Of a stretch of 64,000 nucleotides of DNA, positions 1 through 64,000 are shown piece after piece. Every line of letters begins with the position of its first letter. The first letter of the stretch is position 1. The notes beneath the pieces are model-generated. The model made no database searches. It had not been told where the DNA came from and saw only the letters and a list, made by a program, of their open reading frames with translations. Location: positions 48,918,001 to 48,982,000 of the forward strand of contig NC_092357.1 of assembly GCF_963676685.1 (NCBI RefSeq). Direction: 5' to 3'. This DNA comes from Mytilus edulis. Lineage: Eukaryota. The position numbers and the translations under genes were made by a program.

Positions 1-310
1 CATCAAACAATTTTCTTCTGATATTCAGGTGTTTCTTGGAACTTATCAGGGTAATAAGTCGCTCGTTATCGAGACTAAATCCATCAAGGATGTCATAGAT
101 ACTTGTAAAGATTATGAATTGAGAGTAGATCTCAACAGTCAAATCACAAAACTGTTAGCAGAAGTTCAAGAATTTAGCCAAATTAAGGTATCCGACAATT
201 CTTTTCAATTACATTTCAGAGACCACAAAATCCAACAAGCTCAGATAGGTATCCCAGTCCCTACATCAAGAAATGTATCCAACACACAGCTTCAGTTAAT
301 CACAACATCT
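1..310 (+). pseudogene. Fragment of a bivalve TRIM-like (B-box/coiled-coil to beta-propeller linker) coding exon, cut by window start and truncated 3'
   Basis: Translation IKQFSSDIQVFLGTYQ...FRDHKIQQAQIGIPVP..RNVSNTQLQL resembles the linker of expanded mussel B-box proteins (recognised from memory); protein-like sequence is lost after about 310. Confidence 0.45.
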
Positions 311-464
311 ACAATAAATTCATTGAGAAAATCAATGAAACACATTGCAACATTTCCATTCAAAGTACCTGCGTTTCTGTGTTTTACAGAGTATATATAC
401 CGTTATGTGAACTCGATACTGTTTACCTATATTTCGGCATTGCACAACATTATTCGTTTGTTTT

Positions 465-1005
465 AGACTGTTTATGACGTTTTTAAACCAAGTTCGTTGA
501 ACGTGTACTGATTGATACCCTAGTCTGTGAGATCATGATTTATGCAATAGTTGAAAAGGCTTTGAACTAGTTTTCAGTAACATCGAAAACTCGATGCATC
601 GTACACGTGTGTATTATCTTTATGTTATTTGTCTTGTGTCTCATACTAATCTTTTGGGTTAAGTTTTGCAATTGCTGGTGGATTTTACAGTTTGTTCTTA
701 TGTTGTCCAGTTTCACTACTGTCCTCAGATAGGAGAGGGTTGAATTCTGTATATGCCTGTTCAAATTGAGAAACCTGTATTTAAGGTTGTCGTTGGTTTT
801 TTTGTTTTTCGTAAATTGTTTTGTTATTAATTAGTTTTCTAATTTGAGTGGTTTCACCTTTTTTATGATGGTGTTATTTATAGCCGACTATACGGTATGG
901 GGTTTTCTCATTGTCGAAGGCTGAACGGTGCCTATAATTGCTTACATCCAATTCAGTTGATCTCTGGTGGATAATTGTTCCATTTGTTATTATACCACAT
1001 CTCAC
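465..1005 (+). repeat. Non-coding 3'-UTR-type fragment of a Naiad-like family (SECIS relic, deleted twister, terminal structure)
   Basis: GGCTTTGAACTAG..TCAGTAAC is similar to Naiad UTR 4743-4778; ATGA..AAA..TGAT at 474-512; ends in the ATACCACATCT motif shared with other copies. Confidence 0.55.
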
Positions 1006-2010
1006 TCACAATTCAAACAAGAAACTAACGGTCAATAAAAAAAAAAACGAAAAACAGATAAACAAACGACAACCATGGAATTACAAGCTCCTGACTTTGG
1101 ACAGGAATATACATATAGAATGTTGCGGGGTTAAACATATTAGCAGGATCCCAACTTATAAGGTTATATTTATTAATGTACACCTTAATATTACAATATG
1201 ATTTATTTCAAATTGATAAATTTCACATCATATAATATTGACTAGGGTGAAAAAAAGTGTTTTTTGTTGGGGTTTTTTTTGCAACCGGCTGTAAAATGTA
1301 TGCACAAGCGAGCCATCCGTTTGTATGTGCGGGGTATATAAATTCACAGCAACGTCGGGTCAGAATTGGAATGGTAAATCCAATGCTTATATGTTAAGAG
1401 AATATCACGCTCTGAGACCATTACAGGACACTTCTGACAACCCTTTAAATGGTCCAAAGGTAGGTAAATGCAAGATAAAATTTCTGTTCCTATTCAGCAT
1501 AACTTTTTCTTGTAGCAGTCCATTTTGTTCATCCTTCATCTCGGTTGACTTCTTTCACATGAACGAATGCAGTAATGTGGTAGTAAACGAATGCAATGGT
1601 CTTATGTACAATGAAATATGAAATATTGATATATATACATGTATAATAAACTTTATATTCTAATTCGCCAGCTCAAACGAATATAAATTATTCGATAAAT
1701 AAAACAACACATAAATATGATTAGTGTGCCTACAGCTGTAGCAGCCTTCAATATTAACTTTACATTCAATAGGATTCTCAAACTAAAGTCCTTCACTATA
1801 AATTCAGGCACCAATCCAATCATACAATAGCACAGCAATATACAGTAACACAATCAAAAACTATCTACAAAAGAGGAAAAATTCATATTAATATAATGTA
1901 CTATATGCATATACTCCCATTAACGATAACCATGTCATAAAAGGGTGGGTGGGTGGGTGGGTGTTTAAACATAATAACGAATGCTGCTACTTTGAACTAT
2001 AGGCAAACTT

Positions 2011-4590
2011 CATCCTATTAAATATTTAACAGTTCAACCTTTAGAAGTAGTAAATAAGCAGCCTGGTGAATCTCATTCCAAGTTTGTACGATCACGAAAA
2101 ATAAATGAATTAAATTGGATTAAAAAATTACAGACAGTCTACCCTCTCGGTCTTAATGATAATATCATGGGAATTGGCAATATATCAAGAACCGATTCTG
2201 TTAACATTTTGGATATAGTTTCTAAAACTGTTCGTAAAAATCGTTCTCATGGACGCAGAAAAAATCGCAATCAAAGAAAATTTCGGACCAACCATACAAA
2301 TATTTCGGACCTAATTTCCATTTCAAAAAACAACGGCAGACATTATCTGTTAACCAAGCTTTGTTCTTTACCTATAAATAAATTAAATAAAATTTTAGAG
2401 GATTGCAACACAATTTCATATTACAGTCCTAAGTATGAAATTGTCCAAATTATAATGGCATATTGTTATTCTAAACTGTTTCCAAAAATTGATCGCCCTG
2501 AAGATCATAAAAAACATTTTATTAAAATAAAGTATGTCAATAAAGGTTTTGATTTTGTAAATATTGCCGGTATTTTTAACGACCATTCTGTTAAAGACCA
2601 AATTCCTGGATATTTTGATAATACTGAACTCCCTCTCATTTGTTATATTTACAAGAAATCTACCCGAAAATATGTGTTTAATTATAGCCAATTGTGTAAA
2701 GATGTAAATATCACTGAAAATACACCTATGTCGTGTAATTGCAGTAATTCAGAATACACCTATGGACCAATTTCCCATGTTATAACAGGAGACCTTAACA
2801 TCGTTCGCGACCGAGAGTTAAAATCATTCCTCAGTAAAGGACCTAAATATCGTCCCCCGTCAACTATTAACTGGAATGAGTGTCGTAATATCATTAACAA
2901 CTCACTCCGCGCCTACTGTTTGAAATGGGTAAAACGGGAAAAAGCTGACAAAAAATCTTTGGACTCTTTTTTTAATTCAGTAATGAAGATAGTTGATATT
3001 CGAATACAACATTTTAAAGAACATTTTACCCTCAACAAAAACTATAAAAACCCTATTTCGCGTATCAAAAATAAACTAACAGAACTAGCCAAGGAATTTG
3101 TTTTTGTCCCGGCTGATAAAGCTGCGAATAATATCATTATTGTTTGACGTAAATTTTATATAGAGGTTCTGCAAAAGGAAATCACGAATTCACCAACATT
3201 CCAACTGACTTCATTTTCAGAAAACGACATCTGTAACAAACATAAACTTTTAGCTACTTCTTTACAAGCAGAACCAAACACAATGAAAGTCCCAAGTATG
3301 TACTGGCTTCCGAAGCTGCACAAAAAACCTTACAAATATAGATTTATTTCATCTTCCAGCCATTGTTCAACTACTAAATTGTCTGTTTTACTTACTAGTA
3401 CACTTGGTACAATAAAAAACCTGATAATAAATTGTTCAAATAAGGCCTTTGAAAATAGTGGAATTAATTACTTTTGGAGTGTCAAAAACTCGTTGGAAGT
3501 ACTTGATAAATTGCATGCATATATTGGTGATTTTGAATCTGTTCAAAGTTTTGATTTTTCTACCCTATATACCACTTTGCCTCATATTCTTATTAAGAAA
3601 AAATTCACATCCCTAATTAACTGGGCATTTAAAAAGTCGGAATGCGAGTACATATGTTCAAACTCTTTTAGATCATTTTTTAGTAGCAATAAACAAAAGA
3701 ACTATGTCAATTGGACATGCTTTGATACTATTTATGCACTTGAATTTTTACTTGATAACATTTTTGTTCGCTTTGGAGATTCCGTATATCGTCAAGTTAT
3801 TGGAATTCCAATGGGGACTAACTGTGCACCACTTATTGCGGACCTGTTTTTGTATTGTTATGAGTTACAATTTATGACTAAAATTAGCAAAGACCCATCA
3901 AAACAACATTTGATACAAAAATTTAACAATACTTTTAGATATTTGGATGATATATTGGCTCTAAATAATGACGACTTCAGTATGTATACTAAAGAAATTT
4001 ATCCTGTAGAACTTACTTTAAATAAAGCTAATGATAACAATGACCACTGCCCTTTCCTCGATCTTGATATCTATATCATAAACGGGAAGCTTAATACAAA
4101 AATTTATGATAAAAGAGATGATTTTTCATTTCCTATTGTTAATTATCCATTTTTAGATGGTGACGTTCCCTTGTCACCATCTTATGGTGTTTATATATCT
4201 CAACTTGTACGATTCGCTCGTGTATGTAACAATGTATTAGATTTTAGCGAGAGAAATTTATGTATTACTGAAAAATTATTACACCAGGGTTTTCGATATC
4301 ACAAACTGGTCAAAACATTTACTAAATTTTATCACCGGTATAAGGAAATAATTCGTAAATATAACTCAACATGCAGACATCTTATACGTTCAGGTATTTC
4401 ACATCCAAAATTTTATGGAAATATTCTTTATAAAGCACAAAAATGTCAGTATTCTCCTCAGAAACTAACAAAACCTTTAAATAGACTTATCAAAAGGGGA
4501 TATAGTTACGATACTGTTGTCAGGTCATTAAAGATTGCATATTTTGGCTTTAACATTGATTCACTGATAGGGTCTTTGCATCGGAACTAA
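2011..4590 (+). CDS. Naiad endonuclease-RT ORF with single in-frame TGA (3145-3147), putative selenocysteine
   Basis: ORFs 2167-3147 and 3283-4590 share one frame, open from 2011 to TAA at 4590 except ADKAANNIIIV*RKFY; sister element reads ADKAANNVVVVCRK at 43735-43737. Confidence 0.85.
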
Positions 4591-4632
4591 ACACATTTAT
4601 TTCTAAAAAAACAGTTGTTGGCATGACACGGG

Positions 4633-4721
4633 TTATGTTCTTCTCATATATTTTATGATAGTATGATACTAAACCCCTAACGGGAGGGATTGTACCTGAT
4701 ATTCATATGATGAAGACATAA
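4633..4721 (+). promoter_or_regulatory. SECIS element (type II) in Naiad 3' UTR
   Basis: Helix I TTATGTTCTTCTCATAT/ATATGATGAAGACATAA; core ATGA 4655 and TGAT 4697; helix II GTATGAT/ATTGTAC; apical AAA followed by CCC/GGG mini-stem. Confidence 0.85.
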
Positions 4722-4905
4722 TCTTTCAATCAGTTTAATTGAGGTCTGGAGCTGGCATGTCAGTTAACTGCTAGTAGTCTGTTGTTATTTATGTATTATT
4801 GTCATTTTATTTATTTTCTTTTGTTACATCTTTTGATATCAGACTCGGACTTCTCTTGAACTGAATTTTAATGTGCGTATTGTTATTCTTTTACTTTTCT
4901 ACATT

Positions 4906-4996
4906 GGCTAGAGGTATAGGGGGAGGGTTGAGATCTCATAAACATGTTTAACCCCGCCGCAATTTTGCGCCTGTCCCAAGTCAGGAGCCTCTGGCC
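4906..4996 (+). ncRNA. Twister-ribozyme-like fold, circularly permuted type P5, no canonical P1
   Basis: P5 GGCTAGAGGT/GCCTCTGGCC; GGGG-GA-GGG ... T^AA-CCCC-GCC-[GCAA/TTGC]-G-CCTG-TCCC-AAGT-CAGG matches the twister core; predicted cut 4949/4950. Confidence 0.78.
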
Positions 4997-5632
4997 TTTG
5001 TTAGTCTTGTATGATTTTAAATTTTAGTTTCTTGTGTATAATTCGGAGTTTAGTATGACGTCCATTATCACTGTACTATTATGCATATTTTAGGGGCCAG
5101 CTGAAGGACACCTACGGGTGCGGGAATTCTCGCTACATTGAAGACCCATTGGTTGCCTTCGGCTGTTGTTTGCTCTATGGTCGGGTGGTTGTCGCTTTGA
5201 CATATTCACCATTTCCTTTCTCAATTTTATTCGAATAACTTTATTTTCTCAAACTAACCCCTTAAGTAATTCTTAATCATGCTTTTCATGAAAATCATTA
5301 GGGTATATACCCGTAAAACCGGCACTACGGGTATATGCCATCCAATCAAATTGAACGTTAACACACACCATGTGCTTGATATAAACACACACACGTGTTT
5401 ATAGTAAACAATCACTTGACCGTTACAACGTCATGTGACCTATAACTTCAATAAATATATTTATATTCTAATTCGCCAGCTCAAACGAATATACATTATT
5501 AAATAAATAAAACAACACATAAATAGGATAGTGTGCCTACAGCTGTAGCAGCCTTTCGAAAGACAAAAAAAGCCAAGTAGATCTGAAAAGAGAATAATAC
5601 ATATACATGTATATATAGTATATTTATGAAAA

Positions 5633-6540
5633 TTATATTCCAAAACTTTTAGACACTGTAAGAGCTGATAATATAATTTCTCTTACTCTAGTATATGATA
5701 AAGGTTTAAGACCTCTCAGTTTATAAGACTTAGATTTTTTTACATAAATACATGGATCTAAATATATAATTTGAAGATGATGCGACAATATTTGATAATA
5801 ATAAATATTTCTCCAACATACTAACAGGACATGTTTGTGTAACTGTTCTAGCAATTAAAACCTGTGTGCCTTCTCTATAATGATCAGTTTTGCTTTTCTG
5901 AATAAGCAATGATACATGTGTGTCAGAAAATTTTAAATCAGATCTTTTTAATTTTACCATTTCAGAAAATCTTAGAAACCCTGCATAACTAATAAGATAC
6001 ATACAACAAATTCTAATTTCTATAAGATTGTTACATTCTTGACCATATTTAATAACAATTTTCTTTAAAATATCTGGCGTAATTGGTTCTTTTTTATTTA
6101 CAATAATAATGTCCAATCTTTCTATGAGCTCCTTCCTTAACCGATATACACAACTGTGAATAACACGGATTTGGATAGCCAGCTAGTTTATGAGCCCAGC
6201 TTATGGAATAATATGCCTCTTCAACCTTAGCATACGAATTAAATTTCTTTGATAGGTGTATTAACTACAATGAAACATAAAAATCTGAAGCTGGTAAAGG
6301 TTTAACATAAGAATAGTTATTACACCACTAACAGAAATTGTTAAATGCATATGAATTTTTTCTTTTGGTATTCTCGGCCTTCGAACGCAGACAGAACTCA
6401 AGTAGGCAATTAGATAAAGATAACAAATCTTGTTCGACTGGCTTAGGCAAGGATTTCCATAATCCACATGAAAAATATCTGAAAAACGTGCATATGAAAT
6501 AGAAATATAATCTACTATACTACTATTTTCCTCACTGGCC
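5633..6540 (-). pseudogene. Tyrosine recombinase of PAT-like element, frameshifted and lacking C-terminal catalytic motifs
   Basis: KKEPITPDIL...YAGFLRFSE...SKTDHYREG...CPV; no HSxR or catalytic Tyr before the B1 repeat. Confidence 0.8.
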
Positions 6541-6699
6541 ATGTAAGTGAGACCTTGCCTATTAAATTTGGCCTTGTCATCAACATACGACCTTGCCAAT
6601 ATATTGGCCTTGTCTTTACTTTGCGACCTTGCTCAACAGCCTTGTCGTAAATTCTTAAGTGAACTCAGCGTTCAATCTTATAGCTAACACACTAGAAAC

Positions 6700-8497
6700 G
6701 AATTCAGAAGATCTCAACAAGGACTTAATATGCATACCATGAATAAAAATGTTACGATTTGGTTGAAACTCTATAACATCAATTACATATGGTTGCAAAT
6801 GTGAACCTCTTTGAAAAAATCATTGTCCAAAATGACGAGGAAGGCCACTTTGGAACTATCAAAGTGCCTCTAGCTTTACATAAAATCAAATGTCTAATTG
6901 CTCTACAAACAACAGAAATTGGAGGAACAATTCAATTAACTTCATTATTCCAATTTTACGTGAACGCATCAACTGCTTCAACATCTGGATTCCAGAATTT
7001 AGAATTAAACCTTGGTATTTTTTTATTTAGATTACTCGCAAACCTGTCCACAGTATGTGGACCCCACATATCATCTACAAATTAAAAAAATTCTATGTTT
7101 GTTCCCCAGTCTTCTATATCAATCATTTTTTAATCAGCTTTAGTATTTTCAGATCTCGGGATCCAAACAACATCGAACGTTATATTGAATTCAGAACACA
7201 ACTTGAAAATATTAATAGCTATCTCTTGTAAATGTACTTTTGCACTTCCTTTCTGAACAATGAAAACATAGTAATTTGTTATTATTAGTATGCCATGTAA
7301 CACATTTATTTTTTAAACGATTTTTAAACGACATTAATGCCAACAAAATAGCTTGAAGTTCTCTCCATGTAGAACTTTGTAAGGACTCTTGTAAAGTCCA
7401 CATCTGATTTAAAATATTAGAGTCGATATCTTTCGAGTAAGCACCAGCAGCTACATTACTGGCATCAGAATATACAACCACGTGAGGAAAAGAATAACCT
7501 GCTAAATGTTTTCTATTCAATCTTTGAATGTTATTCAGCCAACATGTGAGCTCATTGAATACACAATCAGGACATTCCAATATTAACTTTAAATCCCACT
7601 TTACTCTGTTTTCAATAGCCCAGTGTAAATAACGGGTCATTAAACTAGTTATGTTACCCATGACTGGACACATAGAAATTATCTTTCCCGTTACCTGAGC
7701 CAACTTACGTGCTGTGAAATTAGGAAAGTTATTTAAAACATCAACCACTGATGTTATGGTATTTTCAATCCGTCTATCTAATTGAAAAATCAGACGAATT
7801 CCAAACTAAACCTTACCACTCTAAACATTGGACTGGTTCAAAAATAGAATTGTCCATGTTAATTAAAAAACCTGCTTCTAACAAAGACGTTTTCACAAAA
7901 GATGAACATTCGGAAGCTTCTTGTTTATTTCTACCCATTCCAAGTCCATCATCTGAGTAAAGTACAATATCTACGCCATTTTCTCGCCAATATTTTACGA
8001 TTGGACGTAAAGATTTAGTGAATAGATATGGAGCAGATAATAAACCAAAGGTTAACACTGTAAAATAGTAAAATGTATTGTTCCAGCAAAATCCTAAATA
8101 TGTTGTTTGTTGTTTAGTACATACGTCATAATGAAAATAACCAGACTTAAAATCAAACTTAAATTGATAGCAATCTTTTGCCACCTTCCAGTCTTCAAAT
8201 TTTATTCTTTCTTTTTAATAAAAACATTCAGTTCACTTAGATCCAAAATCAGACGTTTTTTGTCCGAACTTTGAACCGCACCACTAAGCGGATTTACAAC
8301 AAATGGTTGAAATGGAGTTTCAATTACACATTTGATATCAAGTAATTCTGAAATTGCTTCATTTACAAATTTAGAATGTACATTAGCAGATATTTTATTC
8401 TTAAATGACATAGATGTAGGAGTCTGCAAAAAAAGGAATAACGTAACCATGTTTGATAGTATTTATAACAAATTCATATTTTTCCAAAATTGTATAT
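6700..8497 (-). pseudogene. RT-RNaseH-methyltransferase-like ORF of PAT-like element, frameshifted
   Basis: VVNPL..KKRLILDL, FDFKSGYFH, LTFGL, YSDDG, YSDAS, SSTWREL, then WGPHTVDRFAS..RFNSKFWNP..EAVDAF; N-terminus continues at about 10100-10160 beyond an insertion. Confidence 0.85.
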
Positions 8498-10098
8498 AAG
8501 ACAATATCTGAAAAAGTCTAGTTTTGGCAATAAGAAAAAACCAAAAAGAATTCTTTATACCGGTATTTTAATAGCACAAATCGAAGAACACACATTGGGG
8601 ATCTAGGAACTGTTGTCTGTAATTCAAATAATTGTTTAATAAGGAAACAATGGCAATTTAAAAAATGATACAAAAAAAAATCCAGTTCTTTCCTGTTACC
8701 AAAGTGAATCAATTTTAAAAAGTTTCTAATGGGAATAAGGAATAAGTTTAAGACACTATTTGTGGTTTACTAGTATATCCTGCAATAGTTTATCAAATGC
8801 CAATTATTGATTTTAGCATTTGCAATACAAAAGGTTTAGAAATATAATTAAATATAGTCAGATATGTCGGTAACATGAAAGAATCTTGAGTAACAGGACA
8901 ACGGTAACAGGACAGGGTTGGTAACAGAAAGGATTTTTTTGCTTTATTTTAAAGTTTAAGAAAAATAAATCATTTTAGATTGGTCACAATTGGAAGATAA
9001 CAGCAAACAATGTCATTTATCCTTTGAAACTGTATTTGCAAGATGAAAAATCTGCCTAGGTAATGAAAAATTCTAAAATAAATTCCTTTCTGTTACTATC
9101 TACTATACTAGAATTGCACAATGTTTTCTGCTGTTATCAAAAGCAAAAAACCTATTTTTTTATTCAATATACTGTATATTATTTTGAAATTTATTTGATA
9201 TGGTGGTGATAACTTATATTAAATGAAATGGTTGGCATATAGTAGATTAACTGTTCGATTCTTCAGTGAAATTGTCTTGAACATCCTTCCTGTTACTGAT
9301 GATGGTTATGCTGTTACTTTCGATCAGGTAACATGACAGAACGTAACAGAAAGGAATTACGCGATAGTTTTTGTCCTTTTTATCACATTAAATGTAAGTG
9401 TATTTCCTGTGACATATAACTTTTAAAAAGATGATATAAAAACACACTTAATGTTGTGGTGCACACTTAAAAATATTCTCAGAAAGTGTAAAAAAAAGGC
9501 TATAACAGGATAGAACACCAATAAGTATTTTTCTATAAATTCTTACCTTGGATGGGCTTGAATTTTCAAACCTGGCCGCCTTTCCAACTATTTCTTTGTA
9601 CTAAAACATGCAGGGAATGATGCTCTTCACAATACATAATGGTAAAATAACTCTTGGTCTTGTAAACGTTTCCACAGATAAAAAAAAACTAGTGGTAATC
9701 ACCCCTGGGGACAAATTTGTTTTCTCTTAAAATTTGCAAAATTTTATTACATGCTATAGTTATAATATAAAAAGACAAATTAGGGGCAAGTTTATTAAAT
9801 AATATATAATATATGTGAGAATCGGACGCCTGCTTAATTAATTTGGATATTATTTGAATGATTTAGTTTTCAAAAAAACACAGGGGACAACATGATTTTA
9901 GGGGGGGGGGGTGAACATTTAAATTACAATATTTTATTGGAAGAAATATAAGAATGAGTTTTTAATTGACAGGAGTTGGTGCATTATATAATTTAGTTTA
10001 TACTGAAACTTAAAATTTTCAAAAAAGATGGTTGAATAAAAAAATAATTGCTGGTGAAGTGAGGGACATGGAAATTAGACTTTTTCAGATATTGTCTC
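8498..10098. mobile_element. Non-autonomous TIR DNA transposon (about 1.6 kb), Sola-like termini
   Basis: Perfect 22-bp TIR AGACAATATCTGAAAAAGTCTA; ATAT on both sides (8494-8497, 10099-10102); removal restores SLRKHIQFWK of the RT N-terminus. Confidence 0.85.
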
Positions 10099-10164
10099 AT
10101 ATGCTTGCGTAAGCTATATTTTACCCCTTTTGCAACAGATGAAATATCAATATTGTCAAAATAT

Positions 10165-10620
10165 TTTGCATGTGACAGAAACAGTTCAAACTGTCTGTAA
10201 AGATTGATTTCATCTGATTTTGAACTGAAAAGGGGGCATTGAATTCGCCAGTGACCAAGCTTGTTGCAGTTGAAACAGATGTCATGAGATGAGGATTCCC
10301 TCCGTCTGCTGGTCCAAAGGGGCGGCTGTTGTTTTGTCGAACATTATGTTGATTTGGCTTTGGAGCAGGAGGAGCAGAAACAGTAACAGCAGCGGTTCAA
10401 TAAGGATGAGGTCTTTTCTTTTCCTTGATACTCATAATGGCACGGCATTCTGCAGAACGAATGCGCTTAACTGAAACTTCCGGCTTGAGTTTGGTTGCAA
10501 GTTTAAAGTTCTCATTGCCAACGGTCAAGTCTTTATAAAGAGTATCGAACTTCCCGTCAAGATATGTTTTAAACAGCGATAATGTATCCATCAGGTCTTT
10601 ATTACCAGTAAGATGTGCAG
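10165..10620 (-). pseudogene. gag-like ORF remnant of PAT-like element
   Basis: CFNCNKLGHWRIQCP CCHC knuckle at about 10235-10280 (-); appears internally deleted. Confidence 0.75.
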
Positions 10621-11806
10621 AACTACCATCAGGCGATAAATGAAGTTTCTCGGAGTCAGAGATACCATAATAACGAATGCTGCTACTTTGAACTATAGGC
10701 AAACTTCGAATAACTTTATTTTCTCAAACTAACACCTTAAGTAATACTTAATCACGCTTTTCACGAAAATCATTAGGGCATATACCCGTAAAACCGGCAC
10801 TACGGGTATATGCCATCCAATGAAATGGAACGTAAACACACACTATGTGTTTGATATAAACACACACACGTGTTTTAATTAAACAATCACTTGACCGTTA
10901 CAACATCATGTGACCTGTAACTTTAATAAATATATGTATCACAACATATGAAGATATTAAGTATGACAATAATATTTACAAAGGGGACTAAACTTTTTAT
11001 TAATTCACTAAATAAGTTATAAAACAAAGTTTTGCATGGTGATTGATTTTCATTACCAAATAATTAATTGACATAACATTTGATAAACATAAATATAGCC
11101 TTTAAGTCAAGCAAGAACAAGCAATCAACAATTGTGGTACGAAAAATATTTCAGTGTTAACATTTTTTTCTGAAAGCAATTATTTAAAAATGCATGATAA
11201 GATTTAAGAAAAGAAACTATATTCTTGTGTTTGATGATAAAGTTCTGTCATTTATTTTATATTAATTTATTTGTCATTCGTTTGCATTTAAGGCTGTTTA
11301 ATTTTTTATATAAGGCACAGTAATCAAATGTTTTGCATAACCTACAGCGTTAAAACAGAGAATTAGACGAGATAGTCCACTTTCCCCGACACAGCGAGAA
11401 AATCCCGCCTCTGTAGGCGGGCTTTAGCTGGCCTCTAAACAATTATGTATACTAGTTCTATATTAATTACAAATTATAAAATAGTAATCTTTCTTTACGT
11501 ATATATTTTTCCATAAACAGAAATTCTATAACGATCAATTTACACCTACAGAAAAATAAATGTAGCAGTATGATGAAAATAAGCATGGGGCGTACTCCTA
11601 ATATCTCAATTGCTTGTAAACTCCAACTGTTTGAAGAGCTTCTAATTGGAAAAAACACTTTTGTTATACGAATGCGAGTACTTCAGATAAAGGATAACAA
11701 ACCATATATTGGAAAGGTCGCACCTTGAATTTTTTTTCCTTAAAAATAAATCCTAATTTTACCGATATCCAAACTGCTGTTCTTCAAGCAAACTATCGCT
11801 TACATT

Positions 11807-12252
11807 TAGAATCATATTCAAAACAGTGTAGCTGTGGCCATTGATTGACAACCTTAAATTATCCCATTGACTGGGGCAGATTAGGTGAACGTGTGTCCGT
11901 AACGACAACTGCTCACTACTTACTTATTATAGATTTTAAACTGTGGGGTCACCAAAGGTTTTTAACGCCTTTAATATTAAAATAATTCGAAAAATTAATC
12001 AGGAATAACTTTATGTTTTGATTTATATTATTGATATAAATCAAAACATCGTATTATTCCTGATTAGTTTTTCTAATTTCTATATTTAGGTGTTGAGAAC
12101 CTTTTGTGACCCCACAGTTTAAGTGCCTTTCACAAGTACATAGTGAGCAGCGGTTGTTACAGACCAACGTTCACCTAATCTGCCCCAGTCAATGGGATAA
12201 ATTGAGGTCGTCAATCAATGGCCACAGCTACACTGTTTTGAATATGATTCTA
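11807..12252. mobile_element. Fold-back MITE (about 445 bp near-complete palindrome)
   Basis: TAGAATCATATTCAAAACAGTGTAGCTGTGGCC... and its reverse complement at the end; related copy at 43936-44382. Confidence 0.88.
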
Positions 12253-13030
12253 TTTTTAGATTATTGACCCTTTCAATTGTTTAAGTATATATCAACACCT
12301 AAAACTATATCCAGAAGAATCTCCCAATGGTAATGAGCAGATAGTTAATTAAATTAATTAGTTTTGATGTCGGACATTTGTCAATGAGACAGCAACATGA
12401 CGACATCTTGAAAGAAAAATTCAGTCTAATACTAACAATGGCCACTGTCCTTTCCTCGATCTTGATATATATATCATTAACGGAAAGCTGAATACTAAAA
12501 TTTATGATAAAAGAGATGATTTCTCATTTCCTATCGTTAATTATCCTTTTTTAGATGGAGACGTTCCCTTGTCACCATTTTACGGTGTTTATATATCTTA
12601 ACTTGTACGATTCGCTCGTGTATGTAACAATGGTTTAGATTTTACCGAGAGAAATTTATGTATTACTGAAAAATTATTACTTCAGGGTTTTCGATATCAC
12701 AAACTAGTCAAAACATTTACTAAATTTTATCATCGGTATAAGGACATCATTCGTAAATATAGCTCAACATGCAGACTTCTAATATGTTCAGGTATTTCAC
12801 ATCCAATATTTTATGGAAATATTCTTTATAAAGCACAAAAATGTCAATATTCACCTCAGAAGCTAACAAAACCTTTAAATAGACTTATTAAGAAGGGATA
12901 TAGTTACGATACCGTTGTCAGGTCATTAAAGATTGCATATTTTGGCGTTAATATTGATTCACTTATAGAATCTTTGCATCGGAACTAAACACATTTATTA
13001 TTAATAAACCAGTTGTTGGCATGACACGGG

Positions 13031-13119
13031 TTATGTTCTTCTCATATATGTTATGATGGTATGATATTAAACCCCTCACGGGGAGGATTGTGCCTGATAT
13101 TCATATGATGAAGACATAA
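13031..13119 (+). promoter_or_regulatory. SECIS element, second copy
   Basis: ATGAT-GGTATGAT-ATT-AAA-CCCCTCACGGGG-AGG-ATTGTGCC-TGAT. Confidence 0.82.
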
Positions 13120-13303
13120 TTTTTCAATCAGTTTAATTGAAGTCTGGAGCTGGCATGTCAGTTAACTGCTAGTAGTCTGATGTTATTTATGTATTATTGT
13201 CATTCTGTTTATTTTTTTTGGTTACATCTTCTGACATCAGACTCGGACTTCTCTTGAACTGAATTTTAATGTGCGTATTGTTATGAGTTTACTTTTCTGC
13301 ATT

Positions 13304-13394
13304 GGCTAGAGGTATAGGGGAGGGTTGAGATCTCATAAACATGTTTAACCCCGCCGCATTTTTGCGCCTTCTCCCGAGTCAGGAGCCTCTGGCC
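13304..13394 (+). ncRNA. Degenerate copy of twister-like fold
   Basis: Same as 4906-4996 but CCTGTCCCAAG mutated to CCTTCTCCCGAG and one G lost. Confidence 0.6.
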
Positions 13395-16309
13395 TTTGTT
13401 AGTCTTGTATTATGTTAACTTTTAGTTTCTTGTGTACAATTTGGAGTTTAGTATGGCGTTCATTTTCACTGAACTAGTATATATTTGTTTAGGGGCCAGC
13501 TGAAGGACGCATCCGGGTGCGGGAATTTATCGTTGCACTGAAGACCTGTTGGTGACCTTCTGCTATCATCCGATAGTGCTTTATACTACTACAAATTTCA
13601 GGAATAATAGGTACCTACATACTGTTTTATTCATTCCTTATAGAAAATAGGAAAATTAAAAACAAATCAATGTCAAGTAAAATGATAAAAAAAAATAAAG
13701 ATTTGAACTGTTGTAAAACCTAGGATTGTATAGCATATATTATAAAAACCCTTGTTAAAACCAATGATTTTCTTCATCTTACCTTAACCCGAAACATCTA
13801 CTCCAATAACTATTACAGATCTATTTTGGAAACATACAAAAAATAATATTGTTTTTTATTTGCATTTATTTTCATATACCATTATAGTAATTGAAAACCA
13901 ATGCAAAAATATTCAAAGATGAAACATACAAGTGTGTTTTTTTTATATTTGACACCTTCCAAATCAATTCATTGCTTTTGAGAGGTGAAATGTGATTTAA
14001 AGTGATTATAGATAGCATTGTGATAAACTTATTAAAACTATAAAAAAAAAGCATTATGGTAGACTAAATTCTTTACAAAAGTTTTGTTATTTCTTTTTTT
14101 GAGAAAACATAGAGATATATACTTCGAAATAAGAAAATCCTGATTTTGAAAAACCATCTGGTATTCAGAATTATCAATTAAATGAACCATGGTCAAAGCT
14201 ACAGATTTGCTTTTCAAGTATATTTCTAGATGTGATTTACTCTAATTTTTAGCAGTTGAAAATCTAAACTTTAACGGTGACCTATAGTTGTTAATTTCTG
14301 TGTCATTTTGGTCTTTTGTGGATAGTTGTCTCAATGGCAATCATACCACATCTTCTTTTTTATATTTAAGAACTTTATAGAAAATAAAAATCCAAAAGTT
14401 TAATTCCAAACCGGAAACATCTCTCATCTGAATTGATACAGACTAAGGTCGATTATGTACTACACAAAACGTATGATAACCTTCCGAAAGGTGTAAACAT
14501 TTACTTGGCTGTTGTTATTTGGTCTAATTAGGCAATAAAAAGAAATAACCCAAAAATCAAAAAATCAAATTAATCCTCTTGCTGAATCTGTTTCCCACGT
14601 CTGCTCGATCACCGCTTACCATAAGCATGAAAAAAATTAAAAAGCAACAGCAGAACAATCATCCAAAAAAGAAAAAGGCGAATGTAGGGGTATGTGGTAG
14701 GGTTTGAGTAAGTTTCCTTATCGAACGTTAAATCTTTTTAAACGTGAAGTATGATAGTGACGTTACACAGTGAAAAGGTCACAAACACGTACAAGATTAA
14801 GAATACGGAAGCAGAGGGTCTCGAGAACAAATACGGAATTTAAACTTTTATTAAATCTGTATTATAAGTAAACTTATAAACATCATTATTTAATTATTGT
14901 ATTTTTGTCATGAAGCCAACAGTTTTATTAGTCAATATTCAGCCTTTTAAAAGTGTAATTTGCTATAAATGTTGCAAATCATATATTGCCTAGCCATACC
15001 CATTTACATAGATAAATGCACTGCAAATGTGCCTTTCGTGCATTGCATACATTAACTCGGAAATGGCGTTCTGGTTTTTTTTAACCCATACGACTTCTGA
15101 GAGCGTTTGCTATATCTTTTGGTCCCTGTCGTCTGTTTTATGCTTCCGTCTTTGTGTTAATCTTTATACATCGCCGCAGAGTTTTTGTTGTTGTAAAGAT
15201 GTCAATTAGGACTGTAAATTTTGACGTTTGTTATTATCAGGATTACATTTCATTGTTCAAAGCTTTCATAATTGTGATGAGTAACAATGGTAAATGTACT
15301 ATATATGTACACCAGAGGAAAATCTTATAATAAAGGATTTGTAGACACACAAAATATATATTTATATCGGTAAATGTTATACCAAAGACGAATATATATA
15401 TATCGAGTTTTCTGCATTGATACTGTTTATTATCATCCGCATTCCACAATAAAAAAAATTCTTCGGTAAAAGCAGAGAACAAACGAAAAACTTCCAATTG
15501 TATCGAACGGCTGATATTTTGCTATATCTACATCCAGAATACCAGATAAACTGATTATCGTACCTTTTTTGTTTTTTTTCCTTCTTAGAAAGTTTTATGC
15601 TAGATTTTCCTAACGAAAGTAAGATTGACAATATTTCCTCTCATATTTTGTGTCGCTGAAAAATTGGGACGTCGCATATACATACAATGACAATAATCAA
15701 TTTATTTTATATGTATCTGACAACGTCTATGCAAAAGGTGATTTAATTATAACACAGTAACACAATGTTCATTGAATTTGCTTCATGTATCATTTATACA
15801 ATATCATAACCTTTAATTTCAATATATTGTAGTGTTTGATATATAATGGACCAGTACTAATAAATTATATCATGCTTTTAGCACAATTTTCTGAATATTG
15901 TTTATTGGTTCCAAAGAAGTTGTGTTTGACGCTAAAGACATACTGAGGTCGAGAGGTGTATCATTGACCGCTAATGTTGAATATTTCACTATCATTTAGG
16001 TATCTGTTAAAAGAAGGACATCCAAATCTATATATGTAATCGAGTAAGATTTTTATAGAAAGCATCTTATCATAATCAGCAACAGGTTTTTTTTCTACCT
16101 TGTATACCACTATATTCCCCATAAAATCAACTATTTTGTTTATAGTGAACACAACCCTAAATCATGCTTCATAGAGGACCAAGTAATCAGCAAGCTGAAA
16201 TTTCTTATTGACAAAATGTTTTTTTTGGAATTTGGGGGTAGACTTTACCTTCAAAACCTTTGTCAATCAGACTTGTCAGAGAGACTATATATATGTACTC
16301 ACAAACATG

Positions 16310-16680
16310 TATTGAGTTAAGCCTGCCAATTGATATGTTATAGTGTGTCTTTCTATGTTGTGATGTTATACTACTGTTTCAGAAAAGGGAGAAGGTTTGG
16401 AACCATTGAAACGTTTAATCATGCTGCAAATGTTTGCACCTATCTTAGGTCAGGAATCTGATGTCCAGTGGTTGTAGTCTGTTTATGATGTTCATAAGTG
16501 TTTCTCGTTTTTCGTTTTTATATAGATTAAATCGTTTGTTTTCCCGTTTGAATGGTTTTACACTATTAATTTTTGGCGTCCTTTATAGCTTGCTGTTCGG
16601 TGTGAGCCAAGGCTCCGTGTTGAATGCCGTACCTTGACCTATAACTGTTTACTTTTATAAACTGTTACTTGAATGGATTG
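16310..16680 (+). repeat. Dispersed PLE-UTR-like repeat with twister-like module (16379-16461)
   Basis: TCAGA..GGGAGAAGG..AAACGTTTAATC..GCAAA/TTTGC..GTCAGG..TCTGA; related minus copy at about 47560-47720. Confidence 0.6.
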
Positions 16681-18679
16681 ACTTTTTGTTCCTATCAAAG
16701 ATGATTTATTTATTATTTTGGAATACGGTATCTATGTTTTGTTATCATTGTTGAAGGTCGAACGGTAGTTTGTGGTTTTTGGCATCCATTGGTTTGGTTT
16801 TGATTGACAGTTGGAACATTATCAACCACATCAAAGCTCCTAACTGAATATTATTAACAACATAAATGACGTCATAATTTGATTTTTTTCTGAATATATA
16901 AACAATGTTATTTAGTGCAAAATGGTGTTGCAAAACGTTATAGGACCTGCTTTTGTAATAGCAGGAAAACCAATTGCATCTACATTTCAAGTGAAGTTCT
17001 CACCGATAAGCACCAAAAGAGAAACACACTGTATATTCATATCAAGGAATCCTGCAAAACGGACACCTAACAACTATCCCATCATGTATCAATATAATTG
17101 ACTGACAGCTTATTGTAGTTAATTCATGCATTTCATGTTGACCAATGAACCATGACAATAATGTAAAAATCAGATAAATCCTGCCCAGATTGATCACCTA
17201 ACAATCATATCATACACCAAATATAATTGACCAAGTGCCAAGAATATATTGGAAACAACATTTACACGAACAATTAACACGACCAATGAGCCAAACAAAG
17301 GTTACGGTCACTTTTACCCTACCAGATAGAAATTAACATCTTACAACCATTCAATACACATAATATATTTGAATTATTGCAGTTACTAGAAGCATCAAAA
17401 TGCTGACTGATGAACCATGAATATGAGGTCATAGTCAGATGAACCCTGCCAAACAGACATCAACATAACAGAATCATGCAATTCATCAAAAGACCTTCTT
17501 ATTTGTATATTGTATAAGACCAGAATTTTAAACTTCAAACAAAAGCTAAGCACTCCTGTTTAAACTATTAGAAAGCTAAAATTGAAAACAAGTACACATC
17601 AAATGTTCATATTTTTCAATAAATAAACTATTGAAGAAAAAAAATTAAGCAAGAGCATCAACAAAATACACTATAGAATAGAGAGCAGAAGAGATTTTGT
17701 TGGATTAACAGGATTTTGGTTTATTGTTTGGCAGCCACGTGCACATTATGTGTTTAATACGAACTTCTAACATGACCTGCTTCTTCTGCTTTGTAAACAA
17801 CAGCGCGATGAAATTCTCGATATATCAAGAGATTACATATTGATGGCTGTTACTTTTAACTGCCATGTTAATTCACATGTGTCGTAACCTATGTGCAAAC
17901 ACTATGTCGATTTCGTTGTGTTAAAAAAAAAGAAACAACAGAACCTAGTATTCCTATTCTTATGCATAATTAAAAGAATTAATGTACAAGAGCTTTAAAA
18001 ATGTATCAAATAAAATAACAAAATTAAATGCTACAGTTACATGACGTCATACGAATAAAGACTCTCGAATCGAAGGTTTTCCGTTAAGTATACGCCCTTA
18101 ATTCGGATAATATTGTATTAAAATTAAGTTTTTATTGCATTATTTGCACATTTGTGGATTTTAGCAAGTCAGCATGGTGGCGCACTCATTAGTTAAGACA
18201 TGTCAGCTGTGGGTTTGACAGTAAAAAATAGCCGACGAAAAAAATGTTTGGTTAAAAATTATAAGGATTGAATACATTTTTTTTCTACTGGTTATTTAAG
18301 AAATAATTCAAGCAAGACTCAGATTTATTTGAAATTTGTAGCATTTGTTTTACAGGATCTAAATTAGAACAGCAATACCCACTGCAATCTAAATTTCGAT
18401 TCAGTTTTTAAATTACAGTTTTGTCGTATTAAAATCGAAATAATTCATGGAAGTAATAGATTTGTTGGACATTAACACATGGCCTGTGCCGTGTGTAAAT
18501 GTCAAACAAATATATTACTTCCGTTAATTATTTCTTAATTCTATAAGTAACATCTGCAAAGTTGGTCCATCTTTATTTTAACAACTGCTGAAGAATCCAT
18601 CATTATTTATTTGAAAATGCGTGACAACAAGACTCATCAAAAAAGTTCATGTAATGAATCTTTAACGCGTAGGAAGTAT

Positions 18680-18895
18680 AAAGTAAAATCGGAAAAATAC
18701 TGAACTCCGAGGAAATTTTAATCGGAAAGTCCCTAATCACATGGAAAAATGAAGTGACAGAACACATCAAACGAATGTACAACAACTGTTATATTCCTGA
18801 CTTGGTAAAGGCATTTTCAAATGTAGAAAATGGTAGATTGAACCTGGTTTTATAGTGCTAAACCTCTCACTTGTACGACAGTCTCATCAAATTTT
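18680..18895 (-). repeat. Dispersed PLE-UTR-like repeat with twister-like module (18786-18881)
   Basis: Same family at 34370-34575 (+), 38100-38315 (-), 45080-45175 (+), 46645-46885 (-). Confidence 0.7.
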
Positions 18896-19619
18896 ACTCA
18901 CAAGCCGCATTGGAATTAACTTCCTTATGTGGTCGAACGTAAACTAAAGTTTGTAATATGCCTATTGATTTATCCTTTGATCTTCGGGGGAGTTTGCTTA
19001 CTGTGAAAGCCAGTAACATGGTATGCGCGTTCATCGACAACGACTTTGCAGATTCTCTTCAATGTTTTGTGGATAGGGAATACTTTTTAATGACAAATAA
19101 ACCTTTCTCATCTCAATAATATTCATTGCAAATCTCACGCCAACAAATTTATTTACATATGTATCTGAAATATATATCCCTGTTAATACCACTATTTAAC
19201 TGTTTGCGTAATATGAAAATCTGACTGTTTTGATGTAACATAATTTAAGAGAGCTATTATTTAATTACCGAATGGTAACCATAAATAAAGGAGGGAAGGT
19301 CAATCATTTTTGTGCCTCTCACTCTCGGGATTAGAGTAGGATTCATCCTGTTTCCAAACCAAGAAAAGAATTTGATGGTTTTGTATGTATATAACTCTGC
19401 ATAGAGTCATAAAGGTTGGAACTATAGAAAACACTACAAAAAGGAGAAACTGGTACAAATTTTCAATGTCCGTGTCGGCCACAAATATCCTATCTAACAA
19501 ATCTTTATTAAACGGTTCCAACTTTTTGCACTTGCTTTTATGCGCTGATTTAAGTTGTTATACCTATACATTTTTATTATGTAGTTAGTCACCATTTCGC
19601 TCTTAATATATATAGTCGT

Positions 19620-19830
19620 TTTTATAAATATACTGTTTGCAAAAGTATGTATTATTCTAAATAGTAAAGAATTTCTTATCCCAGGCAGATAACCTTGTCC
19701 ATGTTTGGCACAATTTTTGAGGGTTTCGGTCACCAATGCGTTTATCTCTGTTAGGCTTTATTTGCTGGTTTGACCCCTGGGTGTCGCTAATAGGTCTTGT
19801 ATGGACGAGGCGCGTGTCTGGCTTGTAAAG
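19620..19830 (+). repeat. Degenerate retrozyme fragment
   Basis: CCAGGCAGATAACCTT..TTTGGCACAA..GGACGAGGCGCGTGTCTGGC is similar to 48737-49343. Confidence 0.6.
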
Positions 19831-21801
19831 TTATATGATCTATTGTATTGTTTTTTCGTATGTTTCTCTGTCTTGTATGTTCTTTCATTTATTTGTATTG
19901 TAGTCATGTCATGTAATATTGTCATTTTGATGTTTAATTTAACATTGCCCTAACAGCAGAAAGTTTGGCTAACCACAAAACTAGGTTCAACCAGCCTTTT
20001 TGTCCTTAAAATGTCCTGTACCAAGTCAGGCAAACGACCATTGTTATCTTATAGTTCGTTTCTTTGTGTGTTGCATTTCAGTGTTTATGTTGTGTCGTTG
20101 TTCTCCTCTTATGTTTGATGTGTTTTAGTTTTCTTTAGTGTGTAACCCGGATTTGTTTTTTCTCAATCAATTTAGGAATTTCGAACAGCGGGATACTACT
20201 GTTTCCTTTCTTTGCACAAATACAAATATCCTTCGGCACCGGGATCTGTATCCCATTAATACAATTTTAAATAATATTGACAGTAAACGCTTAAAAAAAT
20301 CAATTATTTTTAATTACATAAAATACAAAAAAAAATATGGATAAGCATATTATGCAGAAAACGGTACGTTCTGATATGTATGATATAAGTAAAATAATTG
20401 TTAAATGTTTGTAAATGATAAGTAAAAAGCCTGAATAATGAACTTTAAGCAGTTTAGATATAAGATGACTTGTGTATAACGTTCAAATTCTTTAAGGTTA
20501 CAATGACTAATCGGTATACTTTTATTAGTATTATACTGTACATGATAGATTGAATTACTGTCGATGTTTTTCATTACTAGAGTTTAAAAACATTAGCGAT
20601 AAAATCCGTAAATATAACTTTGAAATCATTCTTAAGTGATAGCTTGATTTTTTTCAGGTGATAGTTCGTTGGGCACTTTGAAGTATCTGTATTAATATCA
20701 ATATATTAGTGCAGGCAATGTAAAATTTGCCTGTGCATATACATAATAGTAATAACTCTCTCAAGCTTGTCATGGTTTACTTTTATAAATTGTTATTTTG
20801 ATGGAGAGTTGTCTCATTGGCACTCATACCACATCTTCCTATATCTATTGTCATACCTTAATTATTAAATAGAAAGTCGCTTGTAAACTAGGATATGTGC
20901 TGTGTCTTAATGGATATGATACATATGTGTGTCTCTACTCGTTCGCGACATGATTGCACTATCATTGGCATATAAATACCAAATTACTCGTGTAATCTGT
21001 AATTTTTACCCCTTTTGTATTGTTCTCAATTGTGACGTTTTAAGCTAATAGTGGATTACATGGCGGGTGGTGCATATCTGTCGGCGCATCCGGCCTTGCT
21101 TCTTTAAGATTGTGCAACTTCCTCATTTGTTTGTTTTATATCATGATTTGCCTGTAATCGATTTGTTACATTTGAAAATAGACAAACTACTGTTGCCTAT
21201 ATGTATCTTCTTCCTAATCGATATATTCGGTATATTTTTTTGTTTAAAGACAAACATTCATATATTTACTTTTAAACACTGGAACATCTCGATGCACTCT
21301 GCATTATAGATCGTACACCAAGATTTCTAACATAAATGACTAAATGGATTTTCTTTTACTCGTATTTTTAAAACAAATAGTGCTTAATTCAATTATTATA
21401 CACTGATTTATAGCTTTTCTCTTTTAAATGGTGAATAAGGTGCCTCGTTTTTATGAATATTAATCATGCGTTTGAACATCTTTCAACTGTTATTCCAAGC
21501 TCCACGGACACAATGAAGCCTCCATTTTTGCTATCACAATTACACTATCCATTAAATTTTTGCATATTTTGGTTATTGAAATTTTTAATATCGATATGTT
21601 AACTTAGAAACTTAAACGATGCTTAAAAAAATTCTGCAAATAAGTATGTTCTCAATGTTATGTAAATGAATAGTATAAAAGCTACCATGCAACATAAATA
21701 AAGGTACAAATATTTTGCGGCATAATTTGTTTTAAAACGTGACAAAACAAGTCATGTCAGATAATCCTTTTTAAGTATCATCCTTTTGTCACCTTGTTAT
21801 A

Positions 21802-24800
21802 TTAAAACGATTTGAATTTGTTCCTGGCGTTTTGGAGACAAGGGTTATTTTCATATTTTTCAAAAGCCGTCTGAATATAATGTATTTTTAATTCCTGTAA
21901 ACTACTACGTTCTGTGAGAATGTGCACTAAATAACGAGTGTCATGCAATATTTCTATGAACTCTGATTCATCTCGGCTTGTTTCTACTTTCAACATATCT
22001 ACTAATGATCCTTTCTGTTTTAAAAAAACCAATTTGATATTTTCCTTGCCTGGAATTATTTGTTTATCTTTAATTGGAAAAGCAATAATACTTTTGTTAC
22101 ATTTTCTGAAATCCAAAAAATCATCATAATTTTCTCTTCCCACGGTTTCTCCACAAAAGCAATGCTGCACAATATCTTCAAATATGTAACTTAATCCACG
22201 CATATCTCTCGGCAAATCTGCTTTCAAATCTTTTTGACATTTTGCTAGAGACAATAAAAACTCGAATGAGCAATCTAGGTCAATGATTCTAACTTTTTTA
22301 AGGAAAATTGCGACTTTGCACTGTCGTCCTAATTCGCAGGCAGTTTTAAATGCTTTTGAACAGTTCAGTTGTTCGTGTTTAAATGTAGTAAGAAAGAAAT
22401 CAATAATATGTGTATAAAATGGGCTGTGTTCGACTGCAAGTTGAAGACATTCCGGTAATACACTAAGATATTTTGATTCATTAATCACCTCAATTATGGC
22501 TTTGATTAAATCCAAATTTTCATTTATAATCGCTGTCTTAAACATCTGCGTAGTAAAGCTTACATTCAATATGTTTTCAAATGAACGGATATTAAGCAAT
22601 TCTTTAAGCATACGAAACACTTTACCGTTTTCTAAAGAACTACTGAATATATATTGAAAGTCAATATTTTGTGATTTACACATCGCCATAAACTGACTTT
22701 TAAGTAAAGTGTCTTCATATGTGGACACAATCGAAAACGATTTCACATTAATATGCTTTTGTAGCGGTGCTAGTTGCAAAATCTTCAGTCCATGAACACC
22801 AATATTGCAGGCTTTCTCAAGAAGCACCTCAAAATCAGTCTTAAAAAGATTGTATGACCATCCTAATATTTTCAATAACGGAGTATCATAATCTTTATCG
22901 AAATGTTTAATGTCTTTCAAAATAGTTTTTCCAAACCAATCAATAATATAAATGTTATCATATAAACAAGCCTGAAGAACGGCTCTTTCGAAGTCTATAG
23001 GTTCAAATCTTCTTGAACACATCAACATTTCTGCCAGACAAATGGAGCCGATTTGAAACGAAAAGTCCAAAGCGTTCTTCAAGTCTAGTGACAAAGATAT
23101 ATCATTGGATATCAAATATTTCATTATATTTATATTTTCAGATCTAAGTGCGGCATCAAAAACGTTTTGCAGCAGAAAGTCATTTGAAGGCAACACTTCC
23201 ATTAAATATTGTGGTAATTTTATATCATCGTCCTCATTACTACAAGCTTCACATAACACCTGTTCAACGTTGAATAATTTACAACCATTTGGAATGTTAC
23301 TCCCGTGTTTATCTCCGTTATTGAAAATTATTTCAAATTTTTTCTCACTGAGTATACGTCGAAAAAGCCATGTAACAAGTTCTATATTATTTGCCCGACA
23401 AGCAATACTTAACAAAATGTTGAAACATTCAACTTCATCAAAATCGATTTCCGTTGTCTCAAGTGAAAACAATTTATTCATATAATTGAAAAGGAAAAAT
23501 GATTCTCGTGCTCGTCTAATAGCTAAACATAACCATTTTTTCTTAAATTGCATATTGCTATGTTTAAACATGAAGTATAACGTATTTATGTATCTGTCAA
23601 TATCCAATTGATTAAACACAGCTACCATGGATGACATAAGAGAAGCATTTGTACTACACTCGGATATGAGAAAGTCCCAAAGCAGTTCAATAACTTGCGT
23701 ACTGCCATATTTTGACAGATTAAGAACAACAAATCCTAGAAAATCATAGCATGCCGTTCTGGAACTAATTTCCAAACTATTATCTAGCATCTCTGCTTTG
23801 AACATTTCAAGAAATTGTAAATCTTTTACCATTTCACTTTTGGCTAGAGTACATTGAATGAAAACGAAATCAGTTTTTTGTATCATTAAATTTGCAAAAA
23901 GATTTATCAAGTTTTTGTAATATTTTACTGGTATCTTCAATACCACTTCTCCGGGTTTTTTAAAGTAAGTTTCAGGTTTTACTATTTCTGCGATGAATGA
24001 GGCACTAAAAGACTTCATTACGCCCAACATATCACAGCCACTGTATGATATCAGTACAGATTCCGATATAATTCTGTGCTGAAACGTGTAGGTATCATCA
24101 TTATATAGTAAATACAATGAAATTAATTCATTTGCCGCGTCAATGACATCATGTGTGGAAATGGAAGTCTCGCTTTCTCCATATACAGACTTCATTATTG
24201 CGTTTACTTTGTCCATATCAACTTTGAATGTTTCCAACTTGTCGTCATTTAAAAGGCAATACACCATGGTAACATACCTTATTTTGCAGGTTGATTTATT
24301 ATCAATATGCAAATATTCCGATCTGTATTTTCTACATGTTCTAAGGGTTTCAATTTCTTGCAAAAGTGACTCGGTAGGATGCTTGAAGAAATTTACACCA
24401 AGAGAACTATAATTCTCATTAGTAAAAAACAATCTACAATTCTCTGGGAAGCCTTGAACGCTATCAAATTCAACTATTTCATCTGTGTCTCTTTTATCAA
24501 GAAAAATGTTCTCACCTGATAGTCCTTCACTTATGCACTGATACGAAGTTAGTATAGCTTTTCGTTCAACTTTATTTAACATAAATTTTGTTGACAGATC
24601 AACAGTGAACATAGGAAACCAGAGTCCATTACTTTGCAGAATTTGTCCACAAGAAGATAGTATGAAACTTCGAATGGTTATTATGACTTTAACATTACCA
24701 CCGCGTGTACACACCTTAATATCATTTAATATACTTGCGTCGGTGTTATCGTTGAATACGTAGTTTGTTCTCCCAAAAATGTCCTCTAATAGTACACAAC

Positions 24801-25040
24801 ACTTAAAATCAGTTGAAACTAAAGAGGAAAATTCTTCAAAATTCGTTAGTTTTATAGGAAACGTCTGCCTCATTTCATGAAAATATCTCAGTAACTCTAA
24901 GGCAATTCTTGATTTTCCCGATCCAGCGTGACCAGTCAAGAACACAATATTGTGGGTTTCTAAAATTTTCTTTGCTTCTTTGGCACCTTTAGTTTCAACA
25001 AACGTATTGGTTTGAAGTGATATTTCATTTTTCAACTTTT
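21802..25040 (-). CDS. Exon 2 of HEPN-STAND gene: nSTAND3-like P-loop NTPase, winged helix and degenerate ankyrin-like helical repeats
   Basis: FVETKG, Walker A GHAGSGKS, Walker B VLLEDIFG, VIITIR, GFP, FQHRII; repeats AC..NNIELVTWL; acceptor TTTACAG at 25041-25047 in phase with exon 1. Confidence 0.88.
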
Positions 25041-25820
25041 CTGTAAATATAAAACTGTAATGATATAACAGGAAAACAGTTATTAAGATAACAAAAGATT
25101 TAAATTTTAACTAATTCTAATTATTGTTTATTAACATTGAAAGCTACATGAGTCAATAACTGGCTGCCAAAATAAAAAAAAAAAAACACCAAAACAAACA
25201 TTGTTACAACGGACAGTATTTTTAAAGATTTGACGAGCAAATACAAAACAAAAAATAAAATACCTTTGTTCTTGTTTCTTCTCATACCCACATCTATAAA
25301 ATTAAAGTGTCTTTGATAAATAAATGAGCACGAAAAGTAAGAATTATTGATGTTTTTGTTGTAAAATTGTTTTATTAGATATACCAATATAAGAGTAGGG
25401 CAATAGAAGGTCGATATTTGCACCTAAATTATTAACTAAGTAATTATCATAACCATTTGATGCACAAAAAATATGCAGTCTATACAAATACCAAAATTTA
25501 GTATTTTATTTTGTAATTATGTCATTGTGATGTCATGATTATTCACTTTGCAAATAATGTTTATAATTCTATTCAGAAATCATAATTTTGTATTATGTGA
25601 TTGTATACGTTTTATAACAAGTGAAAGCACCTAGAAACAACATATCATGTAACATCTTAAACATTTAAATATGACATTCAGTATAAATCTTTCCCTCACA
25701 ACTTTTCTCTTTTTTTCTATAGCATTTTCTTAATAGAAGTGACAGTTGTATGTGTTGTTGTTGCAGTAGTAGTAATATAGTGGAAGTTTTAGTAGGAGTA
25801 GAAGAATATAAAAAACATAC

Positions 25821-40029: not shown

Positions 40030-41108
40030 GAAGAGGGATTATCTTTACCGTAAATTAGCATACCCCGAACATCCTTTTGTGATGCGGCTCCTTGTGGTAA
40101 AATATCCCCTTTAATAAAAACACTATTCAATGATCTAATTACAGTGTTGACTTGATAATCTTTTAGAATAAGTTTATTTAAACGATTATAAGTATCCAGG
40201 ATCGTTTGTAAATTTCTGGACACAGTCAACAACATTTCCGTAAAATGAGGATGTGCTATCCCGTTTGAAATTAGTTTTCTACAGATACAACAAAACTTCA
40301 AAACCAAATCTTTATATTTATGGAAGAATTTAGTGAAGGTTTAAGTAATTTGGGATAAAGAAATCACTGGCTTAATAATTTACCAGAATCTAAAACGTCC
40401 CCACAGACACGAGCATAGCGAACGAGTTGTGAATTATAAATCCCGTACCAAAGGAAAATCACCATCCAAAAAGGGGAAATTAACCATAGGAAACGAAAAA
40501 TCCTCCCTTTTGTCGTAAATTTTAGTGTGGAGTTTTCCGTGTAAAACGAAAATATCTAAATCTAGGAAAGGACAGTTGTAATCGTTTAAATTTGATTTAT
40601 TTAAAGTAAGTTGATTTGGGTAAATTTCGGCAGTATATTGATAAAGTTCTTGATTATTTTACGAAAAATATCATAAAGTTAACGGTAAGGGTTGTTGAAT
40701 TTTTCAATCAAATGCAATTAAGACGGGTCTTTACTGAGTTTGGTCATAAACCGTGATTCATTACCGTACAAAAACAAGTCTGCTATTAAAGGGGTACAAT
40801 AAGTGCCCATTGGAATACCTTCAACCTGTCGAAAGACTGTGTTGCTGAAAAGTACATCAATACTATCAAGAAGAAAATTAACATCTTCAATCGTCTCATT
40901 ACACCTCAAATAAATAACCAAACGACCATTTGATTAAATACGAAAACTTATGATTGATAAGAGTGTGTGGACGTGTAGTGTAAAGAGTAGAAGAGTCAAA
41001 ACTGTCAACCGTATCAAAAGTACCATCATAAATACGTAATTTATCTAGAACATCCAAAATAAATTGTACACTCCAGAAATAGTTAATTCCACTATTTTCA
41101 TATATTTT
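40030..41108 (-). pseudogene. Decayed Naiad RT, second family (duplicated portion)
   Basis: ENSGINYFWSV, FDSSTLYT, GIPMGT, LIADLFLY; many frameshifts. Confidence 0.88.
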
Positions 41109-42359
41109 ACAGAATGTGGCGGATTTAAACATGTTATCGGGATCCTCCTAACTCGGGACAGTGATGTAACAGTACAACATACGAACGAACTATAAAAATC
41201 AGTAGAAAGAGACTTAACTCATCAGAAAAATACAAATAGAATATACATCTTACAAAAACACAGAGTGGTCGTGGCCGTGTACTTGTATATCCCCACAACA
41301 ACAAAAACACTAAGTACTAATCTGAGAGTACTTGCAGTTACTGATACCTAGTTCAAAGCCACTAACAACTAATAAACAAACAAAAAAAACATGCATCTAA
41401 CTAAATTATCAATCAGTACACATCTAACACCCCCTATACATAATAATTTAACATAATAATCTATTTCTGAAAACATGAAAAAAACGATAAATGACGTATA
41501 ATGATTATACATGGGTTTTTTTTTCTTTCATATCACACCCGTTATCGGCCCTAGGTCATGATATCAGCCTAAGTGACACAGGCTTCAGCAGAAGATATCA
41601 AACAAGAACTATTATAATTTGTTTTTCTTTAAACTTTTAGAAAATAGTTGACAGACAACAAAATTCAAATTCCTTAACTATTATTTATTGTTTTTCTTGA
41701 TATTAAAAGCATTTTATTTATCTTTTGCTGTGTTGCACCAATTATCAAGTTAATAGTCATCAAAGGTACCAGGATTATAATTCAATACGCCAGACGCGCG
41801 TTTCGTGAACATAAGACTCATCAATGACGCTCAGATCAAAATAGTTATAAAGCCAAACAAATACAAAGTTGAAGAGTTTTGATGGCCCAAAATTCCAAAA
41901 GGTTGTGCCAAATACGGCTAAGATAATTATCAACTTTCTTCCGAAAAAAGTGCATAATTTTTCTTTATAATTGTATTTATACTTGAAGCTCTTGGGGCCG
42001 GAACCTGTCTAGAGTTGGACTTAAAATTTGATATATATTTTAAAACATGTTAAATGTTAATTCAGATGCTCCTCAACCATTATGTGAAAGTCTTAAATCA
42101 CTTCCGGTGTTCAACCTTTTGTTGTCGTTTTTAAAAGACTCGATAAACGCAGCCGTTTACAAACAAGTTTCCGGAAATGCACGAAGTTGCTTGCATGCGA
42201 TGAACGTCACGGAAAATGACATCTTTAATTGGTTTTACATAGGCGGTAATGGTAACGTTTTATCCTGTTGCATACTCCATATGATAAACTTGGATATGTA
42301 TGCTAGCTCGTTTCGAAACTATGAAACTTTCACATATGTGGTTAAATTTTCAGGGTACG

Positions 42360-43910
42360 AAGAGGGATTATCTTTACCGTAAATTAGCATACCCCGAACA
42401 TCCTTTTGTGATGCGGCTCCTTGTGGTAAAATATCCCCTTTAATAAAAACACTATTCAATGATCTAATTACAGTGTTGACTTGATAATCTTTTAGAATAA
42501 GTTTATTTAAACGATTATAAGTATCCAGGATCGTTTGTAAATTTCTGGACACAGTCAACAACATTTCCGTAAAATGAGGATGTGCTATCCCGTTTGAAAT
42601 TAGTTTTCTACAGATACAACAAAACTTCAAAACCAAATCTTTATATTTATGGAAGAATTTAGTGAAGGTTTAAGTAATTTGGGATAAAGAAATCACTGGC
42701 TTAATAATTTACCAGAATCTAAAACGTCCCCACAGACACGAGCATAGCGAACGAGTTGTGAATTATAAATCCCGTACCAAAGGAAAATCACCATCCAAAA
42801 AGGGGAAATTAACCATAGGAAACGAAAAATCCTCCCTTTTGTCGTAAATTTTAGTGTGGAGTTTTCCGTGTAAAACCAAAATATCTAAATCTAGGAAAGG
42901 ACAGTTGTAACCGTTTAAATTTGATTTATTTAAAGTAAGTTGATTTGGGTAAATTTCGGCAGTATATTGATAAAGTTCTTGATTATTTTACGAAAAATAT
43001 CATAAAGTTAACGGTAAGGGTTGTTGAATTTTTCAATCAAATGCAATTAAGACGGGTCTTTACTGAGTTTGGTCATAAACCGTGATTCATTACCGTAAAA
43101 AAACAAGTCTGCTATTAAAGGGGTACAATAAGTGCCCATTGGAATACCTTTAACCTGTCGAAAGACTGTGTTGCTGAAAAGTACATCAATACTATCAAGA
43201 AGAAAATTAACATCTTCAATCGTCTCATTACACCTCAAATAAATAACCAAACGACCATTTGATTAAATACGAAAACTTATGATTGATAAGAGTGTGTGGA
43301 CGTGTAGTGTAAAGAGTAGAAAATTCAAAACTGTCAACCGTATCAAAAGTACCATCATAAATACGTAATTTATCTAGAACATCCAAAATAAATTGTACAC
43401 TCCAGAAATAGTTAATTCCACTATTTTCATATATTTTATTATAATAGTTTATGATAAGCTCTTTGTTATTAGTTAAGGAATTTGTCAAAAGCATGCACTG
43501 AGATATTAGTTGTTGAACACTTACTGAAGGCTGAGATGAAACGATATCTTACTGGTTTCTTTGTGTAGTTTAGGTAACCAATACATTGAAGGGACTTTCA
43601 AATGTTCAGAAGAAGCCTTAAGCTGTGATGTGGTTATATGTTTGTTTACTATAATGCTCTCTGTTCAGCGCACGTACTTGAATGCTAGGTGAATTTAAAA
43701 TTTCAATTTTAAGAATGTCGGTGTAGCATTTACGGCAGACCACAACCACGTTGTTGGCAGCTTTGTCAGCCGTTACAATTACATCCGCTTTGAAAGTTCT
43801 TGGAATTTAATTCTTATACTGGAAATAGGCGTCTTATGTACTCTAATACTTATCTCTAAACTATTACCAAAAATGTAGTATTCAATATTCTACAACATTT
43901 ATACATTTAT
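42360..43910 (-). pseudogene. Decayed Naiad RT, second family, with Cys at the Sec-equivalent site
   Basis: ADKAANNVVVVCRK, KVPSMYWLPKLHK, GIPMG. Confidence 0.88.
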
Positions 43911-43935
43911 TTGAATAAGAATCAAGATTTTTCAT

Positions 43936-44382
43936 TAGAATGAAATTCAAAACAGTGTGGCTGTGGCCATTGATTGACACATTAAATTCATCCATTGACT
44001 GGGACAATTTAGGTGAACGTTTGTATGTAACGACCACTGCTCACTATGTACTTTTTAAAGACACTTAAACTATGGGGTCACCAAAGGTTCTCAACACCTT
44101 AATAAAGTAATTCGAAAAATAAATCAGAAATAACACGATGTTTTGATTTATATCAATTATATAAATCAAAACATAAAGGTTATTTCTGATTATTTTTTCG
44201 AATTATTTTATAATTAAAGGCGTTAAGAAACCTTTGGTAACCCCACAGTTTAAATGTCTATCGTACGTACGTCATGAACAGTGGTCGTTACAGACAAACG
44301 TTCACGTAAATTGTCCCAGTCAATGGATGAATTTAATGTGTCAATCAATGGCCACAGCCACACTGTTTTGAATTTCATTCTA
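43936..44382. mobile_element. Fold-back MITE, same family as 11807-12252
   Basis: TAGAATGAAATTCAAAACAGTGTGGCTGTGGCC / reverse complement at end. Confidence 0.88.
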
Positions 44383-44602
44383 TTTCTAAATCATTTTCAA
44401 AATGTGATATTCTATAATCTGCTTTTAATTTCAGCAACTGTTTTAAATACGACTTACATGTACATTCAAAATGAACCGTTTTCCTTATGTGTATTATTCT
44501 TATCGTGACATAACATGTTTGCTTATAAGTAATTTTAGAATGACAAATATGTAGTTTGCTTGAACAATAGATATCAAAATATTCCTGTTCGATAAGGAGA
44601 AT

Positions 44603-44750
44603 AAATACTTTTTGGAATTTTGGGTTCTCAATGCGCATGCTCTTCAACTTTATACTTGTTTAACGTTTAAACTATTTTTATCTGAGCGTCACTGATGAGT
44701 CTAATGTAGACGAAATGCACGTCTGACGTATTAAATTATAAGCCTGGTAT
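44603..44750 (+). ncRNA. Retrozyme fragment with hammerhead 44686-44729 (stem III mutated)
   Basis: GCGTCA-CTGATGAG-TCTAATGTAGAC-GAAATGCACGTC-TGACGT. Confidence 0.8.
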
Positions 44751-45518
44751 TGTGCCAAAAGACATGCGTCTTATAGTACATCAAGTATGGTTAATCCATT
44801 TGGAAATTTGAAATAATTGAAAAAGTAACTATTTCTTGATAACATTTGTTCGGTTTCCAGAAGCAATTCAGTCTTCGTGGATTATTAATTGATTAATTGT
44901 ATAATGCCATCATCAATTGAGGCATGCTGCATTCTTGAATAATTCCGACAAGATTCTGTTTATCATTCGACTACTTAGGGAATTAAAATAGTCATAGTTT
45001 CCATCACACCCATATGCAAACTTAGTGCTGCTAACCTTTAACGTTAAGAACAGACTTACTGATTGAATATTATTCGACTATCATACAAGTGAGAAGTTCG
45101 GATAGATATAAAACCAGGTTTAATCCAACATTTAATACTTAAGAAAAAGCCTGTACCAAGTCAGGATTATGACATTCTGAAGAGTACATGTAAATAAAGT
45201 CTACAGTAATGACTGATGTTGAAGTTTGACACCAGAAAAGGACATATGGCGTTTTACTAGCATGTGAAAAAGACTAGATCAAAATTTTTTTTATTTAACA
45301 CATTGAGAGTGTGACCATATTTAAGTGAAATAAATGTACCACAATTGTTGAAACTCGAAATCAGTTGATATAAACTATCTTTCCTATTCAAATAGTAACA
45401 ATATACTCACCGAAGACTCGTTAATCCTTATATGACAATCAGATAATTCGAATTAAAGGTTTCCCCTCCCCTGATGCTCTATAAACTGTTGATACAGTCC
45501 TTGGATGGTGTAAACTTG

Positions 45519-45890
45519 CCACCAACACCATACACCATACACCATTACACCATTACACCATACACCATACACCATTACACCATGCATCTTGTACCATTAC
45601 ACCTTAAACGTTATACCTTTGCCCCATACACCTTACACATTACACCATACACCATTTCCCATTATATCTACATAATCCGAAATTACCCATAATGCAATTA
45701 AATTTCAAATATTAAGATTATCATTATTGTTTATGTTTACAATTCGAAAAAAAGAACTTCGTTTTCAACCAATGAAATGTCGTACACCATCATTAACACC
45801 ATTCCCGATCGCACGTTACACAATCACCATAGCACCATAAACCTTACACCATTGCATCATTGTACCATATGCCATACACCATTACACCAT
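45519..45890. repeat. CACCATA/CACCATTA minisatellite (two blocks)
   Basis: Repeated (ACACCAT[T]) units. Confidence 0.85.
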
Positions 45891-45967
45891 ATATGTTTTT
45901 TGGGAAGTTTACACCATCCAAGGGCTGTAACTTACAGTATAAACAAAAGAATAAAGAAAAATGTAAA

Positions 45968-46570
45968 AACTAGATGTGTCGGAACGACAGGAATGGTTCC
46001 GTCTCAAAAAGTTGAAAAACCTGCAATTTAAACAACACAGTCATGTGAACACAAACATGCATGGATAATATCCAGCTCTCAGGACCAATACCAGTTTGAG
46101 GAAAAATTTCCTTGAGCAATGAGTAATTAAATTTCAAACTATCAACAAACAGCAAGTGGATGTACTGCAGATCTAAAAAGACACGTTGAAACGACACGAA
46201 AATCAGCATAGCGGACAAACCATAAACTTGATCTGTAACTCACCATTGTAGTCTCACATATAAACAAATCAGCGCAAAATCTAAAGGCGTATAAAAAAAA
46301 GTCTGTATAACCGTGATTTTCAAAAAAAAAACAAAAGTCTAAAACCTTTAATTTAAATCAGCGGAGCTGGACGAAACTTAATCCTGATCTGTATGTCATC
46401 ATGGTTAACTCGAAAACAACTCAATATTTGAGGGCATTAAGAAAAAAGTCCAGATAAAGTTTTTTTTGCAGAATGACGAAATGACAGAATGTCGGAATGA
46501 CAAAATGACGGAATGACGGACAAGCGTAAAACTATATGACCCCGACAACTTTGTTGAAGGGCCATAAAAA
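45968..46570 (+). mobile_element. Pearl/HINE-like (Helentron-associated) non-autonomous element
   Basis: Starts AACTAG in an A-run, has internal tandem units, (GAATGACG)n microsatellite at 46470-46520 and a 3' hairpin; weaker relatives at about 17100-17470 and 28075-28320. Confidence 0.55.
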
Positions 46571-48736
46571 TATAATCACACAAACATAGGAATACAAAAT
46601 AAATAACATGCTCTTCAATATTGGTAAGTATAAACTATAATCACAAAAAAATCTGAACTCCGAGGAAAATTCAAAACGAAAAGTCCCAAATCAAATGGCA
46701 AAATCAAATGATAAAATACATCAAACGAATGGACAGCAAATGTCATATTCATGAGTTGGTACAGGCATTTTACTATGTAGAAAATGGAAGATTTAACCTG
46801 GTTTTATACCTAGCTAAACCTCTTACTTGTATGCCAGTCGCATCAAATACAATTATATTGAAAACGATGTCTGAACAAAACAATCAGAAATTTTGTAAAG
46901 AGTTAGACATACCTGTGGACTTTTGTACCACACATATTACATAACGAAACCATTTTAATTGTGTGACTGTCTAGACACTAAAGTCATATACTGAATACAA
47001 AACACATGGGTATAAAGAAGGGTAAATGAAGGGTTTTATATATTTGTCTTGGACATACGTCATTTTAATGTCATTTTGTCATTTTGATGAGGTTCGTATT
47101 GCTAAGTCTTTGTTTTTCTATCTTGTGTTTGTGTACTATTTGTCTGTTTGTCTGTTTTCTTTTGTAACCATGACGTTGTCATTTTTATTTTTGAGTTTGA
47201 ATGCCCCTCTGATAACAATCGCCCCTCTTGTTTAAGCTGATTTCCATAGTATCAGAAGTCAAGTAAACATAATTCACGTGACGGTGTAAACAACTCTGAT
47301 GCGTTAATTACCTGTAAACGTGTTTAAACACGATCAGAAGTATAGTTTTGTTAAGCAGCATCACATATAAGGGAATCTAGATTCGGCACATGTTGTAGAT
47401 TCTATGTGCCAACTTTTCAACCTATGATTTGGTGTTATTTTCGAGAACCACGAATCATTGAGTGTTTGTATTGTTACTCATGTTTTAAAAAATCTTGTCC
47501 ATCGATGATTTCTCTTGGAAATGTTCACCCATCCTTAACAGTAGATGAAGCATCTAACATAGATATAAAAAGATATAACAAACGACACTACAAAACATCC
47601 AATTTCTGACTTAGAACAGATGCAAACAATTGCAGCGGATTTAAGCGTTTTAATAGGTACCAACCTTCACCCTTATCTGAAACAATATTGTAACATCACA
47701 ACATACAACACACTATAAACATGTACATATACACTGTTAACATACATTTAGTCAGCAAAGCACTTTTGAATTTATAGCAGACATTAGTTTGCATGTTTTT
47801 AATTCTTGAGGAAAAAAACTTTACACTACTACGATTTCAGAAGAGGATTCACAGAAACATTGCCGGTCTTATGTTTTCTATCTTTGTCAAGAATATCATA
47901 TGATCATTTCAATGTTGAAAAATATTTGAAAGAAGGACTCTTACAACGAACAGAAATACTTGATGAAAATACATCGCTATCAAATAATATCAACAGGTCA
48001 CTTCACAAAATCTTTCATATGAACACTTTAATGCTTTATTTCGAGGACACATTAAATCGCATTTTCGTGCTCAACAGCAGATTGTCTAGTCACTTTTCAA
48101 TGTACATCGATTTAAAGGTATCCGAAAACTTTTAGAAACTTGATTTCGTATTTGCTCACTGATCAGAAGATAAACAATGAAGTTCATAGTAAAACCAATT
48201 CCAAGGCTAAAAGCTGTACATCGTCTGAAGAAATTTCTTACGTCTTTAGTCAGTAAGAAACTAATCGACACATCATGTATGATGACAACTACATTCATTA
48301 TTTCCGAAAGAATAAACACGGCACATATTAAAATCACTAATAAGGCAGACCTTCGATGTTTTCGTTGGGTAACTGTTGTATCTTTCCATGGCAAATTACG
48401 CCTGAGACATGTAAGCTTGAAGCAAATGTAAATTGTAGATATCAATACCGAAGTAAGCATTAGTACATATACATGTATAACAAAAATTATCCACCAGGAC
48501 CATTCATTCAACTTTGAGGTAAACCGTTCTAAGTTTTTATCTGTATTAATACAATATCCGTTTCTTTTTTTGCCAAATATTCCATATCTAAAAATGGCTT
48601 CCGGAATATATAAAATGATAGATACCACAATAATTAAACATGATATGCTCATTGACTTCCGTGTATTAAATCTGTTTGTAAATGGACACATGAACACGAT
48701 GGTTTTTTGCAGGCACAATGTAGCAGTTAGTAACAC

Positions 48737-49345
48737 TATATGGTCATTTTATAAATTTTCTGTTTACAAAACTTTGAATTTTTCGAAAAACTAAGGATGT
48801 TCTTACCCCAGAAGTAGATTACCTTAGCCGTATTTGGCACAACTTTTTGGAATTTTGGGTCCTCAATGCTCTTCAACTTTGTATTTGTTTGGCTTTTTAA
48901 CTATTTTGATCTGAGCGTCACTGATGAGTCTTATGTAGACGAAACGCGCGTCTGGCGTATACAATTATAATCCTGGTACTTTTGATAACTATTTACACCA
49001 CTGGGTCGATGCCACTGCTGGTGGACGTTTCGTCCCCGAGGGTATCACCAGACCAGTAGTCAGCACTTCGGTGTTGACATGAATATCAATTATATGGTCA
49101 TTTTTATAAATTTTCTGTTTACAAAACTTTGAATTTTTCGAAAAACTAAGGATTTTCTTTCCCCAGAAGTAGATTACCTTAGCCGTATTTGGCACAACTT
49201 TTTGGAATTTTGGGTCCTCAATGCTCTTCAACTTTGTATTTGTTTGGCTTTTTAACTATTTTGATCTGAGCGTCAGTGATGAGTCTTATGTAGACGAAAC
49301 GCGCGTCTGGCGTATAAAATTATAATCCTGGTATTTTTGATAATT
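48737..49345 (+). mobile_element. Non-LTR retrozyme, about 1.7 tandem units of about 355 bp
   Basis: Unit repeats at 48737 and 49091; one hammerhead per unit. Confidence 0.9.
48915..48958 (+). ncRNA. Minimal type I hammerhead ribozyme (intact core)
   Basis: GCGTCA-CTGATGA-GTC(TTATGTA)GAC-GAAA-CGCGCG-TC^TGGCGT; the second copy 49270-49313 has C3>G. Confidence 0.93.
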
Positions 49346-51609
49346 ATCTTCTTTAAAATCAAAATTACTTTTCGCATTTATAAAAACGTACAAGTTAAGC
49401 ACTGACATGATAACAGCAGTAATGGCATCGGAAACTGCTAAAAATATAAGCAACACAGTTACCAGAGATATATTTTGCTTTTGTAAGAACACATACACTA
49501 TAAAACTATTAACACATATAATCTCTAATGCCAAAACAATCATAACATAGGTAACCCAATGTATAGGGAACAGTCATACCTTATTAAAACGTTATGTTTT
49601 TTTACGTCTCATTTGCTTTCGTTTGGGTTTCCGTTCCTTTTTGGTTCTTTTCCGAATTCTATCATTTCGCCTAGCGAGTCTATTGATTGTTTTGTCATAG
49701 TTATGACTGTCAATGGTAATATTAAATTGGTCCTTTTGTGATTCATCCTTTGTTTTCGATGACCTAGACTCGATAAAAGTTCCATGCTATTTGAAAGGGT
49801 GTTTGATGACATGTTATCAGTAATCTGCAAAGCCGGTATCATGGTCGTCCTACTAAACAAAGCCGGCAACAAGTTCGTCGTACTAAACAAAATCGGCATC
49901 ATGGTCGTCATACTTAACATTGTAATGAATTTGACTACAAAGAAGTGATGGATATTACATACCATGTGTTACGGTTATGTTACAAAATTGTAGTACGTAG
50001 CTGTAAAATACTCTTTTTAGTATTGAATACATATCCCGTTGTTAACAAATTATTTGATATACACAATCAGACGTCTCCTCTCTATCTATGCTATACAACA
50101 TATGAGATGAAAAGTGCAAACGAGTTAAATATAGCAATACTGACTTTAAATAGCTAGCATCATGATCATCAATCACACTTTTTCATGTGGTTTTTTTTTG
50201 TTTTTTTTTTTGTTTTTTTGTGAAACAATAACATGAATAATCCTGACTTATAATTTTCATTTTATGCAGAATACTGTATTTTTAGTGTAACGTACTTAGT
50301 TTATTGAATCCATCAAATTTCATCGTATATGCCTTGAGACACGAAAGAAAATTTAAATTTCTGACAAATCGTTTTCAACAAACACATCAACTTAATTGTT
50401 AAACGATTACAAATTTGAACAGGATGCAATTAATTTACAGGTTTTATAATATTTATCAGACTGCGATTTACATTGCAGGAATAACTGGATGATTAGTAAT
50501 CTTGGAATACCTGTAAAATATGAAGATTTTTAGTTTGGGTGGGGGTGAAATTACTACAAATTGGAACATTCCCGATGTCATCTGGGAAATGGATATTCAA
50601 TAACGATTACCACGAGTATGTTGGCGTCTGTAAAATTATCGAAGATATTTATAGATTTCATACATCATACATATAAATGGCAAACTATTCAAACGAGTAA
50701 ATCAACGTCATGGTGTATGTAAAAACAAAACGAAACTCAATTTTGACAGAGAGCTACCGACGACAATAACTGAATTACAGACTCTTAAGTTGGATCAGAT
50801 ACATACAGAAATATGTTATATGTATGTTACAGGCATTTTGTAAAATGACTGAATTTTCAGGCAATTAATAAAATGCCTAATCTTGACAGGCATTATACAA
50901 AATGACTTAAAATACCTAGTCAATTTTTAATATGACTGAAATTATGAAACAAAATTCAACAAATTGCCTATTCAGTTTCATGCAATTTGAAGAAGGATAT
51001 CATGGTGATGCATATGACAAAACTCAAAAACACAATATCTTGCAAAGAAAATAACTAATGATCGTAAGAATTAATTTATTTTCCAAAAACCTGCTGGGAA
51101 GGTTTGTATGTCATGTATGGTGTGTTCTTTTTAGTGAAACTATGTCAAATATGTACTAAGTCTGTATTTTTTATTCTAGTAGTAAATTTCTGATTATTAT
51201 GTCAAAATGGCAGAAGGACAAATTGTTCTGTCAATAGAACAAAATTTTCAAAATTTACAAACAAATTTTTAGTAAACTTTAGATTCAAAACAGTAATATG
51301 AAACCTATGAAGCAGAGAAAAAGAAGTTTGTTGTTAATTGACTGATTGCTGTTAGTTTGCTGTCAGTCGCATATATGTCATGCATTTTTAAGATGTGAAC
51401 CATTTAGTTATAATTCGTATGGGTTATTTCTACAACGTCTTTGTGCAAGCTCTTGAAAATATACTATATCCTAGAATGCATTCAATTCTGAAATGGCGAG
51501 TAAGGTATAGTGGCCCATTGCATCGTATATTTGTATTAAACGTTGGTACATTTTCTTATAATTTACCATTACCTCTGTAGGTTAACGTTTAAAAATGTAT
51601 GTTCAATCA

Positions 51610-51805
51610 ACTACATTATAGCGGGTATTTTTCGAGGGGTACAACTTGTCGATTATTTTCGCGGATAGAACAAAATCATCAAAATGTAAAGGTAGCAAAA
51701 AAAATTTTGAATCCGCCAAAGTAATTACCGACAAAATATTTCGTATACATTATTTAATGAAAATCGCGAAATTTAACCACCGCGAAAATAACCCAATATA
51801 CGGTG
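51610..51805. mobile_element. Probable small TA-flanked MITE, degenerate
   Basis: TATAGCGGGTATTTTTCG versus CGCGAAAATAACCCAATATACGG imperfect inverted ends; followed by (TA)n. Confidence 0.4.
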
Positions 51806-52031
51806 TATATATATATATATATATATGCATGATGATGTCCGGTGCTTTATGAAGTGTCTTGGTAACTTTTCCGCTACCAGTTTAAACACGTTTAATTGTT
51901 GACTTAATCGTGAGCGGATGTCATCGTAAGGAAATCTCATCGAAAGAAGTGCTTTGAATGCAATCAACAAGTTGTGTTTGATAACATGAGTAACAAAGAA
52001 TGCTAGTGTTTTAATTGCTAAAATTAATTAT

Positions 52032-54886
52032 TTAGGCAGACAAACATTCTTTTGGAAATTTAGCATTTAGTATACCTAGCATAAGCTTAATACTAAATTC
52101 TGTTTTTAAATGAAAAATAAATGCTTTGTTAATGGAAAGCTCACTAAATGTCTCGAAGACATTGATTTCATTTGACAGAAAGTACGGACGCATGTGCAAA
52201 AATCCCCCATCAACAAATCGCAGAAGAAAATTGAACATCTTTATAGTTATCTCAGATACTTCCAGTTCATCTTTTAATTGGTTCTTCATTTTTAGTTCGT
52301 CCAGCACATAAAACACGCTATTTTTTAACATATAGCTTTTAATTAATTCAGATGGTCTTGTGTGACGTGGTTTTTCATATTCGCTGTCTTCTTCCTCCAG
52401 CTTGTATTGTTTTGTTTCAATATTAATATCAGGACATACGTTCTTCAAAATTTTTGCCAAGACATAAGCTTTCCGAAAATCATCAGGTAATGACTTCATA
52501 AGGCATATCTCTGCAGGAGCAGCTGAAATGCGCAACAATCTCTTCTTTGCTTGTTCCTCTTCAGGTTCTTTAGTGTTACAGGTTCGGCTAATACAGTGGT
52601 GGTCGCGAAGAAGAATTTTGTGCACTTTTGTTTGCAGCGTCAGGAAACAGCCAGCTGCTTTGATGTCTGGACTAACGAGAGGTATTTTGTAAATATCAGT
52701 ATTTATTGGCCACCAACCTCTTTTGTAAACTGCAGGAACAAGATCTATACTGATTCTCATTTGCTTATAAACAGAACCCAGCCAATATACATCAAAAGTA
52801 AACACGGGTTTGGCGTAAAGTTTCACCATGCTATTTTCAACATTATAGTAGAAATTTCCCTCCTTCCATTGATGAGATTCATTCAGTGCTCTTTCCAAAT
52901 AATCGTAGAATAACCTCAGAAACAAAATAGGCAAGAACTAGCCGTCAGCATCAGTAAATGGTAGATACTCGTCAAAAACTTGTGTAGTTTTAAATTTGAG
53001 AGAAGCGAATCCAGATTTCAAAAGATTGTCTGTCATTACAATGTCAGTTATATCATTTAATCGAATTCATCAGGCCGGCCAATTTTTGTTTCTTCAGCCA
53101 TACTTCCAGATGGAAAAACTGACATTTCAAATCTAGAATCGTATTTTTGAATTTGTGTGCAAAGTGACGTGACAAGATTATTAACATCCAATGTGACAGA
53201 TTCTACTTCAGATGAATATTTTGGACTTCTGGTATAGAACGTATCGAGAAGGTAGTTCATGAAGTCCTTCAAATTCAAGGGTAGTTCTAGTAGTGTCTGA
53301 ATATCTTGTGGTGATTTGATACAAGACGATATTATCGTCTCCGGTAGTCCATAAAAAATTTCTTCGAACGTCTTATCTCTATGCATTGATTTTCGAAAGG
53401 ATGTGTGTTCTTCAGCCATTCTGTCTGCTGCTTCTAATAGTGCAATGCAACGAAAACTATTGTGTCTCTTTGCTGTGTCCAGAGGTCTCTCTTGGAGATT
53501 GTCGCGAGCATTCATATTTGCACCAAATAATAACAATATCTCTATTTGTTCCTCATAATTATGATATGCTGCAAAATGCAGTGGCGTAGATCCATACATG
53601 TCAGTGGTATTCAAATTAACTGTCCCCTTTACAAGGAAAGTCCTGAATAAATCTGGCATAGGTCTATATTTCATGATAGAAATCAACGCACTTCGTTCCC
53701 ATTTATCGTAAATTTTGCAATCTGCATTGAACTCACAAAAAATATTGAAAATATGCTCACTTAACGTCAGGGATAAAACAGATTCCCCGTACATGTTTTG
53801 TGCGTTTATGTCAGCACCAATTTCCAGGAGATATTCCAATACATCGCCATACACATATCCATGTGAAACACCACAAATTTGATGCAATACTGTGTTTCCA
53901 AATGTATCATTGACTTCAGGAGACACACCATAGATAAGAATTGTTTTAAGATTTTTGGCTGATGTAGTGTAACCTTTTCCGCCTATCATTATATTCCAAA
54001 GTGTTTTTCCAAAAACATCTCTGCTGGATAACAATGCCCTTAAACTAGATTGATCATATTTTGCAATGCATTCAAACAATTCGAAAATATCTTCTAATAG
54101 TTCGTGGGTAACATAAACATGCAAAAAGTTTTCATTCTTTATGTTAATCAAATTCAAATTTGTTTCCGGAAAATTTGAAATAAAAAAACTTCAATAATGG
54201 CGTGTTTTCCTCCCTCGTAGCAATGAGATGAAGGATACCGTCTCCAAATGTAGTCTGATTGTTAACATCGATTCCGGCATTGATGAGAGCTTGCAAAGAC
54301 TTTCTTAGATCGATACTAAATGTTTTTTTCATATGACCGTATACACGAAGTGGCATTTTGAATATGTCAGCGTCATCGTCATCATCACCTGGAAGGCAAA
54401 TACTCATTACAGGCAAATTGTCATCTGAATTGTTACTTTCGCCATCATTTGCCGCAATGAGACTCTGAAGGGCATTGTATCCGTTTATATCTTTGCTATT
54501 GACATCAATACCAGACGACTTTTTTGTTTGACCCCACTTATTACGGGCGTTGACGTCGACGCCCTTTGTCAATAACTTCTCAATGTCAATTTTCCCGTCA
54601 TGTTTTTCATTTTTGGCTGCTAAATGTAGAGGTGTTTCACCTTTTGTGTTTACTTTGTTGTATTTGCGAAATTCACTTTTTGTTGCCATTTCTCAATTAA
54701 GAAACCTCTCAAAAAGGTATTATTTTCAGCAGTTGAAAAGCCCACAGTAATGTTTCACTTCCGATCTCAATTATCTATTCCCTATATTGCATACTAGCAG
54801 TTGGCTTCATAATTTGAACTAGATTTACAAGTTGAGCAATTGCATCAATCATTGGCAGACAGAATAGAATGTCTTGCTCACAATAT
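52032..54886 (-). pseudogene. Ankyrin-repeat + cGAS-like (Mab21/cGLR) nucleotidyltransferase gene, disrupted
   Basis: Ankyrin GETPLHLAA, GNTVLH, GSTPLHFAA; NTase SGSMAEETKIGRPDEFD, ISIDLVPA; Mab21 SYMLKN; frameshifts near 54180 and 53058, TAG near 52938. Confidence 0.88.
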
Positions 54887-55325
54887 CTGCAACAAAATGA
54901 TAATTATACAACATTGTTTGAATTTGTAATATTTGTAATCCTAGTTTAACCATATATAATGAGATCCTATTTTACCATATATAATGAAATCCTATTTTAC
55001 CATAAATAACGGATATACACACTAAAATATGTGCTTTGTCAATAGATTAACATTTATTGTAAATAAAAGATTTTTTGGCTGGAATTTCCGATAATATTGA
55101 TTTTATTAATGCCATGTGTGTAGAAGGCATTTCTTTGTTTAAGTATATCAACATGAGGTCAAGGACTACATCATGTTCAATGCATGAGCATCTAATTACA
55201 TTATCTGATTGGTCAGTTCTTAAAATCGGTAATTAATATCAAATTTCTACATGTGCTTGGACATGCGGTCATTCGCCTTTGTTTTGGGAGAAAGAAAAGA
55301 TCGTTTTGAATTTATCTGAAAAATT

Positions 55326-55373
<48 letters not shown>

Positions 55374-55394
55374 GAAAAAGAGAAAAGAAGAGGA

Positions 55395-55584
55395 AAGAGA
55401 CAATGCGACTTTCTGGCATCATAGGGGGTTGTGGAAGAACACCCCAGATTTATTATTAAAAGATAAAGTTCATCTTAATGATGAAGGTATGGAAATATAC
55501 GCTAGAAGTGTCCGTGCTGCTGTTGGTAGCCTTTCACGAACATGTAATGTCGAGCAAACATGCGTTGCAAATTACCGTTTATGA
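55395..55584 (+). pseudogene. C-terminal fragment of SGNH hydrolase-like ORF inside Ngaro
   Basis: FWHHRGLW..LLLKDKVHLNDEGMEIYARSVR (DxxH block V); preceded by poly(A). Confidence 0.65.
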
Positions 55585-56292
55585 TTGTTATAAACTTATT
55601 GTCCCTATTTGGACATATGAAGAAAAGAAGCATACACTACAATTATGTAGTTATCTATGAATTATTTGCATATTATTACTCCATCACCTTTTGTAACGAT
55701 TTATAATCTAAATTATCTCTGAGTGGTTGTGCTTAGTATGCACGTGGTTGTGCTGCTTATATGCACATGGTTGTGCTTATACGCACATGGTTGTGACACT
55801 GGTGACATGAAAGATGTCTTATTTGTAAATAATTATGGTTGGTTACATCATTTATATCAGAGTTATATAATATAATATGTCTCTTTTTATATTTAAATAT
55901 TGATTATCCATAATCATGGTTTATATACTTTTATTTTAGTATATTATTAGGTTAATTATTTAATCAGAGAATAAATCATGTCTTTCCCTATAATGGTTGT
56001 GTCACAATAGGGATCGATTTTGGTACTATTAAAGAATTTTATTCATATTGGTTGGTTTTATAAAATTGGTTTTGGAGTAATAATTAGCATACATGTATCA
56101 TAGTCAAACTTAACTTTTAACATGAGTACATTTTGCTAGATATATCATCATATCAACTATGTTAATTTTATTGACAAGCATTTTGGTTTAAAAATTATAC
56201 TTATTTACATTTGTAGTAACATTCTTAAAGTTCTGTGATATACAGGATTTCTATTTTTATTTTTGTTTTTTGTTTTATGTTTTTATAGCAAA

Positions 56293-57441
56293 ATGCCAAA
56301 GCAGAAGAGCCGAACAAGAAGAAAGGCTGCTCCTCAAAGCATCGAAGAAGATGTTCCAAATTTAGTGGAGGAACAAAGTGAGATACCACCACTATACAGG
56401 CCACCAGTGCGGAGACGCAAGACCAGACGAGCTGTTCCTGAAACAATTACTGAACAGCCGTCTGTTCCAACAGCAAATGACATTGCTGATGCTTTATTCC
56501 GAAAGTTTGAAAGTTCCGGCGTGCAACTGGTAAAAGACAATACAGCAGTTCCAATTAATGACTTAACTGGTATGTTGTCGTCATCATCCACACAACCAGA
56601 AAATTCATCAAATAATGACTCTCAGGGACAAATGTTAGCTGTCTTCCAACCGCCATTGTCTTCAGATCCTAATATTAACACGTCTTCTGATGGTGAGCTG
56701 TTAAACTCTAACTCGTATGCCGAGAATCCTTATGCTTGTGACATGTTGAGACATTCTATACCTTTAGACTATCATGTCAGCAGTAAGGTTAAATCTGATG
56801 TTTGGTGTGATAATTATGTAAATTTTGCTTTATTATTACCTTCTAACATTGATGATACATGTAATGAATCAACATTATTTGAGAATTTGAATATAACAAT
56901 TTCAAATAGGAAGTCTAACAAAGAGCTTTTGTCCATTCACCAATGGACAAATGCTTTTGACATATTTATGTCTATATATCTTGAAAAGAATTTGAGGTCG
57001 GCTAGAGCATTGATTAAATATGGTTTTAATGTACGGTCATTATGCAAGTCCTTGGGTTTCCAAGCCGCTAAAGTATATGATGAGAAATTTAGAAAGATAA
57101 GAAAAATTTTAGGGTTACAATGGGATCAAATCAATGATGAACTTTGGCGATCTGCTGCTTTATATGAAAGACAATCTGATTTTTCAGGTCAAAATAAGAA
57201 GTCGTATGCTAAAACCTCAAACTCAGGCCCAAATTCTTTTCAAAGGAGGGCCCAGCATCAGTATCAATTCCCAAATGGCTATTGCTGGGCCTTCTGTAAA
57301 TCAGGGGAATGCACAGCAAAGTTTTGTAAACTCAAACACCAATGTGTACACTGCAGCAAGAAACACTATACCCTCACATGTCCAGAGCAAAAAGGAAAAC
57401 AGGCAAACTTTGTCAAAACTTCCAACACCAATAAAGGTTGA
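56293..57441 (+). CDS. Ngaro gag-like ORF1
   Basis: V..KVKSDVW...YVNFALLL, SIHQWTNAFDIF, YDEKFR, C-terminal CCCH/CCHC zinc finger. Confidence 0.9.
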   Translation: MPKQKSRTRRKAAPQSIEEDVPNLVEEQSEIPPLYRPPVRRRKTRRAVPETITEQPSVPTANDIADALFRKFESSGVQLVKDNTAVPINDLTGMLSSSSTQPENSSNNDSQGQMLAVFQPPLSSDPNINTSSDGELLNSNSYAENPYACDMLRHSIPLDYHVSSKVKSDVWCDNYVNFALLLPSNIDDTCNESTLFENLNITISNRKSNKELLSIHQWTNAFDIFMSIYLEKNLRSARALIKYGFNVRSLCKSLGFQAAKVYDEKFRKIRKILGLQWDQINDELWRSAALYERQSDFSGQNKKSYAKTSNSGPNSFQRRAQHQYQFPNGYCWAFCKSGECTAKFCKLKHQCVHCSKKHYTLTCPEQKGKQANFVKTSNTNKG

Positions 57442-58995
57442 AAATTTGGAACATTTTTAGTAGGTTATGAAACCCAGTTGAAAGATAAATTGATTCATGG
57501 TTTTTCTTTTGGATTTTCAATTAATTCTTGTTTTTCTACATCTCCTAATAAGAAGACTTTCCCTCCAAATCATAAAAGTGCAAGGGAAAATTATCATGTG
57601 CAATCGAAACTGAATAAAGAGATTGAAGCAGGCAGAGTTAAGGGTCCATTTACAAAGCCCCCTTTCCCTCTTTTTGTATGCTCCCCTTTGGGTTTAGTTC
57701 CAAAAAAGGAACCCAATTCTTATCGATTAATACATGATTTGTCGTATCCTAAGGGTGACTCTGTAAACTCTGGTATTTCCCCAGAATTTTCGGCAGTACA
57801 ATACCAAAACATTGAAACAGTCATAGATTTAGTCCAATCTTATGAATCAAACTGTCTAATGTCCAAAACCGATATTGAGCATGTATTTCGCTTAATTCCA
57901 ATAGCTAAAAAAGATCATCATCTGTTAGGTTTTCATTGGGACAAACAGTTTTATTATGATGTATCCCTCCCCATGGGGGCTTCGTCCTCGTGTCAGCTAT
58001 TTGAGGCTTTTTCTACAGCCCTCCACTGGATTTTAAATGCTAAATTTCAAATATATGGGGTATCACACCTGTTAGATGATTTTTTCTTTGTCGGAAAAGC
58101 TGGCTCAAATGAATGTTATAGTGCATTACAAACTTTTCTTTGTCTTGCTGATAAATTGGGGGTACCCATCAAATCAGAAAAAACACAACTCCCTACTACT
58201 TGCATTACTATCTACGGTATTGAAATTGATTCTACTCAGATGGTAGCTCGATTACCTATGGAGAAAATAGAAAAAATTTTGCAATTATTAAGTAAATACA
58301 AATGTAAACGCAGTATCTCACTCAGAGAATTGCAATCCTTATTGGGTCTTTTAAATTTTGCATGTGGAGTTACCATACCTGGGAGAGCCTTTTTACGTAG
58401 GCTTTTTGATCTGACTATAGGTCATACATCTCCTCATTATAGAATCAATCTGAATTCTGATGCAAGATTAGATCTTAAGTTATGGTACAGTTTTATTGAA
58501 AATTACAATGGTAAATCTTGTTTTTTATTCAAAGAATGGGTTTCATCAGATTTTTTAAAACTGTTTTCTGATGCTACAGGTACTTATGGTGGTTTTGCTG
58601 CAGTTTTTGGCAGCAAATGGTTTTCAGGGAAATGGCCACCGGAGTTAATTGATTTACACATTACAGTGAAAGAACTTTTCCCGATTGTGTTAGCTATTGA
58701 TATATGGGGCCCTCTATTAGCAAATCATAAAATACTGTTTTTAACAGATAATTCAGCTGTTGCTGAAATTATAAATAAGACATCATCTCGGGAAAAGAAT
58801 ATTATGAGACTGATCCGAAGATTAGTGTTAGCTGCATTAAAGTACAATATCTATTTTAGAGCCAAACATATTCCTGGGAAAACAAACGTTATTTGTGACT
58901 TGTTGTCTCGTTTTTCATTTCAGGAAGCTCATCAGATTGCTCCTTGGTTAAGTCCAACTCCTGTGGTCATTCCACCTCAATTTTTGCATCTATGA
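57400..58995 (+). CDS. Ngaro RT-RNase H ORF2
   Basis: LPTPIK, SPLGLVPKK, YRLIHDLSYP, LPMG, HLLDDF, FSDA, KELFP, TDN, DLLSR; a stop near 57460 interrupts the N-terminus. Confidence 0.9.
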
Positions 58996-59904
58996 CTGAT
59001 AAGCTTGTTAGTGCATCATTATCTGCTGCTACTCAGTCATCATATAATAGAATGCTAAGTGTGTATTCAAATTTTTGTCAGAAATATTTTCCAGGAGTTA
59101 ATGTACTTCCATCTACTCATGTCATGGTTGCTCATTTTATTTCACATTTATTTATTCAAAATTATCAAAACATCTACAATTGCGTCTTACATATCAGCCA
59201 TCAGTTTTATGCATAAAATTAAGTTCTTACAGGATCCAACAGACACATTTTTTATTAAAAAAATGTTAAAAGGTACAAAACAGTTGAGACATTCTGTTGA
59301 TACACGGCTGCCAACAACCTATGACATTCTTGTAAAATTGGTTAAGGCTTTACCAAAAGTAATAGTAGGCATTTATAATCAAGTTTTGTTAAAAGTTATG
59401 ATGTCTACGGCTTATTTTTGTTTCTTAAGGATTGGAGAAATTGCAGTTAAAACTGAGTCTGAAATCTATAGAGTAATTCAAAGGGAAGATATAAAGTTTG
59501 AAAGAGTAAATGGTCATGTGAGCAATATGACAATTACTATGAAGTTCTACAAACATAGTAATCTACAGAGTAAGACATTATCAATAGCTAGACGTCCTGA
59601 AAATTATTTATGTCCTGTTAAAGCTATTGAGGAATATCTAAGGTTACAAAATTGTCCACATGGTCCTTTATTTCGATTTAAATGTGGAAAACCTGTTTCG
59701 GGTTTTTATTTCAATTCTTCACTAAAAAGTTTGCTTAATTTCGTAGGATTAGACACTAATTTTTATAAAGGCCACAGTTTCCGAATTGGAGCTGCGACAT
59801 CTGCAGCTGCCAGAGGTGTGCCGTTAGCCTTGATCCAAAGCATGGGTAGATGGAAGTCGAACGCTTTTCAACATTATATTCGACTTGATAATTTTCACAC
59901 TTAG
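58992..59904 (+). CDS. Ngaro tyrosine recombinase ORF3 (one frameshift near 59165)
   Basis: FLRIGE, CPV, GHSFRIGAAT, GRWKS, HYIR all present. Confidence 0.9.
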
Positions 59905-61359
59905 ATTTAATATAATCTCAGTCGCTTATTAAGTACTTTGGTAGAGGTCAACATGGCTTGCTTTACCTTATTGTGATTTTTTGTATTTACTTTTAGAGAG
60001 GTCAACATGGTTTGCTCTGCAAATTTAAGTTTTTTTATTTCAGTCATTTACTATATGTAATGGTATTTATTGGGTTGGTAGAGGTCAACATGGCTTGCTT
60101 TACCTTTCCTTACAAGTTTAATTATCAATGATGATTTTGTATACTTATATATCATTTCTTTTTTGTTTTGTTTTGTTTATAATATGTGTTATTATTTTTG
60201 TAGAGGTCAACATGGTTTGCTCTACACTTTTACTGAAATGCTAAAGTTAAAAAGAGTATATTTTATTCAATTGTGGGTGTTTTTTATTGAGGTCAACATG
60301 GCTTGCTCAATTTTCTAATTCTGGAGTTTCTAAGTTGAATACAGAGTCCTCGGTTGGGGATCCCTCTTGGGATTTGTGGCACTTTTTCAACCCCACCTTT
60401 GCTTATTAAAGTCATTGTCATTTATGCAGTACTATTATAATTGTTAAGATGTAAGTTGCATTTTAAATTAATTTCTGAATAAATGACATTTTACTCAACT
60501 TGTATTTTATTAACAGCAAACATAGCTCAGACTCTTTGATCTTGGTCATTTATACAAGGTTTTCTCGTTGTTATCTGTGTCAAGGAACATTAGCTGACAA
60601 AATAACATTTATTGTAAATAAAAGATTTTTTGGCTGGAATTTCCGATAATATTGATTTTATTAATGCCATGTGTGTAGAAGGCATTTCTTTGTTTAAGTA
60701 TATCAACATGAGGTCAAGGACTACATCATGTTCAATGCATGATCATCTAATTACATTATCTGATTGGTCAGTTCTTAAAATCGGTAATTAATATCAAATT
60801 TCTACATGTGCTTGGACATGCGGTCATTCGCCTTTGTTTTGGGAGAAAGAAAAGATCGTTTTGAATTTATCTGAAAACCCTCCCATTTCCCTCCCTTTTA
60901 AGTGTTATTATATAGGACATTTATTTTTTTCTTTAAACATGAATTGATTACAATATTCATGTATACTTGTTTATATAATTTGTATATACATATGTTGGTG
61001 AGTTAATTTTTCAACTCACTTTTATTTTTGTCATTTTTATGATGTTTATTTTGTTACGGTGTGGCACTTTTTCAACCCCACCTTTGCTTATTAAAGTCAT
61101 TGTCATTTATGCAGTACTATTATAATTGTTAAGATGTAAGTTGCATTTTAAATTAATTTCTGAATAAATGACATTTTACTCAACTTGTATTTTATTAACA
61201 GCAAACATAGCTCAGACTCTTTGATCTTGGTCATTTATACAAGGTTTTCTCGTTGTGATCTGTGTTTAGGAACATTAGCTGACAAAATGACATTTTTGTG
61301 ACCGAACTGATATCTGCTAAGCATTAGATCGTATTGTGGTCAATGTTCAGATTTCCTGA

Positions 61360-61900
61360 TAAAAAAACTTTGAATTTTTCGAAAAACAAAGGATTTTCTT
61401 GTCCCAGGAATAGATTACCTTAGCCGTATTTGGCACAACTTTCTGTACTTATGGGTCCTCAATTCTCTTCAACTTTGTACTTGTTTGGCTTAATAACTCT
61501 TTTGATCTGAGCGTCACTAATGAGTTTTATGAAGACGAAACGCGCTTCTGACGTATTAAATTATAATGCCACTGCTAGTGGACGTTTGTCCCAGAGGGTA
61601 TCACCAGCCTAGTAGTCAATACTTTGGTGTTGACATGAAAATCAATTATATGGTCATTTGTATAAATTTCCTGTTACAAAACTTTGAATTTTTCGAAAAC
61701 TAAGGATTTTCTTGTCCCAGAAATAGATTACCTTAGCCGTATTTGGCACAACTTTTTGGAATTTTGGATCCTCTATGCTCTTCAACTTTGTATTGTTTGG
61801 CTTTATAATTATTTTGATATGAGCGTCACTAATGAGTCTTATGCAGACGAAACGCGCGTCTGGCGTACTAAATTTTAATCCTGGTACTTTAGATAACTAT
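61360..61900 (+). mobile_element. Retrozyme tandem (about 1.7 units) with two mutated hammerheads
   Basis: CTAATGAG instead of CTGATGAG at 61517 and 61829; unit homologous to 48737-49345. Confidence 0.88.
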
Positions 61901-62044
61901 TTAGAGTGGGTTTTTTAGATATTATTTTCATTTCTGCGTCATAGTTTTTAACAGATGGATAAAATATCAACAACATAACCGGACTCTGATGGCAATGGTT
62001 TTGAATAGGTTTCTCTTAAATAACTGAACTGCGAAGTAATTTAA

Positions 62045-62205
62045 GAAATAATTGATGGCAGCTATACTTTATTGTATTTTTAACATGGGTAGGCATTATA
62101 TTCGTGATTATTTTTGCCAGAGCGATAGCGAGGGCTAAAATAACACGAATATAATGCCTACCCATGTTAAAAATACAATAAAGTATAGCTGCCATCAATT
62201 ATTTC
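62045..62205. repeat. Long hairpin (about 70-bp arms) at probable Crypton terminus
   Basis: GAAATAATTGATGGCAGCTATAC... inverted around GCCAGAGCGATAGCGAGGGC. Confidence 0.85.
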
Positions 62206-62501
62206 GATTCTGATTAGGACAATTACGGTAATTTCTATGTTCGCTGTGTATAAGGTTACAGTATTTGTGTAGGCTCTTCCATCAACCTCCCTGTTGATTT
62301 TTATTCAACTAGTTCAAACCAGTCTAATTTCGCAAAGTTGTAATATTTTTAAAATTCTAAATTAAAACAGAAATTAACAAATTTATTAACTAAAACAATG
62401 TTTGTGTCACAAAATAACAGAAAAGTTATAAATCAACGTCTTTTCTTTTGGCTTTGAGGTCAATTTCAGCTGACACGCACCTTTCAGGCCGCATTTTTCA
62501 G

Positions 62502-63656
62502 TCAGTTGAACTTGTCAATGGTGGTGGACGTACCAGGAGAATCGGGTAAGTCTTTATTAACTAAATTTATCGTAAATGTTCCCCGGGTTATTGTAGCGTT
62601 TGTAAAAATGCTCATGTCTGACAGAAGATTCCTGGATAAGGTTGTACATGTACTGACATTTGAGACTTGGCAGGAGGGGCCCTTTGACACATATTCATTA
62701 CTGTTAATTGCGGTAGCTACACCCTGTAGAGTTGATGAGAGTGCACGCCTTTGTGCATCTGACGGTCCAGCAACGTAACTTTCTAACGATTTAATGTTTC
62801 TATGACCCGTAACTGACATGATAGTTAAATCATCGACCCCGGCGCGTTTCAGCCCAGTACCAACGGTAGCTTTTATACAATGGTTGGTGTATCTGTAGGA
62901 AAGGCCTGCTTCATTTGAAATCCTTGGCATCATTTGACTCAATTTGTTTTTTCCCATGGCTTGATTAGCATACCAGCAATTAGGTTTTGGATAAAGCAAT
63001 GGCTGTTGAAACAGCGCATTACATTTAGGACTCAATTTAGATACATAAAAATCAAAACTTGCCACTGGACAGTTTTCATCTCCTGATTTTTCATACATAC
63101 GCACCTCTTGACGGTTTTCATGGGAATCAACGCTATGGTGAGTTTTATTTGCCTCATTGTATGTCATTTTATAATATGTATGGTCCCTGTCATCTTTGAA
63201 TTTACCAAAAGATGACTTTGTCAAACTATTTAACCCTTCCTGGCCTCGTCTTCCAAAATTCAACATTAAGTCCCAGAATACTTTCTTTTGTAGTGTTGCT
63301 GGTGAATCTGTGTTGAAAACCCCACTTGAATATAAACGCTGTATGTCTCCTTGAGCTACAGGTTTTTTGTGTACCGTAACATCTTTGCCGGCTCTCTTTA
63401 GGGTTTTTTATCATTCCCGTTATAACATGATTTGATGTCATGAAGGCATTATCTTTCATTAAATTAACATTACGGTTGTATGGTGGAGATGTGAGATGAC
63501 GGGATATTGCTGCAAGTATTCCAACTAATGCTGATTTAGAGTAATCTGTCCCTTTTTTTGTTTGCAGGCTTGGATAGAAAAAGCATAATCTGTCGTTTAA
63601 TATGGAGCTTTCAAGTTTCTCAAACTTGTCACTGTATTGGTTCTCTGTCAACCATC
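62502..63656 (-). mobile_element. Crypton tyrosine recombinase (DUF3504/ZMYM-KCTD1-like) coding exon, one frameshift
   Basis: FGRRGQEG, CPVASF, WY..Q.MGKN, YTNHCIKAT, TGHRNIKSLESY; acceptor at 63657; frameshift near 63408. Confidence 0.88.
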
Positions 63657-64000
63657 CTGAAATTTAAATTAATATTTTATCAAGTTTAAATAATATTCAC
63701 TTTTATAATAAATGCAAATTTGGAAATGTATATATGTCACAATATGATGTTTTAAGGCCTTTATTCTTTATTTTATTGGTTGAATGATTTGTAAATAGTC
63801 TTGTTGCGACTCACAGTTCATAATACATGTCATGTACGTCACATGAAATGCATACATTTTTTGCTGATAAATTTTGTTTTTCTAATGATGATTAAAATTC
63901 AAACTGAGTGACAATCTTGTTGCATTTGTAAATGGATTGGAAACCTTGGTGGTATATTGGTAATTACGCCTATTTTTTTTATAGGAGAATGGGTTTCGAT

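Follow-up and report, generated by a model that had tools for sequence, protein, structure and literature searches.

No group of retroelements is linked to a self-cleaving ribozyme as consistently as the Penelope-like elements. In the canonical elements these ribozymes are minimal hammerheads lying in the pseudo-LTRs (Cervera and de la Pena 2014; Lunse et al. 2017; reviewed in PMC6765202, PMC7761336); placed in the terminal repeats and having one weak helix, they work in dimeric form, and their proposed function is to trim tandem transcripts (PMC6765202, PMC7761336). The Naiads, which are reported to lack the canonical hammerhead and to show frequent 5' truncation and partial tandems, are the stated exception among Penelope-like elements as regards the ribozyme (PMC8557442). 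The window examined here, the whole stretch of 64,000 nucleotides of Mytilus edulis DNA that was analysed, raises the question of whether this exception holds, as a first-pass annotation had read positions 4906-4996 of the plus strand as a permuted twister in the 3' UTR of a Naiad. The analysis makes it quite probable that the motif is a twister-class self-cleaving ribozyme module of the circular permutation P5, conserved in the 3' UTR of the Naiads of this genome.

The element that carries the motif is a 5'-truncated copy at 2012-5230 (plus strand), which starts inside the end of the endonuclease domain and is flanked by a 2-bp target duplication (TC). Its reverse transcriptase (RT) reading frame (2167-4590, plus strand) contains a KR-rich block, a CxC motif (CNC), a DKA motif (PADKAANN) and the RT motifs, and the codons of the translated frame include one in-frame TGA at 3145-3147, eight residues past DKA. 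DKA in place of DKG and a CxC upstream of it are diagnostic of Naiads, in which the UGA eight residues past DKA is a selenocysteine site (PMC8557442). A SECIS-like element is present in the 3' UTR at 4645-4709 (plus strand), 55 nt past the stop codon, where Rfam SECIS_1 matches over its full length with 30.9 bits (gathering threshold 35; E 0.00046). Pfam returned no family for the two ORF pieces of the window copy, and the assignment was made by comparison of the motifs with the description in PMC8557442. Of the GIY-YIG endonuclease the window copy retains the last ~50 residues only. Two fuller copies, L141 (RT 99% identical) and L011, carry an N-terminal GIY-YIG domain in frame with the RT, in which IIY...YVG and a zinc-finger-like CxxxxUxxC were recognised by eye, together with three further in-frame TGA codons at conserved endonuclease cysteines. 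Judged by these motifs, the host is a genuine Naiad. With its in-frame TGA codons and SECIS-like element it appears to encode a selenoprotein, as reported for the Naiads of two clams and two spiders (PMC8557442).

The ribozyme fold begins ~315 nt past the stop codon and ends 234 nt before the 3' end of the element, the tail beyond it (4997-5230, plus strand) running to a 3' terminus that is common to the copies. The location in the 3' UTR of a Naiad, as proposed initially, is borne out by the DKA, CxC, UGA and SECIS features and by the collinearity of the motif with the RT gene. At 10680-10735, 5 kb away, a further copy of the repeat around the element still has its target site unfilled; comparison with 1985-2011 and 5231-5260 identifies the window copy as a clean, simple insertion with the 2-bp duplication (TC). 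The copy is a simple 5'-truncated insertion with no terminal repeat or pseudo-LTR; the segments 5460-5555 and 1652-1748, considered as a candidate pseudo-LTR, were ruled out, as both belong to the repeat that received the insertion. The mir-10-like match at 5300-5341, below threshold with 24 bits and present on each strand, corresponds to a hairpin-forming inverted repeat of the flanking repeat, outside the Naiad. Rfam searches of the window and of a 3.7-kb stretch revealed no hammerhead in the element.

When read box by box, the sequence at 4906-4996 (plus strand, as are all the parts described below) comprises the complete twister boxes in type-P5 order, with the same layout as the published twisters tabulated for Schistosoma mansoni, including GAGGG followed by UUG (PMC8501958). 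The permuted ribozyme opens with the 5' strand of P5 (GGCUAGAGGU, 4906-4915), which pairs with the 3' strand (GCCUCUGGCC, 4987-4996) over 10 bp, two of them G.U. The junction AUA (4916-4918) leads to the 3'-side strand of P2 (GGGG, 4919-4922), the partner of CCCC at 4952-4955, and this is followed by GAGGG (4923-4927), in which G4923 and A4924 occupy the positions of G45 and A46 of the Osa-1-4 twister and GGG 4925-4927 provides one strand of the pseudoknot T1. The 21-nt segment between GAGGG and UAA (4928-4948) has two palindromes in place of P1, namely box X (UGAGAUCUCA with the core GAGAUCUC, 4929-4938), which sits at the expected site of the P1 3' strand, and box Y (AAACAUGUUU, 4940-4949), whose last base is the predicted scissile U4949. 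Loop L1 is UAA (4949-4951), the predicted scissile bond U4949/A4950 being placed by alignment to Rfam Twister-P5 and to the table in PMC8501958. Directly 3' of UAA lie CCCC of P2 (4952-4955), GC of the pseudoknot T2 (4956-4957), a P3 hairpin CGCA-AUUU-UGCG with a CGCA/UGCG stem (4958-4969) and P4 (4970-4985), formed by CCUG 4970-4973 and CAGG 4982-4985 around the loop UCCCAAGU (GUCCCAAGU), which corresponds to the GUCCCAAGY of twisters; the single base A4986 separates P4 from the 3' strand of P5. GGG 4925-4927 can pair with CCC 4975-4977 of L4 in T1, and T2 joins GC to GU 4980-4981 through a G4956-U4981 wobble and C4957-G4980.

Alignment to the published layout places G13, G30, A46 and G48 of Osa-1-4, the only positions reported to be intolerant of any change (PMC5113685), at G4956, G4980, A4924 and G4926, so that all four are present. 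There are two departures from the standard twister, the absence of P1 and the replacement of AAGC by AAGU, the latter equivalent to C31U of Osa-1-4. In that ribozyme C31U is tolerated, loop L2 is permissive to mutation and P1 is not essential (PMC5113685), and a survey of more than 2000 natural twisters reports that P1 imperfections made no difference and that the two-pair pseudoknot accommodated wobbles (PMC11662667). A type-P5 twister fold, with all of its core nucleotides, is present in the window. The features listed in the first-pass annotation (the 10-bp closing stem, P2, P4, the pseudoknots CCC/GGG and GC/GT, and the UAA, GA and AAG residues) were all recovered at the coordinates given there, and the circularly permuted order that it proposed is supported by the order of the boxes and by a full-length alignment to the Rfam model.

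In that alignment, all 58 positions of Twister-P5 (RF02684) were matched at 4919-4985 with 23.4 bits and E 0.0023, when 4895-5005 (111 nt) was searched against 4227 families. The covariance-model check suggested at the outset gave a divided answer, as the directed search produced an end-to-end alignment and the score stayed under the gathering threshold of 37.6 bits. The match surfaced only with a query of ~110 nt and was filtered out with longer ones: no Rfam twister was obtained in the whole window at the gathering score, in 700 nt at E<=10 or in 3.7 kb at E<=5. RF02684 searched over the whole genome gave no match among the 79 of 31,236 candidates that were scored. The model leaves P5, P3 and the pseudoknots unscored and penalises the P3 insertion. 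The control, a type-P1 twister of metagenomic origin, was likewise sub-threshold (60.9 against 67.2 bits), and the missed threshold is therefore weak evidence against membership. Since about seven chance matches of 23 bits are expected at genome scale, by extrapolation from the E-value, the Rfam score alone cannot carry the case and other evidence is needed. The folding energy of the motif is -39.3 kcal/mol on the plus strand (z -3.06), with a z-score of -0.19 on the minus strand. A descriptor of the core (GAGGG, gap, TAA NNNN GCC, gap, CC NN TCCCAAG) has 11,900 exact matches in the 1.37-Gb genome and, read backwards as a control, none.

The abundance and the boundaries of the copies help to place the motif. 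A 27-mer of its 3' half, allowing up to two mismatches, occurs at 17,983 places in the 1.37-Gb genome, and the motif is carried by about 18,000 genomic copies, over half of them with an intact core; a 34-mer proximal to the 5' end of the element occurs at 669 places. All of the 30 copies sampled through the 27-mer share a 3' end at ~5230 and have scattered 5' ends. [quoted passage not shown] Tandem arrangements are indicated by 5' markers that recur in pairs at a spacing of 4031-4032 bp, and by L011, where a fuller copy is preceded, 747 nt upstream, by a partial one. The window itself contains a second, older 5'-truncated copy (12426-13564, plus strand; 91% identical to 4028-5164) with a decayed twister at 13304-13394 (plus strand), in which one G before GAGGG has been lost and P4 and L4 are mutated. 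Most of the matches that the core descriptor gave in metagenomes were due to chance, a few were type-P1 twisters of bacteria, and the sole one of Naiad type was L141. This contig (Ga0206127_1020577) is filed as metagenome, its protein is 99.4-99.8% identical to that of the window element, and it is probably host animal DNA in a metagenome sample.

Pattern searches that excluded the family of the window element identified other Naiad families with the complete core, whose RTs are 45-67% identical to that of the window. Family B, found at ~6,650 places, has the palindrome GGGAUCCC for GAGAUCUC, ACAU/AUGU for GCA/UGC in P3, AAGC for AAGU, and a P5 composed of two helices (CAGGU/GCCUG and ACCACUG/CAGUGGU). 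Its RT coding sequence, 45-52% identical to that of the window, is located ~340 nt upstream of the motif, the distance observed for the RT gene in family D as well, and in a third family the RT is 67% identical to that of the window. A family-B copy aligned end to end with Twister-P5 (21.6 bits, E 0.0088, below the gathering threshold of 37.6). Between the 3' UTRs of the window element and six family-B copies, the identity is 0.85 in the core (4919-4985) and 0.61 elsewhere. Decayed modules resembling family B are also present in the window, on the minus strand: one of a different Naiad-type family at 38753-38850, beside a 2.33-kb tandem repeat with an RT relic, and a further one at 1060-1160. 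The tandem repeat (38777-43438, minus strand) consists of two 2.33-kb units, 99% identical, which contain the decayed remains of a Naiad-type RT, ~70% identical to 3789-4243 at the nucleotide level, and its boundary falls within the decayed family-B twister module. Elsewhere, on contig 1 of genome G000 (8037817-8155842, minus strand), six copies of one twister variant (P4 CCGG, P2 CCCU) follow each other at spacings of ~10-43 kb, an arrangement suggestive of a segmental array or of a long-period tandem.

The structure was assessed on an alignment of 51 natural copies; in about 30 of its rows the core boxes (GAGGG, TAA, UCCCAAG) had been imposed by the search patterns, and the stems were free to vary. 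RNAalifold on the raw MAFFT alignment recovered three T1 pairs only, because the stem length differs between families, and pairs were therefore counted on a stated structure. In this structure 89.4% of the pair cells are paired, as compared with 31-46% when the partners are slid, and the covariation score of 0.113 exceeds that of shuffled alignments (0.066 +/- 0.005), none of the 500 shuffles reaching it and all the slid controls scoring lower. The fifth pair of P5 is G-C in 21 sequences and C-G in 21; the second pair of P3 is G-C, as in the window, in 16 and A-U in 27, and the third is U-A in one family. Such counts are of sequences and not of events, the copies sharing ancestry, and independent compensating events are estimated at 6 to 8. 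P2, P4 and T1 hardly vary between the copies: 84% of the P2 cells are paired, two copies preserving a P2 pair through changes on both sides (e.g. L050, GAGG/CCUC), 97% of the P4 cells are paired, and T1 is G-C in 50-51 of the 51 sequences, in pairs that never vary and so offer no covariation evidence, their boxes being fixed by the search for about 30 rows. TAA is invariant in the 51 rows, with the same restriction for about 30 of them. Other families have AAGC at T2. Positions that pairing alone would not fix, namely G4923, A4924, A4950 and A4978-A4979, are unchanged across the families. As judged from this alignment, the predicted ribozyme fold is shown to be conserved across diverged Naiad families with compensating changes, and the motif is, on comparative grounds, maintained by selection across them.

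No P1 helix can form, the UUGAG that follows GAGGG being unable to pair with the CAUGUU that precedes U4949, and boxes X and Y cannot pair with each other either. The strongest covariation in the alignment is that of the two palindromes and not of the catalytic stems. In other families box X reads GGGAUCCC, UGGCGCCA, AGGCGCCU, AAGCGCUU or UGCGCA, with self-complementarity retained throughout; its pair 2/7 is divided equally between A-U and G-C (21 sequences each), pair 4/5 is A-U, C-G or U-G, and pair 1/8 is G-C or U-A. The centre of box Y changes from AU to UA (CUAG) in several copies, and in one copy (L066:1501-1567, minus strand) a 16-nt perfect palindrome, AAACUACAUGUAGUUU, stands just before the cleavage site in place of the usual 10 nt, an insertion which by keeping the self-complementarity argues that box Y is selected for pairing. 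Among 45 distinct versions of the segment, a perfect palindrome of at least 6 nt occurs in the first 13 nt in 58% and in the last 12 nt in 69%, the corresponding shuffle figures being 14% and 18%. Box X cannot fold on itself because its loop would be of 2 nt, and the simplest reading is that two RNAs would pair through X, with a predicted duplex energy of -10.8 to -15 kcal/mol; box Y might form either a weak hairpin or a duplex. In the minimum-energy fold of the monomer, GGGUUGAG at 4925-4932 pairs with UUUAACCC at 4947-4954, and the T1 strand and the cleavage site are buried. This helix overlaps X, so that pairing via X would open it, in the manner of a switch.

Evidence on cleavage itself was sought in raw RNA reads and in the insertions. 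The reads of run X24 show neither a dip nor a pile-up of molecule ends at 4949/4950 or elsewhere in 4903-4995, the depth across this interval being 591, 580 and 572 in one orientation and 381, 334 and 333 in the other. This library is not end-specific, its RNA strand is uncertain, and the products of cleavage may have been unstable. As there are thousands of core-intact copies, efficient cutting by the monomer should have been visible in these reads. The possibility that cleaved 3' fragments seed short copies beginning at 4950 is not supported: among the 30 copies, which were chosen irrespective of their upstream half, just two have a 5' end no more than 12 nt away from the site, a proportion close to the chance expectation. 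Cleavage would thus seem to be slow or conditional, with loss of activity as the main rival. The proposal that a twister, and not a hammerhead, processes the terminal repeat of the Naiad therefore stands in part: the twister fold is there and the hammerhead is absent, but the window copy has no pseudo-LTR and the RNA reads have no ends at 4949/4950.

If the twister reading is correct, the RNA would cut itself between U4949 and A4950 to leave a 2',3'-cyclic phosphate and a 5'-OH, and G4923 and A4950 would be used as G45 and A7 are used by the Osa-1-4 twister. With two self-complementary boxes replacing P1, efficient cutting would probably need two copies paired with each other, as in the dimeric hammerheads of Penelope-like elements. 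By analogy with these hammerheads, the most likely role would be the trimming of read-through or tandem transcripts to unit length.

The explanation that competes most directly with a functional ribozyme is a descendant of a twister that no longer cuts, the fold being retained as a structured signal of the 3' UTR, either as a binding site for the RT or for RNA-RNA pairing via the palindromes in packaging or template switching. It would account for the RNA reads without sign of cleavage and the insertions without a pile-up at the site, for covariation that is stronger in the palindromes than in the catalytic stems, and for the difficulty that cutting at this site would cost the RNA its last 281 nt, the tail needed for target-primed reverse transcription. 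It is nevertheless regarded as unlikely, as the catalytic nucleotides, including G4923, A4924, A4950 and A4978-A4979, are the same in all the families, and a mere scaffold would have been free to drift at these positions. A resemblance to twisters arising by chance in a G/C-rich patch of an abundant repeat would agree with the sub-threshold Rfam scores, with the three T1 pairs given by RNAalifold and with the thermodynamic z-scores of the family B, C and D copies, which are unremarkable; yet about 20 specified core positions occur in order, five helices and two pseudoknots are rightly placed, the stems change in a compensating manner between families and the reversed pattern has no match, and such a coincidence is very improbable.

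Equally little probability is given to the motif being an unrelated short repeat, SINE- or MITE-like, that merely adjoins the Naiad. The excess of the 27-mer over the 5' part of the element (17,983 against 669 places) might be cited for it, as might the depth of DNA contigs, which over 4965-4995 is ~3x that of the flanks. The copies are, however, unbroken from the RT gene through the motif to the common 3' end, with the gradient of copy number that 5' truncation gives, the RT gene again lies upstream at much the same distance in families B and D, and the intact, near-identical L141 carries the endonuclease, the RT, the motif and the tail contiguously. In the RNA reads, the depth with the first mate on the plus strand rises over 4872-5026 only, and both the raised DNA depth and the rise in RNA depth are best explained by sister Naiad families having only the twister core in common with this element. 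The short-repeat alternative is largely refuted.

A more specific form of the preferred twister reading, offered tentatively and given less than an even chance, is that the Naiads have swapped the hammerhead for a twister in which covarying palindromes stand in for P1 and cleavage is gated by RNA-RNA pairing, so that only tandem or co-packaged transcripts are processed to unit length and possibly into circles. The monomer would be held in the inactive helix between GGGUUGAG and UUUAACCC until X pairs with a second copy, upon which the helix would open, T1 would form and both RNAs would be cut. Gating of this kind would explain how tens of thousands of core-intact copies could reside in host transcripts without visible cleavage.

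A conserved twister in Naiads, if confirmed, would remove the exception among the Penelope-like elements and imply that what these elements need is a ribozyme and not the hammerhead as such. It would also provide a second retroelement host for twisters, one with the ribozyme towards the 3' end and not, as in the RTE elements, at the 5' end, and the palindromes replacing P1 would represent a natural twister that may work only as a pair. The roughly 12,000 core-intact copies in one genome raise the question of how the host transcripts tolerate them. The literature search found no paper that ties twisters to Penelope-like elements, those containing both words naming them side by side only, which agrees with the initial view that the pairing is undescribed. 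Bivalves are among the groups with predicted twisters, in a survey that dealt with type-P1 forms and names no host element (PMC11662667). The twister class is accordingly not wholly new in bivalves; the link to Naiads, as a new host and a new variant, is new.

Among known systems, the Naiads of clams and spiders (PMC8557442) resemble the present element in the GIY-YIG domain, CxC, DKA, the UGA codons eight residues past DKA and at the endonuclease cysteines, and the SECIS past the stop codon; their description differs in making no mention of a twister, its search for ribozymes having used hammerhead descriptors only. The hammerheads of Penelope-like elements are comparable as small self-cleaving motifs near the 3' end or in the terminal repeat, with a helix too weak in the monomer, a palindrome that suggests a dimer and frequent tandems, but they belong to a ribozyme class other than that of the Naiad twister fold. 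The Perere-3 (RTE) twisters of Schistosoma mansoni (PMC8501958) share a non-LTR-type host in an invertebrate, GAGGG followed by UUGG, GUCCCAAGC and a weak P1; they are of type P1 and lie at the 5' end, where they define the 5' terminus of the RNA, whereas the Naiad motif is of type P5 and is found in the 3' UTR, 234 nt from the 3' end, of a Penelope-like host. The closest relatives in structure are the type-P5 twisters (RF02684, clan CL00120), with which the Naiad motif has in common the order of the elements, the core nucleotides, P2, P4, L4, both pseudoknots and the optional P3 and P5 in the expected places, and from which it is distinguished by the lack of P1, a T2 with G.U, a sub-threshold score and a host that is an animal retroelement with thousands of copies.

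Follow-up and report, generated by a model that had tools for sequence, protein, structure and literature searches.

The window, i.e. the whole 64-kb stretch of DNA that we analysed, holds a 6.2-kb element with split direct repeats in the order A1...B1-A2-B2, all the parts of which lie on the + strand. Precisely, repeat A1 (55048-55322) is 100% identical to A2 (60603-60877), and B1 (60375-60610) is 98% identical to B2 (61060-61295), with which the element ends. Between A1 and B1 there are a gag-like ORF (56293-57441), conserved with other Ngaro ORF1s, an ORF for reverse transcriptase (RT) plus RNase H (57442-58995; PF00078, E 5e-9; PF17917, E 1e-3) and a tyrosine recombinase (YR; 58992-59904; PF00589, E 9e-6), which begins where the RT ORF ends and whose reading frame, in the window copy, is disrupted close to the 5′ end. 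The C-terminus of Gag carries tandem C-x8-C-x4-C-x3-H and C-x2-C-x3-H-x4-C zinc-finger motifs (57283-57381), the candidate reader of the hairpins described below. An AATAAA is found near 60478 in B1 and another in B2; full-length RNA must pass this signal once.

The order of gag, RT/RNase H and YR on one strand is the one demanded for membership of the Ngaro superfamily (order DIRS), which the parts of PMC9210276, PMC4157794 and PMC8547959 available to us define as A1-gag-RT/RH-YR-B1-A2-B2 without a methyltransferase; the window element has the same layout, and the Pfam scan returned no methyltransferase in it. By layout and domain content the element is an Ngaro retrotransposon, an assignment made on these two grounds, our RT and YR trees containing no named reference elements. 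This is the identity proposed by a previous sequence-only reading of the locus, and repeats, domains and the location of the hairpin array support both it and the 3′ UTR position. A PAT-like retrotransposon was rejected because no methyltransferase follows RT/RNase H. An SGNH hydrolase ORF is absent from the Ngaro lineage of the window element, and the named RT relatives come from bivalves, including Mytilus galloprovincialis.

Other features of the window were also recorded. A long poly(A)/purine tract (55323-55400) directly follows A1 and has no counterpart after A2, and the 5′ leader contains short tandem repeats (55720-55810) with CACATGGTTGTG, from which hairpins having a CAUGGU-like loop could arise. 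On the - strand there are an ORF with DUF3504 and phage integrase domains (62502-63407), Crypton-like, and nSTAND3 NTPase/ankyrin/HEPN-DZIP3 and ankyrin/Mab-21-like ORFs (21802-26871 and 52032-54692) with immune-type domains. A decayed PAT-like YR element lies at about 5700-8450 (- strand), with a methyltransferase-like stretch read by eye, and upstream of its recombinase there are three GAC-AAG-GC...GC-AAG-GTC hairpins (6551-6646, - strand; chance expectation 0) with a symmetric AAG/AAG internal loop. The sequence-only reading had taken this PAT array, together with the Ngaro one, as a hint of an undescribed class of cis-element in YR retrotransposons: the PAT-like array is real, its motif is unlike the Ngaro one.

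The 19-nt core GAGGTCAACATGGYTTGCT has five exact matches in the window, all on the + strand, at 59944, 59998, 60081, 60203 and 60289 (shuffle mean 0.01), as had been described apart from the second copy, which had been put at 59999. The array occupies unique 3′ UTR sequence, beginning 35 nt after the YR stop and ending before B1, about 1 kb from the element end. Hairpin 1 (59940-59967) consists, from 5′ to 3′, of GGTAGAG, a GT bulge, CAA, the loop CATGGC, TTG and CTTTACC, and hairpin 3 (60077-60104) is identical to it. Hairpin 4 (60200-60225) has a GTAGAG/CTCTAC stem and a CATGGT loop, hairpin 5 (60286-60311) an ATTGAG/CTCAAT stem, and hairpin 2 (59992-60023) a CATGGT loop on a basal stem interrupted by A.C and G.G mismatches. 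Since the sequence of hairpins 1 and 3 is the same over 32 nt, only four distinct stems are present among the five copies. The concerted change of the basal stems that had been read from these sequences thus exists as described, with the restriction that two copies are the same and one is interrupted. The four spacers, said to be unrelated and U-rich, are indeed 46-68% T, with no pairwise similarity above shuffles (6/6 pairs, p 0.56-0.99) and no trace of a duplication of whole core-plus-spacer units. Taking the five window copies alone, the pairing of the true 5′ and 3′ arms was equalled or exceeded by 2-4 of 120 permutations, and no single hairpin was more stable than its shuffles on the + strand (z +0.6 to -1.2). 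The support for the hairpin is therefore covariation and not folding energy.

In the genome of the window (1.37 Gb; main contigs C1-C14) the core has 126 matches versus 0 for the reversed pattern. A pattern including the stem gave 79 matches (control 0), every one in an Ngaro-derived locus, whereas a looser pattern gave six isolated matches that we inspected, none of them with the basal stem (control 4). The family of the window element, F1, includes 21 five-core copies with spacings of 54-100, 80-111, 108-126 and 86-87 nt. At one locus (G000:C2:76925882-76931788; L026-L030) the YR end and the first two hairpins are duplicated, in three tandem duplications of 1.44 kb. By a YR search of the genome (151 matches) and inspection of the fetched stretches we found sister families: F2 (YR identity 57%) with five hairpins and F3 (56%) with three, both mainly with CAGGGC loops, and F4 (53%) with two hairpins, a compensatory CAG/CUG upper stem and a CAUUGC loop. 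The motif was absent from families of the same genome at a YR identity of 33-42%, including those with an extra ORF behind YR. Between families the only local matches of the tails were centred on hairpins or lay beside B, and the spacers did not align. The distance from hairpin to B1 was about 60 nt at the least and reached 1.6 kb or more.

We then considered 22 distinct hairpins from six families, whose rows are related, so that the changes counted are not independent events: 85.2% of the cells were paired versus 76.0 ± 1.5% after shuffling (0/500 shuffles), and 10 of the 12 base pairs changed on both sides. Slid pairing registers gave 36-43%, and swapping arms between hairpins lowered the pairing from 77 of 92 to 59.8 ± 3.0 (0/20000). 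RNAalifold returned the bulged-hairpin fold on these sequences, with a 3-bp upper stem and the GU bulge; a cross pair C1-G5 would be possible in the 6-nt loop of 17/22. The CAA/TTG upper stem of the sequence-only reading gains from the CAG/CTG compensatory change, a single event in the genome, and loses from the folding of free RNA given below. Within F1 we found no significant constraint, either in variable sites (22/135 in hairpins vs 59/290 in spacers, p 0.36) or in shared variants (2/135 vs 15/290, p 0.11). The hairpin array is a real, conserved, structured cis-element. Lack of flank complementarity in relatives, indicating a plain DNA motif, was what the sequence-only reading had set as its own refutation, and in the relatives the stems co-vary.

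We also examined 79 metagenome YR loci, excluding L136, which ends inside YR. In 40 of the 79, which are redundant and were counted without a shuffle control, an 11-mer is repeated at least three times behind YR, and most of the repeat-bearing loci that we viewed fold as repeated hairpins. Clustering gave 44 clusters, 10 of which were dropped for having less than 250 nt downstream, leaving 34 families. A descriptor that asked for a [G/U]U bulge, a 3-bp stem initiated by C and a loop of 6-8 nt, loosened after a first look at the metagenome hairpins, returned 30 sense matches in 9 of the 34 families, versus 1 antisense, 0 upstream and 2.7 in shuffled sequences; the strict descriptor with a 6-nt loop matched in just 1/79 loci. 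The covariance model that had been suggested as a check, built from the window genome alone, gave two matches at E 0.26, about 570 nt behind YR (L153 and L157), and no metagenome array at E <0.05. Compensatory pairing was observed in six families of one genome; a single hairpin sequence family across animals is not supported by this model, and it is therefore the architecture, not the sequence, that is conserved farther away. The hairpin class needed 7 changes on the YR tree and 6 on a quickly built RT tree, versus 22 and 15 after shuffling; hence the classes cluster on the element trees and not by host genome, and pass on together with the element. In a separate clade of metagenome Ngaro-like elements (L164, L173, L180, L182, L187 and L193) there is a second hairpin class, which has GCA(U/A/G)GGGC apices in arrays of 4-7 copies.

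Concerning the strand and the nucleic acid involved, stems of the metagenome families contained G.U and A.C in a ratio of 28:5 (p 0.009 vs composition), and those of the families of the window genome of 15:4 (p 0.01 vs 1:1; p 0.40 vs composition). Sense RNA was predicted to fold better than antisense in 19/23 hairpins, while as DNA neither strand was favoured (mean MFE about -3.1 kcal/mol for either one, the sense RNA having -7.7). In the tandem units of the non-autonomous element NA66 (see below), G:C pairs showed C>T in 29 units and G>A in 6, control rates being even, and in A:T pairs the disruptive change was commoner (7 vs 1); these units are not independent. Sense-strand tolerance of G.U would favour RNA over single-stranded DNA, not decisively. 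In the ensemble predicted for the whole UTR as RNA, the basal stems of four copies had a probability of 0.63-0.69, that of copy 2 one of 0.00, and the CAA/UUG stem one of 0.00-0.16, the three CAUGGC copies preferring a GUCA/UGGC register; the conserved apical fold would hence need stabilisation by a ligand. Stems were also predicted in antisense RNA for copies 2, 4 and 5.

Expression data were limited to three stranded RNA-Seq runs of one study, about 6% of each of which was read. The mapped reads numbered 20, 28 and 125, and over the array they were mostly antisense. A 3′ end behind the AATAAA of B1, seen as a drop in read depth, was rejected, a ribosomal-protein gene used for calibration having shown those reads to be antisense. 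In run X24 reads skip 628 nt of RT (57654-58283) with non-splice ends, and probably come from a deleted genomic copy transcribed antisense.

A search with the F4 variant of the hairpin gave 155 genome matches (control 0), most of which lie in tandem arrays of a 66-bp unit. The arrays are part of NA66, an element of 5.5-6.1 kb with complete split direct repeats (L115 and L119) and no similarity to gag, RT or YR (best E 0.68), of which the best 40 matches scored include about 33 with a near-complete interior. Fifteen NA66 loci hold 138 hairpins of the F4 type (CAG/CUG), 6-15 each, compared with 2-5 in coding families. The NA66 and F4 hairpins are identical at 28/28 nt, while their repeats are 70-71% (A) and 88-90% (B) identical, with patches of the 5′ leader in common; versus families other than F4, the B repeat of NA66 is 51-58% identical. 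F4 keeps coding remnants in at least 13 loci and is presumed, from these likenesses, to be the helper of NA66. The 5′ region of NA66 (e.g. L115, L119 and L221) contains repeated long hairpins of the CAGAGGTC...GACCTCTG type, partly common to F4.

Two further families tell of the same retention. F6 has decayed coding traces only, a B repeat 80% identical to that of F2, and CAA/UUG hairpins; F5 is without YR, with a junction common to two copies, and has kept three hairpins. Retention in cis by non-autonomous derivatives, a Psi-like property, was hence observed in NA66, F6 and F5. In the converse direction, all 23 F1 B1 matches that begin at query position 1-2 have an array next to them. The census of B repeats scored the best 40 of 83, 247 and 75 candidates, and no amplified hairpin-less lineage was found among the stretches examined. 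In 40 further stretches, the array-less cases were lone B or A-B fragments, truncated copies, decayed copies (L234 and L235), and deletion copies whose junctions are private (L211, L213, L215, L222, L223 and L232); array-less A-B-A-B and A-B copies do exist among the latter (L211, L215 and L223), each with its own junction. The matching of hairpin type between helper and passenger, together with its amplification, is the strongest evidence added. The locus also brings to light non-autonomous Ngaro partners, which an annotation based on proteins would overlook.

The 3′ breakpoint of these six internally deleted copies is within about 30-50 nt of B1. Directly 5′ of B1, by inspection of the sequence, there is a conserved G-rich stretch (60340-60400, + strand), present in every sister family viewed and complementary to CCCCACC inside B; in sister families it can also pair with a C-rich run behind A2. 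This stretch and breakpoint zone may be a priming or template-switch point.

As a candidate reader we considered the zinc fingers of Gag. Their eight Cys/His residues are invariant in 23/23 aligned Gag rows, which were chosen by that motif, and CCCH/CCHC-like fingers are described as RNA-packaging motifs of YR elements in the part of PMC6681497 available to us. Sequence matches in PDB were limited to tristetraprolin (E 1.6, the best) and other CCCH proteins (E 1.6-8), a model of the Gag C-terminus (pLDDT 83, confident) matched no fold of the PDB at E<=0.001, and no RNA holder is listed on record. Phylogeny confounds the correspondence of zinc-finger type with hairpin type; for this reason, and because L144 misfits, finger position 5 was dropped as a predictor of loop class.

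From these sequence comparisons we give an even chance to the reading that the array is a multivalent tag on the sense RNA, bound by a protein of the element, most likely the zinc-finger pair of Gag. Gag fingers would bind the 3′ UTR hairpins on the sense RNA of the element, and this binding would select the tagged RNA for particle assembly and reverse transcription; passenger elements that keep and multiply the hairpin type of their helper would draw more helper protein. The hairpins would thus act as RNA rather than as DNA. An element-encoded reader is suggested because the signal follows the element and not the host, is absent elsewhere as searched, and is type-matched and multiplied in passengers; within the element, several hairpin copies are more easily reconciled with a Gag that oligomerises than with a single RT. 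Against the tag it must be said that, in a 3′ UTR, it would sit on any spliced recombinase mRNA too, unlike retroviral Psi. A broader proposal, in which a lineage-specific multivalent hairpin code is read by Gag fingers and coding-less parasites win helper proteins by tandem amplification, can be put forward tentatively, with the odds somewhat against it.

The same RNA tag could be read by RT/RNase H, for cis-recognition or to position priming, as by the ORF2 protein of stringent LINEs. The hairpins are near the 3′ end, have family-specific loops and are common to non-autonomous partners; in the parts available of PMC4176376 and PMC1636434, stringent LINE ORF2 reads a cognate 3′ stem-loop common to partner SINEs, and that of PMC7192593 states the primer of DIRS-type reverse transcription to be unknown, even for DIRS-1. 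One polymerase would need one site, however, and there are 2-5 copies in coding families and 6-15 in NA66, at the varying distances from B1 reported above, so that we regard an RT reader as unlikely. The stringent LINE 3′ stem-loop itself was rejected as an identity, the host being a YR element and the array lying about 1 kb from the end.

Still less probable, in our opinion, are sites for a host RNA-binding protein that would control how the RNA is exported, localised or translated, or whether the poly(A) signal in B1 is read through. The 3′ UTR position, the repeated small loops and the AATAAA that full-length RNA has to pass would suit such a protein; on the other side, no stemmed copy was found outside Ngaro-derived DNA, the motif is missing from other Ngaro lineages of this genome, and the loops differ by element lineage. 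The iron-responsive element (IRE), with its CAGUGN loop, 5-bp upper stem and C bulge, was rejected, as CAGUG occurs in 0/22 hairpins, which have a 3-bp stem and a GU bulge; the Smaug recognition element was rejected too, as its CNGG loop is found in 7/22 hairpins and in none of the window's five. When the window tail and NA66 were scanned against Rfam 15, the matches were at E 0.45-7.8 only, none on the hairpins.

We attach a small probability to a cluster of DNA motifs (nuclear-receptor RGGTCA or YY1-like) or to a neutral by-product of duplication similar to Ogre/Tat repeats. RGGTCA occurs in 19 of the 22 hairpins of the genome, so that a second role as a DNA site is conceivable; similar half-sites are present in the A repeats, and RGGTCA is absent from several metagenome families of the same architecture. 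The YY1-like alternative of the sequence-only reading was discarded, AANATGGY being present in only 6/22 distinct hairpins. A p53-type site, the consensus of which has a core C, was rejected by inspection, since the C/T variant removes this C; likewise kissing-loop dimerisation, the CAGGGC and CAUUGC loops not being self-complementary. Neutrality would agree with the lack of significant within-family constraint, with the plain tandem amplification of the NA66 array and with the Ogre precedent (PMC7004042, in the part available), but arms co-vary while spacers diverge, and the NA66 and F4 hairpins are fully identical against the 70-90% of their repeats.

Integron attC is an ssDNA hairpin with extrahelical bases bound by a tyrosine recombinase, and we consider it very improbable that the Ngaro hairpins would be an analogous substrate of YR. 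Two arms around a 6-8 nt spacer, a 2-nt bulge and the single-stranded DIRS-1 cDNA reported in the available part of PMC7192593 speak for this possibility; against it, the first-strand cDNA would be the minus strand, where G.U becomes A.C, DNA folding is weak on both strands, and element ends and junctions are at A/B borders and not at hairpins.

Returning to the multivalent tag read by Gag, titles and abstract openings searched, with the founding Ngaro papers and Repbase outside the scope, gave nothing on Ngaro hairpin arrays, packaging signals or non-autonomous partners, and in the available parts of PMC9210276, PMC4157794, PMC8547959 and PMC10294476 neither a structured array in the 3′ UTR nor a coding-less partner with split direct repeats that amplifies one is described. 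If the code proposed above is true, it would be a system of RNA recognition and helper-parasite competition of which we found no description for the order DIRS, with cognate and non-cognate pairs (F1, F2, F4 and passengers) ready-made in one genome. The locus bears on the way in which YR retrotransposons recognise their own RNA and prime on it: it gives a 28-nt candidate signal, with compensatory variants that arose in nature, helper families with passengers matched to them and a natural dosage series from 2 to 15 copies, by which binding, swap and copy-number experiments become directly possible.

As regards known systems, TAR, hepatitis B epsilon and the IRE are bulged hexaloop hairpins, with a lower stem, a 5′ bulge, a short upper stem and a 6-nt loop. 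The Ngaro hairpin has the same parts, and differs in having no Rfam match, no IRE loop, no 5-bp upper stem, and C-G instead of G-C above the bulge. In retroviruses and LTR elements the packaging signals are clusters of small stem-loops, purine-rich in the loop, which the zinc knuckles of Gag read; retroviral Psi is situated in the 5′ leader, where it distinguishes the unspliced RNA. The likeness consists of such clustered stem-loops and a zinc-finger Gag; the Ngaro array is 3′ instead, and its Gag has CCCH and C-x2-C-x3-H-x4-C fingers, for which no solved structural relative was found. Ogre/Tat 3′ UTR repeats, in the part of PMC7004042 available, are likewise an array downstream of the coding region, and resemble NA66 in tandem amplification; they are hypervariable head-to-tail monomers, whereas the Ngaro arrays are conserved folded cores between unrelated spacers, co-varying across families. 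With the LINE/SINE stem-loop (eel UnaL2, zebrafish ZfL2-1/2-2; PMC1636434 and PMC4176376, as far as available) the Ngaro hairpins have in common a small bulged 3′ hairpin, a family-specific loop and sharing by non-autonomous elements. The LINE/SINE structure is single, at the extreme 3′ end, and read by ORF2 for target-primed reverse transcription, while in the Ngaro elements 2-15 dispersed copies stand upstream of the split direct repeats of a YR element.
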